A stretch of 64,000 bases of DNA. Source: Octopus vulgaris (lineage: Eukaryota). Positions 1 through 64,000 of this stretch are shown piece after piece; the first letter of the stretch is position 1, and each line of letters begins with the position of its first letter. The notes beneath the pieces were generated by a model. It was not told the DNA's origin. It was given only the letters and a program-made list of their open reading frames with translations, and searched no databases. The DNA is taken from positions 36,580,001-36,644,000 of the forward strand of contig OX597831.1 in assembly GCA_951406725.2 (NCBI GenBank), read 5' to 3'. The translations under genes were made by a program, and so were the position numbers.

Positions 1-76
1 ATAATCGACTTAATTCGTTTGTCTGACCTTGTTTGCCCCCTCCGTGTGTAGCCCCTTGTGGGTAGTAAAGAAATAA
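1..76 (+). mobile_element. SINE-B 3' tail
   Basis: taatcgacttaattcgtttgtctg...tagccccttgtgggtagtaaagaaata matches the tail of the SINE-B copy at 7075-7306. Confidence 0.8.
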
Positions 77-154
77 GAATTATGTGCTGTTGTAAAGTAT
101 ATAATTAATAAACTAATAAAGAATTCATAAATATAGGCTCTTGGTTATACAGAA

Positions 155-470
155 ATGATGGACTATCAATATCTAAAGACAAAAATGGGTAGATTCAAAG
201 ACCTAATACAGATGTTGAATAGCTTTAAATTAAAAGTAACTATCATGATCAATGTTACCCGAATAAGTTACTGGAACATCATCCCAAACTTAGAAGCTAA
301 TGTTTATAAACCTTTTAGAAAGCCCAATGAAAAGTTAAGTTACATATACAAATGCTTTTGCCCCCTGCCAATGGTGCTTCAAAAACCTATAAATTCACTC
401 TCTCTGTTGTTAAGGAAATATTTGATAAAGTTTCATATTACCGAACAAATGTAAAAGCCTGCTCTTTAAC
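155..470 (+). mobile_element. Degenerate Penelope-like element (PLE) reverse-transcriptase C-terminal fragment
   Basis: Translation DLIQMLNSFKLKVTIMINVTRISYWNIIPNLEANVYKPFRKPNEKLSYIYKCFCPLP resembles the PLE RT thumb region (..LKITI..N...VNFLDV.L.L....YKPYRKPN..P.YI...SNHPP). The frame closes at 454, so it is a relic. Confidence 0.65.
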
Positions 471-1289
471 ATTAAAATACAAACACTTCCCCTTAAACCA
501 CAGATACAGAAAATTATTTAGATACAAACCCCAAAACCATTTAGAGTGCAACAACCAGCTTTTAAGCCACATGCAATTGAAGATGTCCAAAAGCATTCGC
601 ATTAAATATGTCAAGAAATGTGCCAGCCTTTTTATACATAGATATGTCCCCTACTGAGGTGCCAAATGGTTGTTTAGCGAGCTTTTTGCCCACTAATTTA
701 ATATAATGTCCGGTCATCGTTCGATAGCTGTAGGAATTAATTCAGTGAGAAACAACAACAATTCGTATGCATTTTTAAAGCTTCCATGTACATGGTATAC
801 TTATTCCAATTCAGGAGGAGAGCATTCATACACAGCTTGTATATTTAACATTTAACAGAACAGAATGGAAGTTGAATAAGAAGAGGTTTTCGTCTTGCCG
901 CCTTCCATGACTGGTATAGTGGATTCAACTCAATTCATATCAACGTGGGGTAGTCCAGTAGCAGAGAGGGAGATGATGCAGTTAGCAGTAGGCTGATTTG
1001 ATCAGCAAAGGAAACCGTTCTTGGATCTGCGCGTCTTTTTGTGCCTATCTCCCGAGCGCCACCTCGTTGTTAACAATGTGACCTAGGGAGATAAATCCAG
1101 ATGACCCACGTTCAGACATGGATTCAACTATGTTTGCCTACAGTTGAAACCATTGTCTTCATGGATCATCAATGAACAAACTTAACTTAAGACAACTGTT
1201 TTTTTTCTTTATTTCTCCCTTTCTACAATTGCTAGGTTATCCTCAAACTTGACTGACAAACGACACACATACACATGCACACACATACT

Positions 1290-1341
<52 letters not shown>

Positions 1342-2183
1342 GAGGAGGAGGAAAGAAAGATAGATATTTTGTCTGAATTTGAGATGAAGAATTATTATGT
1401 ACACACATATATATTGTCTTCACTTGATTGCAATAGTCACTTCCTCAGTGATGGCGAATATACTCATCAAATACATTAAGAACTTGTGTGTATGTTCATG
1501 CACTCGTGCATATGTGAGTGCATGTGTGTTTGTGATATTCTTGAGAAAATATACCCCCCACCCCACCTTCCAGCATCTGACAATAGGATAATTGAAGTCT
1601 CACAAATGGAAAACATTAGTATGAAGATACAGTTTGACTAATAGAACTAGTTTTACATGATTCTCCTCCACCATGGTTTTAGGCAAATGGTAGACGATAT
1701 ACTGAATATATCACTAAATTGTAAAGATTTTTACATCCCCTTGTATACAATGAAGCATCATTCATGGCAACTCCATAATGGTTTCTTTACACTATATACT
1801 CTTTCTTTCTTGAGCCACTCTATATTTGCATCAAATACCCCCAGCACTTGATATGTTATCCAACTAATAGATGATACATATTTTCAGTAAGATCTCTGAG
1901 CAGTTGGTTTTGAAGTTCATAGATGTTGTTACGAACATTTTATTGCTTCTGTTTCCTCAAATAACCCTGGGCCACTCTATCCTGTTTATATGGATTCAAT
2001 TATAAACAGTATTTATTCCAAGAATATCAGTTTGTACATGTCATGTATAATTGATGGCTGGCAAAGACAATAAGAGCCTCTATGCGGTTATTAACTTGCA
2101 AGAAATAGCAACCAATTCTTCAAATTCACACTGCTAATTTAAGAAAAGTACAAATAAAAATAAAACATGTATATATATATATA

Positions 2184-2381
2184 GGCATAGGAGTGACTGT
2201 GTGGTAAGTAGCTTGCTTACCAACCACATGGTTCCAGGTCCAGTCCCACTGTGTGGCACCTTGGGCAAATGTCTTCTACTATAGCCTCGGGCTGACCAAA
2301 GCCTTGAGAGTGGATTTGGTAGACGGAAACTGAAAGAATCCCGTCATATATATGTATATATATATATATGTGTGCGTGTGT

Positions 2382-2418
<37 letters not shown>

Positions 2419-2805
2419 CGTCTGTGTATCTGTGTTTGTCCGCCCAACATTGCTTGACAGTTCTGCCTGCTCACCACCTATAAGTGTCTTCTACTATAGC
2501 CTTGGGTCGAACAATGCCTTGTGAGTGGATTTAGTAGATGGAAACTGAAAGAAACCCATTGTATATATGTATATATGTATGTGTGTATGTATGTGTGTTT
2601 GTGTGTCTGTGTTTGTACCCCCAACATCGCTTGACAACTGATGCTGGTGTGTTACATCCCTGTAACCTAGCAGTTCGGCAAAAGAGACCAATAGAAAAGT
2701 ACTAGGCTTACAAAGAATAAGTTCTGGGGTCGATTTGCTTGACTAAAGGCAGTGCTCCAGCATGGCTACAGTCAAATGACTAAAACAAGTAAAAGAGCAA
2801 AAGAG
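2184..2805 (+). mobile_element. SINE-A (tRNA-derived, internal (TA)n(TG)n, (AAAAGAGT)n tail) with partial internal duplication
   Basis: Head ggcataggagtgactgtgtggtaag with A/B-box-like ggttc...tccc; roughly 18 copies in the window; segment aagtgtcttctactatagcc...ccaacat occurs twice. Confidence 0.85.
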
Positions 2806-2859
2806 AATATATATATATAAGCTAGATATATACTGATTGATTTAGTTCAGCATTGAGCT

Positions 2860-3075
2860 TTTAGCATTTAAAATGTCTATATCTGGCCAAGACCTTCTTG
2901 TTGTTTTATGTTCAGCCCAGCTATATCTGGACTCTCACACCTACCCTACAATGTCATTTTAAAAATAAACAATCACATCATCAAAATCTCAAAGTTAAGG
3001 ATTAATACATAATTAACTCAAAACAAGGTAAATAAATAAGCATTACATTTGATCTAATAATCTGAATGCTTAAAT
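2860..3075. mobile_element. piggyBac-like MITE (degenerate)
   Basis: Ends tttagcatttaaa / ctgaatgcttaa; the same family occurs reversed at about 13009-13755, where it starts with ttaacactttagcattc. Confidence 0.5.
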
Positions 3076-3167
3076 GTGATAAACATACCTACAAGTAGAT
3101 CAACACCCACAATATGGTTAGTGCTATTTTCTTATGTTGGTACACCTGCCCCAGTGTTTTGCTTAAG

Positions 3168-3420
3168 AAGGTATGTGGTTTAGTGGTTAGGGTGTTGGAC
3201 TCAACTTTGTAAGATTGTGGTTTTGATTCCTGGACCAGGCGATGCAATGTGATCTTCAGCAAAACACTTCATTTCACGCTGCTTCAGTCTGCTCGGCGGG
3301 CAAAAATGAGAAATCTTGAAATGGACTGGTGTCCTGTCCAGGTGGAGAATATATACGCCATGAAACTGAGAAACCGGCCCCTATGTGTCAGCATGACTCG
3401 AGAAGTTAACTTTACCTTTT
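3168..3420 (+). mobile_element. tRNA-derived SINE, third family (Meta-domain-like 3' part)
   Basis: A box tggtttagtggttagg, B box gttttgattcc, 3' atggactggtgtcctgtccagg...gaaaccggccc, related to 36357-36960 and 55080-55385. Confidence 0.6.
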
Positions 3421-3450
3421 TCTTTACTTGTGTGTGTTTGTGTGTGTACA

Positions 3451-3484
<34 letters not shown>

Positions 3485-3864
3485 CACATATATATGTATA
3501 TATATATGCAATTCAAAGAAGGTCAGAGGTTGTGAACCCAATCAACTAAGGGATAGTATCTATCCAATATACTGCTGGTAGAATACCTAATTAATACACA
3601 AGTGTTGGTTATTGCATGGCAATTACACTACTGAATATAATAATTAGGCGAGGGTAATAAGTGGTTTTTACCCTTAATTTATATGGCAAGAAAAAAATGG
3701 AGGGAATCCAGAGGTAGAATTCATCAGCTGTTACAAATTATATTACCTTTGGATTCCCTCCATTTTCTTCTTGCCATATATATAGATATAGATATAGATA
3801 TATATATATATATATACATACATATATATATTTATATGTATATATATATGTATATGTATATGTA

Positions 3865-4240
3865 TATTCTTTTATTTGTTTCAGTCATTTGACCACAACC
3901 ATACTGGAGCACTACCTTTAGTCAAACAAATCGACCCCAGAACATATTCTTTGTAAGCCTAGTACTTATTCTTTTGGGGTTTTTTGCTGAACCACTAAGT
4001 TACGGGGGAGTAAACACACCAGCATTGGTTGTCAAGCGATGGTGGGGGGAAAACACAGACACACAAACACACACACACACACACATATATATATACGATG
4101 GGCTTCTTTCAGTTTCCATCTACCAAATTCAATCACAAGGCTTTGTGTGGCCCGAGGCTATAGTAGAAGACACTTGCCCAAGGTGTCATGCAGTGGAGAC
4201 TAAAACTGGAACCATGTTGTTGGTAAGCAAGCTACTTACA
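3865..4240 (-). mobile_element. SINE-A
   Basis: Reverse complement of the SINE-A consensus seen at 14174-14555. Confidence 0.85.
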
Positions 4241-4904
4241 TATACATATATATACATATAAGTATACATACACACATATACATACGTACATATACATACA
4301 CACACATACACATATATGTGTGCCTTTTTATACAAACATGGGCAATAGGACTCAATGCAAAAAAGTGAGTACGTTTTATTATGTTGTAGCACTTATGCTT
4401 CTGATGTAGCTATAACAAAATTACGTACAAGTTCATGTGGATGCATCAAAACTTATAATCAAACAATGACTCCCTCTGCAAGAATAGCACAAGGATAGTT
4501 CCAATAGTTTTAGATAGTAATTGCCATTTTAAGAAGATCTACTTATGTTCATCTGTTAAAGTGAGCAAACAGCTTACAGCTTTCTTATAAACAAGGTAGA
4601 AAGTGGCAACAATTTTTCTCATTTGTGTCTCATTATATAGACATATTAATTAATAATCAAAATATTAAAAACAGCAGCTGATGGATAAATTGTGAATCAG
4701 TTCATATATCTCTTCCTCCTTCAATGTAAATAACTGGGATGCTGATAGCTGGCAGAAACGTTAGCAAGCCAAAGAAACTATAAAATGATGCATGGGCACT
4801 CTGTAGCAGAAACAGATGTATGCTAAAGAAGGGGATGATGTAATTCTCATTCTCTCGTAATTCTTTTAATTTCATATATATATTTGTATGTATATATATA
4901 TATG

Positions 4905-5244
4905 AACCAGCCAAGATCCCTGGTCTGGTGGTACGTAAAAAGCACTATCCGACTCGTGGCCGATGCCAGTGCCGCCTCGACTGGCTTCCGTGCCGGTGGC
5001 ACATAAAATACACCAATCCGACCATGGCCGTTGCCAGCCTCACCTGGCACCTGTGCAGGTAGCACGTAAAAAGCACCCACTACACTCACGGAGTGGTTGG
5101 TGTTAGGAAGGGCATCCAGCTGTAGAAACATTGCCAGATAAGATTGGAGCCTGGTGCAGCCTTCTGGCTTCCCAGATCCCCGGTCGAACCGTCCAACACA
5201 TGCTAGCATGGAGAACGAACGTTAAACGATGATGATGATGATGA

Positions 5245-5250
<6 letters not shown>
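4905..5250 (+). mobile_element. RTE-type LINE 3' end (family C) with (GAT)n tail
   Basis: ggttggtgttaggaagggcatccagctgtagaaac...gttaaacgatgatgat; internal gtaaaaagcac repeats. Linked to an RTE ORF2 C-terminus in the 42588-43230 copy. Confidence 0.75.
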
Positions 5251-5275
<25 letters not shown>

Positions 5276-5278
<3 letters not shown>

Positions 5279-5840
5279 TCATCATCATCATCGTCGTTTA
5301 ACGTCCACTTTCCATGCTAGCATGGTTTGGATGATTTGACTGAATACTGGTGAACCAGATGGCTGCACCAGGCTCCAATCTTGATCTGGCAGAGTTTCTA
5401 CAGCTGGATGTCCTTCCTAACGCCAACCACTCTGAGAGTGTAAAGGGTGCTTTTATGTGTCACCGGCACAAGGGTCAGTCAAGCAGAACTGGCAACGGCC
5501 ACTCTCAAATGGTGTTTCTTACATGCCACCTGCACAGGAGCCAGTCCAGTGGCACTGGCAACGGCTTTGCTTGAATGTTTTTTCACGTGCCACCGGCACA
5601 AGTGCCAGTAATGCAATGCTGGTAACGATCACACTTGAATGATGCTTTTTACGTGCCACTGGCATGGAAGGCAACAATCACACTCAGATGGTGCTCTTAG
5701 CACTCCACTACCACAGATGCCAGTCATCAAATTTAATTTTGATTTTCACTTGCCTCAACAGGTCTTCAAAAGCAGAGTTTAGTGTCCAATGAAGGAAAGG
5801 TACGCATAAGTGGGCTGGTTACACCCCTGGTATAGGAACA
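5276..5840 (-). mobile_element. RTE-type LINE 3' end (family C)
   Basis: (CAT)n-cgtttaacgtcc...; tail-to-tail with the 4905-5250 copy. Confidence 0.75.
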
Positions 5841-5845
5841 TATGC

Positions 5846-6249
5846 ACAAATTAAGAGAAATGACCACTAAAGTGGACATATAATATGCTAAAGTTAGACG
5901 TCAAATCACCTTACCATGAAGAGTGTGTTCTCAAGAAAATTTCAGCAAAACGCCAGAATGTCAGAATGAAAATATAGGAAATAAAAACCAATTACCTACG
6001 TACCAATGGTATCGTTTGTTAATATTTATGATTGCAAATATCAGCAAACTCATCAGCATAGTCTTTCACTTACAAAACATAATTTCCGGAACTAGACACA
6101 CAACGCTCCCCCTTTTTTTCTTGCTCATTCTGACATTCTGGCGTTTTGCTGAAATTTTCTTGAGAACACACTCTTCGTGGTAAGGCGATTTGACATCTGT
6201 CTTTAGCATATTAGGTGTCCACTTTGGTAGTCATTCCCCTTAATTTGTA
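5846..6249. repeat. About 124-bp inverted repeat (5846-5969 / 6127-6249); family also at about 26905-27140
   Basis: gaagagtgtgttctcaagaaaatttcagcaaaacgccagaatgtcagaatga is the reverse complement of tcattctgacattctggcgttttgctgaaattttcttgagaacacactcttc. Confidence 0.9.
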
Positions 6250-6371
6250 TTATATTATAATTTTTAATCTTTGGATTTTTTAAATATGCTAACCCACTGG
6301 TTTTAATTGATTAATATCAATTTCTACCCGCATTATTTAATTATATATACATATATACATACATGTATACA

Positions 6372-6760
6372 TGTAGGAATGGCTGTGTGGTAAGTAGCTT
6401 GCTTAAGAACCACAAGGTTCTGGGTTCAGTCCCACTGCATGGCACCTTGGACAAGTGTCTTCTGCTATAGCCTCGGGCCGACCAAAGCCTTGTGAGTGGA
6501 TTTGGTAGACGGAAACTGAAAGAAGTCCGTCGTATATATGTATATATATATATGTGTATGTTTGTGTGTTGTGTTTGCCCCCCTCCCCCAACATCGCTTG
6601 ACAACCGATGCTGGTGTGTTTACGTCCCCGTAACATAGCGGTTTGGCAAAAGAGAATGATAGAATAAGTACTAGGCTTACAAAGAATAAGTTCTGGGGTC
6701 GATTTGCTCGACTAAAGGCAGTGCTCCAGCATGGCCGCAGTTAAATGACTGAAACAAGTA
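6372..6760 (+). mobile_element. SINE-A
   Basis: Near full-length match to the other copies. Confidence 0.9.
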
Positions 6761-6812
6761 AATGATAAATGAATAAAAAAATGAATAAATATATATGTTT
6801 GTGTGTGTGTGT

Positions 6813-7052
6813 ACTATAGTCCCTTGACTATTGTGGGTGTTGCATTCCAAAAACCTCCTGTGATAGGTGAAAGTCCGTGAAGTAGAAACAACACTGTACA
6901 GTATATATTTTTTATTATTTTTAGAATTTGCATATATTTATTTTATTATAAATACAAAACAATACCACAAAGGAATCAACATAAGCTTAAATAATAAACC
7001 ACGATAGATGAACTGTGACAGGTGAACTATGTTATGGCAAGCAATTAGTGTA
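6813..7052. mobile_element. Tigger/pogo-like MITE, degenerate
   Basis: TA-flanked; decayed CAGT..TCCCTCG-type termini (ctatagtcccttgac... / ...ggcaagcaattagtg-ta). Confidence 0.4.
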
Positions 7053-7074
7053 CATAATATATACACGTGTGTTA

Positions 7075-7306
7075 AAGCAGTGAGCTAGCAGAAACGATAG
7101 CACACCAAGCAAAATGCTTAGTGGCATTTCGTCTGTATTTATGTTCTGAGTTCAAATTCTGCTGAGGGCAACTTTGCGCTTCATTCTTTTGGGGTTGATT
7201 AAAATAAGTACCTGTTATGCACTAGGGTTGTTGTAATCGACTTAATCGCTTTGTCTGTCCTTGTTTGTCCCCTCTATGTTTAGCCCCCTGTGAGCAATAA
7301 AGAAAT
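7075..7306 (+). mobile_element. SINE-B (tRNA-derived, Nin/Deu-domain-like body, Tx1-like tail)
   Basis: gagctagcagaa...gagttcaaattc (B box), actttgcgcttcattcttttggggttgattaaaataagtacc (Nin-like), tail ...gcaataaagaaata. Confidence 0.85.
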
Positions 7307-7323
7307 AAATATACATGTGTGTA

Positions 7324-7360
<37 letters not shown>

Positions 7361-7565
7361 ATGTGTTGATGTTTGTGTCTCCATGGCTTGACTTCATGTG
7401 GTAGTTGTTATTAATTGTGGCAGTATTATTTATTTCTAATATTCCACATAAATACGATGGGCCATGGAGAAATGTGACAGGCAAGGGTTGGCAACAGGAA
7501 AGGCATCCGGCTGTAAAATATCTGTCACTCTAAACTCTGTCTGCCCCATGCAAACTTTGGTAAAT

Positions 7566-7990
7566 CATCATCATCATCATCATCATCTTCGTCGTCATCA
7601 TTTAACGTCCATTTTCCATGCTAGCATGGGTTGGACAGTTTGACTGGAGTTGGGGAATCCAGGAGGCTGCACCAGGCTCCACTCTGATCTGGCAGTGTTT
7701 CTACAGCTGTATGCCCTTTCTAACACCAACCACTCTGTAAGTGTAGTGGGTGCTTTTTACATGCCACTGGCACAGGAGCCAGAGGAGGCTGGCAATGACC
7801 ACGATCAGTTGGTGCCTTTTACGTGCCACCGGCACAGAAGCCAGACAAGGTGGTGCTGGCATCGGCCATGTTGGGATAGTGCTTTTTACGTGCCACCGGC
7901 ACAGGTATCACAACTACAATTTCCATTTGATTTTTATTTTGATGTTGATGTACTTGACTCAATAGGTCTCCTCAAGCACAGCAGGTCACT
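7566..7990 (-). mobile_element. RTE-type LINE 3' end (family C)
   Basis: (CAT)n tail plus family C body. Confidence 0.75.
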
Positions 7991-8014
7991 AGACATTAAA
8001 ACAATGTTGATAAT

Positions 8015-8725
8015 AATGGTTCCAAATTTTGCTACAAGGGCAGCAATTTTGGGGGAGGGGGTTGAGTCGATTATATCGACCCCAGGGCGTAACTGGTACT
8101 TATTTTATCAACCCTGAAAAGATGAATGGTAAAGTCAACCTTAGTGGAATTTGAACTCAGAACATAGTGACAGGTGAAATACCTATTTCTATTTTTTTAT
8201 TACCCACAAGGGGCTAAACATAGGGGGGACAAACAAGGACAGACATAGGTATTAAGTCAATTACATCAACCCAGTGCGTAACTGGTACTTAATTTATTGA
8301 CCCCAAAAGGATGAAAGGCAAAGTCGACCTTGGCAGAATTTGAACTCACAACATAGTGGAAGACGAAATACCGCTAAGCATTTTGCCCGGCATGCTAACT
8401 CTTCTGCCAGCTCTCCGCCTTTAAATTTGACTTGGCCAGTAAGTTAAGCATTTTGTCTGGTGTGCTAACAATTTTGCCAGCTCACCATCTTAGCAACAAT
8501 GATGACAAATAATCCCTTGTACTAAAGGCAAAAGGCCTGAAATTTTGGGGGAGGAGACTAGCTGATGACGCCGACCCCCAGCGTTTCACTGGTACTTAAT
8601 TTATCAACCCTGAAAGGATGAAAAGCAAAGTTGACCTCAGTGGAATTTGAACTCAGAACATAACTGATGTAATACCACTTAGCGTTTTGTCCAGTGCACT
8701 AACAATTCTGCCAGTTTACTGCCTT
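8015..8725 (-). mobile_element. Cluster of SINE-B copies including a dimer with junction gaaatacc|tatttc
   Basis: Repeated tcgaccc..aaggatgaaaggcaaagt..gaatttgaactcag units with two different tails. Confidence 0.8.
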
Positions 8726-9103
8726 AGCAACGATGTCTTCTTTCAGTCTTCACAGACCAGTTCCAGTCATAAGATATTGGCTAGCCCAGAATTACAGAAG
8801 AAAATACTTGTCAGTGGTGCAGCAGAATGGAACTGAACCTAAGACTACATAGTTGAGAAATGAAATTTTTAACCACACAACCAGACTCATGCCAGTAATT
8901 TTCTAACTTCTCCATTATGCTTGTTCTGCAAGTGTTTTTTTTTTTTTTGTTGTTATTTTTCAATTTACTTCATAAGCATTAGCAAGAATTACTGTTTCAC
9001 TGATATCCATTTGTTATTTCATGTTGGCATTTAATTAATTACTAAGTACTATCTTGTATAATGACTACACATTGCAATTAGACAGAGATTGATTAACTAA
9101 CTA

Positions 9104-9146
<43 letters not shown>

Positions 9147-10401
9147 GCCTGTTCATAGATACACATATAGGAAAACATATAAACACACACACACACACAA
9201 ACATGACAATTAACCACTAATTGAGCTAATGAGAGAGCATCTCTTCAGTCACCTGATTTGCTAGAAATAACAGTGAAATTTCCCTTAAATTTACAACTTC
9301 AAAATGAAAGAATACCAAACAATCTAATTCTAGATATAGAAAGCCGGAATATTTGCTTACAGGTCTACTGGTTTAGATACTGACCTGTGGCTAAACAATA
9401 CCTCCAAGAAAAATGTCAGATTTTATCCACTATATCTGACAAAAAAAAAAGGATGGTCATGTATAGAGCCTTTAACAATTAGTCTTGCTTAATCAGAGCT
9501 GACCTGAGTTTAGCAACATTTACAAAGAATGTTAGGTTTTATACATTATATCTTAAAAAGAAAATAGGATGATCAAAGCCAGAGACTTTGATCTTAGGTC
9601 TTATAGAATTTGAACTGATCTTTGGCTGAGCCACAACATTTACATTCCTAAACGATTTTTCATCTTTTGTTGTACAAAATTACATCCATTTATGTGACAT
9701 TTTTACGTCCCTACTTATTGATCTATAAAATGTCATATGTTTAACTCTTCTATGATTCTTATGGACATTAATTGATTAGTTTAAGAGTGATGTACCTCTG
9801 CCTGTACAATATTTTGTCATTAATCACTGATATTATATAAGAAATTTATATACCTATATATATAGGTGTGCGTGTGTGTGTGTATGTGTGCTTGTGGTGC
9901 ACAAGTTTATCATTATCAATTAAGATAATGCAATTTCTTAATGAGTATTATAAAAGTTGTAAAAGTGAATTTGACAAGTTTCTCATTAATAGCTAAATTG
10001 CAACAATTTAATGGCATTTTTCTAGAGTTAATAGCACACACACAATTTTGCGTTAATCACATACAATCACACAAAGTCTATTGTATTAACTACATGTGTA
10101 GTTTATTGTATTAACTGTACACTATGTCTAAGGTTAATCACTCTGATTTTTAGTTTAACCATTTTCTAGTAATAATACATTGCTAGTATGCTTCAATTAA
10201 TTTGAAAAATAATTCAGAATTTGAAGGGATTTTGGACAAATGGTTATTATTATTTTTGCTATAAAGTTGGTGCTTGTAATATAACAAAATGTTCTCATGC
10301 AACATAGGCACAGACGTGCCTGTGTGACAAGAAGTTTCTTTCCTAACCTCCTCGTTCTAGGTTCAATCCCCCTATATGGCACCTCAGGAAAGAAACTTCT
10401 T

Positions 10402-10818
10402 ATATCTTTATTGCCCACAAGGGGCTAAACATAGAGGGGACAAACAAGGATAGACAAACAGGGACAGACAAACGGATTAAGTCAATTACATCGACCCCAG
10501 TGAGTAAATGGTACTTATTTAATTGACCCCGAAAGGATGAAAGGCAAAGTCGATCTCAGCAGAATTTGAATTCAGAACATAGTGATAGACGAAATACCTA
10601 TTTCTTTACTACCCACAAGGGGCTAAACACAGAGAGGACAAACAAGGACAGACAAACGGATTAAGTCGATTATATCGACCCCAGTGCGTAACTGGTCCTA
10701 AATTTATCGACCCCGAAAGGATGAAAGGCAAAATTTGAACTCAGAATGTAACAGCAGACAAAATACGGCTACGTATTTTGCCTGGCATGCTAACATTTCT
10801 ACCAGCTCGCTGCCTTAA
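10402..10818 (-). mobile_element. SINE-B dimer with 14-bp TSD
   Basis: TSD gaaagaaacttctt at 10388-10401 and 10819-10832. Confidence 0.85.
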
Positions 10819-11143
10819 GAAAGAAACTTCTTGTCACCCAGGCACGTCTGTACCTATGTTGTATAAGAACATTTAGTTATATTACGATCACCAATTTTAT
10901 AGCAAAAAAATTAGTTAATTGTCCGTTAAATTAAAAATCAGAGTGATTAACCTTAGACATAGTGCAGAGTTAATACAATAAACTACACATGTAGTTAATA
11001 CAATAGAGTTTGCATGATTGTATGTGATTAACTCTAGAAAAATTTCATTAAATAGTCCTTCATTATAGCCCTGGGCTGACCAAAATCTTGTGAGTGGATT
11101 TGGTGGATAGAAACTGAGAGAAGCTGATCATATATATATGCAT

Positions 11144-11177
<34 letters not shown>

Positions 11178-11884
11178 TGTGTGTTTGTCACCTACCACCA
11201 CTTGACAACTGGTTGGTTTGTTTATGTCCTTTCACTCAGAAGTTTGACAAAAAATAGACTGATAGAGTAAGTACCAAACTTAGGAAACAAAAATACTAGA
11301 GTTGATTTGTCAAGGCAAAACCTTTGATGTAAGCTTTAAATTTACATCAAAACACTTTCAAAAGGAATTTTTGAATCACAGCACCAGTGGAATTTTCTAG
11401 CAGATTAATATTGGTTTCAAATTTTGGCACAAGGCCAGCAATTTCGGGGTAGGGAATAAGTCAATTAAATTAACCCCACTGTTTAACTGGTGCTTATTTT
11501 ATCGACCCCCGAAAGTATGAAAGGCAAAGTCCACCACGATGGAATCTAGAAGATTAATTTTAAAAGATTTTAATCACACAGATTAAGATTAAACAAAATA
11601 TTTTCCTTGCTGTGGTTTTAGGGGTAATATTGTTGTGTCAATAATTAACCATATAATGCAGTGAATAACAGAACTGCGAGGGGGTTCCACAAAACAAGTT
11701 GTTGCATTCCTTTGCATAAGGAATTCAAATCCCATCCATGTTGACTTTGTCGTTAGCTTTCCTGAGTCAAGTAATTAGAAATCAGTGAAGCACTGGAATT
11801 AATATAATCAAATTATATAATCACGCAAAATTCAGGAATATTAGAAATTATTAAAGCATTAGTTAATTATTAAAAGTTTTGTGA

Positions 11885-12037
11885 GGTATAGGAGTGGCTG
11901 TGTGGTAAGTAGCTTGTTTACCAACCACATGGTTCCAGGTTCAGTCCCACTGGGCAAGTGTCTTCTACTATGGCCTCAGGTTGACCAAAGCCTTGTGAAT
12001 GGATTTGGTAGATGGAAACTGAAAGAAGCCCATTGTG

Positions 12038-12089
<52 letters not shown>

Positions 12090-12287
12090 TGTCTGTGTGT
12101 CTGTGCTTGTCCCCCCAACATCGCTTGACAACCAATGCTGGTATGGTTACATCACCATAACTTAGCGGTTCGGCAAAATAGAATAAGTACTAAGCTTACA
12201 AAGAATAAGTGCTGGAGTTGATTTGCTCAACTAAAGGCGGTGCTCTAGCATGGTCACAGTCAAATGACTGAAACAAGTAAAAGAGTA
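11885..12287 (+). mobile_element. SINE-A
   Basis: Full-length match. Confidence 0.9.
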
Positions 12288-13119
12288 CTAAGCATGACCA
12301 CAACTCAATGACTGGATCCAGTTAAAGAGAGTTAGTAATCTTTACATTATTAAACTTATCATATAGGAGTTCGTTACTAATGAAAATGAGTGGCCTATTG
12401 GTTAAAGTACAAAGCTCATCTTCATGATGTTGCAGGTTCAAATTCCTGGACCGTGCAACACATTGTGTCTTTGAGCAAAGCACTTCACTTCACAGTATTC
12501 CAGTCTTTTCTGCTGAAGTCGAGAAGATATCTTTGTCTGCATAGATATATAAAACTATAAGTGAAAGCATGGTACGTATCACCATGCAGAGAGATGGAAC
12601 ACAAAACCCACATGGTATGATAGCGAACTCCATCGCCAAGCAACCACACCAGCATCTATATCTTAAAATATCGAATTTTCAGAATAATCTAGTAATATCT
12701 GAGTAACGTGTTTATGGTCAACATTTCATATTTTTATGGACAGTCATAAAACAGTTCATATAAAACATTTCATAATGTAATTAATGTTTACAAATGGAAT
12801 GAATTTCAAATAATAGCATTACAGAGTAATTATTTCCTCTTGCTATATAACAAAACACGACCAAATTTACAGTTTATAGATAAATATAGAACATCATGCC
12901 TACCCCAAAGATTGACATCTGTTCGTAAGAGCTAGTTAGCTGATGATAAATCTTTTACTGCCGACTCACCTGGGACTGCCCTTGGTTCTGTGAAAGTAGT
13001 TTCCATTTTTAACACTTTAGCATTCATATTACGTTGTCAAATGTAATATGTGTTTATTCACTTAGTTTTGAATTAACTGTGTATTAATTTGTAGCTTTGA
13101 GATTTCGATGATGATGCTG

Positions 13120-13635
13120 ATCATCATCATCATCGTTTAACGTCTGTTTTCCATGCTAGCATGGGTTCGACAAGAGTCTGGGAATCCAAGAGGCTGCATC
13201 AGGCTCCAGTCTGATCTGGCAGTGTTTCTACAGCTGGATGCCCTTCCTAATGCCAACCACTCCGTGAGTGTAGTGAGTGCTTTTTACATGCCACCAGCAC
13301 AGGTGCCAAGGGAGGCTGGCAACAGCCACAATCAGTTGGTGCTTTTTACGTGCCCCCGACACAGAAGCCAGTCAAGGTGGTGCTGACATCGGCCATGTTT
13401 GGATGGTGCTTTTTACGTGCCACCGGCACAGGTATCACAATTACAATTTCCATTTGATTTTTATTTTGATGCTGATGTACTTGACTCAATAGGTCGCGTC
13501 AAGCACAGCAGGGCACCCTACGATCCAAGGTAAGCACAGCAGGCCATCCTGCAATCCAAGATACTTTGGATGGGCTGGGGCTTCTATGTGAAGCTGGTGC
13601 AGGAAACAGCCATGAACTCACGTTATTTGTCAGGT
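13120..13635 (-). mobile_element. RTE-type LINE 3' end (family C) inserted in a piggyBac-like MITE (about 13009-13755)
   Basis: Family C body; the flanks rejoin to give the reverse of the 2860-3075 MITE. Confidence 0.7.
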
Positions 13636-14173
13636 GCAACTGTTTAATTTTAGAAGGACATTGTGGGGTTGGTGTAAAATGCTGAATTGGCTCATCTAAT
13701 CATAGAACAAGTAGAATATTTGGGCCAAATATGGCCATTTTAAATGCTAAAGTTTTCAAGTAACATTTGCGAACACCTTCTGCCAAATTTTCATTTGGAT
13801 GATGTCTCAAACACCAGATTAATGACAAAGTTTTATTAAATTCTTTATTAGTTTCAAAATTAATTTTAACAAAGGCAAAATATCTTTAAAAGAAATATGG
13901 TAATGAAAGAGTTAATATTTGAACATCCTCACAATTTCAATGAGGCAGTCACAATGTGGTTACTTGGCTATCTTGTAAAAAGCGAAATCTCTCCCTCAAA
14001 ATCACATTCTGCCATTTTTTTTAAAAAAGAGAACACATTAGAAAATTGGAAAAGTCTTGGATACCTACAGAGAAGTCATGCTTTATATGCATTTGATTAA
14101 AGATCTGCTCAATCAGGATTAACCTTTGGCTGGACAACAACAAATGTGATTCCTTAAAAAATATATATGTATA

Positions 14174-14555
14174 GGCGCAGGAGTGGGTGTGTGGTAAGTA
14201 GCTTGCTTACCAACCACATGGTTCCGGGTTCAGTCCCACTATGTGGCACCTTGGGCGAGTGTCTTCTACTATAGCCTTGGGCTGACCAAAGCCTTGTGAG
14301 TGGATTTGGTAGATAGAAACTGAAAGAAGCCCGTCGTATATATGTGTATGTGTGTATATGTTAGTGTGTATGGCAACAGATGCTGGTGTGTTTACGTACT
14401 CGTAACTTAGCAGTTCGGCAAACGTGACTGATAGAATAAGTACTAGGCTTACAAAGAATAAGTGCTGGGGTCGATTTGCTTGACTAAAGGCGGTGCTCCA
14501 GCATGGCCACAGTCAAATGACTGAAACAAGTAAAAGAGTAAAAGAGTAAAAGAGT
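14174..14555 (+). mobile_element. SINE-A (reference-like copy)
   Basis: ggcgcaggagtgg...actgaaacaagtaaaagagtaaaagagtaaaagag. Confidence 0.9.
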
Positions 14556-14659
14556 ATATTTATAAAGAAAAACAAATGATTGATAGACACAATCATCTTA
14601 ATGTTTAAATGGAAGAATTAGTTGTGTGCATTATGCAAAATACCTTATGGTATTTATTG

Positions 14660-14777
14660 GCATGGCTGTGTGGTAAAATACTTGCTTCCCAGCCACATAG
14701 CTCAGGGTTCAGTCCCACTGTGTGGCACCTTGTGCAGGATCTTTCTATCATAGCCTTGGGCCAACCAAATCGTATCC

Positions 14778-14810
<33 letters not shown>

Positions 14811-15027
14811 TTGTCCCTCACCCTCATCACCACTACCTGACAACCAGTAGTGGTTTGTTTATGTCCCTATAACTTAGCAATTTGGCCAAAGAGACCAAAC
14901 TTAGCAAAAAATATAAATAAATAAATAAATACTGGTGTTGATTCACTTGACAAAAAATTCTTCAAGGCTGTGCCCCACTATGGCCACAGTCTAATGACTG
15001 AAACAAGGAACAGATAAAAGGTAAAAG
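14660..15027 (+). mobile_element. Older SINE-A variant
   Basis: Diverged head and 3' end ggctgtgccccactatggccacagtctaatgactgaaac. Confidence 0.75.
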
Positions 15028-16071
15028 ATGTCCCTGAATTCAAGTCCTGCCAGGTCTTTTAATAAATGTGGGTTATTTTTGAGAAAGTAGTGCACCCTGT
15101 ATGGCCATGGTCCACTGACTGAAGCCAGTAAAAGAATAATACAATTATATATTACTTTGATGTTAATTAATCATGAGCTAAGGCTCATTAGTCAAACTAT
15201 GTAATGAACTTCAGTCATTAAATCCAAAATTTGACTCACTTCATGACTATAAAATAATTTAAGATCTTATAATGGAAGGAAGGTTTTTATGATATTTTGG
15301 GGGTATCTTCTTCTTCCATTATAATTATTCCGTTGATTCAAGGAGCTGCAAATACAAAGAACAAAGTTCTCAGGCAGAGTAAATTCAATAACCGTTTGTT
15401 CACAGGTGCTTCATACAAGGGGCTTGCTTTCAGTAGCCATATTCACAGCAGTGCGTAGTTAGCCTTCTCACCCATACACATGAGGTTCAATAACCTCTGG
15501 AGACAATGCATGTTGTATCACAGCAGGGCAAAAGTGTGCTGTGAGCTCCTGATTTTGAAGTCTTGCTTGGTGTTAGCATGAGAAGAAAGAGAGAGTAAAT
15601 GTTTTTGTCTTTTCCTTAAATAAAGGTTGTAGGCGAAATCTTGTTTTCGTCTTGCGTATGGTGATGGTTGCAGGCGAGATCTCATTTTTGTCTTGCATAT
15701 TCAGATTGGAGCCTGATGCAGCCATCTGGTTCACCAGTCCTCAGTCAAATCGTCCAACTCATGCTAGCATGGAAAGCAGACTTTAAACAATGATGATGAT
15801 GTATGGCAATGGTTGCAGGCGAGATCTTGTTTTTGTCTCACATATGGCAATGGTGAGATCTCGCTGTTTCAAAATGGTGCTGGCTTCTTTGTGCCTCCAT
15901 ACAATTCTCATCCATCAATGACCCTAAACAAAGACCCATAATAGAAAACTGCTCCCATATTATGAACAGTGCTTAACAACAGACACAAGAAAACCCTAGA
16001 TTGATTCCCTACAAAATACTAATTTTTATTAGGCTACTCACCATCACATTTTAAAATCTGATCAACAAGTA

Positions 16072-17171
16072 CGGTGATGCCTTGATGTATGTGTTGATTT
16101 ATTCCAGGAGTCTGCTCATAAAGCAAAAACTTGTAAGGCAGAACAATAATTTCCTAAAGTAGCAATGTTATAAGTCATAATTTGCCCCCAGAAAAATATT
16201 TTACCTATAAAATTTATAATCTCTCTGTCTTAATCCTTTATGCCCCTTGTGGAGCATAGGGTCTCAACAGTTGTTTTCCACTTTTTGCAGTCATTGGCAT
16301 GTTTCTTGGCTGCTTCCCATGTCAGGCTGGTGGTCCTGAGCTCGTCCAGAATTCTCCGTTTCCATGTCTGCTTCGGGTGTCCTTGCTTTCTTTTCCCCTG
16401 CAGGTTCCAGTCAAGTGCTTGTCATGTCACATTTGAGGACTCTTTCCGCAGTATGTGTCCAATCCATCTCCATTTCCTTCATCTAATCTGAACATGCATG
16501 GGCTCCTAGTTGGCCCTTTCCCACAGGTCAGTGTTTGGCACTCTGTCGAACCACTTCAGATGGAGGATCTGCCAGAGACATTTATTGATGAAGGTCTAGA
16601 TCTTCTTGTAGCTGCTGCAGGTGGCTTTCCATGTTTCAGAGCCATACAAAAGCACAGATTTTACATTTGAACTAAATAAGAGGAGTTTAGTTCGAGTTGA
16701 GATGGCAGTGGACTTCCATACCAGCTGAAAAATAGCGAAGGCTTGCCAAATTTATAATACTTGTAAATAAATGACAATAAAACAGAAATAGAATGTAAAG
16801 AGTATTTTATGTAAAATAAAAAGAATGTCAAGATCATTTATAATTAAAAAAATGCTACTATTATAATCACTTTCTGAACCATTTTGCAGACCCTTACTTG
16901 TAGACATGATTACCGATTCACAAGCACTCATAGACAGACTTGTAGATTTATTTTTAGAAAACAAGCCTACAGTTGTTTGCTTAGAAGAAGCTTTTTTCTG
17001 CTCTCTATAAATTTCTTGGTAACATGCAGAAGCATTTGTTATATTACTGGAAAGTTTTGAATTTTGTTCAAAATTTGAATCTTATGCTTAAAAAAATTTC
17101 AGCTCACCACACAAAAGTGAGCTGAAAAGCAAAACTCGTATAGTGGTTCCTCATAAATTGAGGTATTACTA
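16072..17171. mobile_element. Tigger-like non-autonomous DNA transposon interrupted by an RTE insertion
   Basis: TA-cggtgatgccttgat ... attgaggtattacta-TA: decayed TIRs that differ mostly by transitions. Confidence 0.5.
16221..16747 (-). mobile_element. 5'-truncated RTE-clade LINE with 11-bp TSD
   Basis: Minus strand [37 protein letters not shown]..AKK.A...KKWK is an RTE ORF2 C-terminus; TSD aaatttataat at 16210-16220 and 16748-16758. Confidence 0.85.
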
Positions 17172-17331
17172 TATGGTGTTACCTTAATTTTTATCATTTA
17201 CTGCAGCAGTATTTGTTCTTCAGTGCAAGCTGGTTTCATGCTGACTTCTACTCCAGCTTTTCTGTCTCATATCTTTTGACATCTTGTCCTCCGTATTGTG
17301 TCTCCTTCTGGCTTCATAGACACTACTCTTC

Positions 17332-17648
17332 CCAGCCATTCCTTAGCTCTCTGGAATCTGTCCAGCCATAATCTTAGCTCTCTGAAATCTGCCCATCCAT
17401 AATCTTAGCTCTCTGAAATCTGCCCATCCATAATCTTAGCTCTCTGAAATTTGCCCATCCATAATCTTAGCTCTCTGGAATCTGCCCATCCATAACCTTA
17501 CCTCTCTGGAATCTGACCAGCCATAATCTTATTTCTTTTGAATCTGCCCATCCATAATCTTAGCTCTTTGGACTCTGCCCATCCATAATCTTAGCTCTTT
17601 GAAATCTAGGCATCCATAATCTTACCTATCTGGAATCTGGCCAGCCAT
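17332..17648. repeat. 31-bp minisatellite, about 10 copies
   Basis: Unit ccataatcttagctctctgaaatctgcccat (e.g. 17366-17396, next at 17397). Confidence 0.95.
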
Positions 17649-17690
17649 GTTTTACCTGCTTCTCACTAATTGTCCATGTTTGTCCTGCAG

Positions 17691-17798
17691 ATGTTCAAAT
17701 GGAACATCAACTATGTCGATCTTACCCAGTCTGAAACGAACTGCAAGAACCAGGATATGAAGCAGCACCTTCTACCAGGACAAACCATTACAAAAGAG
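17691..17798 (+). CDS. Candidate internal exon (108 nt, phase 0-0), unidentified protein
   Basis: Branch-like ctaat at 17666-70, acceptor tgtcctgcag|, donor GAG|gtaaaa; only one frame is open: MFKWNINYVDLTQSETNCKNQDMKQHLLPGQTITKE. Confidence 0.4.
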
Positions 17799-18958
17799 GT
17801 AAAAAAAGAACACATTTCTCTCTCTCTCTCTCTCTCTCTCGATATATATATATACTGCAGTTATTAACTGACAATCACTAACAAATAGAACATTTGTGAC
17901 ACCATTCAGCTGAAATTTATCCACTGATCAAGTTGGTTCATATTTATTCATTACAATAACAACATCAATAGCAACAAGTTAGAAACGAAATCTATTGTTT
18001 AAATCAAACTTACAGTAAAAATCAAATTTAATATGAAAATATCAGAGAAAATGAAACTCTTTAATGTTTGGTCCTAATCAAATGAATCATAAAACTGTTT
18101 GAACTGTTTTATCTAGCAATGGTAAAAATTTGTTTGAATTGGTTTATCCAGGAACGGTAAAAGAAAAATGTATGAAAAAACATTTTTTCCTAACATTTCT
18201 ATTGAAGAAAACAAAACTAATAATAATTCAACAATAATGTCCCAGATCAAAGGAATTACAAATTCTACTAAACAGTGCAAAATTTCACATTATGTTAAAA
18301 TACGAACTGTATTCTTCAATTGGTGCGGCATTTAAAATTTTATCATTGAGGAAGTTTTTGTTCAGATTTGTGTTTAAGAAAAACAAACAAAACAATAACA
18401 AAATAAAATTCAAATTCAATTTTTATCTTATTTCTGTTTCTATTCTCTACCTTATCATCATCATCATCATCATCATCACCATCGTTATTAGTATTATTAT
18501 CATCAATGTGAGAAGTGTGAAGGATTTTAAGGAAAATATGTGCTCTAATTGATTAGCAATTATGCTGCAAGGAATACTTCAGAAAATTGAGGAGACAGTA
18601 ACAAAATACTTGACAAACTGAACAAAAAAGTTTACAAAGAAAAATAAAAGCATTAGCTAAAATTGCATTCATTACTATCACTGCAAAAAATGCCAAAAAA
18701 ATGCACACAAGAAAGTTCTAGTTTTATGACAAGTGGTTCACTGAAAGTAAGGATTTTAAATTAAAACTAATCATAAAGTAAAATAATGAATTTTTATTTT
18801 TCAAATAAAACCACTTTAGCAGTATTTGAATAGCTAACAGCAGAGATTTTGGACATTTGTATATTTTCCATTGCATTAGCTAATATTTAAATTTTTTAGA
18901 ATTTATTTATTTATTTGTATTAGAAACAATTGAAAACAACTCTAATATTTGATTTTAG

Positions 18959-19085
18959 GAGACAGAATTGTCTGGTAACTTTGTGAAATGTAATAAACAA
19001 GCTCTACAGAAAATTGAGTCATATGCTAATAATTCTTTGAAATGCTTCAAGCTCGCATTCATTTCTAACTTACAAGGTTTTGAGT
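18959..19085 (+). CDS. Candidate exon (phase 0 start), 3' end uncertain
   Basis: ctaatatttgattttag| acceptor; open frame ETELSGNFVKCNKQALQKIESYANNSLKCFKLAFISNLQGFE; possible donor |gtatga. Confidence 0.3.
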
Positions 19086-19349
19086 GTATGAAAAAAAAAT
19101 TTTGAATGATAAACTGGTACCGAAATTCTGTTATTAAAAAAAATTAGGAAACTTAGTTATGAATTATGAAACAGATTATGTGCAAAGATTATTTAAATAA
19201 TGGAATCATAGAGAAAAGGTTTCAAAGAGAAAAAGTTTCTTTTTATTCTGCTTTTTCAGCAACCATTTTGTATTCTCACAAGATTGAATTTATTGGTAGC
19301 GTTAGTGGATAATTTGTAATGCAAAAAAGTGGGGCTTGAAAATGCAAAG

Positions 19350-20060
19350 TACAGGGTGCATTACAGAAGCTTTCAGACTTTTTGAGAAGAGATATTTATT
19401 AATTATAAAGTAGGATCCTCTGATTTCAATGCAATTGCTATAACACTCCAGCCACTTGGTGAAGGTCCCATAGAAGTACTTACTTGTACTTGTGGTGACA
19501 TTCACCCTGGGCGGGTTGAGTCGGCTTCTTCCACCACCCTTCAGGCATTGTATTTACCATTGAGAATTCATGGAAGAAGTTTCGTGGTAATATGTCGATT
19601 TGACAAGCAGTCCCCAACAATCCCACTTGTAGAGATATCCTGTTTACTGCAGATTCTCCACAGACGTAGGGGCAGAACGACTGAGGAGCTGCCAGCTGCC
19701 GAAACAGACACTCCGAGGATGACCCTAATACCACTCAGTGTCAGACCAATCCGCCTTAGGTGGCCCTACCAGGAACCGAAGTTCCCGACGGCATAGCTCT
19801 GACACTACCCATTGCCAGCGTCCCCACCACGGTGAGGAGGGGATGGACTTTGAGGATTTCCCATAGAAGTTCCGCAAAATGGTGTCCAAGGCCCTGTCAT
19901 AGGCTTCTACATCTTCAAAATTACTGTTTTTGAGGTTCTCCTTCAGCTTGTAGAACAACCAGAAGTCACAGGGAGCAAGGTCTGGACTGTAGGAAGGGTG
20001 AAAGACAGTTTTGATCCACATCTCTGTCAAATACTTGGTTTCCAGGATGCTCACTGAGTA
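19350..20060 (-). mobile_element. Mariner transposase 3' relic with 3' TIR, split by an insertion
   Basis: HPSYSPDLAPCDFWLF (mariner YSPDLAP motif); removing 19478-19870 rejoins LRNFYG|TFTKWLECYSNCIEIRGSYF; end ...gcaccctg-TA at 19350. Confidence 0.85.
19478..19858 (-). mobile_element. Short non-autonomous (bipartite) RTE-derived retroposon with 12-bp TSD
   Basis: TSD tcccatagaagt at 19466-77 and 19859-70; tail caagtacaagtaagt; the 5' part gagctatgcc...agggccacctaaggcgga resembles RTE/BovB 5' UTRs. Confidence 0.75.
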
Positions 20061-20166
20061 CCCTGGGAAGCTGCATGCTTAATGTCTTTACAGATAATTT
20101 CTTTACAGATCTTTACTGGTCTTCATCCAGAAAATTGCAACTTTTCTCAACCATTCTATATATAAA

Positions 20167-20324
20167 ATATCCACAATGAGAATGACAAATATCAAACCAC
20201 AGAAAGAGTTTGTATGAGATGCACATAATCTGATGCCTCTCCTAAAAAATTCTCAAAACTTCTGGAAGGCATCTCATATAAACTCTTTCCATGGCTTGAT
20301 ATTCATCATTCTCATTATGGATGT
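20167..20324. repeat. About 56-bp imperfect inverted repeat
   Basis: gaaagagtttgtatgagatgc / gcatctcatataaactctttc. Confidence 0.8.
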
Positions 20325-20617
20325 TTTTGATTATATTCACATCCAGTGAAGAAAAATAATGTCTCAAATCTTTGAATGAATTTTAATGTAGCTTTAAAGT
20401 TTATCTAAAAATATTTTATCATAGAACAAAGAGGAAACTTGCTAGCTCAATGTTTCTAAGCCTTTTAACAAATATATCTTGTATTTCAAATATCTAAACA
20501 AAGCTATTTAATACAAAGAATAAAAAAAAGGTCTTCCCCTCTCCACCAATTTTATTAGCATACGAAATGATATTTTATGACATTTTTATTTGCTAATCAG
20601 TTTTACACAATATTAAA

Positions 20618-21006
20618 TCTTTATATATAAAAGTCAAGTTGTGTGTCTGTCTCCTACGATTTAGATTCCTAACTACTCCCACATTTTGCGGTGCAGTGTA
20701 ACCAAAAGCGGGTATCTTATAGTCGTGGTTCATATCGAGCCCTTCTGGGTATTAGCGCGCGTCTACGATGAGCCTATGATTTTAAAAATAATTTACCATC
20801 ATTTTTTTCCATTTTAATGCATTTTTTCGCTAAGGGAAGTAACTCTCTAAAAATGTCTACGATGAGTCAACGATTTAAAAAAAATTTACCATAATCTTTT
20901 TTCCATTTTTAATGCATTTTTTTTGCTATTTTTTGGCTATAACTCTAAAATTGCTTATATAGTTATTTCCCTTACAAACTCGAGCAACGCCGGGCGATAC
21001 TGCTAG
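20618..21006 (+). mobile_element. Non-autonomous Helitron
   Basis: A|TCtttatatataaaag 5' end, 3' GC-rich hairpin-like ctcgagcaacgccggg then CTAG|T, no TSD; internal about 70-bp duplication (20761/20855). Confidence 0.85.
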
Positions 21007-21523
21007 TTGTATATAAATTGCACTATTTGATGATGATGATGATGATTAACTCCGTTTCAACTTTGATCAAGCAAACCATATACCAAAAGCATTGCCCTTG
21101 TGATCATTCCACTTCTTTTTCTTTTTGCTTTGTTTCTTTTTCATGTGTACGTATATAATCCATCATCATCAGCACCAGCATCATTTAATTGCCATTTTTT
21201 ATGCAGTGATGGGTTGGATGATTTAACAGAAACAAATGAGCCACAGGACTGTGCCAAGCTACAGTGACTTCTTCAATATGGTTTCTATGGATGGATACTC
21301 CACCTAATGACAACCATTTCACAGAATGTGGATGCATTTTATCTCAGGACACTGGCACTGGTGAGGTTGCCAAGAAACTTCCAAGACAAAGAAAAAGAAT
21401 AAGAAACCTCTGCAACAAAGTGAAGTTGTAGTGTAGACCCCAGTCGAACCATACAACCCATGCTAGCATGGAAAATGGACGTTAAACGATGATGATGATA
21501 TATATATATATATATATATATAT

Positions 21524-22340
21524 ATTTCAACAATTGAGGGTAAAATTAATTAATTTATTATTAATCAATTTCACCAAGTGTTCAGTATGTAAAGGGACCA
21601 TTTAAGGCGAATTCAAAATATTACATTTTATAAAGGGCTTAGTAAAAAAATTACTTTGCCATATACTGAACTCATTAGAAATAGCAGCCAAAAAAAATTT
21701 TTTTAGCCATTTCTAATACTTAAAGAAAATTTCTCTCAGATAGTGTTTACTCAAAAAATAACCCACGAAGGTATGGGGGTAAAAACATTAAAAAATCACA
21801 AGTGCAAAGATTATTTGAGAACGTACGTTTCTAGATCAGCCAAAATACAATTCGACATTTCTTTCGTCAGCTCAAAATTTCTTAATTCGGATTTGTAAAC
21901 ACTGAAAGTAGGAGCATACCCTTTTGGCGACTTTTCACCTCCGAAGATCCGTTCAAACTAACAGTGCCAACAAATTCAAAATATGCAAGCGAAGAATTTC
22001 TGCCTTCCCCTTCCACCCACGTGGGCTAAACTAGCAAACACCATGTTTTATCGGTGAAAACCGAAGCATTAAACAGAGAGAAATGAATTATAATTTCAAC
22101 AATTGAGGGTAAAATTAATTAATTTATTATTAATCAATTTCACCAAGTGTTCAGTATGTAAAGGGACCATTTAAGGCGAATTCAAAATATTACATTTTAT
22201 AAAGGGCTTAGTAAAAAAATTACTTTGCCACATTGTTGAAATTATAATTCATTTCTCTCTGTTTAATGCTTCGGTTTTCACCGATAAAACATGGTGTTTG
22301 CTAGTTTAGCCCACGTGGGTGGAAGGGGAAGGCAAAAATT
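21524..22340 (-). mobile_element. PLE-like non-coding element: partial tandem plus inverted 5' arm, (TA)n-flanked
   Basis: Direct repeat 21524-21661 = 22093-22230; inverted repeat 21996-22102 / 22232-22340; internal hammerhead motif. Confidence 0.75.
21814..21876 (-). ncRNA. Minimal type I hammerhead ribozyme motif
   Basis: Minus strand tttgag-CTGACGA-[stem II]-GAA-Acgtacg-T-T-ctcaaa: 6-bp stem I, palindromic stem III ACGTACGT, GUU site. Confidence 0.7.
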
Positions 22341-22544
22341 ATATATATATATATATATATAAGTTAAAGGTGTTTAAACCCTCTAAGGGAGAGATGTTTA
22401 TTTCAGCATGGTACACAGAAACAGCTGTAAACTTGCTCTTACTCTCACCTTGCTTAACCAATTAAATAATGGATTTTTAACACCATAGACACTCTTGTCA
22501 TTGTTGTTTTTCCTCCATTTTCTTATCGTATATATATATATATA

Positions 22545-22790
22545 TCATCATCATCATCATCATCATCGTTTAACGTCTGCTTTCCATGCTAGCATGGGTT
22601 GGACGATTTGACTGCAGACTGGGAAACAGATGGCTGCACCAGGCTCCAATCTGATTTGGCAGAGTTTCTACAGCTTGATGCCCTTCCTAACGCCAACCAC
22701 TCCAAGAGTATAGTGGGTGCTTTTATGTGCCGCTGGCACGAGGGCTAGTCAGGCGGTACAGGCAACGGATATGCTCAAATGGTGTTTTTT
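22545..22790 (-). mobile_element. RTE-type LINE 3' end (family C) in (TA)n
   Basis: (CAT)n plus family C body, both flanks (TA)n. Confidence 0.75.
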
Positions 22791-22795
22791 AAGTT

Positions 22796-22822
<27 letters not shown>

Positions 22823-22831
<9 letters not shown>

Positions 22832-23105
22832 ATATTTTGGAATGGTCATTTTGCCAGTTTAGCCAATAAAAACACACGCACTATATATTTGGTGTTATTT
22901 TGCTTCAGTGTTATTCATTTTTTACATTAATCTTAATCGGCCGAAATAAGATTAAGATTAATGTAAAAAATAAAAACACTGAAGCAAAGTAACACCAAAT
23001 ATATAGTGCATGTGTTTTTATTGGCTAAACTGGCAAAATAACCATTCCAAAATACAACAATATCTGTTTCAACACACGACTTCACATAAAAAAATCTTGC
23101 ACAAC
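22823..23105 (+). mobile_element. (TA)n-flanked fold-back element; same family as 48473-48990
   Basis: Arm 22823-22938 is the reverse complement of about 22950-23062. Confidence 0.85.
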
Positions 23106-23129
23106 ATATATATATATATATATATAGAT

Positions 23130-23960
23130 ACACGAGATCTGATCAATTAGTATCTGGACTGTTGGCATAGTAACGAACTTACACTGTGCAGATTGAATCC
23201 ACTTGGCATAAATTGACCTTGATCTCTGTTGTGCATGTGCATTAAGTTTTAACATTCTAGTTCACTTCTGCTGTCTACAAAATGCTTGGAAGGAAGATGT
23301 GTAACATGTGATCGTCGGATTGACCATGACAGAGAAAGTTGTCATAGCGATACCTGCTCAGAGGCCTATGCAAAGTTACAGAAAGTGTATGGAGAGAAGT
23401 GTATGAGCTGCATACAATTGAATGAGTGGTTCAGACATTTCCAAGATGGTTGAAAAAATGTCAATATTGACCAACATTCTGGGAGACCTGCAACCAGCAG
23501 AACTGAGAAAAACAAAAACATCATGGATGTGCAAACAGCTGTGAGAGGAAATCAGTGAATTACCATCTGTGTGTTATTAGAAGTTCAGTCCATTATTACT
23601 GAAGATTTTGGTATGAGATGCTTGTCTGCCAAGTTTGTGTCGGAACTGTTTTCAGCTGACCAAAACGACACTCGAGTTTCATTTGCACAAGACACCTTGA
23701 TTGTGTCAAGAACGATGTAAACTTTTTGGAAACTTTGTGTAGGCCTCGACTTTCTCTGTCATGGTCAATGCGATGATCACATGCTACACACCTTCCTTCC
23801 AAGCACTGCTGTAAACAGCAGAAGTAAGCTAGAATGTTAAAACTCAGTTTGCATGCACAGCAGAGGTTGTGGTCCATCTGTGTCAAGTGGCCTCACTCTG
23901 TGTGCTTTAGCTTCGTTACTATAGCAACAGTTTGGATACTTATTGACCAGACCATATGTA
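23130..23960 (+). mobile_element. Mariner-derived element with about 210-bp terminal inverted repeats
   Basis: 23130-23341 is inverted at 23747-23960; interior encodes AYAKLQKVYGEKCMSCIQLNEWFRHFQDG*KNVNIDQHSGRP (mariner HTH region). Confidence 0.8.
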
Positions 23961-24672
23961 TACATGCACACACACATATACACACACATACACGCATATA
24001 TATATATATATGTACGACAGGCTTCTTTCAGTTTCTATCTTCCATATAAACTTGAAAAACTTTGGTAAGCCCAGCACCATGGAAGAAGACACATACCTAA
24101 GGTTCCATGCAGTGGGACTGAATCCAGAACCATATGGCTGTGAAGCAATTGTCTAGCTACATAGCATAATAACTTTTAATAAATTGTATTCATCTTGGCA
24201 TTTGGAAGCATCCATATCTCAAACCATGCGATTGGCTATATATAAGGAAAAGGGAAATTTTCTGAGACATCTTGCATAATAACCTTTGATTATTCAGATT
24301 TACATATCATCAAACAATGTTAAGATTCACAAGAAAATACACTGCTTTTTTTATCACTTATAAAAAGAAAACTGACAAAAATTCAGAATAAAATATAAAC
24401 AGAAAGACAAGAATTTACCAAAGCACATCAATAGAATGCTGCATGGCACTGATTATAACCATGTTCCGTAAGAATGAGACATGGCTTTGATGTAGAATGT
24501 AGAAGTGGCTTCTTGGAATTGGACAAAATGTTAACAATAATGTAGACAAGGAATAAAGTGAAGATCAGTTGCAACTTTCATTCCATTGCCAAACTAATTT
24601 AATTAATATGACTAAAACTATCTTCTGTGACAAAGTTCAGAGGAAAAACAAAGTCTAATTAGATTTTGTCAG

Positions 24673-24819
24673 GTATCTTGCAGTAAATTTAAGAAGCACC
24701 TCAATGGATATGTATACATGACACGCAATCGGTATTCTGGTTTGGCATTTAGCTATGTGAAAGCTTTGTTCAATATTAACAGATTCCTGGAGAGAATGGC
24801 AAGACAAAAGGCAGAGTGA
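24673..24819 (+). CDS. Candidate terminal coding exon
   Basis: ctaatt...ttttgtcag| acceptor; VSCSKFKKHLNGYVYMTRNRYSGLAFSYVKALFNINRFLERMARQKAE*. Confidence 0.25.
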   Translation, partial: VSCSKFKKHLNGYVYMTRNRYSGLAFSYVKALFNINRFLERMARQKAE

Positions 24820-25018
24820 AAAGATTTCTTGTCAACAGATGAGCAGTAAAAGCTATTAGTATTGAAAACAAAGAGTAAAATTATCGTCATTTTAATGTGT
24901 ACTTTTCCATGCTGGCAAGGGTCAAATTAGAGACCGTTGGAACAAAGTTTTCTTTGACCAGTTGACTTGTTGTCACCGCATCCCCTTGTCTCAATATATG
25001 GCAATAATTTCTTTGTTT

Positions 25019-25055
25019 CATCATCGTCATCATCATCATCATCTTCATCATCATC

Positions 25056-25115
<60 letters not shown>

Positions 25116-25240
25116 GTCATCATCATCATCATCATCATCAACATTTAACGCCCGTTTTCCATGCTGACAATGGGTTGGGTAGATTGGTTGAAAAATGGTA
25201 AGCTGGGGAGCTACACCAGGTTCCAGTTTGATTCGGCATG
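25019..25240 (-). repeat. Long (CAT)n tail of a family C RTE 3' end
   Basis: About 120 bp of (CAT)n followed by catttaacgcccgttttccatgctg. Confidence 0.8.
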
Positions 25241-25549
25241 GAAACAGTTCAGACAGATATTGTATAGCCTTGTATATTTGGTCGGCTTGAGGCTATAGTA
25301 GAACACACTTGCCCAAGATACCACACAGTGGGACTGAACCCAGGAACATGTGGTTTGTAAGCAAGCCACTTACCACACAGCCACTCCTATGCCTATATAT
25401 ATATATATATATATATATTATATTAAATTAGAGATAAAACCACTATTAGGCAAATCATACAATGAAAAACTTAAGCCAATACATAAGATAATTAATTTAT
25501 ATTATTTTAAATATATATCAAAATTATTAAAAAAAGATAATTAGTATAA

Positions 25550-25612
25550 CACTACGAGTGTTTCATGGCTGTCCAATTCTTAAAATTTCGAGTTACAGTC
25601 ATTCTTCAGGTG
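25550..25612 (-). ncRNA. Type I hammerhead ribozyme motif in a (TA)n-abutting element (about 25420-25800)
   Basis: Minus strand cac-CTGAAGA-atgactgt...acagccat-GAA-Acactcg-T-A-gtg; GUA site, predicted cut between 25553 and 25552. Confidence 0.65.
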
Positions 25613-25919
25613 ATTTAAATATTTAACTTAGCGAGGTTTAATCAATTTCGTAGACAATAATGGACAACGTATGAGGGTTTGAAAATTTCTTACTGAACAA
25701 CCACGCAGATGATTTGTCTATAGGTGCCACATGTCAGATGCAAGCAAATAACACCATGAGGAAGCAGTTGTTTACAACCCAGCAAAATCCTAAGGAAATA
25801 TGAACTCACTCACACAGACACAGATACATAAGCATGCATGCATACATACATACATACATACATACATACATACATACATACATACATACATACATACATA
25901 CACACATACATATATGTGT

Positions 25920-26489
25920 TTGAAATTCTTCTAGCTTCTGTCTACGAAATCCACTCGCGAGGCTTTGGTCAGCCTGAGGCTATAGTAGAAGACACTTGCC
26001 AATGGTGCCACAGAGTGGGACTGAACTCAGAACCTTGTGGTTAGTTAGCAATCTACTTGCAACACAGCCACTCCTGCGCTTCTTTTATTCTTTTACTCTT
26101 TTACTTGTTTCAGTCATTTGACTGCGACCATGCTGGAGCACTGTCTTTAGTTGAACAAATCAATCCCAGGACTTATTCTTTGTAAGCCTAGTACATATTC
26201 TATTGGTCTCTTTTGCCGAACCACTAAGTTACAGGGATGAAAACACACCAGCATCGGTTGTCAAGCAATGGTGGGGGACAAACATAGACACACTAACATA
26301 TATGTACGAATATATATATATATATATATATACATGGCAGGATTCTCTCAGTTTCCGGCAATGAAAGCCACTCACAAGGCTTTGGTTGGCCTGAAGTTAT
26401 AGTAGAAGACACTTGCCCAAGGTGCCATGTAGTGGGACTGAATCCAGAACTATGTGGTTGTAAAGCAAGCTTCTTACCACACACTCATG

Positions 26490-26492
<3 letters not shown>
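25920..26492 (-). mobile_element. Two adjacent SINE-A copies
   Basis: Head half at 25920-26080 and full copy at 26085-26492. Confidence 0.85.
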
Positions 26493-26536
<44 letters not shown>

Positions 26537-26868
26537 ATATATATATGTAAATGTCGAATGATGAAATTGAGTGCTCAACACCACATTGATGGATGTAATT
26601 TCTTTATTTGTGAAATCAAGGTTACAATTGACTTCATGTTAAGGAAAGTAGGAAAATATCCTAGTATCTTAACAATTTTTCAAGCCAATCACACAGAGAA
26701 ATATACTTGCCTCCATTTTGGAAAATCTTGCCTCATATATTTCACAGAGAATCTCTGCAAACTAATGGATGTGAACTCCTTTATCCATGTGATCGACTTG
26801 AAAAATTGTTAACATACTAGGATATTTTACTACTTTTCTTAACATGAAACCAAGAGTAGCCTTAATTC

Positions 26869-26907
<39 letters not shown>

Positions 26908-27795
26908 TTTGAAAAAATAAGGGTGGAAAATTGAATATTAATTTGATTAATATTAATTTAAAACCACTGGTCTAGAATATAGAAAAATCTGAAGATTCAG
27001 AAAAGTCATATTATATATATATAGGAGAGATAACCACTAAGTGGACATCCATATGCTTGGAGTTGCCCCCCAATGGTCTTACCACTAAGAAAGGAATGTT
27101 CTCAAGAAAATTTAGCAAACACCAGGACTGTAATAGATTTCTGTCTTCATTGAGCCTATGGGATGATTTGAACTCAGAACTACAATTTAGTAAAACACTC
27201 ATCGATTACATAGTACCCCAGTTACTAATAGCAATGAAATGTAGAACTCTGAATGTTAATTCAATGCCTTCTCCTTAAACTGAGTACAAATACATTTGTG
27301 TGTATATTATGCATGTGCCTATATCGTTATTTCTTCCAGGAACACACAGACACAAACACACACACATACACACACACACACACACACACATACACACACA
27401 CACATGCATGCACATACACACACAAATGCATATATGTAAAACACCCAAGCAGTAAGGTTGTGGAAAGGTGTGGATCTATACATACATGCATCCAAAGAAT
27501 CACAGACATAAATACCTTTTTACCTGATGCTAATTTGAAGGTGAATATTGCAGGTAAAAAGTTTCAGAGTCATACATATTTAATTGGACTTTTATAAACG
27601 AACAAATTCACGAAAAAATTTTGCTTTGAATAAGATTGTTTTGAATCTCTTTTGTGACTGTTACTTTCAAATGTAAAGTAAATTATTTGTGGCAAACATA
27701 CATATTTATGAAAAGATCAGGAGAGAGAAGGAAAGAGAGAGAGATACAGTGAGAGAGAGAAGGAGGGAAAGAGAGACTGAATAAAAACTTTATAT

Positions 27796-27836
27796 TTCTA
27801 TCTATGTGTCTATCTATCCATCTATTTGTCTGCCTG

Positions 27837-27879
<43 letters not shown>

Positions 27880-28035
27880 CTATCTATCTATCTATCTATC
27901 TATCTATCCTTCTATCTATCTATCTATCTATCTGTCTATCTATCGGGTTGTCTGTCTGTCTGTCTATCTATCTACCTATCTATCTGTCCGGCTGTCTGTC
28001 TGTCTATCTGTCAGTCTATCTATCTATCTTTCTAT
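27796..28035. repeat. (TATC)n/(TGTC)n microsatellite
   Basis: Direct reading. Confidence 0.95.
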
Positions 28036-28045
28036 CACCCATTAA

Positions 28046-28503
28046 CTCTTTTGTTACCATATTTCTGTTGAGATGCTCTGTGTTTCAAAGAAGTTAGTAG
28101 TAAAATAAAGAATTTAGGAAAATAAATTAGTTATCATTTAGTGTTAGGAACATAAATTGTGATTAAGGTTTGGTAGAAGATTTTAATTCAGAACTTTGAA
28201 AAACGAAACATTTGTACTACAGAGCCAGAGGTGTTTTCAGTCAGGTTGGTATCAAAAGGGTTAAAAATATCATGGTGACTTTAACCCTTTTGTTACCATA
28301 TTTCTGTTGAGATGCTCCGTGTTTCTTTCAATTAATTTTAAATATAACAAAGAATTTAATAAAATAACTTAGTTATCAAGCTAGTGTTAGGAACATAATT
28401 TGTGACTATGGTTTGGTGGAAGATTTTAATTCAAAACTTATGATAACAAGACATTTGTATTACAGAGCCAGAGGCAGTTTCAAGCAGGTTAGTATCAGAA
28501 GGG
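28046..28503. mobile_element. Two adjacent piggyBac-like MITEs (28046-28260, 28285-28503)
   Basis: Each flanked by TTAA, with TIRs cccttttgttacca / tggtatcaaaaggg. Confidence 0.8.
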
Positions 28504-28723
28504 TTAAACTCTGTAAAGCAGTTGTTTTTAGGAACAGTATGTCACCTTGAAGGATTCAGAGGAGCTGGCATGGGACCACCAGTGATCCCCATCACTGGTG
28601 GACCTGCCAGCTCTACACATGATGATGTCTTTGGGACCATTAACCTGGGATGACCCCAGCCCAGGGACCTCCTGCCTGGGTAGGCAAGGTAGACAGTGCC
28701 TACCTTGAATAAAATAGATCAAT

Positions 28724-29120
28724 AGGCATAGGAATGGCTGTGTGCTAAGTAGCTTGTTTACGAACCACATGGTTCCGGATTCAGTCCCACTGCGTGGAAC
28801 CTTGGGTATGTGTCTTTTACTATACCCTCGGGCCAACAAAAGTCTTGTGAGTGGATTTGGTAGACGGAAACTGAAAAAAGCCCATCGCATATATGTATAT
28901 ATGTGTATATATATGTTTGTGTGCCTGTGTTTGTCCCCTCAACATTGCTTGACAACCAATGCTGGCGTGTTTACGTCCCCGTAACTTAGTGGTTGGGCAA
29001 AAGGGACCAATAGAATAAGTACTAGGCTTACAAAGAATAAGTCCTGGGGTCAATTTGCTCGACTAAAGGCGGTGCTCCAGCATAGCCACAGTCAAAATCA
29101 CTGAAACAAGTAAAAAGAGA
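28724..29120 (+). mobile_element. SINE-A
   Basis: Full-length match. Confidence 0.9.
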
Positions 29121-29715
29121 GTAACATTTTCCTATTATGGCAAAATATGCACCTAATTCAATATAATTATGAAGGGTACTCTGATTACTAGGTATAAAAT
29201 GCAATATCTTATATTTTGTAGAATTGGGTAGGCATAATTCGCCCCTGCCTTTCAATTTCAGTATTACAACTATGTATAGTACTGCTGTAGTACACATGCT
29301 GTGTACATTCCTACAACAATGTTTTCTTCACGCGCTGTAAAGGCAGAAGTAACTCTGCCTGCATTTCAGCTGTGTGCCTGTGTTTTGCTAATGGTTTTTG
29401 CATGTTTTACTACATAAACCTCACCAACTGCCTACCCTGAGTAATTACTGCCCCAGCCCTATCAAGCAAGAACATGAAACGGTAGCAGCATGCTATCACA
29501 TCTCTCTTATAGGAACAAGGCTAGAAATTTGGTGGGAGAAAGTTACCTGATTGAATCAGTGCTAGTACACAACTGGTACGTTACCTCATTGCCATCATAA
29601 GGGTGAAAATCAAAACTGCCATTTGCAGAACTTAAATTTGGAATGTGAGGAACAGGAATAATATTTCATCTCAACCAAATTTCCAGGTATGTGCATAAAT
29701 AAGGAACAATTATTA

Positions 29716-29881
29716 GGTGCAGATATGGCTGTGTGGTAAGAAGTTTGCTTCCTAACCACATGATTTCAGGTTCAGTCCCACTTTGTGACACATTGGCCAA
29801 GTGTTTTCTGCTATAGCCTTGAGCTGATCAAAGCCTTGTGAGTGGATTTGGTAGATGGAAACGGAAAGAAGTCTGTTGTAT

Positions 29882-29913
<32 letters not shown>

Positions 29914-30120
29914 TATGTATATGTTTGTGTGTGTCTGTTTGTCAACTGAAGTTGGTGTTTTTATGTACCCGTTCCCTGTAACTTAGCAGTTCAGCAAAAG
30001 GAACCAATAGAATAAGTACTAGGCTTACGAAGAATAAGTCCTGGGATCAATTTGTTCAACTAAAGGCAGTGCTCCAGCATGGCCACACTCGAATGACTGA
30101 AACAAGTAAAAGAATAAAAG
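29716..30120 (+). mobile_element. SINE-A
   Basis: Full-length match. Confidence 0.85.
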
Positions 30121-30330
30121 TATGATAGAATTTGTGTTTAGATTGGCAGAAGTACCATTACAGTGTTGGACAGACTTATAGTGTTTGTTTTGGTTCTTTA
30201 ATATTCTGGAAATCAATTTTGCCTTTCATCACTCCAAGTACTAAGGGGTTGGTTTAATTGATAAACCTTTACTCAAAAATTTCAGGCCTTGTACCACTAT
30301 TAGAAAATAAAATAAAATAATAATAATAAT

Positions 30331-30801
30331 ATTGGTATAAAAGATGGGCTACAGCAAATATTCTGCTCAATACCACAGATTTGCTTGTCAATTGTTAGAC
30401 CTTAACCAGTTGAGCATGTCCCTTAGTGGCTGACGATATGTGCATCTCTGATCACGAGCAAAAGTGTGGGGAGCATCATAGCCAGGTATTGAGAGGGATT
30501 CTTTGGGGTTTGAATAATTCACCTCTGGAAATATGGGCGCTTCGTTCAACATCCTTAAACAACCCTTATTCAGGGACCTTTTGAGCTGGATGGGTTACTC
30601 GACCAGAAGAAAATTCTAACTGGGCCCCACCTACAAGGTCATGTGCTGTTTATCTTGATATGAGATAATCATGTTGTGCACATACGGTTGTGATGCATGT
30701 GCCTAGTGTACCCTTATTAGATGGGTAGTCATGATGGGTATACAGGGCTTCGTATATTTTACCCCGGTGTTACTTTGATGGCATGCACTGCTCTCTCACT
30801 C
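30331..30801 (+). mobile_element. Family D: 5'-truncated non-coding retroposon inserted in (TAA)n
   Basis: Same 3' end gcactgctctctcactc-(AAT)n as copies at 46635-47190 and 47510-47914; variable 5' ends. Confidence 0.75.
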
Positions 30802-30817
30802 AATAATAATAATAATG

Positions 30818-30887
<70 letters not shown>

Positions 30888-30927
30888 TTATAATAATAAT
30901 TACAATAATAACAAGAATAAAATAATA

Positions 30928-31195
30928 ACAATGTCCTCTCAATGATTAGCCGTGGATAATTTTTAAAACAAGAATATCTGAAATAAACTCAACTGCTCTC
31001 ACAAACGCGAATACTAGAAATGAACCCGACTGCTCTCAAAAATTAAGTAAAAAAACAGGGAAAATAATCTAGAGTCCCTAAAAGTTTCATCCGAATCCAT
31101 CCAGTTATTCTCAAGATATCTTGTCCATGGGCAAACGAACAAACAAGCAAACGTGACTGGAAACAATACCTCTGCCTTCACTAAGGGGGAGGTAA
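30928..31195. mobile_element. Helentron/HINE-like element (partial); family of 46241-46611
   Basis: 3' palindrome tacctctgcctt-cact-aagggggaggta, (AAAC)n, shared body with the 46241 copy. Confidence 0.6.
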
Positions 31196-31210
31196 CAATA
31201 ATAATAATAA

Positions 31211-31405
31211 TTAAGAACTATTTGTAAACATTTGAATTGGTAGATGGAGCAAATTGGCATAAAACCCAGTTTAGTACAGTTCCAGAAAACAGTGTTATTA
31301 GGGACAGTAGGGATACTTAGGAGGGCTCTTAGCATCTAAGGTGACTTGTAGCCTGATGTTAGGAATTTTTGTTTTCCAACAGTCTAATCTGTTGTGTATA
31401 TGACT
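31211..31405 (+). mobile_element. Dong/R4-clade LINE 3' end in (TAA)n
   Basis: LRTICKHLNW*MEQIGIKPSLVQFQKTVLLGTVGILRRALSI* resembles the R4/Dong C-terminal QK..LLGT..ILR motif; flanked by taataa. Confidence 0.7.
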
Positions 31406-31438
31406 AATAATAATAACAATTCTTCTTATTGTTGTTAC

Positions 31439-31526
<88 letters not shown>

Positions 31527-31560
31527 GCTGCTGCTGCTGCTGCTGCTGTTGTTTTTATTA

Positions 31561-31703
31561 AGGCGGTGAGCTGGCAGAATTGTTAGCACACCTGCCAAAA
31601 TGCTTAGCAGCATTTCATCTACCTTTATATTGTAAGTTCAAATTTTGCCGAGGTTGACGTTACTTTTCATCTTTACAGTGATTGATAAAATAAATACCAG
31701 TTG

Positions 31704-31749
<46 letters not shown>

Positions 31750-31757
31750 AACACACA

Positions 31758-31799
<42 letters not shown>

Positions 31800-31840
31800 C
31801 CTGAAAGTGCTGGCCTTGTGCCAAAATTAGAAAGAAATAT
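31561..31840 (+). mobile_element. SINE-B with internal (CA)n and alternative tail
   Basis: aggcggtgagctggcagaa head; tail ggccttgtgccaaaattagaa. Confidence 0.75.
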
Positions 31841-31857
31841 TATCATTATTATTATTA

Positions 31858-31898
<41 letters not shown>

Positions 31899-32334
31899 GT
31901 TATCATTATTATTATTATTATCATTATTATTGTTGTTGTTGTTGTTGTTGTTGCTGTTGTTGTTGTTGTCTAAAGTAGCAAGCTGGCAGAATTGTAGCAT
32001 GATGGACAAAATACTTAGCAGCGTTTCGTCCATTGCTATGTTCCGAGTTCAAATTCTGCCGAGGTCAACTTTGCCTTGTGCCTCCAGTAGAAAGGATTTT
32101 TATCCTTCAGTCCCACTGTGCGGCACCTTGGCCAGGTGTCTTTTCCTATAGCCTCAGGCTGACCATAGCCTTGTGAGTGGATTTGGCAGACGGAAACTGA
32201 AAGGAGCCCATCATATGTGTGTGTGTGTGTGTTTGTGTGTGTGTGTTTGTGTGTGTGTTTGTATCTGTCTATCCTCCCACCATCACTTGCTTCCAGTAGA
32301 ATGGATTATTATTATTATTATTATTATTATTATA

Positions 32335-32373
<39 letters not shown>

Positions 32374-33379
32374 ATTATTATTATTATTATTATTTTTATT
32401 TGATATCTGTATCAGTCCTTCCTATTGTTTCTCAAATCATCCAAAGAACCAGGATAGAAATAATTTTTGAAAAATTAATAAAATAATGTCACGATTCACA
32501 GAAACTTTCCAGCAAGAATTTTGATGAGAACACTTATTCTTTGACTCTATTCATGTAAGAATTTACCCTTTATATCAATATGTTTCAATCATTGCTCATG
32601 AGTAGACTTCCCGCAGAGGTCAGCAGTGATGTGAGAGATAACACATTTATGCAACTCTTTATTTATTTAATTAAAGTGAACAAAATATAACAATAATTCT
32701 ACAAGAAGAGAAAATAAAATTCACTGTATTATTCTATTTCATCTTTTTTTTTTTTACTTTTTCCTTTTATATGCTTCAACATTTCATTACATAGAATAAA
32801 AAAAATATATATATAAATATACATATATATAAATGGAAAAGATAAAATAGCTGAAAACCCAGAAGGGAATTGAGGGAGAAATTGAATGGTTTACAAAATA
32901 ATTAATTTTACAAAACCTGAAATGGAATCAAAAAAGAACAAAATTGCATTGAAATTGCCATCATTTTTCATTGCATGAGTAAACTAGTTCAATAATGATA
33001 ATGTAAATATTGATAATGGTTTTTTGTTTCTCTCTCTTTAATCTTCCATCGGAAACATCTGTGTACCATTGTAGAAAACTTAGAAAATGATTATTATGTA
33101 ATGCATTTTCACTACAATATCATGACACCCTCCATAGTTACAGTAAGACTGATGATTATATAAAACAGATGTAAAAAAAAAGAATTATAAAGATATGTTG
33201 ATCTAAATTATGGAATCAAACAGTGCAAGTAGTTGAAGGATGTGGCTAGGAGGAGGTTAGGTTGCTGTTTCCAGCAGTTTCAGTGACCAGTTATGGGTTC
33301 CCAATTGATCAATAGTTTCTTGATGTTGTTACGCCAGAAGCCAACCCTGTTCAAGTTCATCATGAACATCATCAGCATC

Positions 33380-33553
33380 ATCTGGCTGTGTATTAAGAAG
33401 CTTGCTTCCCAACCACATGGTTCCAATTTCAGTCCCACTCTGTGGCACCTTGAGCAAGTGTCTTCTACTATAGCCACAGGCTGACCAAAGCCTTGTGAGT
33501 GGATTTGGCAGATAGAAACTGAGAGAAGCCCATTGTATACATATATATATATA

Positions 33554-33584
<31 letters not shown>

Positions 33585-33815
33585 ATTTATGTTTGTGTCT
33601 GTGTGTGTCTATATTTGTCACCCTCCCCATCACATCACAACCAATGTTGGTATCTTTATGTATCTGTAACTTAGCAGTTCAGCACAAGAGACCGAAAAAA
33701 TTAAGTAGAAAGAATAAGTACCAAACTTACAAAGAATAAAACCTCAGTTCGATTTCTTCAACTAAAAGATGGTGCTCCAGCATGGCCACAGTCGAACGAT
33801 TGAAACAAAATAAAA
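33380..33815 (+). mobile_element. SINE-A (older)
   Basis: Match to consensus. Confidence 0.8.
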
Positions 33816-33977
33816 GAAAGAATCATCATTTAACATCCCTTTCCCATGCTGGAAAGGGTTGAATGGTTTGATGGGAACTGGCAAGGCCAGGAGCCGCAAC
33901 AGGTCCCATTGTTTTTTTGGCATGGGTTCTACATCTGGATGCCTTCCTAACATCAGTCACTTTACAGAGAATACTAG

Positions 33978-35328
33978 GAGCTTTTTACGTGGCACCAGCA
34001 CCAGTGCTTTTTATGTGACACCAGCACCAAGTGCATTTTACATGGCACCAACTCCAGTGCTTTTTATGTGACACCAGCACCAAGTACATTTTACATGGCA
34101 CCAGCACCAGTACTTTTTATGTGACATCAGCTCCAAGTACATTTTACATGGTACCAGCAAGAGTGCTTTTTATGTAACACCAGCACCAAGTACATTTTAC
34201 ATGGCACCAGCACCAGTGCTTTTTATGTGACACCAGCTCCAAGTACATTTTACATGGTACCAGTAAGAGTGCTTTTTATGTGACACCAGCACCAAGTACA
34301 TTTTACATGGCACCAGCACCAGTGCTTTTTATGTGACACCAGCACCAAGTACATTTTACATGACCCCCAGTACCAGTGCTTTTTATGTGACACCAGAACC
34401 AAGTGCATTTTACATGTCACCAGCACCAGTGCTTTTTATGTGACACCAGCTCCAAGTACATTTTACATGGTACCAGCACCAGTGCTTTTTATGTGACACC
34501 AGCACCAAGTACATTTTACATGGCACCAGCACCAGTGCTTTTTATGTGACACCAGCACCAAGTACATTTTACATGACCCCCAGTACCAGTGCTTTTTATG
34601 TGACACCAGCACCAAGTGCATTTTACATGGTACCAGCACCAGTGCTTTTTATGTGACACCAGCACCAAGTACATTTTACATGTCACCAACACCAGTGCTT
34701 TTTATGTGACACCAGCACCAAGTACATTTTGCATGGCACCAGCAAGAGTGCTTTTTATGTGACACCAGCACCAAGTACATTTTACATGACCCCCAGTACC
34801 AGTGCTTTTTATGTGACACCAGCTCCAAGTACATTTTACATGGCACCAGCAAGAGTGCTTTTTATGTGACACCAGCACCAAGTACATTTTACATGGCACC
34901 AGCACCAGTGCTTTTTATGTGACATCAGCTCCAAGTACATTTTACATGGTACCAGTAAGAGTGCTTTTTATGTGACACCAGCACCAAGTACATTTTACAT
35001 GACCCCCAGCACCAATGCTTTTTATGTGACACCAGCACCAAGTGCATTTTACATGGTACCAGCACCAGTGCTTTTTATGTGACACCAACACCAAGTACAT
35101 TTTACATGTCACCAGCACCAGTGCATTTTATGTGACACCAGCACCAAGTACATTTTGCTTGGCACCAGCCACAGTGCTTTTTATGTGACACCAGCACCAA
35201 GTACATTTTACATGGCACCAGCACCGGCACCAGCACCAAGTACATTTTGCATGGCACCAGCACCATTGCTTTTTGTGTGACACCAGCACCAAGTACATTT
35301 TAGATGATACCAGCACCAGTGCCTTTTA
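33978..35328. repeat. 53-bp dimeric minisatellite (26+27 bp), about 25 units, inside a family C RTE 3' UTR
   Basis: ccagcaccagtgctttttatgtgaca + ccagcaccaagtacattttacatggca; preceded by family C end 33823-33977. Confidence 0.95.
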
Positions 35329-36356
35329 CCAGGCTTACCTAATATACTTTTCTCTTTACTTAGGATAATAGTGATATGAAGGAAATTTGGCTGCTGTTTC
35401 TAGCATGTTGAGCAACGATGTGTAAACTCCCTCTATAAGTATTGTTTATCCTGGGTCTACCTGACTGGGAGTTGTGATTATAGATTTTCCTGACATTGCT
35501 ATCTTTTATCATTGTGTAGTGTATTTTCCTGTGTCGTTCTTTTGTTAAGATGGTAGAATTTGAAATGAGTGAATCTGCTTACTATTTTTAGCAGCTCAAG
35601 CAACCACAAAGATGCTCTCTCATTAGCTCACATCTCTCTTATCAAGCTTGGTACATCACATTACCTTTCACTTAGTTTGAATCTTTTTTGACTTGACTTT
35701 GATCTTACCTTTCATTTTTCTCATCTTTTCTTTGTTTTTTTTGTATTCTTCACGACAAGATAAATTCAAATGATTTCTACTAAAATTAGTCTTGAGCCAA
35801 ATAAAAATCAAATCACTCAAAATAAATGAATTGAAAATAGCCTTTTGGTTTGGTGATGTACTTCAAACATGAAATAACGCTAAATCATTTTAAATTTAGT
35901 GTTAAGCTTAATGAATTCATTCTCTTCCTTCACCTTTACCGAAATATAAATCTATCTATATACCAAATATATATGCAAATGTAAATTCTATAAACAGAGA
36001 GAAGGAGAGAGAGAGAGACAGAGAGAGAGAGGAAGGCGAACATCTAATGTTAATGTTTTCCTTATATCTTTCAAGTATAGAATCATATCTTGGAAAAATC
36101 ATAAATTAAATAATAAAATCACAGTTAAAGAAATAAGTATTTCCTTTCTTTCTGGCACCAAACCTCTTATTTTACCAAAATAGATATCCAAACTAAATCA
36201 TTATTTTTCTTAGTGTCTATGCTGTATTAATCTACTTTATCATAGCTACGGTGGAGTATCTCAGAGAAAATCATGGATTCGAATTGATTCTGGAATAGTT
36301 GGACAAAAGTGCTGATTGAATCTAAATTAAATAGGGATGTAACAATTCCAATGCAG

Positions 36357-36960
36357 GAGGCACAATGGCCCAGTGGTTAGGGCAGTGGATTCGCGGTCGT
36401 AGGATCGCGGTTTCGATTCCCAGACCGGGCGTTGTGAGTGTTTATTGAGCAAAAACACCTAAAAGCTCCACTAGGCTCCGGCAGTGATGGTGGTGATCCC
36501 TGCTGTACTCTTTCACCACAACTTTCTCTCACTCTTACTTCCTGTTTCTGTTGTACCTGTATTTCAAGGGGCTGGCCTTGTCACTCTCTGTGTCACGCTG
36601 AATATCCCCGAGAACTACGTTAAGGGTGCACGTGTCTGTGGAGTGTTCAGCCACTTACATGTTAATTTCACGAGCAGGCTGTTCCGTTGATCGGATCAAC
36701 CGGAACCCTCGTCGTCATAACCGACGGAGTGCTTCCAGTTGTGTGTCTTTATTGAGTGAAAACACCTAAAGCTCCATGAGGCTCTGGCAGGGGCTGGTGG
36801 CGACCCCTGTTGTACTCTTTCGCCCCAACTTTCTCTCACTCTTTCTTCATGTTTCTTGTGTAATGCCACGATGGACTGGCATCCTCTCCAGCTGGAGGGA
36901 ACACACACCATAGAAACTGGGAAACCGGGCCCATGAGCCTGGCTAGGCTTGAAAAAGGGC
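36357..36960 (+). mobile_element. tRNA-derived SINE with internal duplication and Meta-like 3' part
   Basis: tggcccagtggttagg / gtttcgattccc boxes; ttattgag..aaacacctaaagctcca occurs at 36442 and 36749; related copy at 55080-55385 (-). Confidence 0.75.
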
Positions 36961-37321
36961 GCATAAAAAATATTGTACAAGAGTGAATGATCTATGTTTT
37001 TTTACTAAATGTCATTGTAATAACACAGCTTTCATATATTTTTCAAAGACGAGTCTTATCCAAAATGCTGTAACTTGTGTTCCCTCACTGGAAGAAACAT
37101 ATTTTAGGACATACTTTCATGGTACTAAGCTACTGAGATATATCAACTGGGAAAAACAGTTTTAATATATAGGAAAGTTTCAGTGCTGAAAACTAATGAA
37201 AACTCATCAGTTTTGCAATACTTTCTCTGCGGGATTTCTATGTGATTGTTTGACCTGTTAGAAATAGCAGCTAATCTCCTTTGAATTTCATACTAGTGTT
37301 ATAAAAATTGGGGAGACATAT

Positions 37322-37534
37322 CCTTTTCTACTCTAGGCACAAGGCCGAAATTTTGGGGGGAGGGGGCCAGTGAATTAGATCAACCTCAGTACACAACTGG
37401 CACATAATTTATCGACTCTGAAAGGACGGAAGGCAAAGTTGACCTTGGTGGAATTTGAACTCAGAACGTAAAGACAGACGAAATACTGCTAAGCATTTTG
37501 CCCTGCGTGATAATGTTTCTGCCAGCTCGCCACC
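37322..37534 (-). mobile_element. SINE-B with alternative tail
   Basis: Tail (minus) ctggccccctccccccaaaatttcggccttgtgcctagagtagaaaagga. Confidence 0.85.
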
Positions 37535-37693
37535 TAATTGTGGAGACATATCAGTCTTGGATATTGTAGTTCTAGAGAGAGTATGCTTTAAACCACACAT
37601 TGAATATCATTGGAATGCTGATGATCTAAGATCATAGTTCCACTCAATTAAGGCTGACCTAGAGCTAATATACAATAGTACCATAAGGTACCT

Positions 37694-38089
37694 ATTTATT
37701 TCTTTATTGCCCACAAGGGGCTAAACATAGAGGGGACAAACAAGGACAGACAAAGGGATTAAGTCGATTACATCGACCTCAGTGCATAACTGATACTTAA
37801 TTTATTGACCCTGAAAGGATGAAAGCAAAGTCAACCTCGGCAGAATTTGAACTCAGAACGTAACAGCAGATGAAATACCTATTTCTTTACTACCCACAAG
37901 GGGCTAAACACAGAGAGGACAAACAAGGACAGACAAACGGATTAAGTCGATTACATCGGCCCCAGTGCATAACTGGTACTTAATTTATTGACCCTGAAAG
38001 AATGAAAGGCAAAATTGAACTCAGAACGTAACAGCAGGCGAAATACCACTAAGCATTTCGCCCGGCGTGCTAACGTTTTTACCAGCTCC
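37694..38089 (-). mobile_element. SINE-B dimer
   Basis: Junction gaaatacc|tatttctttac at about 37880. Confidence 0.85.
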
Positions 38090-38429
38090 CAGTATGAATT
38101 GGATTGTCTCTCTCTGTACCTTTTGGCATTATTTTTACTACTTTAAGAAAATTCCTCGAATGAACAGAATTTATAAGTTTTCAAATCAGGAAAATAAAAT
38201 TATTTTATTGATGTAAAGAAGAAAATATATGAAAAATTAAAAATTGTTAAAATCTATTCAACTTAATAACATGTCAATCATTTGTTCTTTTTCTCAACAA
38301 GCATTCTTCTTCTATATTCCATTTATTTGATATTTTGATTGTTAATGTAGCATGCCTAGTGGTATAAGCAAACACTGATCTCTACTCTCTCTGATCCCAG
38401 TTTCAACTAAGATATTAGAGCAGTCTTTC

Positions 38430-38720
38430 TGAAATTAGCTGATGGCTTCAGTGCCTCAATAGCAGACTTACCAAGTTTAATGCAATATTTCATGTTGGCT
38501 CTTTGTTCCAATTTCCTGTCCATGACACACTTGTAGCATACAGCATACACCTGATCACAAAAACACAAATTTCACAACCTGCGAAAGTAAACACATCAGT
38601 GTCACTCAACAAACTTGTTTCATGAAGCTCACTGCCAGCTCTCCCTGTGCACGCAACCATGTCTTGCTTTCTGTTGAAGCAATACAGAATTAGTCTTAAA
38701 ACATTTTAATACTGCCTTGT
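38430..38720 (-). mobile_element. Mariner 5' relic (transposase N-terminus)
   Basis: Minus strand from 38523: MDRKLEQRANMKYCIKLGKSAIEAL, typical mariner start (EQR..IKFC.KLGKS). Confidence 0.7.
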
Positions 38721-38767
38721 ATATATATATATATTTCATAATCTGTATGTTGTCTTTCATGTAAGTA

Positions 38768-39018
38768 TAGAGTGTTCAAAAAGTCACTCCGCACTGAATC
38801 TTTTTCCTCCTGTGCATTTTTCTTTTTGAAGACACCATCAACACCGAAAGATATTGCTTAAATATTTTCTATCCATTTGTAGGCCAACTCACTGAAAATG
38901 AAATTAATAATGCATACTTTCAGCGAGATGGGGCTACAGCACATACTTCAGGCATCATCTGATTAATATTTATTTTGCAATAAAATACTTACTGCGGAGA
39001 GACATCTTGAACACCCTA
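38768..39018. mobile_element. Tc1/mariner-type MITE
   Basis: TA-tagagtgttcaaaaagtcactccgcact ... actgcggagagacatcttgaacacccta-TA. Confidence 0.7.
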
Positions 39019-39354
39019 TATATGTCTCAAGTGTAGTATGTGTGTGTGCGAATGTGTGTGTACTTGTGTGTATGTGTATTATACTTAATGTTTATACACT
39101 ATTGACAGGCAATTTATTTGTTTCAGTTGCATGCCTTGAATTATTTATCCAACTTTGATTTGCAGAAGCAGGAAATGTATTATTCCTTTTCTTACATTGG
39201 AAGTAATAAATCTCTTAACCTCATAAAGGCATGTGGCCAATTGCTAGTACATATCATTGACGAGGCCTAAGAAGGCTGAAATGTGTCTGGCATTCTCATT
39301 AGCAGCTGCTGGGACACTTTTTCAGCTCCCTTTGAATATCTTTTTTTTCTTTCT

Positions 39355-39575
39355 TTTTTACTTTTTACCTACTTCAGTCATTAGATTGTGGCCATGCTGG
39401 GGCGCCACCTTGAAGAATGTTTCATTGAATGTATCGATTCCAAGATTTATTTTTTTAAAAGCCTGGTACTTATTTAATCAGTCTCTTTGGCTGAACCACT
39501 AAGTTACAGGGATATAAACACACTGGCACCAGCTGTCAAGTGGTGTTGAGGGACAAACACAGACACATACACACT

Positions 39576-39607
<32 letters not shown>

Positions 39608-39767
39608 CAACAGCTTCTATCAGTTTCCATCTACTAAATCCACTCACAAGACTTAGGTTGACCCAGGGCTATGGTAGAAAACACTTGCCCAAATTGCCAC
39701 ACAATGGAACTGAACCCAGAACCATGTGGTTGGGAAGCAAGCTTCTTACCACACAGCTACGCCTGTG
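39355..39767 (-). mobile_element. SINE-A (older)
   Basis: Match to consensus. Confidence 0.8.
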
Positions 39768-39843
39768 TCTAATATATATTGAATTTTTAAATCCTGCATA
39801 TCTACAAGAAGCTCTATTCCAAGTGAAAACTGCAGTAACTTGC

Positions 39844-40083
39844 CTGTTAACAGTGTACATGTATGAAATATGATTCATAAATGGCTGTGATGTGTCTTGT
39901 ATGAAGGTCAAGTAATCAAATAGAGGCTCTGGCATTGGCTTGGCTTGTGTCTTGGAGCAATAATACAGTAGGTCAGCCTTGTTTTCACAGAAAAGTCTGT
40001 TTTCCTTGATGACATAAATTAGACGTATCTCCAACTGATCATCTTTCAATGCATTTTGATCCTGTATCCTTTCATCCAGGAAT
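39844..40083 (-). CDS. Candidate 240-nt symmetric (phase 2-2) exon with GC donor, unidentified protein
   Basis: Acceptor gagtatttcag|, donor AG|gcaagt; FLDERIQDQNALKDDQLEIRLIYVIKENRLFCENKADLLYYCSKTQAKPMPEPLFDYLTFIQDTSQPFMNHISYMYTVN; non-repetitive frame open for more than 100 codons. Confidence 0.5.
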
Positions 40084-40769
40084 CTGAAATACTCAACAGA
40101 AAATATCCTTTAACCATTAACAATACCTTATTCAGTGTATATCATTAGTTTGCTTTAACAATTCCATACAAACGAAGCCATCTATCTCAATGGAATAAAT
40201 TACCCAGATGAACTGGATTGTCCACAATATATTCAATGCCTAATCCCTTTCTGAACTCATATACATCTCATTTACCTTAATGTTTCAGTACATTTCACTT
40301 ACGACAAATTCTGATTTTCATTCAGAAGTAGTGGTTCCGAAAACATTTATTCCCTTCCTTTTAATTATAACCATTTTTGAGAAATTCCAAAAACAATAAA
40401 AGAACATAATTAGAATGTACTGGACATGCAATGTCAAATTTGAAGAATATACTTAATTTGGAACGACTAAATATGTGAACAAGCATCGCAATCTGTCGGA
40501 TATTTCTCATGGCAGGTAATTCTCAAGTGATATGGAGACATGATGAAAATGGATATTAAGAACTGAATGGAATGTCAGGAAACCATACTAAAGTGTAGCC
40601 ACAGCACATTCACTTTGTACATGGGCAGATTTAGAATAAAGTAATCAGGATTAATCTCATAAGGGTTAAGAGTTAGATTATGCAAATGCAGAGGAAACGG
40701 AAAGTAAACAGAGATAACATATGACAAATAAATACTTGGTGCTTAATACACTCCTACTCAACATAAATC

Positions 40770-40909
40770 ATTCTCTCTCTCTCACCCCTCTCTATCTATC
40801 CTATCCTGTCTATCTATCTGTCTGTCTGTCTGTCTATCTATCTTTCTATATATCTATCTACCTACTTAACTCTCTCTCTCTCTCTCTCTCTCTGTATCTA
40901 TCTATCTAC

Positions 40910-40947
<38 letters not shown>

Positions 40948-40975
40948 CTACCTACCTACCTACCTCTCTATGTAT

Positions 40976-41021
<46 letters not shown>

Positions 41022-41026
41022 GTCTG

Positions 41027-41061
<35 letters not shown>

Positions 41062-41135
41062 GTCTATCTATCTATCTATCTATCTATCTGTTTGTCTATC
41101 TACCTATCTATCTACCTACCTACTCCCCCTCTCTC
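40770..41135. repeat. Compound (TC)n/(TATC)n microsatellite
   Basis: Direct reading. Confidence 0.95.
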
Positions 41136-41234
41136 ACATTTGATTCTTTTCAAAGAGAAATCCTTCAGCTTTGAAACACGGCTGTTCATAAATTTTTCCC
41201 TTTCGTGTTGGCCTTCTCACCAAAGAACACACAT

Positions 41235-41480
41235 GGTTCAAGAATAGTGGGCTATGCTGGCTTAGTCATATTCATCAGATGCAATTTACCAAAATCCCCA
41301 AAAGACATCCAATGTAACAAATCATTTTACTAAGTACAATGACAATTGAATAGGTTCCCAACAGCACTAGCAAAATATTACCAAATACGAAGTGAGAATA
41401 CTAAAACATCTCCTGACAACTGGGAGAACATTGCCAATGACTGCAGCAGATAGAAAACTATTTTTTCTCAAGGAATGAAA
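41235..41480 (+). mobile_element. Old RTE-like ORF2 relic
   Basis: LCWLSHIHQMQFTKIPK resembles the RTE LRWLGHV.RM...RIPK motif. Confidence 0.5.
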
Positions 41481-41663
41481 AATAGCAGTTTCAAAAACCT
41501 TCTTAACTATACTAATAGCATTTCTGAACTGTTCATTCTCTTTACAATTCTATTTGCGATTTACCAATCAGTCTGCAGTTTTGTGGTATCGATTCTCTCA
41601 TCTCTGTTTGTTTAGTCACTGTTTAATGGTTCCCTCGTCACTATTTCGTGATGAGGTCTATAC

Positions 41664-41846
41664 TTTTCTGATTAAGTTATAACAAGTTGACTCCCATACA
41701 TGCTGAAATAATTCAAATGGCATTAAGTCATTGAATGATACTAGCTGAACATATTTATTTCTACTCCTTGTATGGTGTTTATTAACCCTAATTTCATTAT
41801 CAGAAGGTGACTGGCTATTCAAACACAACACAATGTCTAGAAACAC
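41664..41846 (-). CDS. Candidate exon, unidentified protein
   Basis: Acceptor cccttctgcattcacag|; VFLDIVLCLNSQSPSDNEIRVNKHHTRSRNKYVQLVSFNDLMPFELFQHVWESTCYNLIRK; weak donor |gtatag. Confidence 0.35.
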
Positions 41847-42193
41847 CTGTGAATGCAGAAGGGACTACCATTCTAGCATTAGACACTTATCACTTTTTCC
41901 CTAAAGCCAAATACAGAGACATATGCACACACACACACACATACACACACACACACACCATCTAGCTAATTTCATTTAAAATGCTAAGGTTGACCCATAG
42001 CTCAGGTAAAAGACATATCTTCAAGATGCCACACTGGGACCAAACACACAACCTCGTGATTTTAGAGGAAACATTTTTAACCATTCAACCACACCTGTAC
42101 TCTAACTCTCTCGCTTTCTCTTTTATATATAACTCTCTCTCTCTCTTTCTCTCACATACACACAGACACACATACATATACACACACACATTG

Positions 42194-42226
<33 letters not shown>

Positions 42227-42587
42227 TGTAGTTTGTCCACTGAATGACCATCACCTTCACCTGAGGATTCTTTAGTGAATGTACACTACAATCTTTAATG
42301 CACAGCTTAAGTGACATGTGTGACATGTGAAGGCATGGTTGGAGAGAGAGCAAGGTTCTATATTCATGCCCTTTTCTCTCTCCTCTTCTAATAATAACAA
42401 CAAATAATTTCTCCTCCTATGAAGGTATTCTAGCATATGCTAAAAGAGAAATGGTGACACTTGCTGAAATAGACAGGATGACTTGTGTTGAAATGGTCAC
42501 AATGCCAGGAGCTAAAGCAAACAATGACACATGCTAAAACTGATATGATGACACATGACACATATTGAAATAGATATAACAGTACCC

Positions 42588-42722
42588 ATCATCATCATCA
42601 TCATCATCATCACCATCGCCATCATCACCATCACCATCGCCATCATCATCTTCATCATCACCACCACCACCACCATCATCACCATCACCATCACCATCAT
42701 CATATTCATCATCATCATCACC

Positions 42723-42753
<31 letters not shown>

Positions 42754-43230
42754 CCACCACCACCACTACCATCATCACTATCATCACCATCACCATCATC
42801 ATCATCACCATCACCACCACCATCATCATCATCATCAGCAGCAGCAGCATTATCATTATCACCATCATCATCATTTAACATCCACTTTCCATGCTGGCAT
42901 GGGTTGGAGGGATCAACAGAAGCTGGCAAGATCAGGGCCCACATCTGGTTCCATAGTCTGTTTAGCTTTGGCTTCTACAACTGAATGTCCATCCTAATGC
43001 CAACTACTTCACAGAGTGCACTGGGTGCTTTTTACATAACACCAGCACCAGTATTTTTTATGTGACCCCTGCACCAATACCAATGCTTTTTTACATGGCC
43101 CCCTGATTTTAGGATACCAATTCTATTGTGATGGGCAGGTCTTCTTGAGTGCAGCTGTGTGTCACATATCTCAGTGCTGTGTTATCTCCTTTATAAGGCT
43201 CAGCATTCTGAGATCCACTTTCAATACTAA
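42588..43230 (-). mobile_element. Family C RTE 3' end with ORF2 C-terminus and expanded (CAT/CAC)n tail
   Basis: Minus strand 43228-43135 VLKVDLRMLSLIKEITQH*DM*HTAALKKT resembles an RTE ORF2 end (V..DLR.LGL..EM..DR..WR.A); identifies family C as a LINE 3' UTR. Confidence 0.65.
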
Positions 43231-43272
43231 AACATATATGACAGCACATTCTGAAAAAAATAAGATAATATA

Positions 43273-43433
43273 GGTGCAGGAGTGGCTGTGTGGTAGTAGC
43301 TTGTTTACCAACCACATGGTTCTGGGTTCAGTCCCACTGCATGGCACTTTGGGCAAGTGTCTTCTACTATAGCCTTGGGCCTACCAAAGCCTTGTAAGTG
43401 GATTTGGTAGATGGAAACTGAAAGAAGCCCCTC

Positions 43434-43485
<52 letters not shown>

Positions 43486-43692
43486 GTATGTATGTGCGTG
43501 TATATATTTGTGTGTCTGTGTTTGTCTCCCCAACATCACTTGACAACTGATACTGGTGTGTTTACGCCCCTGTAACTAGAATAAGTACTAGGCTTACAAA
43601 GAATAAATCCTGGGGTCGATTTGCTCGACTAAAGGCGGTGCTCTAGCATGGCCACAGTGAAATGACAAGTAAAAGAGTAAAGAGTAAAGAGA
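43273..43692 (+). mobile_element. SINE-A
   Basis: Full-length match. Confidence 0.9.
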
Positions 43693-43765
43693 AGGCATGA
43701 TGAAACAAATATGATACCTCATGCTGAAACAAAGCAATACACACCTACAAAGATATTAGAATACT

Positions 43766-44177
43766 CATTTACTCTTTTACTTGTTTCAGTTATTTGAATG
43801 TGGCCATGCTGGAGCCCCGCCTTTAGTCGAGCAAATCGACCCCAGGACTTATTCTTTGTAAGCCTAGTACTTTTTCTATTGGTTTCTTTTGCCGAAACGC
43901 TAAGTTACGGGGACGTAAACACACCAGCATTGGTTGTCAAGCGATGTTGGGTGGGGGGAGGACAAACATAGACACACAAACACATACACACATATATGTA
44001 TATACATATATACGACGGGCTTCTTTTCAGTTTCCATCTACCAAATCCACTCACAAAGCTTTGGTCGGCCCGAGGCTATAGTAGAAGACACTCGCCCAAG
44101 GTGCCACACAGTGAGACTGAACCCGGAACCATGTGATTGGTAAGCAAGCTACTTACCACACAGCCACTCCTGCACCT
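43766..44177 (-). mobile_element. SINE-A (inverted partner of 43273-43692)
   Basis: Full-length reverse match. Confidence 0.9.
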
Positions 44178-45382
44178 AGATGACAAAAACAAATGATGCC
44201 AAGTGCCACAAGAGATGAGGATAATATACACCACTTTATCACAATTTTTTGAAAAGATTTGACTACAGAAAAAAAAAACAGACTGCCAGTTGAGTAAATA
44301 TAACTAGTACAACTATAATGGAAACAAACTTGACTGTGTATGTTTCCATATAGAAGAAGCATAATGTAGATACAAATATTTATATTTTTTGTTTTATCTT
44401 TAAAGATGAAGGCAATAGCCTGCAAAAGGTTAATCTTAAAAAGAACAATGTCGCTTTTAATATGGACACGGACAACTAGAATGACAAATCAACGAGTAGA
44501 AGAAGAAGAAGAAGAACAACAACAACAACAACTTCAACAAAGAATTTAAGAAAAGTACTTGTTATCAATACCGAGCTATTGATGTGTTAAGGTAAGCTAG
44601 AATAATCTGCAATGCGAAAGGAGATAAAGAATGTTTTTAGTAAATCAGAATGCTGGGGAATTCTCTTGACACTTATTGCAACAGTTGAAGTTTGGTTGTT
44701 ATCTTTTCACAGTTGTTAACTCTGTGAATCGATCTGCTGCTCACAATGAACTTATTCCTAAATATTTATTTATACAGCCCCATTTCATTCCAACCCATTC
44801 CGTCATTCCTTACCGAAACCAAAAATTACAGACTTTTGTGTTGGTATTGATGTCAAGAAAGATCAATAAATGGTTTATGCCGGAGCATGTCAAGCTTTTT
44901 ATTCGCCGCCGCCGATATATCGGTAATACAACAACTAAAATAATGTAACCATCACAACAATTACAACAACCACAACAATAAACACTACCAGCTCTCAATA
45001 AGCGGTTACTTATTGAATGAGGAAGTTAATAACACAAGATACAATTTCAAGATTGTAACGGATGATGATTAACTATTTAATTCTTCACTTCCAGTTTTTG
45101 TATGGAATGATGAGAAACTTGAATAATACCGTTTTCTATCTCATAATCTGGGATTATGCCATTTTATTCTATAATAATCTTGGATCACAATATGAGAAGC
45201 TATATAGTGTTCCAACAAAGAAATTAGATGATTTATTTGGTGTTAATATATCATACAGTCATGCAAGCAGGACATGTTTTTACTATGATGTCCAATCTAT
45301 CTGGGATATTTACTGAACATGATTAAAAAAAAATATGCTATAGAATTTATTAATGGTCATCATGTAAACAAAACATAAATCA

Positions 45383-45383
45383 C

Positions 45384-45416
<33 letters not shown>

Positions 45417-46155
45417 TGTCATCGTTGTCGACGTTGTCGTCGTCATCACCATCATCATCAACATTTAATGTATGTCTGTTTTTCCACGCTGGGTTGGATG
45501 GTTTGACTGGAAAACAGACAATGAAACCTGGTGTGGCCTCTGGCAAGGCCAGGGGCTGCACCTGGTTCCATTCTCAGTTTTGGCTTGGTTTCTACTGCTG
45601 GATGACCTTCCTAATGCCAACCACTCTACAGAGTGTACCAGGAGCTTTTTACATGGCACCAGCACCCATACCAATGCTTTCTTATTTCTTTATTGCCCAC
45701 TAGGGGCTATACATAGACGGAACAAACAAGGACAGACAAAGGGATAAAGTCAATCACATCGACCCCAGTGTGTAATTGGTATTTATTTAATTGACCCTGA
45801 ATGGATGAAAGGCTTAGTCAACCTCGGTGGAATTTCAACTCAGAATGTAGCTGCAGATGAAATACCACTAAGTATTTTATCCGGCGTGCTAAGGTTTCTG
45901 CCAGCTTGTGGACTCTATAATACTAATGCTTTCTGCATGGCACACCATGATAAACATTTCAAATTTTGGTACAAGGCCAGCAATTTTAGAGGGACAATAT
46001 CGACCCTAGGGTTCAAGTGGTACTTATTTTATGATCCCAAAAGAAAGCAAAGTAAATTTGGCCTCAGTAAAATATGAACTCAGTCAAGAAAGAGCTGGAA
46101 AAAATGCTACTAAGCATTTTATTGCAGGCTAACATTTCTGTCAGCATGCTGCCTT
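45383..46155 (-). mobile_element. Family C RTE end followed by two SINE-B copies
   Basis: Family C at 45383-45675; SINE-B at about 45680-45910 and 45955-46155. Confidence 0.7.
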
Positions 46156-46170
46156 GAATGAATAGCATAC

Positions 46171-46240
<70 letters not shown>

Positions 46241-46245
<5 letters not shown>

Positions 46246-46611
46246 GATAACTCAGAGAAGGCAAACTTCTGCCAAGGCAACATGAATGTTCTCTCAATTA
46301 TTAAGCAGAGATGATTTTTAAAATGAAAATATCTGAAATAAACTCGACTGCTCTCACAAATGAGAATACTAAAAATGAACCCGACCATTCTAAAAAATTA
46401 AGTAATAAAACAGGAAAAAATAATCCAGAATCCTTGTCTGGTACTGGATCGATCCCAAAATCTAATCAGTTTGTGCCAGTCACAAGGCCAAACATCCCTG
46501 AAAGTTTCATCCAAATCCCTTCAGTGGTTCTTGAGATATCTTGTCCATGGACAAACAAACAAAAAATCACAACTGAAAACTATAACTCCGCTTTTGCTAA
46601 AGCAGAGGTAA
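46241..46611. mobile_element. Helentron/HINE (DINE-1-like) non-autonomous element
   Basis: Subterminal repeat cttctgccaagg near the left end, (AAAC)n, terminal palindrome ctccgcttt-tgc-taaagcagag-gtaa. Confidence 0.6.
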
Positions 46612-46634
46612 TAATGATAACAATACTAATAAAA

Positions 46635-47190
46635 TGCCCAGATGCAGTACCAGACAGTGACTCTCATGGTTTTTGAACTTAACTGATTGGAAGTGTCATC
46701 ATGTATATTGTTTTGTCTTGGTATAAAAGATGGGCTACAGCAAATATTCTGCTCAATACCACAGATTTGCTTATCAGTTGTTTGACCTTTATGAGTTGAG
46801 CATGTTCCTTAGTGTCTGCAGTTATGAGCATCTCTGATCACAAGCAGAAGTAGTGGGGAGCATCATAGTCATGTGTTGAGAGGGATTCTTTGGGGTTTGG
46901 ATAATTCACCTCTGGAAACATGCCTGTTTGGTTCAACATCCTTAAACAACTCTTATTCAGGGACCTTTTGAGCAGGATGTTCTACTGAACTTGAAGAAAA
47001 TTCTAACTGGGCCCCCACCTGCAAGGTCATGCACTGTTTATCTTTTATATGAGATCGCCATGTCACACACATATGGTTGTGATGCATATGCCTGGTGTAC
47101 CCTTATCAGGTGGGTAGTCAGGATGAATATAATGGGTTTTGTATATTTTACCACAGTGTCACTTTGATGGCATGCACTGCTCTCTCACTC
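46635..47190 (+). mobile_element. Family D, longest copy
   Basis: Ends ctctctcactc-(AAT)n; matches 30331 and 47510 copies. Confidence 0.75.
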
Positions 47191-47232
<42 letters not shown>

Positions 47233-47509
47233 TTGGGTAGGTACATCAAACAGCAGAATGAATCCTTGCTTGCTGCTGTTAGAATTAACAATATAATACC
47301 TACCGAAAATGTGATACACCCACAAGCATTTAAGCATGAAGAAGAAAGAGTAAAGAACTGGAAAATGAAACCACTCCACTGCATGGGCAATACTTAAGAG
47401 AAATTGAAGGAAAAGACAAGATCAACACTTGGAGATGGCTAAGAAAAAGTGATCTGAAAGGATGCACTGAGGCATTGATATGCAGCACCCAGGAACAAGA
47501 ACTGAGAGC
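47233..47509 (+). mobile_element. Dong/R4-clade ORF fragment
   Basis: NWKMKPLH / HGQYLREIEGKDKINTWRWLRKSDLKGCTEALICSTQEQELRAN resembles the R4/Dong W..K.LHGQY..W.WL..G.LK.ETE.LI.AAQEQAL.TN region. Confidence 0.8.
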
Positions 47510-47914
47510 TAATTAACCAGTTGAGCATGTTCCTTAGTGGCTGATGATATGTGCATTTCTGATCATGAGCAGAAGTAGTGAGGGAGCATCATAGCCGTGT
47601 GTTGAAAGGAATTCTTGGAGGTTTGGATAATTCACCTTTGGAAACATGGGTGGTTCATTCAAAATCCTTAAACAACCTTTATTCAGGGACCTTTTGAGCA
47701 GGAAGGGTTACTTGACCAAAAGAAAACTCTAACTGGGCCCCACCTGCAAGGTCATGTGCTGTTTTTCTTGATATGAGATCAACATGTTGCACACATATGG
47801 TTGTGATGTATGTGCCTGGTGTACCCTTATCAGACTGGTAGTCATGATAGGTATACTGGGCTTTGTATACTTTACCCCAGTGTCACTTTGACAGCATGCA
47901 CTGCTCTCTCACTC
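47510..47914 (+). mobile_element. Family D, 5'-truncated, fused to the Dong fragment
   Basis: ttaaccagttgagcatg onward matches family D. Confidence 0.75.
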
Positions 47915-48062
47915 AATAATAATAATAATAATAATAGTGCTTGCATCCATTCTAGTGGATTTGATGATATATGATTTCTGAAGAAATCATATATCATCAA
48001 ATCTGAAGAATCCACTAGAGTGGATGCAAGCACTAATATATGATTTATAAAAACATGTGAAA

Positions 48063-48213
48063 TATTAATAAATATCTGTAAATATAAAACCATCCAGATT
48101 TCTGCGTACCTTATTAATAAATATCTGTAAATATAAAACCATCCAGATTTCTGCGTACCTTATTAATAAATATCTGTAAATATAAAACCATCCAGATTTC
48201 TGCGTACCTTATT
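48063..48213. repeat. Perfect 49-bp triplication
   Basis: tattaataaatatctgtaaatataaaaccatccagatttctgcgtacct at 48063, 48112 and 48161. Confidence 0.95.
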
Positions 48214-48472
48214 TCTTCTAATATATAATACCTGTACGTCACCTCCAAACCTTCACCACCTGTCTTCGTCTTTTGTTTTTTTCAGTTATTTGGTTTTCGT
48301 CACATATGAGGAATACCTAAGACTAGAATTGGTAGCATACCATAAGAATACTACCGGCTATTTTGGAATTCTAAGGGTAAACAAGCTCTATTTGTGCTCT
48401 TATACATTCTCAAAAGAACACACCTCAACTATATATATTTATATAAATATATATTTATATATGTTTATATAT

Positions 48473-48981
48473 TTGTTGTGCAAGATTTTTTATGTGAAGT
48501 CGTGTGTTGAAACAGACATTGTTGTATTTTGGAATGGTCATTTTGCCAGTTTAGCCAATAAAAACACAAGCACTATATATTTGGTGTTACTTTGCTTCAG
48601 TGTTATTTATTTTTTACATTAATCTTAATCTTATTTATACACGGACGTATATAAACAGAAGATACAAATATTACAGGCATACCTCCCCCACACACATACA
48701 CACTAACTAAACATAGACGCACATAGAGATATACGCATGCGCAAATGAAGACACGTACAATAGAAATACAAAATGGCTGACGGTTAGTAAGGAGAGACAC
48801 ACAAATAAGAAAGAAGAAAGCAAAGGACCACTGATACGGTCACAGGAGTGTGACGAAAGAACTCTGGCTGAAATAAGATTAAGATTAATGTAATAAATAA
48901 ATAACACTGAAGCAAAGTAACACCAAATATATAGTGTGTGTGTTTTTATTGGCTAAACTGGCAAAATGACCATTCCGAAAT

Positions 48982-48990
<9 letters not shown>
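48473..48990 (+). mobile_element. (TA)n-flanked fold-back element with hammerhead-like motif
   Basis: About 48518-48636 is inverted at 48871-48990; motif at 48828-48867. Confidence 0.75.
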
Positions 48991-49035
<45 letters not shown>

Positions 49036-49049
49036 TTTATATATATATA

Positions 49050-49213
49050 CTTTATTTAAAGCAGCAGAAAATTCAACAAAATCTGTTACTCTGAGTTTCT
49101 CGTTGCCGTTCATCATACAGTTTTTGCTAGAATCTAGCAAAAACTGTCTGATGAACGGCAACGAGAAACTCAGAGTAACAGATTTTGTTAATTTTCTGCT
49201 GCTTTAAATAAAG
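49050..49213. repeat. Near-perfect 164-bp palindrome centred at 49132
   Basis: ...cagtttttgctaga|a|tctagcaaaaactg...; (TA)n on the left, element continues to about 49285 then (TA)n. Confidence 0.95.
49144..49181 (+). ncRNA. Minimal type I hammerhead ribozyme motif
   Basis: ctgt-CTGATGA-a-cg-gcaa-cg-a-GAA-Actc-a-gagT-A-acag; GUA site; stem I extendable (caaaa/ttttg). Confidence 0.75.
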
Positions 49214-49282
49214 CATATTACTCTACCACTGGTATTTGAGTACTCTTTTTTCCACCTTGTTTCACATTTATGTGTTTACTCC

Positions 49283-49332
<50 letters not shown>

Positions 49333-49337
49333 TACAT

Positions 49338-49373
<36 letters not shown>

Positions 49374-49659
49374 AATATATATACAGTTCATAAATGAGGG
49401 CAAAGGAAAAAATTTCTAATGCCAAATATGCCGAAAAATTGGACATATTGTCCATTAACCATATAATATCTATTTCCCTCCCTGTCCACTTGTCTCCTCA
49501 TCTTTTTTCACAGATAATTCTACATTTCTGTTACTGCCTACCCACCCTTGCCTCTTCTTATTAGTTATTCTTTTCTTAGTAGTTATCATCAAATTTTACA
49601 GCAAGCTCCATCTAATATTTCTTTTGCTCTCCTTCTTTTTCTCTTTACCTTGTGCCTCT

Positions 49660-49697
<38 letters not shown>

Positions 49698-50929
49698 TTT
49701 TATTCACCTCTTCTTACCTGGTGCTCTTATATATTTACCAGCCTTCAAGACCTGGCCATGACCACTCATTTTGTTATTTCAACTGACCTCAGTCTTGCTT
49801 CTAACACCCTTCCTCTGCCCACTGCCCCCACTCTTTACTTCCTTCCTCACCATTTACCTCACACACCACTCACACCTTCTCTTCCTGACTTTTCCGTCTT
49901 CTTCTTCTCTGTCTGTCTCTCTCTCTCTCTCTCTCCCTATCATTTATTTTAGCTTTCACTTGCAATTTTATGACCAAAGTAATAATACATCTATGTAATT
50001 CCCCGCCACCACCTCTGTCTCTTCCGAAGAACAAATGGCCGAATTATTAGGTACCTTCCCGTCTTTGTCAAATCAACTCAGTGAACTTTTCTAAAAGCAC
50101 TCCTACAAGTAGCACATTAATTAGTAGAACTCCACCAAGTTATTCTTGGCTTCTTCTATAGAAAGATGTAAAAAGGCCATCGGCACTAAAGCACCTTTAC
50201 TAAAATGTCTGGCAAAAGAGCATGGATTTTAGAATAATTGCATCTTTAAGTGAGGGAAGGAATGGATACTGTCACCTAGTCAGATAGAAAATGATAATTC
50301 TTTTCATTTTATCTTTTGAGATAAAATAGTTACTTTAAAGTGAAGTATCTTCAGTCCTGAAAACTAGAAAGTGTTTATTATCCTATTTATTATGTATTTT
50401 TCACACTTTAAAGAAGAACGCATTGAAATCTAGGGAAATATGACTTCTTTATTTACTTTTTATATTAACTTTCATAAAGGTTGAGGCACAAATGAGTCGA
50501 GAGAGTGGCTAAACGTTAAAACAAACAACAGATGTGTGTAGGAGGAATGACCATTGTGTTGGAACATGGATATGTGGTATGAATGGACAATTAGCGTTGG
50601 GTCATGATGATAATGACAGAAAAGCACTCCAAACACATGGAAAGAAATGATAGAACTAAGTTCAGTTGAGAGGACACAAAACTGAGGTTATAGATAATCT
50701 ATGAATACAGCAAAGCTGTCCAAAGCCTACAAACATGGAAAACTGGATGTTAAAATAATGTTGATGATGACAATGATGATGATGACATCTTTATTAAAGA
50801 AATACAATTTACCAAATTCAAAGAATGTGGTGGTATGTTGGACTAGCTTTACTCATACCTGTATAACAATTCTATATTGTATTATAATGTGCTTATAGTA
50901 TGTATGCATATATATATATATATATATAT

Positions 50930-51268
50930 AATAAAATATTAGGGAATAAATCCAAACTTACAGGGAAAAATCAGATTTAGGATTGAATCCAATTTTATAG
51001 TAAAATATTATATTATATTAAATTAGAGATAAAACCACTATTAGGCAAATCATACAATGAAAAACTTAAGCCAATACATAAGATTAATTCATTTATATTA
51101 TTTAAATATATATCAAAATTATTAAAAAAGATAATTAATATAACACATTATATTAATTATCTTTTTTAATAATTTTGATATATATCTAAATAATATAAAT
51201 TAATTAATCTTATGTATTGGCTTAAGTTTTTCATTGTATGATTTTCCTAATAGTGGTTTTATCTCTAA

Positions 51269-51277
<9 letters not shown>
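50930..51277 (-). mobile_element. (TA)n-flanked fold-back copy of the 25420 family
   Basis: Arms about 51014-51143 and 51148-51277 with a 4-nt loop (caca); the left arm matches 25420-25552. Confidence 0.85.
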
Positions 51278-51332
<55 letters not shown>

Positions 51333-51492
51333 CACGAAGAAAATGGAGGGAATCCAGAGGTAGCATTCATCAGCTGTTAGACATTATATTATGTCTATTT
51401 ATTTATTTATTGCAAACAGTTCTGATAATATATATATATACATGTTTAAAGTACTAGTAATTTATAGAATAGAAATTACTGGTACTTTACAC

Positions 51493-51530
<38 letters not shown>

Positions 51531-51556
51531 GCACACACACATATATATACATATAT

Positions 51557-51600
<44 letters not shown>

Positions 51601-51602
<2 letters not shown>

Positions 51603-52000
51603 CCTTAAATCCTTAAATCCTTAAAAATGTTTTAGCCCGGAGGCCGCGGCCATGCTGGGGCACCACCGCTGAATGAGCTACACTAATATGTGAATCCACC
51701 TCTGATACGTGGCACTTGATCAACAAGGGAGTTCGACACTGCTGCCCACATCTGTGTCTCCTGTCGTGAGGTAGGTTCATCTGGGACTCCCAACAAGAAG
51801 AGATCCAGTTTAGTTTTAAAGAAACCCACATCCACACCAAGTAAGTCTCTCAGGCATTTAGGGAGGATGTTAAAGAGCTGTGGTTCTCTGAAACCCAAGC
51901 TGTTGCAGTATCTGGACCTGAATTTTGATGGTGATGTTGGAATCTTTGGCACCATGCAGTGGCGCCCCATTCTGCGGTTGAGGTAACTTCTCTCTTTTAG
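51601..52000 (-). mobile_element. CR1-group LINE 3' end in (TA)n, (TTTAAGGA)n tail
   Basis: [37 protein letters not shown] matches the LFN.LP..LR....FK.KLD.FL ORF2 C-terminal motif. Confidence 0.75.
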
Positions 52001-52335
<335 letters not shown>

Positions 52336-52596
52336 TATTCTATCTATTATATACGTTTTTATTATTATTTTTTGCAATTTACTTAATCTTTGACATTTTA
52401 TTTTTATTTTAATTTTAATATATCTATTATATGTAATTTCCTAGATGGTGTAATTTAATTGTCCATTTTGAATTGATAAAAGGTGGGTTTTTTTCTAATT
52501 TTTTTATATATATATTATATTGTGTGAAATTTGATTTAGTATTTCTAAATTGAATTTTTTCCCAGTAAGTTTGGATTTTATTCCCTCAAATAATAA

Positions 52597-52647
<51 letters not shown>

Positions 52648-52990
52648 TACATTGTTTTCCATTGTTTGGGGTTTTGACTGCACTTTTTAGCATGTAAGTG
52701 GATCACTTAGTTTTCTTCTCACAGTGTATAAATTTTTATACATTCATATATATTATATAAAAATATTTATGTCTGCAGACTTTTCTTACGCATGCTAACC
52801 ACTGGTATAAATTATTATTTTAATAAATTGTTCCCCTTATTCTGTTGTGTCTGGGGAGAGTCATTTTCTTTTTGTACCTTATAATTTAATACACTCACCT
52901 GTAAAATTTCCAATCATTTCTTATTTTTATTTTCCTAAAATTTTCGTTGCATCTTGCAACTTTTTCAATAGTCTTGACTATTCCCTTTAT

Positions 52991-53047
<57 letters not shown>

Positions 53048-53285
53048 TGTATATATATGAGTGTATGTATGTGTGTGTCTGTGTGTGCCACTGTGTCAAA
53101 TGGGGGAGAGTCAAGAAGGAGTCTATGTCTTCTTATGACTATTTGGGTGCCTAAAACAATTAGTAAAAGCATGTTACAAAATTATCCACATTCATAGATG
53201 ACACCTTTCACTCTCCCTCTCTCTTGATAAACAGAAAGATAGATAGATAGATAGATAGATAGGTAGGTAGATAGATAGATACATA

Positions 53286-53506
53286 TATTTCTTTACTGCC
53301 CACAAGGGGCTAAACATAGAGGGGACAAGGACAGACGAAGGGATTGAGTCAATTATATCACCCCCAGTGCAAAATTGGTATTTTATTTATCGACCCCGAA
53401 AGGATGAAAGGCAAAGTTGACCTCGGTGGAATTTGAACTCAGAACGTAACAACAGACAAAATACCACTAAGCATTTAGCCCGGCGTGCTAATGTGTCTGC
53501 CAGCTC
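53286..53506 (-). mobile_element. SINE-B between (GATA)n tracts
   Basis: Match to consensus; agat repeats on both sides. Confidence 0.85.
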
Positions 53507-53539
53507 AGATAGATAAATAGATAGATAGATAGATAGATA

Positions 53540-54648
53540 AGTTTCTTTATTGGCCACACAGGGCTGCACACAGATGGGACAAGTTACAAGGTAGAGCTTT
53601 TCTTTTGGGGGATGAAGAGAACAAAAAACAAAAGAAAAAAAAAGGGGTGGCGTAGGTTTTCGATCAAGAGGGATCGTAAAAGGGAAGAAAAGAACAAAAA
53701 AAAAACAAAAAAAAATTGAATGAAATAAAAAGAATAGAAAGGAACAAAAGAAAAGAGAAATGAAAAAAGAAGAAAAAAAGGGGAAAAAAAAGGGGAAGAG
53801 GAAAAAAAGAACGATCAATAGGGATCATGTATCACAGTGTTATGATATATGGTGTAAAGGGGAAAGCAAGTAAGGTTTATCCGTGGGAAGAAAAGCCTAC
53901 GAAAAAGACCACGGTAACCTTGGTCAATATTGTTATATGTTACCACATTTGTTTGCAAGTGGGTAACCCTCTGTTTTCAATTTCTGGGTTCATAGGATTA
54001 TGCTCAAGGTGGCTTCGTCATTCATACGTGCCATCCTTGCTACATTCACCCATCTTTTTTTAAAACATTCGCTAGACAAAACTTCCCTCTCTACTCTCAC
54101 TTTCCTTTTCAAGTGGTACTTGAAGAAGTTCATGAGAGATTGACCAGAGAGGAAAGTGTTTGTCTCCAATCCTTTCAGACGCGTCCACCAGATACATTCT
54201 TTTGCCATAGCCACAAGGATGATGAGAATAGCTCTTCCTTCCCGTTTGAAGGAAGGAGTCGTGACAATATTGACGATAGACTCAGCTAATAAACCGACTC
54301 ATCCCACACGTGACAGCAGTCGTTCGACATAAGCCCACAGGTCGGAAATTGTTGGACACTGCACGAGTGCGTGCAGAACGGTTTCGTTGCTCTGACCGCA
54401 TCTCGGGCAGGTCGGCCCCGTGTTTCTCGAGCCGTGTCTGTAGAGCTTATCCCGAACTGGTAGCGCTTCTCGGTAGCACTGCCAGGCCAGGGATCTCTGG
54501 AAGTTGTCCATGGGCCCTGGCCCGAAAGTCGTCCTGAACAGGCGGGTCAGGTACTCCTCGTCGACGTCCAGGTTCGCCCCGAGCTCGTCGTCGTACCTCC
54601 CCTCCACTAATCCCCTATAGAATGCTTTGGTTGTGTTGAAGTCACTCA
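53540..54648 (-). mobile_element. 5'-truncated Tx1/L1-group LINE inserted in (GATA)n
   Basis: RSLAWQCYREALPVRDKL...CPRCGQSNETVLHALVQCP..LW (zf-RVT CCHC knuckle) and AKECIWWTR; one in-frame stop at 54299-301, terminal stop 53990-92; T-rich 3' UTR ending aataaagaaact; (agat)n on both flanks. Confidence 0.85.
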
Positions 54649-54735
<87 letters not shown>

Positions 54736-54895
54736 TAAAGAGCCAGCTATCACACACAAACCTGTATGACCTGCTAACATGTAACATATTTTCACTAATT
54801 GTTTTTGAAGCCTATGTAGTCATGAGCAGACATAGATTCTCTCATGATTTTCCCAGTGAGTGGCAGGTATAGGATATGACAGTGAGAGTGAGAGA

Positions 54896-54944
<49 letters not shown>

Positions 54945-55079
54945 TGAGAGCTGCAGCAAAACTCAGCAGATTTTAATTTCCAGCTAATGGCTTGGAGGAA
55001 TGTGAGTCAAACCCATGACATTATGAGTGTCAGTCAAACTTCTTGACCACAAGGATACAAAACTTTACATCAACATATA

Positions 55080-55385
55080 ATTTTGTTGCTGTTTGTTCCT
55101 TCTCAAGCCATGCCTGGCTCATAAGGGCCAGTTTCCCGGTTTCATTGGCATGTAGGTTCCCCACCTGGACGGGATGCCGGCCCATCGCAGTTGAGCAGCC
55201 AAATGTAGGAAGAAAGAGTGAGAGAAAGTGATGGTGAAAGACTCTGCAGAAGTCCACCATTACCTTCTGTTGGAGCCACATAGAGCTTAGGTGTTTTGCC
55301 CATAAATACCTGGTCTGAGATTCGAACCCACGGTCCCTTGACTGCAAGTTCACTGCTCTAACCACTAGGCCATGTACCTCCACAT
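55080..55385 (-). mobile_element. tRNA-derived SINE (36357 family)
   Basis: Minus-strand head ggaggtacatggcctagtggttagagc...ggttcgaatc. Confidence 0.75.
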
Positions 55386-55994
55386 CAACATATAATACTT
55401 ATAATAATTGTCATTGTATTATTATGGTAATTCTCTCTCAGCTCTGAACTTTTTACTCCATACAATTGTTATTTAAGCTGATTAAGCTAATTGTTCTCCC
55501 TAGAGACTCTTCATTGAATAAATCTTATATCCATGCCTAAATCTATGTATAAATTATTTGTACTATAATACTTATGTTTGTTGTCATGTTCGCTGAAACC
55601 AGCATTCAATAATTGCTTGAATTAATTAACCTCTTAGTGTTGTAGGTGTTAACACTGCAGATTATTCCATGGTTCAATTAAAATTTTGATTCAATGTGAT
55701 TCTAAACCTCCAACTTAAATAGCTGTCTAACAGCAGTTTTATTGTATATTAATAATATCATTATTGTTTGTATTGCTTCAAATGTAAATCTAATTATTTA
55801 AATTTTACTGATCATAAGATTTAGGATTCGATATTTACATAAAATTCTTTTTAAAGCAGCCTTCTAAAGTATTTCCATAAAATGAAATGATGTACACATT
55901 TTTTATTAAAAACTACCTTAAAACCAAATTAATATATTGGGTTGTATGGAAAGTTAGTACCAATAATTAAAGGAAAGAGAAAGGTCAATAAATA

Positions 55995-56227
55995 CTTGGG
56001 AGGACAAACACAGACACACAAACATACACACACACACACACACACATACACATATATACATATATATGACGGGCTTCTTTCAGTTTCCATCTTCCAAATC
56101 CACTCACAAGGCTTTGGTTGGCCTGAGGCTATAGTAGGAGACACTTGCCCATGGTGCCATGCAGTAGGACTGAATTGAGAACCATGTTGTTGATAAGCAA
56201 GCTACTTACCACACAGCCACTCCTGCT
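55995..56227 (-). mobile_element. SINE-A 5' half
   Basis: Match to consensus. Confidence 0.85.
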
Positions 56228-56479
56228 ATGTAACATATTTAAAATTATTAATGATACAAAGATTAATCATGATGTACTTTAAGTACAAGTAATATATTTA
56301 TAATTTCAGAAATTTTCCCCTTTTTTACTGTTGCATTAATTTATTAATTAAATCATCATCATCGTTTAACGTCCGCTTTCCATGCTAGCATGGGTTGGAT
56401 GGTTCAACTGGGGTCTGGGAAGCCCGAAGGCTGCACCAGTTAATAATTTGCTGAGCAACAATATGGAAGCATTAAATTA

Positions 56480-56990
56480 TAAAAGAAAAGACAAATTAAA
56501 ATAATAAACAAAAAGAGAACAAATAAGCACCATAAACAGATGAGGAAGAAGACAAAAGCAAGACAAGGGAAAAGATGAGGAAAAGATATAAAGAAGAAAA
56601 GAAAATAGATAAATACAAGAGGAAGAAGATGCAGACGATGAAAAATAGTATGGAGAGATGAAGAAAACGAGAGGTAGAAAGTTAAAGTAGAAAGATAAAG
56701 AAGATGAGAAACAAAAAGAAAAAGAGAGACAAAGATGAGAAAAAATACAAGAATAATCAAAACAAGTTAAAGATAAAGATGTAGACAATAATGAAGATGA
56801 GTATAATGAAGAAAAGGAGGAAAAGAATCAGAAGAGGAGAAATGTAAAGAGAATAGAAAGAAAGAGAATAGAAGAAGAAGGTAAAAGAAAAGGGAAAAGA
56901 AAAATATAGAGAAGAAGGAAAGTGCAGAAAGTAAAAGGTTTGAAAGAAAAAAAAGAAAGGGAAAAGAAGAAAGAGAATTTGAAGAAATTG
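56480..56990. repeat. Purine-rich (GA/AAG) low-complexity tract
   Basis: About 500 bp strongly A/G-skewed. Confidence 0.8.
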
Positions 56991-58974
56991 AATACTTTAT
57001 ATTTCTGTAGGTGGTTGCTTAAGAAGTGAAGTAATAAAATCTGTTTCTTCTTTGGGATATTGTAGCTTTGCTTGAATTCCAAGTAGTTGAATTGCAGGTT
57101 TGCGATCAACATGTTGGTGGATTGATATGGTGAATAGCTTAATTAAACATTACACTCTACACCGAGAAGAAAAGATATGGAAGAGAAGAATCAGAAGTGT
57201 CAAATGAATGAGCAGGCGGATGTTAGAAGAGACCTTTGTTAACAGAATATAACTTAAAGAGAATTCTTATATAAATGAAGATTGTAGTGATCTACAAAAG
57301 TGTGATGGACAGAGCTTCTCTGGGGAGCAGAGTACTTCTTGGTGAGAATTGTGTTGATAAGATGATTCACAACAAATGTACACAAACAAGCAGGGAAGTA
57401 AAGTACATTTCAGAATGCAGAAATGACTACTGGGGAAGTATTTGCTGAAAAATGTTTACATAGACCAAATTTATCTTGGATGATATGAAGATTTATGGTA
57501 AGTAGTAGGGAAACTTGACATTTGCCAGAGGCTGGCCATTTTCAGGTAACTAATTTAATCTGATATGAAGAATTTGTGTAGCAAGATAAAGATCATGGGA
57601 ATAAAAAAAAAAAAATAAATAAATAAATAAATAAATAAATAAAGATAGTACTGATCGAGAGAACAACCAGAAAAATACAAATGATCAAAGTTATGGAATA
57701 AAATCTTATCAATAAGTGTAATTCCCTTATAGCAGATATCAGATTCTAATAAGATATATCTTCAAAGGTTACACACATCAAGTGATCTTACAAAAAGATG
57801 GAAGCATAATTCAAGACAGACTCTACATATTATGGAGAACAACATATATCAAATAGAAAAGAAATATATTTATCCAAAGAATGCGAATGCATGTTAAAGA
57901 AGTTCTAATGAAACTTCTAAACAGCTTTTGTTGAGGTATTACAGAAATTGATGTATTGTAAAGGAAAGTAGCCAATATTTCAAGTGTGTTTGTGTATATA
58001 TGTGAAGTATATATAATCAGATATGTTCATATATATATACAAACTGATAAAAGTAGATACTAGGTTATTGCTTTACACAGGTCTCTGTGTCTTTTGAACA
58101 TGGCCTCTACTTGCATTCATGTACTTAGAGAAAGCTCTCAAAAAAAAAAAAAACTGATGCGCTACTTGTAAAAGCTTACCACTTCTTACTTGTTTGAGTG
58201 TGAAATAGAAAGTGTGAGAGAAAGAGGAAAAGGAAGTGGAACGAACTAGAAAGTGAAGAAGAGAAAGAGAAAGATTTTGGGGGAAAAGGTGAGCAGTTGA
58301 GAGAAAGAGAGATGTAGTGGTGCTGGTGTGAGAAAGAGAGAGAAAGAGAAACTTAGTGGGTGAGTGAAAGAGGGCAGTGGGTGAATGTACAACTGACAGA
58401 TGTTTATGTATAATAGAGAAAGACAAGAATAATGAAGAGGAAGCAGAACTCCACGAGTGTAATAAAATAATAGGAAGCAATCCTAAATACTGTAAAACCT
58501 TAAACCAAAAGACCTAATTGATCAACTTTGACTGGACTGATACAGGAACCATCTTTGACCCCCTGCAGTATATAAGACACAATACATCTCTCAGCTGTAA
58601 ATCAAAGTACTTCCTGCATTCTATATTCTTGAGGATAAGTCAGTAAATAAAACAGGCAATCCAGAACATGAGAAGTCTAGGCTTTGGTCTGTGTCAGCAA
58701 AAGTAAAATTAGAAATAGGCAATATCATGAGAGGTTAAAAAAAAAAGAAAAAAGAAGTCACACAGCTAGTGTATTGTGCTATTAGTTGTAAAGAAATAGG
58801 TCTTAACATTTCACGTAGGAAGCCCTTTGTCAAGATCTTTATCATTTTTCATCTTTATGAGAATAGTTGAAAGATTTAGAGAAAAGGTTAGTTTGTGTAT
58901 GCTACTGTGTGAGTCCGAAATATTGAAGCTCATTTCTTTTCCTCGTGAAATAATATATTAACCTTATCACTGGT

Positions 58975-59323
58975 CGATGTCAATGCTCCTGATTGGCACC
59001 CATTGCTGGTGGCATGTTATAAGCACCATTTGAGCGTGGATTGATGCCAAATGCCACCTGACTGGTTCCTCGTGGTGATGGCACATAAAAAGCACCATCC
59101 GAATGTGATTGATGCCAGTGCCACCTGACAGGCTCCAGTGTCAGTGGCACGTAAAAAGCACCCACTACACTCTCAGAGTGGTTGGTGTTAGGAAGGGCAT
59201 CCAGCTGTAGAAACCTTGCCAGATCAGATTGGAGCCTAGTGCAACCTACTGGCTTGCCAGTCCTCAGTCAAATCCTCCAACCCATGCCAGCATGGAAAAT
59301 GGACGTTAGAAGATGATGATGAT
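58975..59323 (+). mobile_element. Family C RTE 3' end
   Basis: Family C body plus (GAT)n. Confidence 0.75.
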
Positions 59324-60134
59324 AGTTGCATCTTTTAAATCAAAACATTGCCTATTTTAGCAAATAAAATAGATTATAGATGAGATATCTTGTAAAAAAA
59401 GAGCAACCAAATTTCCCTCGACTCAAGTTCCAGCTGATTAAATGACACATTAGTGTCAAACCTTAAAAAGAGAAAGAAAGAAAGAAAGATATACAAAAAA
59501 ACGGGATGGTCATGGCTGGAATGACTTTAATCTTATGGTTGACCTGAGATTAAAGTAACACCTTAGTGAGGAAGAGAGAATGGCATATACAAAAAAAAAA
59601 TGGGATTATCATAGCAGACTATAGACATGCCACATAAAACACTGTTTTATTCAAGGAAATGTTTACAACAGAAGATAAGTCATTTTCTACGTCATTCAAT
59701 ATTATGTTGCTTCATGACATTTCCGATAACAATTTATTATGTGAGTACAAAATCTTGTGTTTATTAGAAAAGTAAAATGGAGTGTTATGACAATTATACC
59801 ACTCTGTCATATATTTTGGTACAGGCGTGTTTATGTGGTTAAAAAAAACTGCTTTTGCAACTGCAAGCATTCAGGTTCAATTTCACACAGTGACACTTGG
59901 TGTGTCTTCTCACAAAGCCTTATGAGTGACACTTGATAGTCAGGAAATGTGAGATAGTCTACCAGAGAGATCTTATCTGTTCTTGCATGGAAGGCTTAAC
60001 CCATTACTAGGTTCAACGACACTGCCACCACATCGTCCTCATGTCCCTTTAGCAAAGTTCACTTTGTTGCAATCATTATGGACAGCTCATCGGACTAAGG
60101 ATCCTCATTAATCACGGAGGCCTTGAAGAGTGAC

Positions 60135-61320
60135 TGAAAAAAAGAAAGGACTCATCCAAAGTGTTGCTGAATAGTTCTTGCTTCAGGTAAAAGAAAACAC
60201 AGATAGAAGATCATTTAATTACGATTTTATTCAACATATTCCCTTCTCAGCTTCACACACTGATTGTAGCAGTCCTTCGGTTTTTCTGACCCCTGTAAAA
60301 GAACTCTGAAGGTTGGACCTGCAACCAGACCTTTCATGATACCCTTAAAGCTAGGAACTTTTCAGCACCCTCTAGTAATTGTGAGAGAGAAAAAGATGAC
60401 AGTACAGGCTGAGGAACTCCATTAGCCATGGAGATCTTAAAGAGTAACAGAAAAAAGAAAGCAACTTGCCCAAGAGGGGGCTGAAAAGTTCCTGCTTCAG
60501 GTAAAAGAAAATGCAAGCAGATCAGTTAATTACAATTTTATTCAACATATTCTCCTCTAAGCTTCACACACTTATTGTAGCAGTCCTTCAGTTTTTCTAA
60601 GCCCTGTAAAAAAAACTCTGAAGGTTGGACCTGCAACCAGACCTTTCACAATACCCTTAAAGCTAGGAACTTTTCAGCACCCTCTAGTAATTGTGAGAGA
60701 AAAAAAGAAGACAGTACAGGCTGAGGAACCCCATTAGCCAAGGAGATCTTAAAGAGTAACAGAAAAAAAAAGCAACTTGTCCAAGAAGGGGCTGGAAATT
60801 TCCTGCTTCAGGTAAAAGAAAATGCAAGCAGATCAGTTAATTACAATTTTATTCAACATATTCTCCTCTCAGCTTCACACACTTATTGTAGCATTCCTTC
60901 AGTTTTTCTAAGCCCTGTAAAAAAAAACTCTGAAGGTTGGACCTGCAACCAGACCCTTCATAATACCCTTAAAGCTAGGAACTTTTCAGCATCCTCTCGT
61001 AGGTGTGAGAGAAAGAAAGAAGACAGTACAGGCTGAGGAACCCCATTAGCCATGGAGATCTTAAAGAGTAACAGAAAAAAGAAAGGACTTGTCCAAGGGG
61101 GTGCTGAAAATTCCTGCTTTGGGTAAAAGAAAATACTGGAGGATCAGTTTATTACAATTTTATTCAACATATTCCTCTCACAGATTCACACACTTATTGT
61201 AGTTTTCTAAGCCCAGTAAAAGAACTCAGAAGGTTGGGCCTTCGACCAGACCTTTCACAATACCCTGAAAGCCAGGAACTTTTCAGCACCCCCTCATAGT
61301 TGTGAGAGAAAGAAAGAAAA
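60135..61320. repeat. Tandem array of about 312-bp units (about 4), each a mariner-type MITE plus about 90-bp flank
   Basis: TIR ..gctgaaaagttcctgctt / aaagctaggaacttttcagcaccc; unit anchors at 60167, 60481, 60792, 61104. Confidence 0.9.
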
Positions 61321-61773
61321 CATTACGACAGTGAGCTAGAGATTACAGTATCTCTCTTGCCTTTGGGCGTGGTATCTCCTTTATTTGTCTATTCTATCAC
61401 ATGTACAGCAGTCTTTAATACACATAGCCAGCAGTGTACAATTTCCATGCACATCTACCCAACACACCTTCCTCTCAATCTCATATTGTACCGACTATGT
61501 TCCACTCCTCCCAACAGCCACCATCATGTTCTATCAACTTACCAGAATTCCTTTCCAATCCCAGATTTTCCTGCTTATGTCAACTTACAGATGTTTGAAT
61601 TGAATGCCAAATATATCAATCTCACAAGTGACAAATACCTGTGAAAGTGTTAGGCATTGTCCCTATCACCTATCTACAAAAACCATAATCATTTAAGCAC
61701 TGAGCAAGTGCGGCAACTTAAAGTGTTGCTAACATAATATTCGTCTGAAGGGAGAATGATTCATACTCTGTTA

Positions 61774-62412
61774 AGGTGGTGAGCTGACAGAATCATTAGC
61801 AGGCTGGGTGAAATGCTTAGTGTTATTTCGTCTGTCTTTACGTTCTGAGTTCAAATTGCGCAAAGGTCGACTTTGCCTTTCATCTTTTTGGAGTAGATAA
61901 ATTAAGTACTAGTTGTATACTGGAATTGATCTAATCGACTGGCCCCCTCCACAAAAATTTCAGGCCTTGTGCCTAGAGTAGAAAAGAATATTTTTCTTAT
62001 ACAAAGGCAGCGAGCTGGTAGAATCATTAGCACTTTGGGAGAAATGCTTAGTAGTATTTCGTCTGTCTTTACATTCTGAGTTCAAATTCCATTGAGATCG
62101 ACTTTCCTTTCATCCTTTTGAGGTAGACAAATTAAGTCCCAGTTGTGTACTGGGGTCAATCTAATAGACTGGCTCCCTCCCACAAAATTTCAGACTTTGT
62201 GCCCAGAGTAGAAGAGATTATAGTAAGGTGGCAAGCTGGTAGAAATGTTAGCACGCTGGGTGAAATGCTTAGCAGCATTTAGTCTGTCTTTACATTCTGA
62301 GTTTCAAATTCCACCGAGGTCTACTTTCCTTTCATCCTTTTGGGATAGGTAAATTAAGTACCAGTTGTATACTGGAGTCGATCTAATTGACTGGCTCCCT
62401 CCACCAAAAATT
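61774..62412 (+). mobile_element. Three head-to-tail SINE-B copies (alternative tail)
   Basis: Heads at about 61775, 62005, 62226; tail ctggccccctcc..aaaatttcaggccttgtgcctagagtagaa. Confidence 0.85.
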
Positions 62413-63164
62413 TGATTAATTCTCATAGTAAGGAAAATCAAAATGCTATGCCTGCTGTAGTTCAACACTATAAGCAGTTGGAGCATTGTATAACTGATGA
62501 GTGCTTTGACAGGTTCCAAGGCTTTTGAAAAGAGGTTTCTTCCAGCCAAACTGAATAACATGATGACAAAGACATCAAGTAGGGCCACTGTGGCTCAATA
62601 TTAATAGATGTATCATAGCTATATGTGATGCTGGGACATTCATGCCTATCTTATTTAGCAATGAGTAAAAACCCAAAATGCCTTACAACACAGTCATAAA
62701 GAGAATAAGTCTGGTTTTATTAACGTACATTGATTTTGTGCAAAACCCAAATAGAAGAGAATTGCTAACTTTGCGGTTAACTTATGTAGAGACTAATAAA
62801 TATATCTGATCAATCATTAAAAAAAAAGGTAGAAAAAAGGTAGAAAAAAGAATAAAACAAAACTCACTAGCTATTGATTTTTGTAGTAGTTTCATAACGA
62901 ATAATAAATATTAATAAATATCGTTAGATAATCATATTAAATGATCAGTGATTCTGCAAAATATTTCTTTGACAGTGTGTATGAGTAAATAAATGTTTTA
63001 TAGAAACCTATTATAAAATATTTCCTCTCCTTATCACACAATATGATTAATATATTTTTTCCAGAGTCCTTAGATTTTTCTCAGAAGTGATGACAAATGT
63101 AATTGCTGTCTCTCTGGAGGATAAACTTTATGATATTCATTTATAAATTTTCTGTAAATAATTT

Positions 63165-63546
63165 AAACTGGCTTCCGTAGTGGTTGCATGTAAAAAGCAC
63201 CATTCGAGCATGATCATTACCAGCATCATCTTACTGGCACTTGTGCCGGTGGCATGTGAAAAAACATTCGAGCGAGGTCGTTGCCAGTGTTGCTGAACTG
63301 GCTCCTGTGCAGGTGGCATGTAAAAAACACCATTTGAGCATAGCCGTTGCCAGTACTGCCTGACTGGCCCTCGTGCCGGTGGCACGTAAAAGCACCCACT
63401 ACACTCTTGGAGTGGTTGGCGTTAGGAAGGGCATCCAGCTGTAGAAATTCTGCCAGATCGAGATTGGAGCCTAATGCAGCCATCTGGTTCGCCAGTCCTC
63501 AGTCAAATCGTCCAACCCATGCAAGCATGGAAAGCAGACGTTAAAC

Positions 63547-63577
<31 letters not shown>
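63165..63577 (+). mobile_element. Family C RTE 3' end
   Basis: Family C body plus (GAT)n. Confidence 0.8.
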
Positions 63578-63579
<2 letters not shown>

Positions 63580-64000
63580 GGACAATGCCCACAACCATTT
63601 CACACTTTCTGAAGAATGGTGAGATTGTTGCAGTTGAAAGTTAAATTTCAACATCATTGGTTCAATATCTGCTGACAAAAAAGAGCACACAGTAAAAACA
63701 AGGGCAAAGAGGGAATTCCAAAAGGCTGCAGATCATATGAGAGAAAATGTTCAGCATAGCACGGGCTGTAAGATGATGTACAGGCAGGGCTGGCTGAAGG
63801 CACTGGCAACTCAGGCAGTTACCCAGGGCACCATGTGCTAGGGGTTACCAAGGAGGGTGTGATAAAGACAAGGAAATTTTCAGGACCGTCAGCTTGTACA
63901 TGCCAAAGTTCAGCTTGCATGGGACACCAGCAACCCTAGGGTGCAAGAGAATAGACAGGAGAGTTTGGGGGGAAAATAGAAGAGATAGGGGGATTTTTGT

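Follow-up and report, generated by a model that had tools for sequence, protein, structure and literature searches.

The hairpin at positions 50930 to 51277 of the window (the whole 64,000-nt stretch of the Octopus vulgaris genome analyzed here) is best read as a head-to-head pair of 5'-truncated pLTR copies of a Penelope-like element (PLE) in a (TA)n tract. One arm ends at the predicted hammerhead cut site and likely comes from a self-cleaved template, and the two arms were likely primed separately; we put the probability of this reading at roughly 0.7. Because a coincidence with the cut site at a single locus means little, the weight of the argument is carried by a genome-wide count of arm starts.

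The hairpin locus and its sister copy

Arm positions were read on a natural copy of the family, L024, which served as the ruler, and were numbered so that +1 is the first base after the predicted hammerhead cut, which falls after GUA. Judged from sequence, the window holds two pLTR pieces of one Hydra-type PLE. The simpler one is a solo, spliced, untailed copy (25420..25646, minus strand), with exon 1 at about 25646-25623 and exon 2 from 25622 down. Motif and alignment place in it a type I minimal hammerhead (25545..25612, minus strand) with CUGAAGA at 25609-25603, a 7-bp helix II, GAAA at 25564-25561, and GUA at 25555-25553, coordinates that agree with the cut between 25553 and 25552 predicted in a first-pass annotation of this DNA. 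Stem III is altered and non-palindromic in this copy, a change seen in 1 of 68 copies. As the annotation had also noted, homology between the 50930 copy and this one stops at 51146, the equivalent of 25552, and the sequence beyond turns into a near-perfect hairpin. The two copies align at 96% up to that base. The hairpin has arms of ~130 bp with 3 mismatches and a 4-nt loop; folded as DNA it reaches -120.9 kcal/mol (z -29.75), a value matched by 0 of 100 shuffles.

Read from left to right, the locus begins with an (AT)n target tract recognizable in the sequence (50908..50929), followed on the minus strand by a ~75-nt tail (50930..51004, ruler 242-316), the outer end of which would be the distal start site of reverse transcription, given the bimodal arm 3' ends described below. 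The body of the tailed arm (51005..51146, minus strand; ruler 98-316, 98% identity, row L299) has +1 as its 5'-most base, at 51146. Sequence and fold place the hairpin loop and junction at 51144..51147, with 51147 a single base of neither arm (gap 1). By alignment, the untailed inverted arm (51148..51277, plus strand) begins at +4, 3 nt beyond the cut site, with this one extra base before it, and extends to the family's internal end point (ruler ~230-241). Its 3' edge at 51277 blurs into TA repeats up to 51288, within the (TA)n target sequence on the right side (51278..51330); as regards a target-site duplication, both flanks are TA repeats. The annotation had missed the tail, which is absent from the right arm, as well as the +4 start of the right arm and the changed stem III of the 25420 copy.

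Elsewhere in the window, a fold-back insertion of a different family lies between TA tracts (22825-23065, arms ~110 bp) and is likely a Penelope-type inverted pair, and an older relative of the tail region of the 50930 family, ~75% identical, adjoins a TA tract at 52483-52605. Tandem arrays of 53 nt and 31 nt, together with three motif matches at 312-nt spacing, were found at 33942-35358, 17279-17679, and 60409-61100. Short hairpins with weak miRNA-family scores occur at 5208-5315, 49094-49170, and 3680-3780, at least the first of them centered on a TA tract.

Arm starts at the predicted cut site

The candidate ribozyme has the type I hammerhead order of CUGANGA, GAAA, and NUH core. Its CUGANGA core is kept in 66 of 68 copies, and the stretch from GAAA to GUA, with a palindromic stem III, is unchanged in 59 of 68. 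In the proposed helices I-III, 92% of cells are paired, compared with 15-50% when the helices are slid. A search for covariation in these helices found no two-sided change, the full hammerhead was absent from the minimum free energy fold of the monomer (z +1.2), and an Rfam search returned no hammerhead match, only microsatellite-driven miRNA matches. The predicted motif fits the minimal, dimer-dependent type described in PMC4209133, with which it has in common a short helix I, a helix II of 7-8 bp, and a minimal palindromic helix III suited to dimers; the intron adjoins the motif as it does in the Penelope element of Drosophila virilis, and low in vitro activity is reported for such hammerheads (PMC4209133).

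For the breakpoint count, we selected arms whose 5' end lies in -11..+1. There were 115 matches, of which 100 were listed, giving 98 distinct arms; 96 of these were present in the re-extraction used for the null test. Raw BLAST end points were rejected for this mapping, because a variable T run yields false peaks at ruler 115-118. The first-pass annotation had named a spike at the GUA site, as opposed to an even spread of breakpoints, as support for self-cleavage, and the count bears this out. Among the matches listed, 29 of 96 arms start exactly at +1, compared with 3.9 expected under a uniform-breakpoint null with real flanks (p 1e-17), and such starts are about seven times as frequent as expected from the positions just upstream. 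The remaining listed arms start at -1 (6), at -2 (28), and over the nine positions from -3 to -11 (33). Taken together, the +1, -1, and -2 classes hold 63 of the 96 listed arms, versus 22.5 expected, the -2 class being ambiguous, since a flanking TA looks like these two bases. Starts at -1, the position expected for a stall at stem III, show no excess among the matches listed (6 versus 6.2 expected), and microhomology-weighted nulls lower the expectation at +1 still further. A strict hand filter, which removed five arms flanked by TG repeats, two whose partner could supply the G, and one duplicate, left 21 of the listed arms at +1 (p 3e-10). The peak is present in both subfamilies (15 of 57 arms in A and 14 of 41 in B, among the matches listed). 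In a downstream matched control, a hand count over 200 listed rows of 202 and 128 matches, exact starts at the G of +3 numbered 4, versus 20 at the G of +1 (one-sided binomial about 8e-4, hand-calculated). Untemplated extra bases were found at 16 of 26 cut-site junctions versus 23 of 49 in the comparison set (p 0.33), with homopolymer slips inflating both counts.

A single truncated master copy as the source of the peak is ruled out by the tree. The 46 cut-starting rows are scattered among 73 read-through rows, with 29 label changes, at least 9 of them forced; a single origin of the cut-starting arms was recovered in 0% of bootstrap trees, and 5 sets of identical sequences span both groups. 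The cut label shows slight clustering (3-7 of 500 shuffles gave values as low), and a few of these labels belong to intact copies with a substitution beside the site. Given a peak that is found in both subfamilies and throughout the tree, the +1 arms were likely copied from self-cleaved RNA, in keeping with the ribozyme-cut template proposed in the annotation, albeit for only a few percent of arms.

Frequency of cut-site starts and other influences on breakpoints

In subfamily B, 12 of 100 listed rows (of 202) start at +1. We estimate that this route accounts for about 2.4% of the 1,009 arms reaching +9, or up to ~6% when ambiguous classes and a filter correction are included, which makes cut templates a minority, at about 2-6% of the arms that reach the site. 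Among unselected inverted pairs, 1 of 18 has an arm at +1. The biggest local peak lies instead at +7..+9, with about 35 of 100 listed rows, at a microhomology site where the TA of the element matches the target. This first TA downstream of the cut in subfamily B is a junction hot spot, about 3-4 times as strong as other TA sites by a rough hand count, and could reflect trimming of cut-end cDNAs or pausing of the reverse transcriptase (RT) at helix I. As a general matter, the +4..+9 cluster was not supported as a shadow of cleavage, the control interval +18..+25 being about as dense: 187 matches there versus 202 of 1,009 in -2..+9. Because these rates are similar, only the exact +1 class is special. 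The upstream control gave 22 of 916, a count that may be too low and that we use only loosely, because its strand skew of 20:2 is unexplained. Background truncation would supply by chance roughly 15-30% of the +1 arms, and the 50930 arm is therefore probably, not certainly, a cleavage product.

The +1 peak might be real but have another cause, such as stalling of the RT on structured RNA, cutting by a host nuclease, transcription from an alternative start, or a sequence preference in end-joining. The larger peak at +7..+9 does indicate that joining preferences shape breakpoints strongly, and the upstream control, with the skew just given, suggests that truncation is rarer across the GC-richer ribozyme core. 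However, the +1 peak is confined to a single base and is blunt, which microhomology disfavors; it falls on the base fixed beforehand by the hammerhead consensus; the counts at -1, +2, and +3 are not raised; and the scatter over the tree leaves no room for one master copy. We therefore regard such a cause as unlikely and continue with self-cleavage as the preferred source of the +1 arms.

One tail per inverted pair

The set of inverted pairs comprises 87 rows drawn from L001-L301 (84 named loci, two segmental duplicates among them), most of them chosen for ends near the cut site and none for tail status. Exactly one arm is tailed in 80 of the 87 rows, with no tail in 5 and two tails in 2. The 3' ends of the 174 arms are bimodal, 78 lying at ruler 230-244 and 78 at 310-316. 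Among the 70 asymmetric rows, the longer arm, which reaches further 5', lacks the tail in 39 (37 once two duplicates are removed) and carries it in 31; the arms are equal in another 10. At three loci (L192, L249, and L255), the partner arm is essentially tail only. An inverted pair at L232 (G000:C4:64477191-64477236) has both arms starting no more than 2 nt from the cut site, with a short insert between them.

These data bear on the second half of the interpretation offered in the first-pass annotation, namely that a single cDNA, having reached the ribozyme-cut end of its RNA template, snapped back on itself and served as the primer for the inverted arm. A tail that is present in the shorter arm and missing from the longer means that the shorter arm cannot be a copy of the longer; this was seen in 39 of the 70 asymmetric rows, versus 0 expected from copying. 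The peak is also equally strong in arms that have no inverted partner: among the matches listed, 31 of 46 solo arms and 34 of 52 inverted-pair arms belong to the +1, -1, and -2 classes, so the cut does not cause the inversion. In the 50930 copy itself, the longer arm is the tailed one, and the inverted arm lies fully inside the +1 arm and starts 3 nt away, a geometry that allows snap-back; yet this inverted arm stops at the fixed internal point at which solo untailed copies also stop. A recurrent 4-nt-overlap junction near the cut site (L182, L238, L271, and L284) and small hairpin-like insertions at some junctions (L249 and L253) would also suit snap-back priming, which we nevertheless consider improbable. 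Thus, the ribozyme-cut template is supported, indirectly, by the peak, whereas snap-back is not supported for the family, though it is geometrically possible in the 50930 copy. From the one-tail rule and the two fixed 3' ends, which match those in PMC11167929, we infer that two separately primed cDNAs, one per strand and start site and joined at their 3' ends, likely lie behind the inverted arms.

The parent element

A 32-mer from the 3' end of the pLTR family has at least 4,762 exact matches in the 2.8-Gb genome, and all of the first 100 listed were fetched. Short pLTR copies share a 5' boundary that lies about 230 nt before the 3' end. In long copies, an intron (890 nt, GT..AG in L304) separates a 27-nt first exon from the exon with the hammerhead. 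Spliced and intron-retaining pLTR copies are found in one genome (L304:1637-2784; L303-L326), with an intron of about 640 to 1,130 nt. Among 74 hammerhead-bearing arms, 44 have the short form that lacks the GT..AG intron, 13 have the long form, and 17 have another form. The self-priming of an antisense template proposed for Penelope inverted repeats in PMC3846280 is thereby rendered very improbable here. Many long copies do keep the intron, which that model was meant to explain; however, the intron-less arms, together with a +1 peak that matches a ribozyme present on the sense strand only, point to sense templates.

One locus, L329, carries a 745-aa ORF with RT (YRDD) and GIY-YIG domains, and in L332 an ORF lies between two direct pLTRs. 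The GIY-YIG domain of L329 matched PF01541 above the cut-off (E 6.7e-5), and a Pfam search with the RT part and with the whole ORF gave no match. The ORF has 902 homologues, many with the YRDD core, one named homologue being from the cephalopod Argonauta. In the L329 ORF, DKG is changed to DKT (SDKTRN), as defined for the Hydra clade in PMC8557442; the linker is CxCX5C (CTCRDKTKC); CxxC (CYLC) and CxH (CRH) occur near the C-terminus; and there is no CCHH between GIY and YIG, with at most one Cys there. As for the N-terminal RWK motif, L329 is 5'-truncated and the start of the L332 ORF is broken, while homologues have RWK or RWR. Copies of the 50930 family are inserted into (TA)n. These motifs and the (TA)n targeting would place the element in the Hydra clade of C-terminal EN+ PLEs (Craig et al. 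2021, PMC8557442), an assignment drawn from the published description of the clade. The homology common to long copies exceeds 4 kb, beyond the usual <3 kb of Hydra, which is a tendency and not diagnostic.

Two other assignments were rejected. The Neptune and Nematis clades require a CX2-5CxxC linker and a CCHH motif, neither of which is found in L329, and a non-LTR retrozyme needs tandem non-coding hammerhead units, while the copies here derive from a coding element and occur as solo or inverted pieces.

Long Asn-rich inserts precede the endonuclease in the ORF (L329:3393-5627), as PMC3846280 describes for rotifer Penelope families. A second PLE family, ~76% identical, lies upstream of the element in L327 (L327:115-1524). 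Several copies (L042, L046, L050, L054-L060, and others) have the common 3' end but a divergent, very AT-rich 5' part, and apparently represent further subfamilies with expanded inserts.

Discussion

The copies directly show their anatomy, the peak at +1, the rule of one tail per pair, splicing, and an ORF in the parent element, and the scheme that we favor builds on these. It begins with a sense transcript, often spliced, in which the hammerhead would precede two fixed sites of RT initiation. A few percent of these templates would be cut by the hammerhead after GUA, probably as a dimer formed through the palindromic stem III. The element endonuclease would nick both strands of a TA tract, and the RT would start one cDNA at each of its two sites, so that one arm has a tail and the other does not. 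A cDNA copied from cut RNA would run off at +1, and the two cDNA 3' ends would then be united by end-joining, with short homologies or added bases. We lean, with somewhat less confidence than in our reading of the 50930 locus, toward a broader view in which the genome holds a base-resolution record of germline self-cleavage by a PLE hammerhead. The decapped 5'-OH RNA, which would keep both RT start sites and the ORF, would still serve a dimeric RT-endonuclease as template, with one cDNA primed per target strand and start site.

Several parts of this scheme were known. Inverted pLTRs with a tail on one side, insertion at TA, and hammerheads within the pLTR had all been described, as had ribozyme-defined 5' junctions for R2. 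With the Hydra clade as described in PMC8557442, the octopus element has in common an RT followed by GIY-YIG, DKT, CxCX5C, CxxC/CxH, and no CCHH, along with (TA)n targeting, a pLTR hammerhead, an inverted 5'-truncated copy, and a one-sided tail. Compared with Hydra elements, usually <3 kb, it is longer, with a long 3' region, an 890-nt pLTR intron, and an Asn-rich ORF insert, and its tail is ~75 nt rather than the 30-40 nt of the clade (PMC8557442). The accessible text of that paper calls the function of the hammerhead unclear and gives no breakpoint mapping.

For the Poseidon element PAc of the green anole, the Penelope protein, a predicted dimer, cuts and extends both strands and starts reverse transcription at two tail-defining sites (Frangieh et al. 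2024, PMC11167929). PAc and the octopus element have in common two tail-defining RT start sites, AT-rich targets, and a hammerhead upstream of the start sites; cleavage and extension of both strands, shown for PAc, would apply to the octopus element as well (PMC11167929). According to the accessible text of the same paper, the hammerhead is dispensable for insertion in vitro, and no anole RNA-seq reads end at its cut site. In contrast, octopus genomic 5' ends peak at the cut site, which lies about 283 nt before the inferred ATG rather than inside the ORF as in PAc (PMC11167929).

The HDV-like ribozyme of R2 offers a precedent, because its cut is recorded in genomic 5' junctions (Eickbush et al. 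2013, PMC3774820). Both systems have 5' junctions at the ribozyme cut, variable additions, and joins at microhomologies. However, the cut sets the regular 5' end of all full-length R2 copies, whereas the octopus cut, made by a different ribozyme, would be a minority end within the 5' UTR (PMC3774820). Metazoan non-LTR retrozymes likewise have type I hammerhead repeats related to PLE pLTRs, but they are ORF-less tandem arrays, whereas the octopus copies come from a coding element and lie dispersed as pLTR pieces, solo or inverted (PMC7229834; bioRxiv 10.64898/2026.07.22.740005). A targeted literature search, covering titles and mostly open-access main texts, found no report of genomic ends at a PLE hammerhead cut site, of evidence for in vivo cleavage, or of counts bearing on two-site priming.

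If true, these results would provide in vivo evidence for PLE hammerhead activity, together with an account of the inverted-repeat-plus-tail signature based on two priming events on a sense template. The rule of one tail per pair narrows the options for the insertion mechanism: it favors two cDNAs, each primed on sense RNA, over snap-back or self-priming on an antisense template. Looking for a peak of insertion ends at the precise cut base is inexpensive and can be done for any assembled genome; in this octopus, the peak suggests that the hammerhead cuts in vivo, on a minority of templates.
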